Shown: in pieces, positions 1-32,000 of the stretch
Layout: the number at the start of each line of letters is the position of its first letter
Numbering within the stretch: the first letter of the stretch is position 1
Assembly: GCA_013519935.1 (NCBI GenBank)
Contig: JACDUA010000001.1
Coordinates: 91,982 to 123,981 of the forward strand
Direction: 5' to 3'
Source: Ectothiorhodospiraceae bacterium WFHF3C12
Lineage (GTDB): Bacteria; Pseudomonadota; Gammaproteobacteria; Nitrococcales; Nitrococcaceae
DNA length: 32,000 nucleotides
Program-made: the position numbers and the translations under genes
The notes under the pieces: generated by a model
Told to the model about the DNA's origin: nothing
Database searches by the model: none
Seen by the model: the letters and a program-made list of their open reading frames with translations, nothing else

Positions 1-24
1 TTGTTCGTTCAATGCCTCGCTCAT
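1..24 (-). CDS. 5' end of an anti-sigma-E factor (RseA/MucA-like), cut by the window edge
   Basis: The reverse strand reads ATG AGC GAG GCA TTG AAC GAA CAA (MSEALNEQ), starting 21 nt after the rpoE stop. This resembles the MucA N-terminus (MSREALQE) and fits the conserved rpoE-rseA order. Only 8 codons are visible. Confidence 0.4.
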
Positions 25-45
25 ATCCCGTCACCTACTCCAAAG

Positions 46-621
46 TCACGCCAGTAATGGACGCAGTCGTTTGTCGATTGCCTCGCGAGCCCGGAAGATC
101 CGCGAACGCACGGTACCAACCGGACACTCCATTGCCTGGGCGATCTCTTCGTAACTCAGCCCTTCGAGCTCCCGCAGCGTGATCGCCGTTCGCAGGTCCT
201 CCGGCAGCGCCTCGATGGCCTCCAGGACCGTGCGCTCGATCTCATCGCGCTGGGCCATGCCTTCCGGCGTATCCTGATCCTTCAGACGCGATTCGATGTC
301 ATATCGTTCCGCATCCTCGGCGTCGATGTCCGAATCCGGCGGCCGGCGCCCCTGGGCGACCACGTAGTTCTTCGCCGTGTTGATGCCGATCCGGTACAGC
401 CAGGTGTAGAAGCTGCTGTCGCCCCGGAAATTGGGCATGGCCCGGTAGGCCTTGATGAAGGCCTCCTGAGCGATGTCCATAGCGTCCGCCGGATCGTTCA
501 CATAGCGCATGATCAGCTTGACCAGCTTGTGCTGGTACTTGAGCACCAGAACATCGAAGGCACGCTTGTCGCCAGCCTTGACCCGTTCGACGAGCTCCCG
601 ATCCGCCTCAGCAGCGCTCAT
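46..621 (-). CDS. rpoE: ECF RNA polymerase sigma factor RpoE/AlgU (sigma-24)
   Basis: The 193-aa ORF (46-627) carries typical sigma-E regions 2 and 4 (DIAQEAFIKAYR, FYTWLYRIGINTAKN, LRELEGLSYEEIAQAMECPVGTVRSRIFRAREAI). The track start at 627 is a GTG. The ATG at 621 follows GGAG by 5 nt and is preferred. The gene is divergent from nadB, as in E. coli. Confidence 0.95.
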   Translation of the reverse strand: MSAAEADRELVERVKAGDKRAFDVLVLKYQHKLVKLIMRYVNDPADAMDIAQEAFIKAYRAMPNFRGDSSFYTWLYRIGINTAKNYVVAQGRRPPDSDIDAEDAERYDIESRLKDQDTPEGMAQRDEIERTVLEAIEALPEDLRTAITLRELEGLSYEEIAQAMECPVGTVRSRIFRAREAIDKRLRPLLA

Positions 622-667
622 GCACACTCCGCTGCCGTAGGGTCGGCGCCGTCGTCGAACTCACGGG

Positions 668-694
668 GTAGACAGCCTGTGGGTAGGATAGTTC
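668..694 (-). promoter_or_regulatory. Candidate sigma-E-type autoregulated promoter of rpoE
   Basis: The minus strand reads GAACTA (694-689), a 16-nt spacer, then TCTAC (672-668). This is close to the RpoE/AlgU consensus GAACTT-N16/17-TCTGA. It lies about 40-45 nt upstream of the rpoE ATG. Confidence 0.4.
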
Positions 695-1019
695 GCGCAT
701 CATCGCCGCTTGGAGGTATAGTGTCTCGCCGCATTCGTATGCCGGCCTGCTTCGTTGCTCCCGGCCGCCTGGGCGCACCGCGCGGCGGACACCCAATTGG
801 TCCGTATGGCCGGCAGTCGTGTCGAACCGCCGCCATTTCCGTCCCCTACGTCCAGATGGTGGTTGTAGCCGGCCAGACAACCGCCGAAGCATTTTGCTGC
901 ATCGGAAACGCGGGCGCGACGGGCACCGAGATTATCCGATAGCCTTCCGCCGGTGCAACTCGCCGGCGGGTCCCTGCCGAGGGTAACGGCGCGGCGTCTG
1001 AAGCGGGAATCGAACCGAT

Positions 1020-2645
1020 ATGGACGAGACATTCGACGTTCTGATCATTGGCAGCGGCGCGGCCGGCCTCGCCCTGGCACTGCAACTGCCCGCGGACCTC
1101 CGCATCGCGGTGTTGTCAAAAGGCGAGCTCACCGCCGGCTCCAGCATGTGGGCCCAGGGCGGCATCGCCGCCGTATTGGAGGACACCGACAGCGTCGAAG
1201 ACCATGTCGAAGACACACTCGTGGCCGGTGCCGGGCTTACCGACGCTTCGGTGGCCCGCTTCGTCGCCGAGCAGGCGGCTGACTGCATCCACTGGCTGCT
1301 GCATGAGCGCGTCCCCTTTTCCACCGAGCACCGCGACGGAAAAGATCAGCTGCACCTCACCCGGGAAGGCGGCCACAGCCACCGCCGTATCGTGCACGCA
1401 GCCGACGCCACCGGCCGTGCCATCGAGACGACCCTGGAGGAGCAAGCCCGCGCCCGGGCCAACATCACACTCCTGGAGCATCACAACGCCGTCGACCTGA
1501 TCACGGCCCGTCGGCTGGGTCATGGCGAGGACCGTTGCCTGGGCGCGTTCGTGCTGGATAACCAGACGGGGCACGTGCATACGTACGCCGCGGCCAGGAC
1601 GGTCCTCGCCACCGGCGGCGCCAGCCGCGTCTATCTCTATACCAGCAACCCGGACGGTGCCACCGGGGACGGTATCGCCATGGCCTGGCGGGCGGGTTGC
1701 CGGGTGGCGAACATGGAATTCAACCAGTTCCATCCCACCTGCCTGTACCACCCCCATGCGAAGTCCTTTCTCATCAGCGAGGCGGTGCGCGGCGAAGGCG
1801 GCATTCTGCGGCTGCCCGACGGCGAACGGTTCATGCCGCGGTTCGACGAGCGCGCCGAGCTGGCGCCGCGGGACATTGTCGCCAGGGCTATCGACCACGA
1901 GATGAAACGCCTGGGCGCCGATTGCGTCTACCTCGACATCAGTCACAAGCCGGAAGCGTTCATCCGCGAGCACTTTCCGAATATCCACGCCCGGTGCCTG
2001 GAATTCGGCATCGACATGACAAGGGAACCGATACCGGTGGTGCCGGCGGCCCACTACACATGTGGCGGTGTCGTCGTGGACAAGGCCGGCCATACCGACG
2101 TGCCGGGTCTCTACGCCGTTGGCGAGACATCCTTCACCGGCCTCCATGGCGCCAACCGGCTGGCGAGCAACTCGCTGCTCGAGTGCCTGGTATACGCCCG
2201 CGCCGCGGCGGCGGATATCGCCGCTACGCTTCGTGACAATCCCCCCGCCATACCGGCCCTGCCAGCCTGGGATGAGCGCCATGTCACCGATTCCGACGAA
2301 CAGGTGGTGGTCAGCCACAACTGGCACGAGCTACGCCAGTTCATGTGGGACTACGTCGGCATCGTGCGCACCAACAAGCGCCTGGAGCGCGCCAGGCGGC
2401 GGGCGGACATGCTCCACCGGGAGATCCACGAGTATTACCGCAACTTCCGCATTACCGCGGATCTCATCGAGCTGCGCAATCTGGCCCTCGTGGCCGAGCT
2501 CATCATCCGCAGCGCCCAGGCGCGCACCGAAAGCCGGGGTCTGCATTTCAGCCTGGATTACCCGGCAGCCGGCAACGGCAGCGAGGCCCACCCCACCATC
2601 CTCGGCCCCAGCGCGCCGCCGCCCTACCGCAATCTGCTCAAATAA
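1020..2645 (+). CDS. nadB: L-aspartate oxidase (NAD biosynthesis)
   Basis: The 541-aa ORF has an N-terminal FAD fold ([12 protein letters not shown]) and motifs shared with the SdhA/FrdA family ([20 protein letters not shown]). Its length and its position divergent from rpoE match NadB. Confidence 0.95.
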
Positions 2646-2659
2646 TCCGGCGGGAGCGA

Positions 2660-2678
2660 CCCGTTTTAGATCAACGGG
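2660..2678. terminator. Weak hairpin between convergent nadB and ygfX-like
   Basis: CCCGTT (2660-2665), loop TTAGATC, AACGGG (2673-2678). No clear U-run follows on either strand, so this is only a tentative bidirectional terminator. Confidence 0.25.
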
Positions 2679-2688
2679 GTATGCGTGC

Positions 2689-3138
2689 CTATTCAAGGCG
2701 CAGGTGTACCCGCAGCTGCCGATAGGCATCGGGGCCGAGGGCATCGCGCCAGACGAGGCAGGCGGGGCCGAGCGCCAGGCTCCGCTCGGCCGTCAATTCC
2801 AGGTAGGCGCAGTACCGGTTGGACCAGGCCCGGGCAAGCTCGCCGCGACGACGGCGCCCATCGCCGTAGTGGAAGCTCCACTGGCGTCCCCGGCGCGTTA
2901 CGCGCGAGATGCGCCGGCCTTCATGCAGCACGCCGCAGCGGCGGGCTTCCAGAACGCCCCAGGCCACATGTAGCCCGCACCAGCAGAAAACGGCGAGAAG
3001 ATTCAGGTTCAGGGCGGGCGGCAGCGCCAGCGGCAGGAACGTGCCGGCTGCAATCACGCGTGCCTGCAGCGGGGAACGCCGCAGATCAAGGTCGAGCGTG
3101 GGCGAGAATCCGTTCGACGAGTGCCCGCTGTGCCCCAT
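2689..3138 (-). CDS. ygfX: YgfX/CptA-like small inner-membrane protein (DUF1434)
   Basis: The 149-aa ORF lies immediately downstream of sdhE, as ygfY-ygfX do in E. coli. It has two hydrophobic segments (VIAAGTFLPLAL, LNLLAVFCWCGLHVAW). Its C-terminus (WRDALGPDAYRQLRVHL) resembles E. coli YgfX (DSMDEAEWRDLRRIL). The ATG at 3138 overlaps sdhE by 53 nt, so the start is uncertain. Confidence 0.65.
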   Translation of the reverse strand: MGHSGHSSNGFSPTLDLDLRRSPLQARVIAAGTFLPLALPPALNLNLLAVFCWCGLHVAWGVLEARRCGVLHEGRRISRVTRRGRQWSFHYGDGRRRRGELARAWSNRYCAYLELTAERSLALGPACLVWRDALGPDAYRQLRVHLRLE

Positions 3139-3328
3139 CCCTGGGCTCCTGCCGGCCGAAGAAATAGTCCGTGAGAAGATCGTCCTGTTCGTCCAGCAGC
3201 TGGTCGAATACCGCCAGCTCCTCGGCCGTCAGCGTCTCGGCGCCGTTGCGCAGAAAGGCGCCGAGGATTGCATCCAGCTCCTTGGTGCCGCGCCGGCATT
3301 TCCAGCGCAGCCGGGACAGCTCGCTCAA
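3086..3328 (-). CDS. sdhE: FAD assembly factor SdhE (YgfY/CptB; SDHAF2 family)
   Basis: The 80-aa ORF carries the family signature RGxxE in LRWKCRRGTKELD (E. coli SdhE has WACRRGMRELD). Size and position, downstream of sdhB and upstream of ygfX-like, both fit. Confidence 0.9.
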   Translation of the reverse strand: MSELSRLRWKCRRGTKELDAILGAFLRNGAETLTAEELAVFDQLLDEQDDLLTDYFFGRQEPRDGAQRALVERILAHARP

Positions 3329-3352
3329 CCTCGCGCCTCCTGCAATGGGCCG

Positions 3353-4132
3353 CTAGCGCCGCTCGATCATGAGCTTCTTGATCTCGGCGATGGCCTTGGC
3401 GGGATTCAGTCCCTTCGGGCAGACCGAGGTGCAGTTCATGATCGTGTGGCAGCGATAGAGCTTGAACGGATCCTCCAGATCGTCCAGCCGCTCGCCGGTG
3501 GCCTCGTCACGGCTGTCGGCGATCCACCGGTAGGCCTGCAGCAGCACGGCCGGGCCGAGGTAGCGATCGGGGTTCCACCAGTAGCTCGGGCAGGAAGTCG
3601 AGCAACAGGCGCAAAGAATGCATTCGTACAGACCGTCGAGCTCCGCACGGTCTTCCTTGGACTGCAGCCGCTCGCGATCCGGCGGCGCCGGCGTCTGGGT
3701 ACGGATCCAGGGCTTGATGGACGCGTACTGGGCATAGAAGTGGGTCAGGTCCGGCACCAGGTCCTTGACCACCGGCATGGACGGCAGCGGATAGACGCGC
3801 ACCTCCCCCTTCACGTCCTCCACGGCCTTGGTGCAGGCCAGGGTGTTCTGCCCATCGATGTTCATGGCGCAGGAGCCGCAGATACCCTCGCGGCAGGAGC
3901 GGCGGAAGGTCAGCGTCGAGTCCACCTCGTTCTTGATCTTGATGAGGGCGTCGAGGACCATCGGTCCGCAACTGCCCATGTCCACCTCGTAGGCATCCAG
4001 CCGGGGATTGCGCCCGCTGTCCGGATCCCACCGGTAAACCTTGAACACCTTGATGTCCTTGGCGCCGGAGGGAGCGGTATAGCGCTCGCCCTCGGTCACC
4101 TTGGAGTTCGCCGGCAAACTGAACTTGGCCAT
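3353..4132 (-). CDS. sdhB: Succinate dehydrogenase iron-sulfur subunit
   Basis: The 259-aa ORF has all three Cys clusters ([50 protein letters not shown]). Its sequence is of the mitochondrial/alphaproteobacterial SdhB type. Confidence 0.97.
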
Positions 4133-4191
4133 TGGCTGAACCTCGCTACTCGTGCTTTTCTGACCGATTCCCGGAGACCGTGGTTCCGCGC

Positions 4192-5991
4192 CTAGTAGAC
4201 CCGGGCCTTGGGCGGAATGGCCTCGATTTCGTCGGTCAAGGTGTTCATGTGCACGGGCCGGTAGTCGATCTTTACCTGCCCCTTCTGATCCATCCAGCTG
4301 ATGGTGTGCTTCATCCAGTTCTCGTCGTCACGGTCCGTGTAATCCTCGCGGGCGTGGGCCCCCCGGCTCTCGGTGCGGTTACGCGCCGACTCCACGGACG
4401 TGATGGCGTTACCCAGAAGGTTCTCCAGCTCCAGGGTCTCCACCAGATCCGTGTTCCAGATCAGGCCGCGGTCGGCCACCTTGACGTCGGCGAACGCCTC
4501 GTGGACCTGCTGCATCCGCGTGCAGCCCTCTTCCAGGGTCTCGCCGGTGCGGAACACCGCCGCGTAGTTCTGCATGGTGCGCTGCATCCGATCGCGGATA
4601 TCCGCCGTGGGCGTGGAACCGTTGGCGTTGCGCAGCCGTTCCAGGCGCTCCAGCGAGAAATCCGCGGAATCCCCGGGCAGCGGCTTGTGATTGTCCCCCG
4701 CCTCGTCGACCAGTTCCGCGGCCCGAATGGCCGCCGCACGACCGAAGACCACCAGGTCCAGCAGCGAATTCGAACCGAGACGGTTGGCGCCGTGAACGGA
4801 AACACAGGCGGCTTCGCCAATGGCCATCAGGCCCGGGACCACCGCATCCGGGTCGCCGTCGCGCAGCGTGACGACCTCGCCCAGGTAGTTGGTCGGAATG
4901 CCGCCCATGTTGTAGTGCACCGTGGGCAGCACCGGAATGGGCTCCTTGGTAACGTCCACGCCGGCGAAGATGCGCGCGGTCTCGGCAATGCCGGGCAGCC
5001 GCTCGTTGATGACCTCGGGACCCAGGTGCTCGAGATGCAGGTGAATGTGATCCTGCTCCGGCCCGACGCCCCGTCCCTCGCGAATCTCGATGGTCATCGA
5101 ACGGCTGACCACGTCGCGCGAGGCCAAATCCTTGGCGTTGGGGGCATAGCGCTCCATGAAACGCTCGCCCTCGGAGTTGGTCAGGTAACCCCCCTCGCCG
5201 CGCACGCCCTCGGTGATCAGACAGCCGGCGCCGTACACCCCCGTGGGATGGAACTGGATGAACTCCATGTCCTGAAGCGGCAGCCCGGCGCGCAGTACCA
5301 TGCCGGCGCCGTCGCCGGTGCAGGTGTGGGCCGACGTGCAGGAGAAATACGTGCGGCCGTAACCGCCGGTGGCGAGGACCACCTGATGGGCGCGGAAGCG
5401 GTGAATCCGGCCCGTGGCCAGCTCCAGGGCAATGACGCCGCGGCAGGCACCCTCCTCGTCCATGATGAGATCCAGGGCGAAGAACTCGATGAAGAACTCG
5501 GCCTGATGCTTCAGCGACTGCTGGTAGAGCGTGTGCAGGATAGCGTGGCCCGTGCGGTCCGCGGCGGCGCAGGTGCGCTGGGCGCGGCCTTCGCCGAAGT
5601 GCGTGGTCATGCCGCCGAATGGCCGCTGGTAGATCTTGCCTTCGTCGGTACGGGAGAACGGCACGCCGTAGTGCTCCAGCTCGATGATCGCCGGAATGGC
5701 CTCCCGGCACATGTACTCGATGGCGTCCTGGTCGCCGAGCCAGTCGGAGCCCTTGACGGTGTCGTACATGTGCCAGCGCCAGTCGTCCTCGCCCATGTTG
5801 CCGAGGGCGGCGCTGACGCCGCCCTGGGCCGCCACGGTATGGCTGCGGGTCGGGAAGACCTTCGTCACGCAGGCGGTCTTCAGCCCCTTCTCCGCCATGC
5901 CGAACGTAGCACGGAGGCCTGCGCCGCCCGCGCCCACGACCACGACGTCGTAAGTGTGATCAATAATCTCGTAGTCGCCCGACATGGACAT
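4192..5991 (-). CDS. sdhA: Succinate dehydrogenase flavoprotein subunit
   Basis: The 599-aa ORF has the FAD fold [12 protein letters not shown], the covalent-FAD histidine context ([10 protein letters not shown]), and HPTG, RGEGG and [13 protein letters not shown]. The ATG at 5991 follows a GGAGG embedded in the sdhD 3' end. Confidence 0.97.
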
Positions 5992-6378
5992 TCAGCCTCC
6001 AAAAGCGATCGACAGGACGGCGAAAATGCCGGCCAGCGCCAGCAAAATCGCGGCGGCACGAACCAGCAGGAGCAGCACCAGCTTCAACCCCTCCCCGTCC
6101 ACGTAATCCTCGATGACCACCTGCACGCCCAGGGCGCCGTGGTAGAAAACCGCGCCCAGCGTCACGACCATCAGCACGGCCGTCACGGGCGAGCCGACCC
6201 ACTCGCGGGCGGCCGCGTAGTCCGCGCCGCCGTGCACGGCGATCCCGATGACGAACCAGAGCAGAAGCGGGATGAGCGCCAGGGCCGTCGTTCGCTGGGC
6301 CCACCAGTGGCCGACGCCGAAGTGCGACGAGCCCAGCCCCCGGGCGTCCTTGATCGGTGTACGGAACTCGCTCATCAC
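5992..6378 (-). CDS. sdhD: Succinate dehydrogenase membrane anchor subunit
   Basis: The 128-aa hydrophobic ORF has three predicted TM segments and HFGVGHWWAQRTTA. It sits between sdhC and sdhA. The GTG at 6378 or the ATG at 6375 overlaps the sdhC stop. Confidence 0.85.
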   Translation of the reverse strand: MMSEFRTPIKDARGLGSSHFGVGHWWAQRTTALALIPLLLWFVIGIAVHGGADYAAAREWVGSPVTAVLMVVTLGAVFYHGALGVQVVIEDYVDGEGLKLVLLLLVRAAAILLALAGIFAVLSIAFGG

Positions 6379-6767
6379 GCACCCCCCACGCTATATCCGA
6401 TGACCCAGGCGATAATCGTCAGAACGACCGCGGCGGCGATGGCCGCCTGGCCGGTGCGGTGGGCGGTTTCCAGCTCGAAACCGTAGCCCGCGTCCCAGAA
6501 GAGATGCCTTATGCCGTTGGCCAGGTGGTAGAACAGGGCCAGGCTGAAGAGGATCATCACGATCTGACCGATTACGCTGCCGGCAGCCGCCTGGGCCGCG
6601 GCGTAAGCCTCAGGGCCGGAGGCCAGCGCCACCAGCCAGTACACCATGCCGAACGCACCGAGCCCGAGCAGCAGTCCGCTGAGGCGGTGGGTAATGGAGG
6701 TGATGGCGGTAAGGGGTAACCGATAGATCTGCAGGTGTGGCGAAAGCGGCCGGTTATCGCTCTGCAT
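6375..6767 (-). CDS. sdhC: Succinate dehydrogenase cytochrome b556 subunit
   Basis: The track ORF (6375-6860) has an implausible leader. The internal ATG at 6767 gives MQSDNRPLSPHLQIYRLPLTAITSITHRLSG, the conserved SdhC N-terminal motif. Three TM segments follow. Confidence 0.85.
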   Translation of the reverse strand: MQSDNRPLSPHLQIYRLPLTAITSITHRLSGLLLGLGAFGMVYWLVALASGPEAYAAAQAAAGSVIGQIVMILFSLALFYHLANGIRHLFWDAGYGFELETAHRTGQAAIAAAVVLTIIAWVIGYSVGGA

Positions 6768-6810
6768 CTGTTCACTCGCTCCGCGTGATCCGGTCTTGGA
6801 ACCGGCGGGA

Positions 6811-6839
6811 AAATTAAACCGTAACGCCCCCGTTTGCAA
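6811..6839 (-). promoter_or_regulatory. Candidate sigma-70 promoter for sdhCDAB
   Basis: The minus strand reads TTGCAA (6839-6834), a 17-nt spacer, then TAATTT (6816-6811). This is about 45 nt upstream of the sdhC ATG. The palindrome CCGGTTCCAAGACCGG lies in the predicted 5' UTR. Confidence 0.35.
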
Positions 6840-6904
6840 GCGCCAGCCGGCCGCAGGCACCGGTTCTGCGGGACTAACGCATTGACCCTTCGGGGAATTA
6901 CAGA

Positions 6905-6929
6905 CTTGTACGCAGTACCACTCTTGTAC
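6905..6929. repeat. Direct repeat CTTGTAC x2 upstream of sdhC
   Basis: CTTGTAC occurs at 6905-6911 and 6923-6929, an 18-bp period. The first copy is part of TGTACGCAGTAC. The repeat lies between the DUF1674 gene and the predicted sdhC promoter. Confidence 0.3.
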
Positions 6930-7009
6930 AGCCTTTGCGCGGCAACGCCCGCCGCATCGCCGGGGCCGGCGGTTGCTCCGGAGAAATACCGCAGCGCCGG
7001 CTCGACGGA

Positions 7010-7195
7010 TCAGAAATCGCTACAACGCCCGTTTCGTTCCCAGTCGCCGTAGCGGGTGGGTTCCGGGCCCTTGACGCCCCCGTTCTCGTTGGGCCAGGTG
7101 GACGGATCGTCCCAATCGACCTGGTCCTTGGCCTGCGAATCGCGCGTCCCCGCCCCGACACCTCGATCCTGGGACTGACGTTCCTTCTCGGACAT
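7010..7195 (-). CDS. DUF1674 protein, bacterial homologue of SDH assembly factor 4 (SDHAF4)
   Basis: The 61-aa product ends in GPEPTRYGDWERNGRCSDF, essentially the DUF1674/SDHAF4 C-terminal signature (PEPTRYGDWERKGRCIDF in eukaryotic SDHAF4). The ATG at 7195 follows GGAGG by 5 nt. The track start at 7201 is a GTG. Confidence 0.8.
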   Translation of the reverse strand: MSEKERQSQDRGVGAGTRDSQAKDQVDWDDPSTWPNENGGVKGPEPTRYGDWERNGRCSDF

Positions 7196-7323
7196 GCGCA
7201 CCTCCGCCGGGGTTGACCAAAGAGTTAGAATTATCGCATATCAATCGACCGACGTCCGCCCGACGCCCGAGTGGTGTCGCACGCGGCATGCTCGCCCACC
7301 ACGCCCACTCAATCGGAGTCACC

Positions 7324-8361
7324 ATGCACGAGCCCTGGTCCGCGCTGCTGGAGGAAAAGCCGCCCGGTGACAATGACCGTATCGCCCATTTCGGCGATCC
7401 CGACGCCGAGCTGCATGCCGCCGAGCACGCCGGTATCGTCGTACCGCTGACCGACACCGGATTTATCGGCGCCTACGGCCCGGATGCCCGGACCTTCCTC
7501 CACGGGCAGCTCACCCAGGCCATCGAGGACCTGCCCGAAGAGCGCTGGCGGCTGGCCGGCTACTGCTCGCCCAAGGGCCGCCTACTGGCCCTGCTGCGGG
7601 TCATGGAGGACGGCGGCGAGGGCGTGCTCGGTCTGTTGGACCGCGACATTGTCGAGTCCACTCTGGGGCGGTTGCGGATGTTCGTGCTCCGATCCCGGGT
7701 GGCGCTGGAAAACCTGACCGGGCAAACGGCCGCCCTGGGCCTCGCCGGCGCCCCGGCGGTGGAGCTGATCAGCGAGCTGGCCGGAACGCCGCCGGCCGAG
7801 CACGGCGGCGTCAGCGAGGCCGGCGACCTGCGCGTACTGCGGCTGGGCGACGACGGCAACGTCCCGCGATTCATCCTGGTCACCCCGGCCAGTGAGCTTC
7901 GCAACATCTGGAATATGCTTGGCCGCGGCCTCACGGCCGCCGGCGGCAATGCCTGGGAACTGCTCGCCATCCGCTCTGGGGAACCGGCCATTACCGGGCC
8001 CAACGTGGAGGCCTTCGTGCCACAGATGGTGAACCTGGAGCTCATAGACGGGGTGAGCTTTTCCAAGGGGTGCTATCCCGGCCAGGAAATCGTTGCCCGC
8101 ATGCACTACAGGGGCCAGGCAAAACGGCGGATGTTCCGGATCGTGCTCGATACCGACGAACCCCCGGAGCCGGGCACGGCCGTGCGTACCGGGCAGGAGC
8201 AGGAGGCCGGCACCATCGTCCGCGCCGCCCGCAACCGTCAGGGCCGCGTCGAGGCGCTGGCGGTGCTGCCATTGGCCCGCGTGGCCGAGGAGCGGCTGTT
8301 CGTCGACGGGGTCGCCGTCGAGCTGGAGACGTTGCCGTACCCAATCCCGACCGGGGAATAG
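7324..8361 (+). CDS. ygfZ: Folate-binding Fe-S cluster repair/tRNA-modification protein YgfZ (CAF17/IBA57 family)
   Basis: Contains the family signature KGCYPGQEIVARMHYRG. The ATG at 7324 follows GGAG by 5 nt. The track extension from 7213 is Arg/Ser-rich and unlikely to be translated. Confidence 0.9.
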   Translation: MHEPWSALLEEKPPGDNDRIAHFGDPDAELHAAEHAGIVVPLTDTGFIGAYGPDARTFLHGQLTQAIEDLPEERWRLAGYCSPKGRLLALLRVMEDGGEGVLGLLDRDIVESTLGRLRMFVLRSRVALENLTGQTAALGLAGAPAVELISELAGTPPAEHGGVSEAGDLRVLRLGDDGNVPRFILVTPASELRNIWNMLGRGLTAAGGNAWELLAIRSGEPAITGPNVEAFVPQMVNLELIDGVSFSKGCYPGQEIVARMHYRGQAKRRMFRIVLDTDEPPEPGTAVRTGQEQEAGTIVRAARNRQGRVEALAVLPLARVAEERLFVDGVAVELETLPYPIPTGE

Positions 8362-8468
8362 GCGCCACCTCCACCCCTTCGTCGGGTCGACTGGCGATGC
8401 GTATCGCACCGACCGGGACAGTTATTTGGGTTGGACGGGCTCGCCATCCGGCATCCCTCCGCCCAGCG

Positions 8469-8493
8469 TCGGCACCGGCTTCGCCGGTGTCGA
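8469..8493 (-). terminator. Hairpin downstream of lysS
   Basis: CACCGGC (8473-8479), loop TTC, GCCGGTG (8483-8489), extended by TCG/CGA. It starts about 11 nt after the lysS stop. No U-run follows. A second hairpin lies at 8385-8414 after ygfZ. Confidence 0.3.
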
Positions 8494-8503
8494 CCTACGG
8501 CGC

Positions 8504-10003
8504 CTACTCCGCCGCCGCCTCCGGCCGCATGGCCGGAAACAGCAATACGTCCCGAATCGAAGGCGCATCGGCGAGCAGCATCACCAGCCGATCGATGCCG
8601 ATCCCCTCGCCGGCCGTCGGCGGCAGACCATACTCCAGGGCCCGCACGAAGTCGGCATCGTAGAACATGGCCTCGTCGTCGCCGGCGTCCTTCTCCGCCG
8701 CCTGCTCGCGAAAACGCTCCGCCTGGTCCTCCGCGTCGTTGAGCTCGGAGAAGCCATTGGCGATCTCCCGGCCACCGACGAAGAGCTCGAAGCGCTCGGT
8801 GACGAAGGGGTTGTCGTCCTTCGGTCGCGCCAGCGGCGAAACCTCCTTCGGGTAATCGATGACGAAGGTCGGCTCGCGCAGCGCATGCTCGGTGGTCTTC
8901 TCGAAGATCTCCACCTGCAGTTTGCCCAGGCCGAAGCCCTCTTTCACCTCGAGGCCCAGGGAGCGGGCCAGCGCCGCCGCCGGCTCGCGCTCGGCCAGTT
9001 GCGCGGCGGTGATATCCGGGTTCTGCTCCAGGATGGCATCGTGCACGCTGACCCGGCGAAAGGTCTGCCCGAAGTCGAAGCGCTCACCCTGGTACTCGAT
9101 GGCCTCGCCGCCGATCACATCCCGCGCGAGCCCCCGAAGCAGCACTTCCGTCAGGTCCATCAGGTCGTGGTAGTCCGCGTAGGCCTGATAGAACTCGAGC
9201 ATGGTGAATTCCGGATTGTGCCGCGTTGATACCCCTTCGTTGCGGAAATTGCGGTTGATCTCGAAGACCTTTTCGAAACCGCCCACCACCAGCCGCTTGA
9301 GGTAGAGCTCCGGCGCCACGCGCAGATACAGGTCGATGTCCAGCGCGTTATGGTGCGTCGTGAACGGCCGTGCCGTCGCGCCACCCGGGATGGGCTGCAT
9401 CATGGGGGTCTCCACCTCCAGAAAACCCCGCTCCACGAAGGCCTCACGGATGTAGTGGACGATGCGGCTGCGCAGCTGGAAAACGCGGCGGCTATCGTCG
9501 TTCATGATCAGATCCACGTACCGCTGCCGGTAGCGGGCCTCCTGATCGGTGAGACCGTGGTACTTCTCGGGCAGGGGTCGCAGCGACTTGGTCAGCAGCA
9601 CCACCTCGCCGGCCTTCACCGACAGCTCCCCGGTCCTGGTCCGGAACAACGTGCCCTCGGCACCGACGATATCGCCCACATCCCAACCCTTGAACGCCTG
9701 ATACTGGCCTTCCGGCAGGTCATCGCGGCGCAGAAACAGCTGTATCCGGCCGCTCATGTCCTGGATGTGGGCGAAGCTCGCCTTGCCCATCACCCGCTTG
9801 CCGACCATACGCCCGGCAACCCGCACGCGGATGCCCGCGGACTCCAGGGTTTCGCCGTCCTGATCGCCATGGCGCGCGTGCAGATCGGCCGCCAGCGCAT
9901 CGCGCCGGAAGTCGTTGGGGAAGGCACGCCCGGTCTCGCGCCACTCGGCGAGCTTGCGCCGGCGCTCGGCGATAAGCTTGTTCTCGTCTGTCTGCTCGGT
10001 CAT
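8504..10003 (-). CDS. lysS: Lysine--tRNA ligase, class II
   Basis: The 499-aa ORF has an OB-fold N-domain and class II motifs ([37 protein letters not shown]). It lies directly downstream of prfB, as in the E. coli prfB-lysS operon. Confidence 0.97.
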
Positions 10004-10012
10004 GACGGTTTC

Positions 10013-11108
10013 CTAGAAACCCGCCTTGAGGCTGGCTTCGATGAACTGGTCCAGTGCGCCGTCCAGCACGGCCTGGGTGTTGCCCACCTCAACGCTGGTG
10101 CGCAGGTCCTTGATACGGGACTGGTCGAGGACGTAGGAGCGGATCTGGCTGCCCCAGCCAATGTCGGCCTTGCTGTCCTCCACCTGCTCGGCTTCCTCCC
10201 GGCGTTTCTGCATCTCCAGCTCGTAGAGCTTGGCCTGGAGCTGCTTCATGGCCGTGGCGCGGTTCTTGTGCTGCGAGCGGTCGTTCTGGCACTGAACGAC
10301 GATGCCGGTGGGCAGGTGGGTGATTCGAACGGCCGACTCCGTGCGGTTGACGTGCTGACCGCCCGCACCACTGGCGCGGTAGACGTCCACGCGCAGGTCC
10401 GAGGGGTCGACGTCAATGGCAACGTCGTCGTCGATCTCCGGCGATACGAACACCGCCGCGAAGGACGTATGTCGCCGGTTGCCGGAATCGAAGGGCGACT
10501 TGCGCACCAGCCGGTGCACGCCGGTTTCCGTGCGCAGCCAGCCAAAGGCGTATTCGCCCTCCACTTTCAGCGTGGCGCTCTTGATGCCGGCTACCTCCCC
10601 CTCGGAGAGCTCGATGATCTCGCTGCGGAAGCCCTTGTTCTCCGCCCAGCGCAGGTACATCCGAAGCAGCATGTTGGCCCAGTCCTGGGCCTCGGTGCCG
10701 CCGGACCCGGCCTGGATGTCCACGAAGGCGTTCTTCTCGTCCATCTCCCCGGAGAACATTCGCCGGAACTCGAGGCCGGCGACGCGGCGCTCGTAGCCGT
10801 CCAGATCCGACGCCACCGACGAAACGGTGTCGTCATCGCCTTCCTCAACGGCCATTTCCAGTAGCTCGCCGGCGTCCTCGAGCCCGGAAGTCAGGTCCTC
10901 CAGCGTGCCGACCAGGTCCTCGAGCTGGGAGCGCTCCTTGTTCAGCGCCTGCGCCCGTTCGGGCTCGTTCCAGACGTCGGGGTCCTCGAGCTCGCGATGC
11001 ACCTCTTCGAGGCGTTCCTTGCGGCCGGCATAGTCAAAGATACCCCCTCAGGGACTCGACACGTCCCTTGAGGTCGTCGATCTGCTGGTACAGGGCGTTG
11101 ATCTCCAA
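10013..11108 (-). CDS. prfB: Peptide chain release factor 2, made by a programmed +1 frameshift
   Basis: The main ORF (10013-11002 in the track) has the SPF and GGQ motifs ([27 protein letters not shown]). The upstream frame, from TTG at 11108 (GGGAGA SD), encodes (M)[23 protein letters not shown] followed by an in-frame TGA at 11036-11034. Shifting +1 continues as [29 protein letters not shown], which parallels E. coli RF2. Confidence 0.95.
11033..11048 (-). other. RF2 programmed +1 frameshift site
   Basis: The minus strand reads AGGGGG TAT CTT TGA C. This has the internal SD-like element, the CUU slippery codon and the UGA-C stop context, identical in architecture to the E. coli prfB site. 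Confidence 0.9.
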
Positions 11109-11244
11109 ATCGCTCTCCCGAGTTACTGGCGCGAACGAATGCCCCGGTCCGCGGGCCCTAACCCACGGCCGAATCAGGGCCGCGATGGTACACCAAGGCG
11201 CTCAAAGCTGTCAGGTCGGGCGCGGCGAAGGCCGCGGCAGGCGT

Positions 11245-14200
11245 TTACGAGCGCGCCGGGATGGCCTTGAAGGCGTTGGCGAGACGGCCCGCGGACACCT
11301 TCATGCGCACACCAAGCTCCTGGGCGAACAGCGAAATGCGGTATTCCTCGAGCATCTCGCGATACTCGGCCAGCGCGGGCTCAAGGTGCATGGCCGCGGG
11401 CTCCCCGCCACACCGCTCCACGAAACGCTGCCAGTGAGACCGGATATCGTTGAGCCCCCGCCGGTCCCGGCTTGGGTCGCGCTCGAGCTTGTCGATCCTT
11501 CGCGCCAGGCCGTCGAGGAAGCGCGGCAACCGGCCCAGCCACGCGGAGGGGTTATCGGCGACGAAGCCGGGATAGACGAGCCAGGCCATATGGTCCTGCA
11601 CGTCCTGCCAGCAGTCCATATGGGCTATGGGAATACTGGCGGGGATTCGCCGTCGAATCTCGCTGTAGCGCGACAACACCGCCTCCAGGGTTTCCACCAG
11701 CGCCGTCGCCTGCTCCACGACATGGCCCCGGCCCGCCTCAAGCCGTTCCCGGAACTCCGGCTCGTCCCGGGGAATCGACCGCTCCAGCTGGAAGGCCTCG
11801 TCGAAGACCCGCTGCACCAGGGACGCCTTCAGTCCTTCGCATGGCCCCAGGGGCGCGTGGAGGAGGCACAGCCGGTCCATACCCGGCAGCTGCTTGCGCA
11901 GGTACTTCGCCTGCTGCCGCAGCGCCAGCAGGTACAGACGCCGTACACCCGCCCGATTGAGGCTCGCGGCGGACTCGGCGGAGTCAGCCAGGCGCAACCG
12001 CACGCTCTCGCCCCGGTCTTCGAGGGCTGGATAGCCCCGCAGCGTTGTGCCCCGCTGGGTCACCTCGACGAAGGCCGGCAGCTCGCCGAAATCCCAGCGG
12101 ACGATACCGTCCCGCGACCAGTCGTTGCCGGGTGCCCGGGTGAACGCCGCCGACGCCGCCTCCCCCAGGCGTGATTGCAGCGCTTCCAGGTCGCGTCCTT
12201 CGTCCACGCGATGGCCGGCCTCGTCCACCACCAGGACGTTCATGCGCAGGTGATCGGGGAGTGCCGCCTCGGCGAAAGCGCCCTCGGGGACCTCGCGCCC
12301 GGTCATTCGACCAAGTTCGCGCCGGAGCACATCGGTGAGCAGCCCCTCCCGGAACGGCACCGCTTCCAGGACCGCGCGCGCAAAGTCCGGTGCGGGTACG
12401 AAGTTCTTCCGCAGCGTCTTCGGCAAGGCCTTGATCAACGCGCTGATCTTCTCCTGCGCAAGGCCGGGAACCAGCCAGTCCAGAGCTGACGGCTCGAGCT
12501 GGTTCAGTGCCACCAGCGGCACCTCCAGGGTGACCCCGTCGCGGGGGTGGCCCGGTTCGAAGTGGTAGCGCAGGGGCAGCTTGACGCCCGAGAGCACCAG
12601 ATGGTCGGGATAGTCACGGGCCGTGACCTCGTCGGCCTCCCGCTGGAGCAGATCCTCCCGGCGCATCTCGAGAATGCCGTCCGGCGCCTCACGACGCAGC
12701 CAGCGCTCCAGGGCGGCGCCGCTAGCCACGTCGGCCGGGATACGCTGGTCGTAGAAGGCAAACTGGGTGTCCTCGTCAGCCACCACGTCACGACGCCGGC
12801 CCTTGGCCTCGAGCGCTTCAAGCTCGGCCACGAGCGCGCGGTTGTGCGCCAGAAACGCCTCCCGGGTTCGCAGCCGGCCCTGCACCAGCGCCTCCCGGAT
12901 AAAGATGGTCCGCGCGGCCTCCGGGTCGATGCGGCCGAAGTCCCGACGCCGGCCCTGGAGGAGGATCAGGCCGTAGAGGGTGACCTTTTCGAAGGCCCTG
13001 ACCCTGGCCTTGCGCGGATCCCAGTAGGGATCGCTGTAGCTGCGCTGGACCAGGTGGGGCGCGGCGTCCTCAACCCACTGGGGTTGGATCTCCGCGACGA
13101 TGCGGGCGAAGACGCGGCGCGTCTCCACCAGCTCGGCGGCAACGATCCACTTCGGTCGCCGGCGCGCCAGCCCGGACCCCGGGAAGATGGCGAGCTTGAG
13201 GTTGCGCGGGCCGAGATATTGCTGATCGTCGCGGGTGGCAACGTTCGAAACCAGCCCCGTAAGCAGGCAGCGGTGAAGGGTGGCGTAGTCGGCCGGTTCG
13301 GCGTTTCGGGATAAGCGCCCGGAGAGCATGTGCCGCACCTGCCCCAGGGTTTCCTGCCATTCGCGCATGCGGATGTAGGAAAGAAAGTGCTCACGGCACC
13401 AGCTCCGCAGCTTGCGCTGGCTCAGATGGGCCGAGCGCTCCCGCCAGGCCCGCCACAGGTTGAGCAGCGAGACGAAGTCGGAGTGTTCATCCCGGAACGC
13501 GGCATGGGCCTCGTCGGCGGCCTGCTGAGCCTCCATGGGCCGTTCCCGGGGCTCCTGAATACTGAGCGCGGCCACCAGGATCAACGTCTCATCCAGTGCG
13601 CCGCTTTCCTCGCCGGCCACCAGCATACGGCCCAGCCGCGGGTCCAGCGGCAACCGGGCGAGGCGCCGGCCCAGCCCGGTCAGATGCCCCCCGTCGTCTA
13701 GGGCGGCCAGCTCCCCAAGCAGCTTGTAACCATCGCGGACGAAGCGTGCATCCGGCGGCTCGACGAAGGGAAAGTCCTCCACGTGACCGAGTCCCTGCGC
13801 CTCCATCTGCAGGATGACCGAAGCCAGGTTGGTACGGTGGATCTCCGGGTCCGTGAACGCCGGTCTTGCGTCGTAGTCGGCCTCGCTGTAAAGGCGGATG
13901 CAGACGCCGGGTGCCACGCGCCCGCAGCGGCCGGCGCGCTGATCGGCACTGGCCCGGGATATCGGCTCGATGGGCAGGCGCTGGACCTTGGTGCGGTAGC
14001 TGTAGCGGCTCAGCCGCACCTTGCCCGTGTCCACCACGTAGCGGATGCCCGGGACCGTCAGCGAGGTTTCGGCCACATTGGTCGACAGCACGACCCGCCG
14101 GCCCGGATGGGTCTGGAAGACCCGTTGCTGTTCCCTGGCGCTGAGCCGGGCAAACAACGGCAGTATCTCCAGCCCCGGCGGATGGTGCTTGCGCAGCGCC

Positions 14201-15177
14201 TCCGCCGCTTCGCGTATCTCCCGCTCGCCGCTGAGGAATACCAGGATATCCCCGGGCCCCTCCCGGGTGAGCTCGGCAACCGCCTCGACAATCGCCTCGG
14301 GTTGATCGCGGTCCGAATCGTCTTCGTCATCGCTCAACGGCCGATAACGCACCTCCACCGGATGGGTCCGGCCGGAGACCTCGACCACGGGGGCGTCGCC
14401 GAAGTGCCGGGAGAAGCGCTCCGGATCGATGGTCGCCGAGGTGATGATCAGCTTGAGATCCGGCCGCCGGGGCAGCAGGCGCTTGAGATAGCCCAACAGG
14501 AAGTCGATGTTGAGGCTACGCTCGTGGGCCTCGTCGACAATGATGGTGTCGTAGGCGCGAAGCTCCGGGTCGGACTGCACCTCGGCGAGGAGCATGCCGT
14601 CGGTAGCCAGCTTGATGAAGCTGCGCTCGCTCACCCGGTCCGTGAAGCGGACCTTGTAGCCCACGGCCTCGCCCACCTCGCTGCCCAGCTCCTCGGCGAC
14701 ACGCGCGGCCAGGCTACGGGCGGCGATGCGTCGGGGCTGGGTATGGGCGATCATCCCCTCGACGCCGCGGCCCAGGTCGAGGCAGATCTGCGGCAGCTGC
14801 GTGCTCTTGCCGGAACCGGTTTCACCGCAGACCACCACCACCTGGTGGGCCGCTATCGCTTCGGCCAGCGCCTCGCGCCGCTCCAGCACCGGTAGATCGT
14901 TGTCGAAGGCGGGTTCGGGGCGGTGTTCGGCGCGCCACTGCCGCACGGACACCGCTTTCTCGAGCTCACCCCGGACCGCGGGCAGCGCGCGGCCCAGCCC
15001 GCGCCCTCTCGCCAGCCGCCGTTCGAGACCGGCGATGCGCCGCTGGAACTCCTCCCGCCGGGGACCCGGCGCAGCGGCCAGAAGATCGCGCAGCGCGTGC
15101 AGCTGCTCGCGTTCGTCAGCACCCGCGTTGACGGAAGGGCTGGACATGGGGGTCATCCATCCTGCGCGAGACGCCAC
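11245..15177 (-). CDS. hrpA: ATP-dependent RNA helicase HrpA (DEAH-box)
   Basis: The 1310-aa ORF has GETGSGKSTQLPQ (motif I), DEAHERS (motif II), SATID, and the long HrpA-specific C-terminal region. The start is ambiguous among Met codons at 15177, 15156 and 15147. Confidence 0.95.
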   Translation of the reverse strand: MASRAGWMTPMSSPSVNAGADEREQLHALRDLLAAAPGPRREEFQRRIAGLERRLARGRGLGRALPAVRGELEKAVSVRQWRAEHRPEPAFDNDLPVLERREALAEAIAAHQVVVVCGETGSGKSTQLPQICLDLGRGVEGMIAHTQPRRIAARSLAARVAEELGSEVGEAVGYKVRFTDRVSERSFIKLATDGMLLAEVQSDPELRAYDTIIVDEAHERSLNIDFLLGYLKRLLPRRPDLKLIITSATIDPERFSRHFGDAPVVEVSGRTHPVEVRYRPLSDDEDDSDRDQPEAIVEAVAELTREGPGDILVFLSGEREIREAAEALRKHHPPGLEILPLFARLSAREQQRVFQTHPGRRVVLSTNVAETSLTVPGIRYVVDTGKVRLSRYSYRTKVQRLPIEPISRASADQRAGRCGRVAPGVCIRLYSEADYDARPAFTDPEIHRTNLASVILQMEAQGLGHVEDFPFVEPPDARFVRDGYKLLGELAALDDGGHLTGLGRRLARLPLDPRLGRMLVAGEESGALDETLILVAALSIQEPRERPMEAQQAADEAHAAFRDEHSDFVSLLNLWRAWRERSAHLSQRKLRSWCREHFLSYIRMREWQETLGQVRHMLSGRLSRNAEPADYATLHRCLLTGLVSNVATRDDQQYLGPRNLKLAIFPGSGLARRRPKWIVAAELVETRRVFARIVAEIQPQWVEDAAPHLVQRSYSDPYWDPRKARVRAFEKVTLYGLILLQGRRRDFGRIDPEAARTIFIREALVQGRLRTREAFLAHNRALVAELEALEAKGRRRDVVADEDTQFAFYDQRIPADVASGAALERWLRREAPDGILEMRREDLLQREADEVTARDYPDHLVLSGVKLPLRYHFEPGHPRDGVTLEVPLVALNQLEPSALDWLVPGLAQEKISALIKALPKTLRKNFVPAPDFARAVLEAVPFREGLLTDVLRRELGRMTGREVPEGAFAEAALPDHLRMNVLVVDEAGHRVDEGRDLEALQSRLGEAASAAFTRAPGNDWSRDGIVRWDFGELPAFVEVTQRGTTLRGYPALEDRGESVRLRLADSAESAASLNRAGVRRLYLLALRQQAKYLRKQLPGMDRLCLLHAPLGPCEGLKASLVQRVFDEAFQLERSIPRDEPEFRERLEAGRGHVVEQATALVETLEAVLSRYSEIRRRIPASIPIAHMDCWQDVQDHMAWLVYPGFVADNPSAWLGRLPRFLDGLARRIDKLERDPSRDRRGLNDIRSHWQRFVERCGGEPAAMHLEPALAEYREMLEEYRISLFAQELGVRMKVSAGRLANAFKAIPARS

Positions 15178-15211
15178 CCGGAGCGATGCCCCGCGGCGTC
15201 GCTGAGGCGTC

Positions 15212-15784
15212 TCACTCGCCGCTGGCGGCGCTCTGACCGGATTCGCCGCGTCGGGGACCGGAGCGTAGCGAAGGATACCGGCGGACCGGAAATTGCACGG
15301 TCTCCACGCTCCATCCCTGCTCGTGGCAGTCGAGAATCAGGCAGGCCGGGCCACCATAGGTCCGCGTCCGCCCGGCCGCGCCGGGGTTGAGCACCCAGGG
15401 CGTCGCGGACTGGTCCACCGTCTGCGAATGCGTGTGGCCGTATACGACGGCCTTGGCGTCGGGATAGCGCCGGCGAAACGCATCGTGACGCGCCGCAACC
15501 GGAATGGACTCGTCCCCGTGGACGACGACAAGGTCTCCACCCGCCAGTGGCACCCGGGTCTCACGAGGTAGGTTCTCCAGCACGTGGCGCTCGTGCTCGG
15601 GCCACTTCTGCGGAACGTCGTTATTGCCACGGATGGCGATGACCTGTTCCCTGGGCTGCAGCGACAGCAGCACATCGGCACCACCTATGTCGCCGGCATG
15701 TACCGCCATGTCGCAGGCACTGACCAGATCCGCGATGCGCGGATCAAGAAAACCGTGGGTGTCGGCAAGTAGCGCTAGACGCAT
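15212..15784 (-). CDS. YfcE/MJ0936-family metallophosphoesterase
   Basis: The 190-aa ORF has the calcineurin-like motifs DTHG, HAGD, GNND and GHTH in the canonical order. Confidence 0.85.
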   Translation of the reverse strand: MRLALLADTHGFLDPRIADLVSACDMAVHAGDIGGADVLLSLQPREQVIAIRGNNDVPQKWPEHERHVLENLPRETRVPLAGGDLVVVHGDESIPVAARHDAFRRRYPDAKAVVYGHTHSQTVDQSATPWVLNPGAAGRTRTYGGPACLILDCHEQGWSVETVQFPVRRYPSLRSGPRRGESGQSAASGE

Positions 15785-15819
15785 GGGTTCATGGAATCCG
15801 TTGTCGCGCGGCAGCCGTC

Positions 15820-16437
15820 TCAGACGGCCACGCGGCCCTCCAGGGCGGTCTCGACAGCCTCGCGCAGCTCGGCGTAATCACGAGCCACGGGAAACTCCGG
15901 AAAGTCGTCTATGACCTGTTGCGGCGGCTGATAGAGCACGCCGTGATCGGCTTCCGCGAGCATCGTCGTATCGTTGTAGGAGTCGCCGGCGGCCACGGTG
16001 TCGAAGTTCAGGCTCCGGAAGGCGGCCACCGCCTTGCGCTTGTGATCGGCCAGCCGGATGCGGAAATCGCGGATACGGCCGTCGGAGGCCACCTCCAGCT
16101 CATGGCAGAACAGCGTCGGCCAGTCCAGCCGGGCCATGAGCGGGCGCGCGAACTGGTAGAAGGTGTCCGACAGGATCACGACCTGATGACGGCTGCGGAT
16201 GTCCATCAGGAACTCATGCGCGCCGGCCAGCGGCCCCATGTCGGCGATGACCCGCTGGATATCGTTCATCCCGAGACCGTGTTCGTCGAGAATCGACAGG
16301 CGCTGGCGCATCAGCTGGTCGTAGTCCGGTACGTCTCGCGTGGTCGCCCGCAGGCTGTCGATCCCGGTCAGATCGGCCAGACCGATCCAGATTTCGGGAA
16401 TCAATACGCCTTCGAGGTCCAGACAGACAATGGCCAC
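15820..16437 (-). CDS. thrH: Phosphoserine phosphatase / homoserine phosphotransferase ThrH (HAD family)
   Basis: The 205-aa ORF is collinear with Pseudomonas ThrH (CLDLEGVLIPEIWI, ATTRDVPDYDQLMRQRLSILDEHGL, VVILSDTFYQFARPLM, AAGDSYNDTTML). It starts at a GTG. Confidence 0.9.
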   Translation of the reverse strand: MAIVCLDLEGVLIPEIWIGLADLTGIDSLRATTRDVPDYDQLMRQRLSILDEHGLGMNDIQRVIADMGPLAGAHEFLMDIRSRHQVVILSDTFYQFARPLMARLDWPTLFCHELEVASDGRIRDFRIRLADHKRKAVAAFRSLNFDTVAAGDSYNDTTMLAEADHGVLYQPPQQVIDDFPEFPVARDYAELREAVETALEGRVAV

Positions 16438-16605
16438 AGGCCTCTGCTCCCTACGGTCTTTATTATTGATTCACGGGTCGCACCGCCCGCAAACGGCGCA
16501 AACGGTAAGCGTTTTTCCCGTACCGATCAAGAGACTGGTTCACCGATTGGGAATGCCACCCGCGCACGCTGCGGCCAGGCCGTGCGGGCCACGTTCGGCG
16601 TCTCC

Positions 16606-17529
16606 TCAACGACCGGCCTCGTTGGCCACGCCATGCGGCACGTGCCCCGTGGTCACGTGACGGCTGGCAAGGTCGCAGTGGCCCTGTTGATCGTCGAAGA
16701 AGATGTCCGCTCCGAAGGCCTCCAGAAAGTCCGCCTTGGGCAACCCCCCGAGGAACAGGGCCTCGTCGATGCGGATATTCCAGCTGCGCAGGGTGCGAAT
16801 GACCCGCTCGTGGGCCGGGGCCGCCCGGGCGGTCACCAGGGCGGTCCGAATCGGGCAGCTCTCGGCACTGTACTCCGCCTGCAACCCGTGCAGGGCCGCG
16901 AGGAAGCGCTTGAACGGTCCACCCGGCAACGGCTCCTTCGCCTGGGCCCGTTCCCGGGCGGAGAACGCGTTCAGCCCCGATTCCTTGAAAACCCGCTCGG
17001 CCTCGTCGGAGAACAGCACGGCATCCCCATCGAACGCGATGCGGACCTGCCTGTCGGCGTGACCGGCCTCCGTGCTGCCCGCATCGGCCGGCCCCGGCAG
17101 GATGGTTGCCGCGGCGTAGCCGCGGTCCAGCGCCTGCACGACATCATTGGGATCGGCTGACAGGAACAGCTGCGCACCGAATGCCGGGACGTAGCGGTAG
17201 GGGCTCGCCCCGTTGGTGAATGCCGCGCGGGTGACCTCCAGCCCGTAGTGCTCGATGGAATTGAATACCCGCAGACCGGTGTCCGCGCTGTTGCGGGACA
17301 GCAGTATCACCTCGACGCGGGGCTGTTCCTGGTCTGCGTTGAGCGCCAGCAGCTTGCGCACGAGCCCGAAAGCCACCCCGGGCTCCAGGATCACGTCCTC
17401 ATTGTCGATCTGGTACTGGCAGTAGGCGTCGATGCCGCGCTGCACGAATATCTCGTGACCCTCCGTCATGTCGAACAGGGCCCGCGAGGAGATCGCCACC
17501 ACCAGCTTGTCCTCAAAAGAGACCGGCAT
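16606..17529 (-). CDS. 5'-nucleotidase (PF06189-type, cN-IA-like)
   Basis: Matches family features KLVVAISSRALFD, RIAFDGDAVLFSDEAE, IRTALVTARAAPAHERVIRTLRSW and DIFFDDQ. The ATG at 17529 is preferred over the track GTG at 17559. Confidence 0.8.
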   Translation of the reverse strand: MPVSFEDKLVVAISSRALFDMTEGHEIFVQRGIDAYCQYQIDNEDVILEPGVAFGLVRKLLALNADQEQPRVEVILLSRNSADTGLRVFNSIEHYGLEVTRAAFTNGASPYRYVPAFGAQLFLSADPNDVVQALDRGYAAATILPGPADAGSTEAGHADRQVRIAFDGDAVLFSDEAERVFKESGLNAFSARERAQAKEPLPGGPFKRFLAALHGLQAEYSAESCPIRTALVTARAAPAHERVIRTLRSWNIRIDEALFLGGLPKADFLEAFGADIFFDDQQGHCDLASRHVTTGHVPHGVANEAGR

Positions 17530-17601
17530 TCCCGCTTCCACCGCTGCAGGTTCAATCACCCGATGATAGCACCGCGCGCCCGGCCCCCCGCGAATCCGGC
17601 A

Positions 17602-18981
17602 TCATTCCGCCCAGAACGCACCCTCGCCGCCTCGCGGCTGGAACCACCCGAGACGTTCGCGCAGCCGTACGACCTCACCGACGATCACCAGCGTCGGCGC
17701 CCGCAGCCTGGCTTCGCCGGCCAGTCGCTCCAGGTTGTCCAGTTCTCCGGACACGACCCGCTGATTGCGCGTCGTGCCCTGTTGGACCAGGGCCGCGGGC
17801 GTCTGCGGCGACAGCCCGTGAGCGATCAACCCCTCCACCAGGGCGCGCAAGCCCGTCAACCCCATGTAGAAGACGATGGTTTGCGCCGGCCGCACCAGTC
17901 CCTCGAAGTCGATCTGCAGGCTGCCGTCGCCGCGGCGGTGTCCGGTGGTGAATACGCAGGACTGGGCGTGGTCCCGGTGGGTCAGTGGAATGCCCGCATA
18001 GGCCGCGCAGCCGCTCGCGGCCGTCACCCCGGGCACGACCTCGAAGCGGATGCCGCGCTCCATGAGCTGGTCGATTTCCTCGCCCCCGCGACCGAAGATG
18101 AACGGATCCCCGCCCTTGAGCCGCACCACCTTGCGGCCCTCGCCGGCGAAGCGCACCAGCATCTGGTTGATGGTCTCCTGGGGCACCGCGTGGTGCTGCC
18201 GGCGCTTGCCGACATACACGTGTTCCGCCTCCGGCGGCGCGAGATCAAGAACCCCGGGGGCCACCAGACGGTCGTACAGGACCACGTCCGCCATCTGCAG
18301 CACGCGCTGGGCCCGGAGGGTCAACAGGTCGGGATCGCCCGGGCCGGCGCCCACCAGGTAGACGCAGCCGGTAACCGCCGCGTCCAGGGATATCAGCCGG
18401 TGCGCCAGATCTTCGTCGGCATCGGCGTCCTGGCCCGCCATGACGGCCTCGGCAACCCACCCCTCCAGCAGGTCCCGCCAGAATCGCTGCCGGGCCTCCA
18501 GCCCAGGGATCTCGCGGTCCACGGCGGCCCGGTGCCGGCTGACCCACGCCTGCAACCGCGCGTAGTTCGGCGGCAGGGCCCGGGCGAAGCGTCGCCAGAT
18601 GTCCTCCTGAATCGCTCGTCCGCCCCGCGCCGTTACCGCGATCATGCTCTCGGCCGCTTCAAAGCCCAGCCCGGGCCCCGGGTGTCCGGCGCCGCTTACC
18701 TCCGCCAGGTGGGCGGGGATACCCTGCTGACGGAGCGAGGCGGCCGTCCGGGTATCCGCCGCCTCGTCGCCGGTGGCAAGCAACACCAGCGCCGGCACCG
18801 GCTTCGTGATCTCCTCGACACTGGAAAGGCGTTCCGCGGCGATCCCGGCGTCCGCGAGGCTTGTGACCGCATCGATCGCCGCCGGTGCGTCGCCGACGAC
18901 GACGTAGCGCCCCGCCCCGGCATCGAGACGCACGGTCAGGGTCGGAACTGGCTGTCGGTTTCCCGGGCTTTCTGCGCTCAT
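17602..18981 (-). CDS. cysG: Siroheme synthase-like protein: conserved uroporphyrinogen-III C-methyltransferase domain with a divergent CysG-type N-domain
   Basis: The C-terminal ~250 aa are canonical SUMT (VYLVGAGPGDPDLLTL, VVRLKGGDPFIFGRGGEE, VVPGVTAASGCAAYAGIPLTHRD). The N-terminal ~200 aa align with the CysG dehydrogenase/chelatase domain (RQRFWRDLL versus E. coli RRRFWEKFF) but lack its glycine-rich motif. Confidence 0.85.
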   Translation of the reverse strand: MSAESPGNRQPVPTLTVRLDAGAGRYVVVGDAPAAIDAVTSLADAGIAAERLSSVEEITKPVPALVLLATGDEAADTRTAASLRQQGIPAHLAEVSGAGHPGPGLGFEAAESMIAVTARGGRAIQEDIWRRFARALPPNYARLQAWVSRHRAAVDREIPGLEARQRFWRDLLEGWVAEAVMAGQDADADEDLAHRLISLDAAVTGCVYLVGAGPGDPDLLTLRAQRVLQMADVVLYDRLVAPGVLDLAPPEAEHVYVGKRRQHHAVPQETINQMLVRFAGEGRKVVRLKGGDPFIFGRGGEEIDQLMERGIRFEVVPGVTAASGCAAYAGIPLTHRDHAQSCVFTTGHRRGDGSLQIDFEGLVRPAQTIVFYMGLTGLRALVEGLIAHGLSPQTPAALVQQGTTRNQRVVSGELDNLERLAGEARLRAPTLVIVGEVVRLRERLGWFQPRGGEGAFWAE

Positions 18982-18988
18982 GAGCGGG

Positions 18989-19252
18989 TTACTCAGGCCG
19001 TGCCGTCAAGGACCGGATGCCGATCAGCAATAACATACCCGCCAGCATTGACCCTGACAGCCCGTCCGGAACCCTGAAGCCCAACTGTCCCAAGGTAGAC
19101 CCCCACGCCGCGAGCCGACGCGAAGCGGGCCCGGGCCGCTCAGCCCGACGGTGAAGCCCGTCGTCAGCCACCCCAACGGGCAGCCCGGTCCCTCGGATAA
19201 CGCGCGTGGTGTCTCGCCGGCTCATGGTGGCGAGACTATATAGAGGCGTCAC
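18989..19252 (-). CDS. Hypothetical small protein or leader ORF upstream of cysG (doubtful)
   Basis: The 87-codon ORF (GTG start) ends 7 nt before the cysG ATG. It has one hydrophobic stretch (SMLAGMLLLIGI). I recognised no family, and it contains several rare codons. An 8-bp inverted repeat (19211-19236) encloses its internal ATG. Confidence 0.25.
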   Translation of the reverse strand: MTPLYSLATMSRRDTTRVIRGTGLPVGVADDGLHRRAERPGPASRRLAAWGSTLGQLGFRVPDGLSGSMLAGMLLLIGIRSLTARPE

Positions 19253-20293
<1,041 letters not shown>

Positions 20294-20299
20294 GGGGGG

Positions 20300-20901
20300 T
20301 ATTGCTTTTTTCGAGCTTCCTTTCTCCCGGATTCCGTTCCGGCCTCATCCCTGTCCTGACGCTCCGCACCTCCCTGGCGCATGGTCAGGTTCATTCCCTG
20401 AAAAACGGCTCTGTCCTTTCCCTGCCTTGCCGGGCGTCCTGCCGGCGTCGCGCGAATTCCGTCGCGCATGCCATCCCGGGCCAGTTCCTGGCGTGTGAAC
20501 TCCCTTCACACCCGCCGTCATCCCGACGGCGTTGTCCTTCCCGTCGGACGGCCGTGTTCCTCAAGCCGCCGATCTCAGCGCGCCGACCCGGTGAGGGTCT
20601 CTGATCCGGAGACCCACACACCTCCTGTGCCTTATCCCTGGGCCAGACTTCCAGTCGGGCTGATCCTCGCCCGGCGCGCTTCCCTTTTCCTGCGGCGCGC
20701 CTTCCGGGCGGCCGCGGAGATCGTTAGTATTTCCCGGTCCTTCGGACTGAAATCCCTTCGCTTACGACGCCGCTCCTTCGCGCCGGCCCGCCGTCCCTGA
20801 ACCATCCGCCCCCGAATCCTGTAGAGGGGGTGGGCATCCTTGCCCTCGCTGGGGACAGCGATTCCTTCCTTGATCCGTCCATGTCCTTGCGTCCGTGCTT
20901 G
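20300..20901 (-). ncRNA. Candidate large CsrB/RsmB-like RNA that sequesters CsrA/RsmA (boundaries approximate)
   Basis: The gap has no credible ORF. By manual count the minus strand carries about 40 GGA motifs, against about 8 on the + strand. Many sit in loops of short GC-clamped hairpins, for example GGGC-AAGGAU-GCCC at 20832-20845 and GUGUGAA-GGGAG-UUCACAC at 20493-20511. A perfect GacA-type palindrome and a plausible promoter lie just upstream. The 5' end is inferred from the -10 element. The 3' end is unresolved: a U5 run at 20405-20401 is one option, but motifs continue to about 20310. Confidence 0.65.
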
Positions 20902-20907
20902 GAAACA

Positions 20908-20936
20908 AGATTAGTGATTTCGGAGAGAGCCGTCAT
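20908..20936 (-). promoter_or_regulatory. Candidate sigma-70 promoter of the GGA-rich RNA
   Basis: The minus strand reads ATGACG (20936-20931), a 17-nt spacer, then TAATCT (20913-20908). This sits between the palindrome at 20957-20974 and the first GGA hairpins. Confidence 0.35.
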
Positions 20937-20956
20937 GGTCATCTTTCGGAAGGGCT

Positions 20957-20974
20957 TGTAAGCGAATTCTTACA
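20957..20974. promoter_or_regulatory. GacA/UvrY-type upstream activating sequence (TGTAAG-N6-CTTACA)
   Basis: The exact sequence TGTAAGCGAATTCTTACA is a perfect 18-bp palindrome. It matches the published Gac box consensus found upstream of rsmX/Y/Z and csrB genes. Confidence 0.65.
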
Positions 20975-21075
20975 TCTGCGTAGGGCGGGCGTGATCGGGC
21001 CACGGCCAAATGGCCTGAGGAAGGTCGGGGCCCGGTAACGCAACAGGGCAGATCACGGGCCGGGCCCAATGACGT

Positions 21076-23764
<2,689 letters not shown>

Positions 23765-23768
<4 letters not shown>

Positions 23769-24412
23769 CCCCCGCCCAGGCCCTCGCGGCCGACAACATC
23801 CACGCCCTCGGGGGGCTCGAAGCGAAAAAGGCCACTCTCCAGCGAGGGGTTCATGTCCAGCTCGCCCAGCTCGAGCACGGTGGTCTGGCCCAGGCTGTCC
23901 TGCAGCTCGAGCCGGTCCGGCGCACCTCCGGCCATATGGATGCGTACGGCATCGAACTGCCAGCTGCCGCCACGCCCCTGGAGCTCGACCCAGCCGGCTT
24001 CGTCGCCGCTCACGATGCGGAAATCGCGTTCCAGCTCCGCGAAGCTTCCGCTCAGCAGAAGGGCGGGGCCGGCACCCAGCATCTCGTCCATGGGCCGGAC
24101 GCTTACCTGCTCCAGCCCAACATCGTAGACCCAAAGGTCCTCGCCGTCGGCCACGATGATCTGCTGGTACGGCGACTCGTAGGTCCAGCGGAAACGGTCC
24201 GGACGCTGGATGGCCATGGTGCCGCTCGCCGATTCCAGCACCGCCCCTTCTTCATCCAGGGTCCGCTGCGTGAACGTCCCCCGCATGGCGTCCACGTCGA
24301 CGAAGAAGGCGCGGAACGCGGCCACGGCGCCGTCCGCGGGCTCGGCCGGGGCCGGGTTCGCCATGACGATCAGCAGGAGCAGGCCCGCCAGCATTGACGG
24401 CAACGGCTTCAT
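23765..24412 (-). CDS. lolA: Outer-membrane lipoprotein carrier protein LolA
   Basis: The ATG at 24412 (GGAG 6 nt upstream) gives the signal peptide MKPLPSMLAGLLLLIVMANPAPA. The LolA body follows (FTQRTLDEEG, PDRFRWTYESPYQQIIVADG). The stop overlaps the rarA start (ATGA). The order ftsK-lolA-rarA is conserved. Confidence 0.9.
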
Positions 24413-24425
24413 AACGGACTCCATG

Positions 24426-26750
24426 TCAGTCCTTGGGCGGCGGCGCGATGACTTCCCGGCCGCCGTTGGATTGGAGCGGCCCGACGATGCCGGCCGACTC
24501 CATCTCCTCGACCAGGCGGGCAGCACGGTTGTAGCCAATCTTCAGGCGACGTTGAACCCCGGAAATGGAGGCCTTGCGGGTTTCGGTCACGACGCGCACG
24601 GCCTGATCGTAAAGGGGATCGCTCTCCCCGTCCGCGCCGTCACCCTCGGTACCCAGCCCCGGGATGGCCGCGGAATCGCTACCCGGCTCCTGCAGCACCT
24701 CCTCGACGTAGTCCGGCTGCCCCGTCCCCTTGAGGTGCTCCGCCACGCGGTGCACCTCGGCGTCCGAGACGAACGCGCCGTGCACGCGTTCAGGCATCCC
24801 GCGGCTGCTCGGGCCCAGGTACAGCATATCGCCGTGGCCGAGCAGCGACTCGGCGCCCATCTGGTCGAGGATCGTGCGCGAGTCCACCTTCGAGGAGACC
24901 TGAAAGGCCATGCGCGTGGGAATGTTCGCCTTGATCAGGCCGGTGATGACGTCGACGGACGGCCGCTGGGTCGCCAGGATCAGGTGAATGCCCGAGGCGC
25001 GGGCCTTCTGGGCCAGCCGGGCGATAAGCTCCTCGACCTTCTTGCCCACCATCATCATCATGTCGGCGAACTCGTCCACCACCACGACGATGTACGGCAT
25101 CGGCTCCAGCTCCGGGGCGCTGGGCGCCTCGTCGATGAACGGCTCTTCCGGCGGCTTCCAGAGGGGATCCTTCAGGGGCTCGCCCCGGTTGCGCGCCTCC
25201 TCGATCTTGCGGTTGCAGCCCGAGATATTGCGCACCCCCAGCGCCGCCATCAGCCGGTAGCGGCGCTCCATCTCCGCCACGCACCAGCGCAGCGCATTGG
25301 CCGCCTCTTTCATGTCGGTGACCACGGGTGCCAACAGATGCGGGATATCGTCGTAGACCGAAAGCTCCAGCATCTTCGGGTCGATCATGATGAGCCGCAC
25401 GTCCGCCGGCTGATTCTTGTAGAGCATGCTCAGGATCATGGCGTTGACGCCCACCGACTTGCCCGAGCCGGTCGTGCCGGCCACGAGCAGATGCGGCATG
25501 CGCGCCAGATCCACCACCACGGGGTCGCCGCCGATGTCCTTGCCGATGGCCAGGCTCAACGGCGCGTTGGCCTTCTCGTACTGGCTGGAGCGGATGATCT
25601 CCGAGAAGGCGATGAGCTGCCGCCGTTCGTTGGGGATCTCCAGCCCCACCACCGACTTGCCGGGAATGACCTCCACGACGCGGACGCTGGTCACCGACAG
25701 CGCACGCGCCAGGTCCTTGGCCAGGTTGCTGATCTGGCTGACCTTCACCCCCGCCGCCGGCTGCAGCTCGAAGCGGGTGATGACCGGCCCGGGCTGCACC
25801 GCCACCACCTCCACCTCGACACCGAAGTCCCGCAGCTTCAGCTCCACCTGCCGGGACATGGCCTCCAGTGCCTCCTTGGAGTAGCCGCCCTGCTGCTCCG
25901 GCGGGCTGTCGAGCAACGTCACCGGCGGCGCCACGCCTGGCGCCGGATCCGTGAACAGGGGAATCTGCTCTTCCCTGGGCTTCTTCGGCTTCTCCTTCTC
26001 CGGGGGCGGTGCCTGGATTTGCGGCGGCTTCCGACCCTCGTTGCGGGTTTTCTCCCGGGCGCGTGCCTCGCTGCGCTCGCGCCGGGCACGCCGGCCCGCC
26101 CAGTAGTCCCGGAACTCGCCGGCCTTGCGCCCGCCATAGGCCACCAGGGCCAGCACGCCTCGCCCGGTCCAGTCCATGAGCTTGAGCCAGGACAGGCCCG
26201 TGAACAGCGTGATGCCGGCCAGGAACACCGCCAGGGACAACAGCGTCGCCCCCAGGAAATTGAAGGCCGCCCCCAGCGCCCCGGCGAGCACGGTGCCGAG
26301 CACGCCTCCGGAGGTGGCCGAAAGCGGGATGGTGCCCGGCACCGGCTCCACGTGGAGCGTCGCCAGGGTGCAACCGGCGATCACGGTGGCCACGAATCCC
26401 GCGAAACGCACCCCGAACACGGTCCAGTTGAATGCCTCCGCGCGCCGGTGCCAGCGATACGCCAGGAGCGCCAGCAGCACGATAAGAACCGGGAACAGAT
26501 AGGCCAGATACCCGAACAGGTAGAGTGCGATGTCGGCGAAATACGCCCCCGCCACACCGCCGACGTTGCGGATGAAATCGGCATTGGTGCTATAGCTCCA
26601 GCCGGGATCGGACTGGTCGTAGGTCACCAGCGCCAACAGCAGGAACGCCGCCACGGCGAGCAATACCCATAGCGCCGCCTCGCGAATCAGGCGCCCGGCC
26701 TGATTCACCAGCGGCGGGGATGCGGATGCAGTGTTATCGCTATTCGCCAC
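24426..26750 (-). CDS. ftsK: DNA translocase FtsK
   Basis: The 774-aa ORF has N-terminal TM segments and a Pro/Glu/Lys-rich linker. The motor domain has Walker A ([13 protein letters not shown]) and [13 protein letters not shown]. The C-terminal winged-helix gamma domain has [23 protein letters not shown]. It starts at a GTG. Confidence 0.95.
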
Positions 26751-26801
26751 GAGCCCGGGGATACACCTTACAAGCAGAGACAGGAGTTGCGCGTAACTTC
26801 T

Positions 26802-26819
26802 TTAATGAACGCACATTAA
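26802..26819. promoter_or_regulatory. Perfect palindrome TTAATG-N6-CATTAA upstream of ftsK (candidate operator)
   Basis: TTAATGAACGCACATTAA lies in the only AT-rich patch of the 410-bp divergent ftsK/DUF482 intergenic region. It begins about 50 bp upstream of the ftsK start. Confidence 0.3.
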
Positions 26820-27031
26820 TCGGGTATTCCATTACCATCAAGACCTCGCCGTCCCGGCGCCGTGCCGGGCCATTCGCCGCCTCCCTGAAGACAGGCCGGG
26901 CACCCGTCGGTTCCATACCCCCAAGTGAGCCCCCCATTTACCCGGCGGGGATGCGGGCATTAGGATTGAGCGCTCGCCGGGTACCGGCGCCATCCCGGCT
27001 TTCCGCGGCCCGCTCCGGAACGGCGGACCGC

Positions 27032-27149
27032 CCGGGAACGTCGGCCCGCAGTATACATGAGCCCGGCCTTGTCAGCCGTTCGCCAGGCCGCCGGGAACAC
27101 CGCTCGGCCCATATCGCTCTATTACTGCAGACGAAAGCAGCCCGGGAAC
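27032..27149 (+). repeat. Three direct copies of CCGGGAAC upstream of the DUF482 gene
   Basis: CCGGGAAC occurs at 27032-27039, 27091-27098 and 27142-27149, at spacings of 59 and 51 bp. The last copy is 13 nt before the predicted start codon. Confidence 0.3.
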
Positions 27150-27161
27150 CCCCTGTCCAAG

Positions 27162-28304
27162 ATGCACCTTCGCATTCACCATGCCATGTCGGAGATCCCC
27201 GCCGCGCGCTGGGATTCGCTCAACCGGGCCGACTACCCGTTTCACAGTCACGCCTTTCTCTCGGCACTGGAAAGCCACGGCGGCGTCGAACCGGACAACG
27301 GCTGGGCGCCCCACCACATGGCCCTCTACGACGACGCCGGTGCGCTCCTCGCCGGCGCGCCGGCGTATCTGAAGGGCCATTCCTGGGGTGAGTTCGTATT
27401 CGATTTCGCCTGGGCGGACGCCTATGAGCGGCATGGTCACGCGTACTACCCGAAAATGATCGGTGCCGTGCCTTTCAGCCCGGTAACCGGGCCTCGCGTG
27501 CTGCATGCCGACTCCCTGGACAGCGCAAGCGCGACACGCCAGCTCGGCCGTATCGCCCGGGAGATCGCCACCGACAACGCACTGAGCTCGATGCACTGGC
27601 TGTTCCCCCGGGAACCCCAGGCGGAGCACCTGCTGGCGGAGGACTATCTGCACCGCCTCGGCCTCCAGTATCACTGGCACAATCCCGGGTACGAGGGCTT
27701 CGAGGACTTCCTGGGCGCGCTGACTTCCAAGAAGCGCAAGAACATACGCCGCGAGCGCCGCCTGGTCCGCGACAGTGGCCTGAGCCTGGAGGTGCGGCAC
27801 GGGGATGAGGTATCCACCGAGGACTGGCACCGTTTCCATGCCTTCTACGAGGACACCTTCGCGCGACGGGGCAACATCCCGTTCCTCACGGCCGGGTTTT
27901 TCACTCGCGTGGGGCGGGCCCTGGGCTGGCGGGTGGTGCTGATTATCGCCCGCGAGCACGGTGAAATGGTCGCGGCGGCGCTGTGCTTTCGCGACCATGA
28001 CACCCTTTATGGCCGATACTGGGGCAGCCTGGGCTACGAGGACAGCCTGCATTTCGAGACCTGCTACTACCAGGGCATCGAGTACTGTATCGCTCACGGG
28101 CTGAAGCGCTTCGAGCCCGGTGCCCAGGGCGAGCACAAGATCCCGCGCGGCTTCCTCCCCGTCATCACCCATTCCTGCCACTGGATCACCGACGGGGGCT
28201 TTCGTGCCGCCATCGACGATTTTCTCGCCCGGGAACGCCCCGCCGTCGAACAGCGCGCAGCCCTGCTCGCCCGACACAGCCCCTACCGGAAGCCCGCGGA
28301 ATGA
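27162..28304 (+). CDS. DUF482 / FemAB-like GNAT-fold protein (PF04339)
   Basis: The ATG at 27162 gives MHLRIHHAMSEIPAARWDSLN...PFHSHAFLSALESHG. The C-terminal FEPGAQGEHKIPRGFLPVITHSCHWI matches the DUF482 signature as I recall it. The stop overlaps the aat start (ATGA). An alternative start is the ATG 8 codons downstream. Confidence 0.8.
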   Translation: MHLRIHHAMSEIPAARWDSLNRADYPFHSHAFLSALESHGGVEPDNGWAPHHMALYDDAGALLAGAPAYLKGHSWGEFVFDFAWADAYERHGHAYYPKMIGAVPFSPVTGPRVLHADSLDSASATRQLGRIAREIATDNALSSMHWLFPREPQAEHLLAEDYLHRLGLQYHWHNPGYEGFEDFLGALTSKKRKNIRRERRLVRDSGLSLEVRHGDEVSTEDWHRFHAFYEDTFARRGNIPFLTAGFFTRVGRALGWRVVLIIAREHGEMVAAALCFRDHDTLYGRYWGSLGYEDSLHFETCYYQGIEYCIAHGLKRFEPGAQGEHKIPRGFLPVITHSCHWITDGGFRAAIDDFLARERPAVEQRAALLARHSPYRKPAE

Positions 28305-29032
28305 TCCCCGTTCTGGCCATGGCCCCCGACGACGAGGACACGCCCTTTCCGCCGCCGGAGCGAGCACTCGATTACCCCAACGGGCTCATCGCCGTCGGCG
28401 GCGCCTTGAGCGTGCGCCGCCTGCGAATGGCGTACGAGTCCGGCATCTTCCCGTGGTTCTCCCCCGGTCAGCCGCCCCTTTGGTGGACGCCGGATCCGCG
28501 CGCCGTCCTGTTTCCCGGCCAAATGCACATCCCGCGAAGCCTGCGAAAGGTCCTGCGCCGGCAAGCTTACCGGGTTACGCTGGACGCGGCATTCCCGCGC
28601 GTCATTGCCGAGTGCGCCGACCTGCGTGCCGACGCGGAGGGGACGTGGATCACGGAGGAAATGCGCGCGGCTTACATCACGCTGCACGAGCACGGCCTCG
28701 CCCACTCGGTAGAGGTCTGGATGGACGGGTCGCTGGCCGGGGGGCTCTACGGCGTGGCGCTTGGCAAGGCCTTTTTCGGGGAATCCATGTTCAGCCGCCG
28801 AACGGACGCCTCGAAGATTGCGCTTGCCTGGCTATCCGCCCAGCTTCTAAGGTGGGATTATGAGCTGATCGATTGCCAGCTCCCCTCGCCGCACCTGGAG
28901 CGTCTGGGTGCAAGGGAGATTCCCCGCGAGGCGTTCCTTTCCCGGCTCGCGCAGGCACTCACCGCCGCGACCGGGGAGACGGCCTGGACAATCGATCCGG
29001 AGCTGACAGGCGCCCTGGTTGCCGGAGGCTGA
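28301..29032 (+). CDS. aat: Leucyl/phenylalanyl-tRNA--protein transferase
   Basis: The 243-aa ORF is collinear with E. coli Aat (PNGLIAVGG, MAYESGIFPWFSPGQPPLWWTPDPRAVLFP, YRVTLDAAFPRVIAECA, GESMFS). Confidence 0.92.
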   Translation: MIPVLAMAPDDEDTPFPPPERALDYPNGLIAVGGALSVRRLRMAYESGIFPWFSPGQPPLWWTPDPRAVLFPGQMHIPRSLRKVLRRQAYRVTLDAAFPRVIAECADLRADAEGTWITEEMRAAYITLHEHGLAHSVEVWMDGSLAGGLYGVALGKAFFGESMFSRRTDASKIALAWLSAQLLRWDYELIDCQLPSPHLERLGAREIPREAFLSRLAQALTAATGETAWTIDPELTGALVAGG

Positions 29033-29035
29033 GTG

Positions 29036-29827
29036 ATGAAAGAGCAGGAGCTGAACCGCTCGCCACGCGCCTCGGCGCGAAGCCATCGCCTGGCACTTTA
29101 CGCCACCGGCACCCACGACTGCCCCTACCTGCCGGATCGCCTGGCACGTACCGCCTTCGTGGACCCCGATGCGGACATGAGCGGGGAAATCTACGGCAAC
29201 CTGCTGCAGCAGGGCTTTCGCCGGAGCGGACCCTACGTCTACCGCCCCGCCTGCCCCGGCTGCAGCGCCTGCCAGTCGCTGCGGGTGCCGGTGACGCGTT
29301 TCCGCCCGAGCCGCAGTCAACGCCGCTGCCTGCGCCGTAACCGGGACCTGCGCGTCACCCCGCATCCGCCCGAGTTCAGCGAGGCCCATTTCGACCTCTA
29401 CCGGCGCTACATCGCGTACCGGCATGCCGGCGGGAGCATGGACAATCCGACGCGGGACAGCTACCTGCAGTTCCTCACCGCACCGTGGCTGGACACCACC
29501 TTCTATACCTTCCACGCGGAGGACAGACTGGTGGCCGTGGCGGTCAGCGACCGCCTGGCCGACAGCCTGTCCGCCGTCTACACCTTTTTCGAGCCCTCCG
29601 AGGCGCGCCGTGGGCTCGGCACGTACGCGATCCTCTGGCAGATCGAGGAGGCCCGACGCCTCGGCCTTCCCTACCTCCACATGGGATACTGGGTGGCCGG
29701 AAGCGACAAGATGGCCTACAAGGCGGACTTCCGCCCCCACGAGATTCGGGTGGGCAATCACTGGCTGCTGGTCGGGGAGCAGCAGGACGGTGAGGACGCC
29801 ACCAATCAGCGCACCTCGCGGTTCTAG
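29036..29827 (+). CDS. bpt: Arginyl-tRNA--protein transferase family protein (bacterial Bpt, Asp/Glu leucyltransferase)
   Basis: Shows ATE-family features: the N-terminal CPYLPDR, then GFRRSG, the Cys pair CPGCSACQSLRV, and C-terminal YLHMGYWV. The ATG at 29036 is 3 nt after the aat stop. The track starts at the GTG at 29033. Confidence 0.9.
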   Translation: MKEQELNRSPRASARSHRLALYATGTHDCPYLPDRLARTAFVDPDADMSGEIYGNLLQQGFRRSGPYVYRPACPGCSACQSLRVPVTRFRPSRSQRRCLRRNRDLRVTPHPPEFSEAHFDLYRRYIAYRHAGGSMDNPTRDSYLQFLTAPWLDTTFYTFHAEDRLVAVAVSDRLADSLSAVYTFFEPSEARRGLGTYAILWQIEEARRLGLPYLHMGYWVAGSDKMAYKADFRPHEIRVGNHWLLVGEQQDGEDATNQRTSRF

Positions 29828-29847
29828 CGACGGGTTGAGCAACTCCC

Positions 29848-29880
29848 GCGCCGCATTGCATTGCGGTGGCGCCGCGTTTT
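29848..29880 (+). terminator. Candidate intrinsic terminator after bpt
   Basis: Two alternative hairpins share a GCGG arm. One is CCGC-ATTGCATT-GCGG (29851-29866). The other is GCGG-TGGCG-CCGC (29863-29875), followed by GTTTT (29876-29880). Confidence 0.4.
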
Positions 29881-29997
29881 GCTAGAATTCCCCGTCTGTT
29901 GGGGTACCCGCCGGTTGTTTCAGGTCACCCGCATCGCAATATCCGGGCGTTGTGAACCGCACCGGTTCCCCGACGTTTTCAACGAGAGAGAGGCTGA

Positions 29998-30216
29998 ATG
30001 TCGAAAGAAGACAACATTAGAATGCAGGGCACCATCGTGGATACGCTGCCGAACACGATGTTCCGGGTGGAGCTGGAGAACGGCCATGTCGTTACGGCCC
30101 ACATCTCCGGCAAGATGCGAAAGCATTACATCCGCATTCTTCGCGGTGACAAGGTTACCGTGGAGCTCACGCCCTACGACCTGACCAAGGGGCGTATCGT
30201 CTATCGCGCCCGCTAG
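29998..30216 (+). CDS. infA: Translation initiation factor IF-1
   Basis: The 72-aa ORF ([72 protein letters not shown]) is nearly identical in pattern to E. coli IF-1. Confidence 0.97.
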
Positions 30217-30297
30217 GGCCCACGCACGCCAGGCCCGATTCCGCCCACTATACCGCCGGGCCTACCGGCCGCCGGCCAGGCGGCACCGGCCAGGACC

Positions 30298-30328
30298 GCT
30301 CCGCCGCGACCGGCCGTCGCAGCGGAGC
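30298..30328. terminator. Hairpin between convergent infA and clpA
   Basis: GCTCCGC-C-GCGAC-CGGCC-GTCGC-A-GCGGAGC forms a 12-bp interrupted stem. It lies 9 nt from the clpA stop. There is no U-run. Confidence 0.4.
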
Positions 30329-30336
30329 CCGCGACG

Positions 30337-32000
30337 CTAGCTGACCACTTCCGCCTCTTCCACGCGGAAGACGATCTCGCCATCTTCCTCGTCGACGACC
30401 ACATGGCCGCCATGGGCCAGTTTGCCGAAGAGAATCTCGTCCGCCAGCGGCTTCTTGATGCGCTCCTGGATCACGCGGTCCATGGGTCGGGCACCCATGC
30501 GGCTGTCGTAACCCTCCTCGGCGATCCATGCCTGGGCGGCGTCGGTGACGTCCACCGTGACCTTGCGCTCGGCCAGTTGGTGCCGCAGCTCGCGGATGAA
30601 CTTCTCCACCACCTTCTGAATGACACCCTCGCTGAGGCTGTTGAACTGGATGATGGCATCCAGCCGGTTACGGAACTCCGGCGTGAACATCCGCTTGATG
30701 GTTTCCATGGCATCCAGGGAATGATCCTGCTGGGTGAAGCCGATGGAGCGCCGGGCCTGTTCCTGGGCACCGGCATTGGTGGTCATGACCAGGATCACGT
30801 TGCGGAAATCCGCCTCGCGGCCATTGTTGTCCGTCAGCGTACCGTGGTCCATGACCTGCAGCAGCAGGTTGAACACGTCCGGATGCGCCTTCTCGATCTC
30901 GTCGAGCAACAGGACCGAGTGCGGGTGCTTGATCACCTCCTCGGTAAGCAGACCGCCCTGGTCGAAGCCCACGTAACCGGGCGGCGCGCCGATCAGCCGC
31001 GAGACGGTGTGGCGTTCCATGTACTCCGACATGTCGAAACGCAGCAGCGGGATGCCCATGACGTGCGACAGCTGCCGGGTCACCTCGGTCTTGCCGACAC
31101 CGGTCGGGCCGGCGAACAGGAAATTGCCCACGGGCTTGTCGCCCGAGCGCAGCCCTGCCCGCGACATCTTGATGGTCGCCGCGAGCGTGTCGATGGCCTC
31201 GTCCTGACCGTAGATGGTGAACTTGAGATCCCGCTCCAGGTTCTCCAGCAGCCGCATGTCGGAGTTGGATACCCGCTTCGGCGGAATCCGGGCCATCTTG
31301 GCGATGATCGATTCGATGTCCGACACGCTCACGCTCTTGCGCCGCTTCGAAGGCGGCAACAGGCGCAGGTTCGCCCCGGCCTCGTCGATGACGTCGATGG
31401 CCTTGTCCGGCAGGCGCCGGTCCGTCAGGTGCTTGGCGGCAAGCTCGGCCGCCGCCTTCAGCGCCGGTCCCGTGTACTTGACGCCGTGATGGGCCTCGAA
31501 CCGCTCCTTGAGCCCTCGCAGGATCTGCACCGTCTCGTCAACGGTCGGCTCGCTGACGTCGATCTTCTGGAATCGACGGGCCAGCGCCCGGTCCTTCTCG
31601 AAGATGCCCCGGTATTCCTGGTAGGTCGTCGAGCCGATGCACTTGAGCTCACCGGAGGCCAGCATCGGCTTGAGCAGGTTGGAGGCATCCATGACGCCGC
31701 CCGACGCCGATCCCGCGCCGATGACCGTGTGGATCTCGTCGATGAACAGGATGGCGTCCTTCTGCTTCTTCAGCTGCTGCAGCAGGCCCTTGAGGCGCTT
31801 CTCGAAGTCGCCGCGGTATTTGGTACCGGCAACCAGCGCACCGAGATCCAGCGCATAGATCCGCGCGTCGGTGAGCACGTCCGGCACGTCGCCATCCACG
31901 ACCAGCTTCGCGAGACCCTCGGCGATGGCGGTCTTGCCCACGCCGGCCTCGCCGACGAACAACGGATTGTTCTTGCGCCGGCGGCAGAGCACCTGAATGG
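30337..32000 (-). CDS. clpA: ATP-dependent Clp protease ATP-binding subunit ClpA (C-terminal part; 5' end beyond the window)
   Basis: Two AAA+ modules are visible: [20 protein letters not shown] with ILFIDEIHT, and [19 protein letters not shown] with [16 protein letters not shown]. The ClpA-type C-terminus is also present. The reading frame stays open to position 32000. Confidence 0.95.

Follow-up and report, generated by a model that had tools for sequence, protein, structure and literature searches.

A candidate gene for a CsrA/RsmA-sequestering sponge RNA between cysB and serS in a bacterium of the Chromatiales

The cysB-serS gap and its GGA array

In the window, by which we mean the whole 32-kb stretch of DNA that was analyzed, cysB and serS are neighbors. 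The encoded CysB has 100% identity with the protein of Ectothiorhodospiraceae bacterium WFHF3C12, a member of the Gammaproteobacteria, Chromatiales. Both genes were assigned by NCBIfam equivalog models: cysB occupies 19313-20293 on the plus strand and serS occupies 21076-22431 on the minus strand, with rarA and ftsK downstream of serS. The gap between them (20294-21075) is 782 nt long and holds no credible open reading frame (ORF), as a sequence-only reading of this DNA had already stated; a Pfam search with the six ORFs of the gap returned no match above noise. Moreover, the GGA motifs described below show no codon-frame bias within the array (p 0.26), and the indels that distinguish the gap from that of the closest relative, L081, do not come in triplets. 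A coding reading was rejected on these grounds, namely six ORFs belonging to no Pfam family and motifs without frame bias. A repeat-array reading (REP, CRISPR-like or tandem) was also rejected, as the region has just short two-copy matches and one 22-nt tandem. Searches of the region by blastn (word 11) found no match in all 5,426 complete E. coli genomes and none among the PLSDB plasmids, so that it is neither detectably related to csrB or csrC nor detectably plasmid-borne or mobile.

Kulkarni et al. (2006; PMC1488887) described genes for CsrA-regulating small RNAs (sRNAs) by five criteria: an intergenic location, a high density of AGGA/ARGGA, a rho-independent terminator, GGA motifs placed in loops, and a conserved upstream UvrY/GacA site. 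The gap is itself the intergenic location, and the density of motifs is found on its minus strand. There, the body of the predicted RNA (20294-20900) carries 42 GGA motifs with a median spacing of ~14 nt, many of them in the loops of GC-clamped hairpins; in 31 of the 42, position -1 or -2 is an A, which gives the form A(N)GGA. Seen from the plus strand, the interval 20310-20900 has 42 TCC against 6 GGA. An earlier manual count had given ~42 and ~8. For a minus-strand RNA this amounts to 42 GGA in ~610 nt, or 6.9 per 100 nt, and the maximum for ~600-nt windows on either strand of the remaining 32 kb is 24 (mean 14.5, SD 3.3). Compared with 1000 dinucleotide-preserving shuffles of the minus strand, in which the count is 26.1 ± 3.3, GGA is enriched with a z of 4.8 and is the most over-represented of the 64 trinucleotides, and the enrichment seen by eye thus survives a control for dinucleotide composition. 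The same shuffles give z values of 7.3 for A.GGA (23 copies) and 5.1 for AGGA (17 copies). The motifs span exactly 20318-20894, and the 175 nt that lead from there up to serS (20901-21075) have none.

These motifs are preferentially displayed rather than buried in stems. According to ViennaRNA, the mean unpaired probability is 0.65 for GGA and 0.41 for all bases, a difference of 0.245, whereas shuffles give 0.078 ± 0.051. Of the 42 GGA, 13 lie wholly within hairpin loops of the minimum-energy fold, against 2.9 ± 1.4 in shuffles, and the picture is unchanged when the base-pair span is limited to 40 or 60 nt. GGA motifs in loops and free regions, the fourth criterion of Kulkarni et al. (PMC1488887), are accordingly a computed property of this strand. 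Indeed, all ten hairpins listed in the sequence-only reading fold as described there, with energies of -6.3 to -11.6 kcal/mol. Overall fold stability is little above that of shuffles (z -1.6). Assignment of the strand by folding energy or by G-U pairs was tried and proved uninformative, as the two strands fold about equally (-253 versus -247 kcal/mol).

As a positive control, E. coli CsrB (369 nt) was passed through the identical scripts. It has 22 GGA (6.0 per 100 nt), with an unpaired probability of 0.80 versus 0.44 and with 9 motifs in loops versus 1.5 ± 1.3 in shuffles. Since these values are similar to those of the candidate, the latter resembles a genuine CsrA sponge by these criteria. 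The proposal that it is both larger and more motif-dense than E. coli CsrB holds for length and for the total number of sites; in density the candidate is just slightly above CsrB (6.9 versus 6.0).

The control region and the ends of the predicted RNA

Between serS and the array lies a perfect GacA/UvrY palindrome, TGTAAG-CGAATT-CTTACA (20957-20974), which, like the candidate promoter next to it, was absent from the earlier reading of the locus. It is the sole match to TGTAAG-N6-CTTACA in the window, even when two mismatches are allowed (0.06 expected), and its center is ~65 bp upstream of the predicted transcription start. Box and promoter are oriented for leftward (minus-strand) transcription into the array. 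In L081 the box reads TGTAAG-CAATTT-CTTACA, with both half-sites perfect and two of the six spacer bases different from the window, and a conserved upstream UvrY/GacA site of the kind listed by Kulkarni et al. (PMC1488887) is present at this locus.

The putative promoter is sigma-70-like. Its candidate -35 hexamer, ATGACG (20931-20936, minus strand), is part of a 23-nt block, CTTCCGAAAGATGACCATGACGG (20930-20952), that is identical in L081, and its candidate -10 hexamer, TAATCT (20908-20913, minus strand), follows at a spacing of 17 nt. The -10 has counterparts in L081 (TAAGAT) and in two metagenomic loci discussed below, L101 (TATGCT) and L105 (TAGATT). The distance from box to -10 is 43 nt in the window and L081 and 44-45 nt in L101 and L105. 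Both candidate hexamers are weak, and a consensus promoter scan found no hexamers at 9 of 12. A weak match to consensus is usual among activator-dependent promoters, and a promoter under the threshold of the scanner is what would be expected of one. Judged from the position of the -10, transcription should start at about A20900 (20898-20902, minus strand). The GGA array begins 6-7 nt past the -10; its first motif is at 20894-20892, with none upstream.

For the 3' end, a terminator scan found no canonical terminator within the cysB-serS gap. The only terminator-like element that it returned on the minus strand is a hairpin inside the 3' end of the cysB coding sequence (20276-20235; -27.4 kcal/mol), in which a 13-bp stem, GCGGGUCAAGCUC/GAGCUUGGCCCGC, is followed by UCUUCUUUGG, a modest U tract. 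This candidate intrinsic terminator is kept in L081, where a C-to-U change leaves the pairing intact, and L105 has the same hairpin sequence; moreover, the conserved 3' block of the array, described below, reaches the cysB stop codon. If the hairpin is used, the RNA would be ~660 nt long and would cover the final ~57 nt of cysB in antisense. Antisense hairpins are also found within the final ~50 nt of cysB in many relatives (L002, L004 and L005 among them), including relatives without the array and cases in which the serS stop codon is 15-90 nt away. Because these array-less relatives carry the hairpin at the same position, it is probably the ancestral serS terminator, with the sRNA gene placed between serS and the hairpin. 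Four of the five features of Kulkarni et al. (2006; PMC1488887) are thus found at the locus; for the terminator, the candidate is this hairpin inside cysB, similar to hairpins of relatives that have no array. A U5 run at 20401-20405, which had been weighed previously as a possible 3' end, lies in a segment that is missing from the orthologue L081. It is therefore an unlikely terminator, and the hairpin at 20276-20235 is the better candidate.

Conservation and distribution downstream of cysB

The closest relative, with a CysB 91% identical to that of the window, is represented by one JGI metagenome contig and three further assemblies (L081-L084); there are only two clear orthologues of the array. 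The cysB-serS gap of L081 is 975 nt long and has the perfect GacA box noted above. When the two gaps are aligned, the serS-proximal spacer is 55% identical, with L081 ~400 nt longer, whereas the stretch from the box to the predicted start is 80% identical, includes the 23-nt identical block, and keeps the position of the -10. Conservation thus starts at the box. Within the RNA, a 5' block of ~77 nt (20824-20900, minus strand) is 91% identical to L081 and has 7 GGA in each sequence, including the hairpin GGGC-AAGGAU-GCCC. A 3' block of ~62 nt (20294-20355, minus strand) is 87% identical and has 5 GGA in each. The hairpin of the latter block, CCGG-AACGGAAU-CCGG in the window, is CCGG-AAGGGAUG-CCGG in L081, so that the GGA of the loop is kept and its neighbors are changed. 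The middle (20356-20823, minus strand) evolves fast: its 468 nt correspond to 344 nt in L081 at 50% identity, with 136 gap columns in runs that are not multiples of three. Nevertheless, the density of GGA in the middle is 6.2 per 100 nt in the window and 6.4 in L081.

The L081 RNA as a whole (484 nt) has 34 GGA (z 4.1), of which 11 are in loops versus 2.2 ± 1.3 in shuffles. An orthologous gap therefore keeps both the enrichment and the loop placement of the motif despite the turnover of sequence, as the sequence-only reading had suggested should be looked for. No trinucleotide is better conserved between these RNAs than GGA (48% versus 21% for the others, p 4e-4), and in the middle segment its conservation is 31% versus 8%, both comparisons being possibly inflated because aligners anchor on abundant motifs. 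The overall pattern, with an equal GGA density across a middle only 50% identical, is what would be expected of selection on the number and presentation of motifs rather than on sequence. The conserved 20-mer GCGAGGGCAAGGATGCCCAC had 13 matches in a scan of JGI metagenomes, of which 12 were chance occurrences in unrelated DNA and one was the known contig. In the interval from the serS stop to the GacA box, L081 has ~400 nt (4400-4799) of GC-rich, hairpin-rich DNA that is absent from the window; it includes a terminator-like hairpin, AGCCCGGC-UUU-GCCGGGCU, and could be a serS terminator plus a REP-like insertion.

Synteny of cysB and serS is kept in Nitrococcus, Halorhodospira, Aquisalimonadaceae and others (CysB 75-82%), and in most of these Ectothiorhodospiraceae-like relatives the two genes are just 15-190 nt apart. 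The view that the array is unique to a clade with CysB more than 90% identical was considered, and it was softened by shorter GGA-rich stretches in three metagenomic loci, L101, L102 and L105 (CysB 80-83%). In each of these, ~300 nt directly downstream of cysB are rich in GGA on the minus strand, with 13-14 GGA versus 1-7 TCC, although the GGA counts alone are not significant (z 0.9-2.3). GGA is unpaired with a probability of 0.58-0.69, against 0.33-0.38 for all bases, and 4 GGA are in loops versus ~0.8 expected. In L101 (1149-1529, minus strand), where the neighbor is serS, a GacA-like palindrome, TGTAGGCGTGGGCTTACA, is 44-45 nt from a TAnnnT -10. In L105 (4982-5551, minus strand), where the neighbor is surE, a 19-nt variant of the GacA-like palindrome is found at the same distance from a TAnnnT -10. 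By blastn, the stretches of L101, L102 and L105 have no similarity to the window RNA. Given this and the non-significant counts, they are probable, not proven, smaller relatives of it. If they are true relatives, the element would be linked to cysB and would vary from ~300 to ~610 nt.

Some further features of these and other loci were recorded. The GGA-rich stretch of L102 (2228-2541, minus strand) contains two ~100-nt copies (GGGTNCCAGGGAA...GGAGACTCGGGCCTC), and this internal duplication suggests that such RNAs may lengthen as modules are duplicated in tandem. The stretch is closed by a canonical terminator, GAGGGGGCAGGGAGCCCCCUC followed by U7, that has a GGA in its loop. In L001 (5119-5772) and L108 (5148-5750), the cysB-serS gap is filled by a minus-strand ORF of ~200-217 aa, and there is no RNA array; for the product of the L108 ORF there is no Pfam match on record. 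In Pseudomonas thermotolerans (L043 7041-7340, plus strand), ~2 kb downstream of cysB, one strand has 19 GGA in 300 nt. This stretch is overlapped by ORFs, has no Rfam match, and is probably coding.

A candidate Csr/Rsm sponge, its rivals and its known counterparts

We propose that the minus strand from ~20900 to 20294 encodes a sponge RNA that sequesters CsrA/RsmA and that probably reaches the candidate terminator at 20276-20235 in cysB, and we put the probability of this reading at roughly 0.8. The sequence-only reading had offered a CsrB/RsmB-like sponge as a candidate, and the GGA enrichment, the placement of GGA in loops and the persistence of both in a relative support it. It had also recognized no identity to any named family member, in agreement with Rfam: at gathering thresholds, Rfam 15 gave no match to Csr/Rsm or any other family over the whole window, which places the RNA outside the CsrB/RsmB family as modeled (RF00018). 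At E<=10, the region 20200-21150 gave six chance matches to unrelated families and none to Csr/Rsm. L081 was negative as well, in a run in which RF00018 scored 380 bits on E. coli csrB. These results fit an unannotated RNA, and the candidate would be a new member of the Csr/Rsm sponge class, unrelated in sequence to the others; that is, a familiar kind of regulator in what appears to be a new, fast-evolving, lineage-specific form.

In the mechanism that we envision, phosphorylated GacA (a UvrY-type response regulator) would bind the palindrome at 20957-20974, centered near -65, and would activate the weak sigma-70 promoter (ATGACG, 17 nt, TAATCT). The resulting RNA of ~610-660 nt would display its 42 GGA, many of them as A(N)GGA in short GC-clamped hairpin loops or single-stranded linkers. 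As each CsrA dimer would bridge two sites, one RNA could titrate up to ~20 dimers, and this titration would relieve the repression or activation of mRNA targets by CsrA. Of the components of this scheme, the motif array with its loop bias, the box and the pattern of conservation come from computation on the sequences, and transcription, the start and end of the transcript, its dependence on GacA and its binding by CsrA are predicted.

The main rival is read-through from serS, according to which the array would belong to the serS mRNA, mainly as a long untranslated 3' tail, and would not be an independent sRNA; titration of CsrA would then follow serS expression or 3'-UTR processing, not GacA. 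The gene serS is indeed directly upstream on the same strand, and the 100 nt from its stop codon to the box (20975-21075) fold as a long hairpin with imperfect pairing (arms 20990-21001 and 21046-21057) that lacks a U tract, so that no canonical serS terminator precedes the array. In addition, in the relatives with gaps of 15-90 nt the hairpin at the 3' end of cysB appears to act as the serS terminator, which suggests that insertion of the array separated serS from its terminator. Read-through is opposed by what lies ahead of the array, namely a perfect GacA box and a conserved promoter block. It is exactly from that box on that the sequence is conserved, while the serS-proximal spacer is only 55% identical and differs by ~400 nt in length; GGA motifs are found only past the predicted start; L081 has its terminator-like hairpin between serS and the box; and in L105 the neighbor is surE, not serS. 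We regard a serS tail as quite unlikely.

It is similarly improbable that a GGA-rich RNA is made but serves another role, either by binding another RNA-binding protein or by antisense pairing with the 3' end of cysB. Such a role would be in keeping with the results for csrA, which was not found by tblastn in the 32-kb window or in the loci of the relatives; a CsrA protein search matched only Halomonadaceae and similar taxa, and the source organism was not among the matches. At the level of the family, csrA has been reported in Thioalkalivibrio (PMC8092127). Use of the terminator at 20276-20235 would create the antisense overlap with the last ~57 nt of cysB, and in the cases seen the element is always linked to cysB, with a partner on the other side that varies. 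However, A(N)GGA in loops, together with the motif density, the spacing and the GacA box, is the published signature of a CsrA sponge (PMC1488887, PMC8523701, PMC3171408). E. coli CsrB gave the same outcome in identical tests, and an antisense function would need no 42 GGA.

Least likely of all is that the plus strand is the functional one, as a UCC-rich 3' untranslated region of cysB, or that the gap is a non-functional, compositionally skewed spacer: the strands do fold about equally, and transcription of cysB enters the region with no cysB terminator evident near the stop codon, but the position and conservation of box and promoter suit leftward transcription, we know of no function for UCC loop arrays, a neutral spacer would not hold its GGA density through 50% turnover or favor the conservation of GGA, and the adjoining unconstrained spacer is ~55% identical and without GGA.

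For the sponge reading, several of the observations can be joined into a bolder account, which we consider doubtful. The RNA would be the largest Csr/Rsm sponge yet proposed (~660 nt, 42 GGA, ~20 CsrA dimers) and would represent an unrecognized, cysB-linked, GacA-driven lineage in halophilic Ectothiorhodospiraceae-like bacteria. It would change in size by gain and loss of modules (~300, 485 and 610 nt), would terminate inside the convergent cysB, and would act on cysB by antisense or transcriptional interference. If this were true, Gac/Csr signaling would be coupled to the cys regulon through cysB, the master regulator of sulfur assimilation. Otherwise, the RNA's possible overlap with this gene is of secondary and speculative interest.

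The Gac/BarA pathway, which sets lifestyle switches in Gammaproteobacteria, has the Csr/Rsm sponges as its output. As the sequences of these sponges lack conservation from group to group, annotation and Rfam overlook them. The locus offers a concrete Csr sRNA candidate and a candidate GacA-regulated promoter for Ectothiorhodospiraceae-like halophiles. It also displays a mode of evolution in which the ends and the promoter are fixed, the interior is turned over and the density of motifs stays constant, and it may serve as a training example for sRNA finders based on motif density.

Among known systems, the candidate resembles the CsrB/RsmB family (RF00018; E. coli CsrB, 369 nt, and Pectobacterium RsmB) in being long and multi-hairpin, in presenting GGA in loops and linkers at ~6-7 per 100 nt, and in being preceded by an 18-bp UvrY/GacA palindrome. 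It differs from that family in having no sequence or covariance-model similarity to it and no clean terminator inside the gap. Relative to E. coli CsrB, it is ~1.7 times longer and has about twice as many GGA, and its box is centered near -65 rather than at about -182 (the csrB box starts 191 nt upstream). The GacA-dependent RsmX, RsmY and RsmZ of Pseudomonas are ~110-130 nt long and have 5-8 GGA. With these it shares an upstream activating sequence, TGTAAGN6CTTACA, and GGA hairpin loops, which in Pseudomonas titrate RsmA/E; unlike them, it is about five times longer, and it matches no Rfam Rsm model. In the Pseudomonas genes the box is close to the promoter (PMC2375449).

The candidate was found by the same signature as the predicted CsrB and CsrC of Marinomonas mediterranea and CsrB1/2 of Shewanella and Vibrio, namely a GacA box and many ANGGA/AGGA in loops, in an intergenic location and with a sequence that is not conserved between genera (PMC8523701, PMC3171408, PMC1488887). 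Those RNAs come from Gammaproteobacteria of other orders, and no homology to the window RNA is detectable; they are supported by RNA-seq or Northern blots and end in a clear rho-independent terminator, whereas the window RNA is predicted from sequence. Neither the sequence nor the copy number of Csr/Rsm sRNA genes is conserved (PMC8523701), and the absence of Rfam and blastn matches fits that observation. Moreover, the count for the predicted CsrC of Marinomonas covered an interval of 655 nt (PMC8523701), so the length of the window RNA is unusual, not unprecedented.

Follow-up and report, generated by a model that had tools for sequence, protein, structure and literature searches.

The stretch of DNA analysed here, a window of 32 kb from Ectothiorhodospiraceae bacterium WFHF3C12, contains a 782-nt gap between a gene for a LysR-family regulator (19313-20293, plus strand) and serS (21076-22353, minus strand). 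In this gap, which serS precedes on the minus strand, lie an 18-bp palindrome (20957-20974), a promoter-like pair of hexamers and a GGA-rich stretch that appears to be the body of a non-coding RNA, which would run convergently with the LysR gene and whose putative terminator overlaps the 3' end of that gene. The rest of the window holds housekeeping genes in a typical gammaproteobacterial synteny (ftsK-lolA-rarA-serS; cysG, a 5'-nucleotidase gene, hrpA and prfB-lysS), together with sdh genes, a nadB-like gene and clpA. Genes for response regulators, hybrid kinases or CsrA were not found within the 32 kb, nor were gacA/uvrY, gacS/barA and csrA found in the related loci compared from close lineages.

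Just past the serS stop codon there is a long imperfect GC-rich hairpin (20989-21041) without a U tail, which gave only a chance-level match to an Rfam miRNA model and may be a terminator or attenuator of serS. Elsewhere in the window, the RF2 (prfB) reading frame (10013-11047) has close to its 5' end the motif CTTTGAC (11033-11039, minus strand), the classic +1 programmed frameshift site of prfB and a known feature. An 18-nt tandem repeat of 2.5 copies, GCGGCCCGCCCCGGAACG, occupies positions 27005-27049 at the 5' end of a FemAB-like gene.

Three homologous loci were obtained through SerS relatives from a large protein collection, on contigs L081, L082 and L083 (the last being the same as L084), with SerS proteins 92, 88 and 82% identical to that of WFHF3C12. 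The SerS encoded in the window equals the WFHF3C12 protein at 100% identity. All three share the arrangement of serS followed by box, promoter and RNA, and have a gene-free stretch of 750-975 nt after serS. The convergent gene beyond the RNA again encodes a LysR regulator in L083 and probably also in L081, where the C-terminal peptide matches; the L082 contig ends before this point. In L083 the distance from serS to the box is enlarged by ~300-340 non-coding nucleotides (segment 7279-7690) relative to the window, L081 and L082.

The palindrome and the predicted promoter

The sequence at 20957-20974, TGTAAGCGAATTCTTACA, is an exact TGTAAG-N6-CTTACA, a perfect 6+6 palindrome of 18 bp, and is the exact equal of the GacA/UvrY consensus of published work (PMC3171408, PMC8523701). 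The original prediction, which had proposed this match, was thus confirmed, and in a scan of the 32-kb window allowing up to two mismatches this was the only site returned. With up to three mismatches two other sites joined it, and the three found are at chance level (2.1 expected). Under a model with the base composition of the window (66.7% G+C), exact boxes are expected 5.7e-6 times per 782-nt intergenic region, 2.3e-4 times per window and ~0.03 times per 4-Mb genome, and the first of these figures bears out the earlier statement that such a palindrome is unlikely to occur in this region by chance.

The box is kept in L081, L082 and L083 with 0-1 mismatch, and the mismatch always falls on the same base of the box (TGTAAG-N6-CYTACA). 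When these three relatives were compared with the window, mismatches fell on 2/36 half-site positions and on 7/18 spacer positions (Fisher p=0.004), and within the spacer it was the central four positions that varied. Conserved half-sites around a free spacer are the pattern expected for a dimeric helix-turn-helix site. Conservation of the palindrome in related genomes, on which the original prediction depended, therefore holds for all three relatives, and it does so next to non-coding DNA that cannot be aligned. Five nucleotides distal to the box there is a further half-site-like CYTAC (20980-20984, minus strand; CYTAC-N5-TGTAAG), whose columns are invariant while the neighbouring bases vary; it resembles a third half-site and may function as one.

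Downstream of the box on the minus strand we found the promoter-like pair ATGACG (20936-20931) and TAATCT (20913-20908), separated by a 17-nt spacer. Its coordinates had been given correctly in the original prediction, and all homologues have an identical -35 hexamer, while the -10 hexamer is kept as TAATCT or, in L083, as TAAGAT. The -10-like element (20908-20913) is preceded by a conserved C, so that it reads CTAATC or CTAAGA across the homologues, and is followed by the conserved TTGTTTCCAA. The -35-like ATGACG belongs to a larger block of 22 nt, CTTCCGAAAGATGACCATGACG (20931-20952, minus strand), which is invariant in 4/4 homologues and contains an internal direct repeat, ATGAC-C-ATGAC. 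Because this conservation exceeds what a -35 hexamer alone would need, the block may be the site of a second regulator, and we consider it a candidate for either such a site or a promoter-proximal GacA contact. The promoter scanner called no sigma-70-like site on the minus-strand promoter region, since the two hexamers match only 7/12 positions of the sigma-70 consensus. A match of this quality is compatible with an activator-dependent promoter, though it is no evidence for one on its own.

From the conserved -10 element the RNA is predicted to start at ~20901 on the minus strand, which would place the centre of the box at ~-64.5. The original prediction had used the box to set the strand and approximate 5' end of an RNA, and rightly so, as both agree with the position of the GGA-rich, non-coding and hairpin-loop-rich stretch described below. 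It had also put the first GGA hairpins about 65 nt from the box, and the minus strand indeed has its first GGA at 20894, with 63 nt separating it from the edge of the box. The layout recalls csrB, where phosphorylated UvrY footprints an 18-nt inverted repeat, TGTGAGAGATCTCTTACA, and where, in E. coli, a partial extra half-site lies 5 bp from the repeat (PMC4682653), much as a CYTAC is found 5 nt beyond the box here. In csrB, however, the repeat is centred at -183/-182, and IHF assists from a site located between repeat and promoter (PMC4682653), whereas here the centre is at ~-65 and the invariant 22-nt block stands between the box and the -10 element.

The predicted GGA-rich RNA and its putative terminator

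The predicted RNA body (20294-20901, minus strand) extends for ~608 nt from the putative start to the LysR stop codon and contains 42 GGA. Over the intergenic region as a whole GGA occurs 42 times on the minus strand and 10 times on the plus strand, and ANGGA 23 times and 0 times, respectively. These motifs set in sharply with the start: there are 42 GGA in the 612 nt downstream of it and 0 in the 170 nt upstream, and the 600-nt segment beginning at 20301 has a GGA count ~6 SD above the minus-strand mean of the window. The relatives have 34-40 GGA across a downstream segment of 489-611 nt, so that each of the four homologues carries 34-42 GGA at a density of 6.4-7.0 per 100 nt.

The motifs are placed preferentially in predicted loops. 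In the WFHF3C12 RNA, 23/42 GGA fall in loops whose closing stem has 4 bp or more, as compared with 8.2 +/- 2.7 (maximum 18) in dinucleotide shuffles, and the four homologues have 19-23 such loop GGAs each when their shuffles have 6.5-8.5 +/- 2.5. Partition-function calculations gave a similar picture, with an unpaired probability of 0.66 at GGA and 0.27 at other G in the WFHF3C12 RNA, and of 0.54-0.72 and 0.26-0.28 over the four homologues. The sequence context of the motifs is CA-N-GGA, with A enriched at -2 (23/42 sites) and C enriched at -3, and this is the CsrA/RsmA site as described in previous studies (PMC8523701, PMC7911923). The RNA as a whole folds only modestly better than shuffles (z = -2.1), and no long internal repeats were found in it.

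Both ends of the RNA carry conserved hairpins. At the 5' end (20832-20861, minus strand) there are twin hairpins, UCGCUG-UCCC-CAGCGA followed by GGGCA-AGGA-UGCCC, whose pairs are invariant in 4/4 homologues and of which the second shows a GGA in its loop. Towards the 3' end (20327-20342, minus strand) a conserved hairpin, CCGGA-ACGGAA-UCCGG, again with a GGA in the loop, is followed by GAG-AAAGGAAG-CUC. Across the four homologues the pairs of the shared hairpins are mostly invariant and only three are compensatory, so the support that covariation lends to them is weak.

The RNA could not be assigned to a curated family. At the gathering threshold Rfam returned no match in the window; at E<=10 the region 20000-21300 gave chance-level hairpin matches only (miRNA and snoRNA models) and no Csr/Rsm family; and at E<=1 no Csr/Rsm family matched L081-L083, the families considered being CsrB, CsrC, RsmX, RsmY, PrrB_RsmZ and relatives. 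The assignment as a sponge therefore rests on function-like features and not on homology. Because Rfam does not detect the RNA, genome annotation currently misses this presumptive sponge family.

A scan for terminators identified a single terminator-like site on the minus strand, at 20276-20235, consisting of a GC-rich hairpin of 13-14 bp followed by UCUUCUUUGG, with an interrupted U tail. The hairpin is perfect in WFHF3C12, L081 and L083, with U.G<->U-A and C-G<->U.G changes among them, and it is absent in L085, L089 and L090, which lack the RNA, despite the similar C-terminal peptide encoded there. If the hairpin at 20235-20276 terminates the RNA, the transcript would be ~665 nt long. Since this putative intrinsic terminator is antisense within the last 19 LysR codons (20235-20293), the convergent transcripts would be complementary over ~57 nt, and antisense or transcriptional interference of the RNA with LysR expression is possible.

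Conservation of the locus among relatives

Nucleotide identity among the four genomes (WFHF3C12, L081, L082 and L083) varies strongly along the locus. It is 78-84% in the serS coding sequence, falls to 38-47% in the 60 nt upstream of the box, which are unalignable, and rises to 69-85% in the 80 nt from the box to the start. Within the RNA, it is 74-92% over the first 95 nt, 27-53% in the interior and 58-83% over the last 110 nt. Of the alignment columns with a GGA, 11 occur in every one of the four RNAs and 57 in a single one. Because GGA density and loop count are kept while the columns turn over, what selection preserves seems to be how many motifs there are and how they are presented, and not the sequence itself. 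Maintenance of a motif count through sequence turnover is what a sponge function predicts, and the four homologues offer an evolutionary case in which promoter and terminal hairpins stay constant and the interior can change almost freely, with a GGA count that stays near 40 and a maintained loop share.

The distribution of this arrangement is narrow. At the serS locus of relatives whose SerS is 73-75% identical, namely Aquisalimonas (L085, L089 and L090) and Sediminicurvatus (L091), the RNA is absent: the gap after serS measures 24 nt in Aquisalimonas asiatica (L085), 150 nt in L089 and 489 nt, without a box, in L090, and in L091 a different gene adjoins serS. A scan of species-representative genomes with SerS, where the best proteins were 68-69% identical, found the combination of box and GGA-rich region in 0/80 loci. 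A scan of metagenomes with the invariant promoter 20-mer recovered the L083 contig again and two chance matches inside a coding gene. Since the RNA gene is already absent at 73-75% SerS identity, its presence at the serS position is confined to a narrow clade.

Proposed circuit and alternatives

Taken together, we consider it probable (roughly 78%) that the palindrome is a GacA/UvrY-type activating site for the promoter of a CsrA/RsmA-sponge RNA of ~610-665 nt. In the circuit that we propose, a phosphorylated regulator of the GacA/UvrY family would bind the palindrome as an upstream activating sequence, centred at ~-64.5, and would activate an independent promoter made up of the -35 element ATGACG and the -10 element TAATCT, with a start at ~20901 on the minus strand. 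This promoter would drive a non-coding RNA of ~610-665 nt displaying ~40 GGA in the CA-N-GGA context, at least half of which would lie in hairpin loops. The RNA would serve as a decoy that titrates CsrA/RsmA dimers, so that CsrA-mediated control of mRNAs would be relieved when the GacS/BarA-GacA/UvrY phosphorelay is active. We infer that GacA binds the box and CsrA the RNA, and that the WFHF3C12 genome encodes both proteins.

In our view the locus adds one more case to a well-known regulatory circuit and does not represent a new kind of system. Genes for Csr/Rsm sRNAs have been predicted from a GacA box, single-stranded AGGA/ANGGA motifs and a Rho-independent terminator, and csrB1/csrB2 of Shewanella oneidensis and csrB/csrC of Marinomonas mediterranea, which were predicted in this way and later proved to be UvrY/PpoR-dependent (PMC3171408, PMC8523701), share the box and the motifs, and possibly the terminator, with the locus described here. 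Those genes differ in that their RNAs are ~420 nt long, have been validated experimentally and end at intergenic terminators, whereas ours is a prediction from sequence with its putative terminator in a convergent coding sequence. Similarly, rsmX, rsmY and rsmZ of Pseudomonas have the 18-bp palindrome TGTAAG-N6-CTTACA upstream of the sRNA promoter, and the GGA/ANGGA motifs in the loops of their sRNAs sequester RsmA/E (PMC7911923, PMC11611043), while csrB and csrC of E. coli and Salmonella, which are targets of BarA-UvrY/SirA, encode multi-site CsrA sponges (PMC4682653). In contrast to the WFHF3C12 RNA, with its ~610-665 nt and ~40 GGA, the Pseudomonas RNAs are ~110-130 nt long and have 6-10 GGA; neither sequence nor covariance models reveal a detectable similarity between them, and the lineage here is Ectothiorhodospiraceae. 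CsrB, at ~370 nt with ~20 sites, is also smaller than the WFHF3C12 RNA, and RsmB has ~480 nt. The RNA thus looks like csrB or rsmX/Y/Z in function and stands outside the curated families in sequence. What is new lies in the details of lineage, size, evolutionary pattern and a putative terminator embedded in a coding sequence, of which the size and this terminator are unusual, and the regulatory logic is that of the textbook.

Among the alternatives, the one that survives best retains a true CsrA-type sponge but has the palindrome bound by another factor, be it a different NarL/FixJ-type regulator or a factor that recognises the 22-nt block, with no GacS/GacA control. The invariant block and the extra CYTAC do point to additional or alternative factors, and Gac-independent Rsm sRNAs exist, RsmV and RsmW of Pseudomonas being examples (PMC7911923). 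One survey scores UvrY as absent in Thioalkalivibrio: in its S3 Table, Thioalkalivibrio sulfidiphilus and Allochromatium vinosum are BarA+, CsrA+ and FliW- with UvrY scored 0, but the same filter also gives 0 for Legionella, Marinomonas and Halomonas (PMC4682653). The half-sites, however, equal the GacA/UvrY consensus exactly, and it is they that are conserved within the site; moreover, published Gac-dependent genes are marked by just this pairing of a GacA box with a GGA-rich sRNA. Control by another factor is improbable. The wider literature gives some context for the preferred reading, as BarA-UvrY is regarded as characteristic of the gamma-Proteobacteria and has been proposed to transcribe CsrA-antagonist sRNAs throughout the class (Zere et al., PMC4682653), Chromatiales are reported to have BarA orthologues (PMC8639471) and csrA is reported in Thioalkalivibrio nitratis (PMC8092127). 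In the literature searched we found nothing linking Gac/Rsm to Ectothiorhodospiraceae.

A second alternative concerns the partner of the RNA, which might be a protein other than CsrA, or ribosomes contacted through Shine-Dalgarno-like AGGA/GGAG, or the RNA might act mainly in cis on LysR. This would accommodate the putative terminator that overlaps the last 19 LysR codons, with its ~57 nt of complementarity, as well as the lack of homology to known Csr/Rsm families. Yet the CA-N-GGA context, the placement in loops and the 6.4-7.0 motifs per 100 nt fit CsrA sites (PMC8523701, PMC7911923), ~40 sites far exceed what an antisense RNA needs, and the wider family is reported to have CsrA; we therefore regard a non-CsrA partner or a mainly cis-acting role as quite improbable.

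The transcript could also be mainly read-through from serS or derived from its 3' UTR, with a palindrome that is incidental or concerned with serS termination. Although serS lies directly upstream on the same strand and the hairpin that follows it lacks a U tail, the conservation is found in the box and promoter block and not in the serS-proximal spacer, which is unalignable and in L083 ~300-340 nt longer. Moreover, in the window the 170 nt ahead of the predicted start hold no GGA and an exact GacA box is expected only ~6e-6 times by chance, so that read-through is a very improbable source for the RNA. Finally, a reading of the region as a source of small proteins, or as what is left of a decaying gene, with a compositional GGA richness, was rejected and is given a negligible probability: mechanical ORFs of 40-110 aa do exist on both strands, but no ORF is kept in length or frame across the four homologues (the shared ATG opens 72, 7, 41 and 106 aa), the GGA excess is strand-specific (42 vs 10) and ~6 SD above the window background, and the motif count is kept despite an identity of 27-53%.

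If the sponge reading is true, the Gac/Csr circuit (BarA-UvrY to sponge RNA to CsrA) would extend to halophiles of the Ectothiorhodospiraceae type. We also put forward, as a tentative idea that is rather unlikely to hold in full, that the RNA is an independently born and exceptionally large sponge (~40 sites, roughly 2x CsrB), inserted between serS and the LysR gene in a narrow halophilic clade alone, and that its Gac-activated transcription, by convergent or antisense overlap through the LysR-embedded terminator, also represses or trims the LysR mRNA; if so, a single RNA would link global control at the post-transcriptional level with one particular transcription factor.

Some other loci were considered and rejected as sponge loci. 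The GGA-dense windows of L010 and L018 are coding or only modest. L061, from an unrelated uncultured gammaproteobacterium, has a GacA-like box with 1 mismatch, TGTATGCTTTGGCTTACA, in the segment 2379-3243, ~940 nt downstream of serS and beyond an ORF on the opposite strand. This box, however, stands immediately before tRNA-Ser(TGA), after which comes the gene for a GacA/UvrY-type response regulator whose product is 50% identical to E. coli UvrY. The GGA-dense part of the locus lies inside such a regulator gene, and the box may reflect autoregulation or coincidence.
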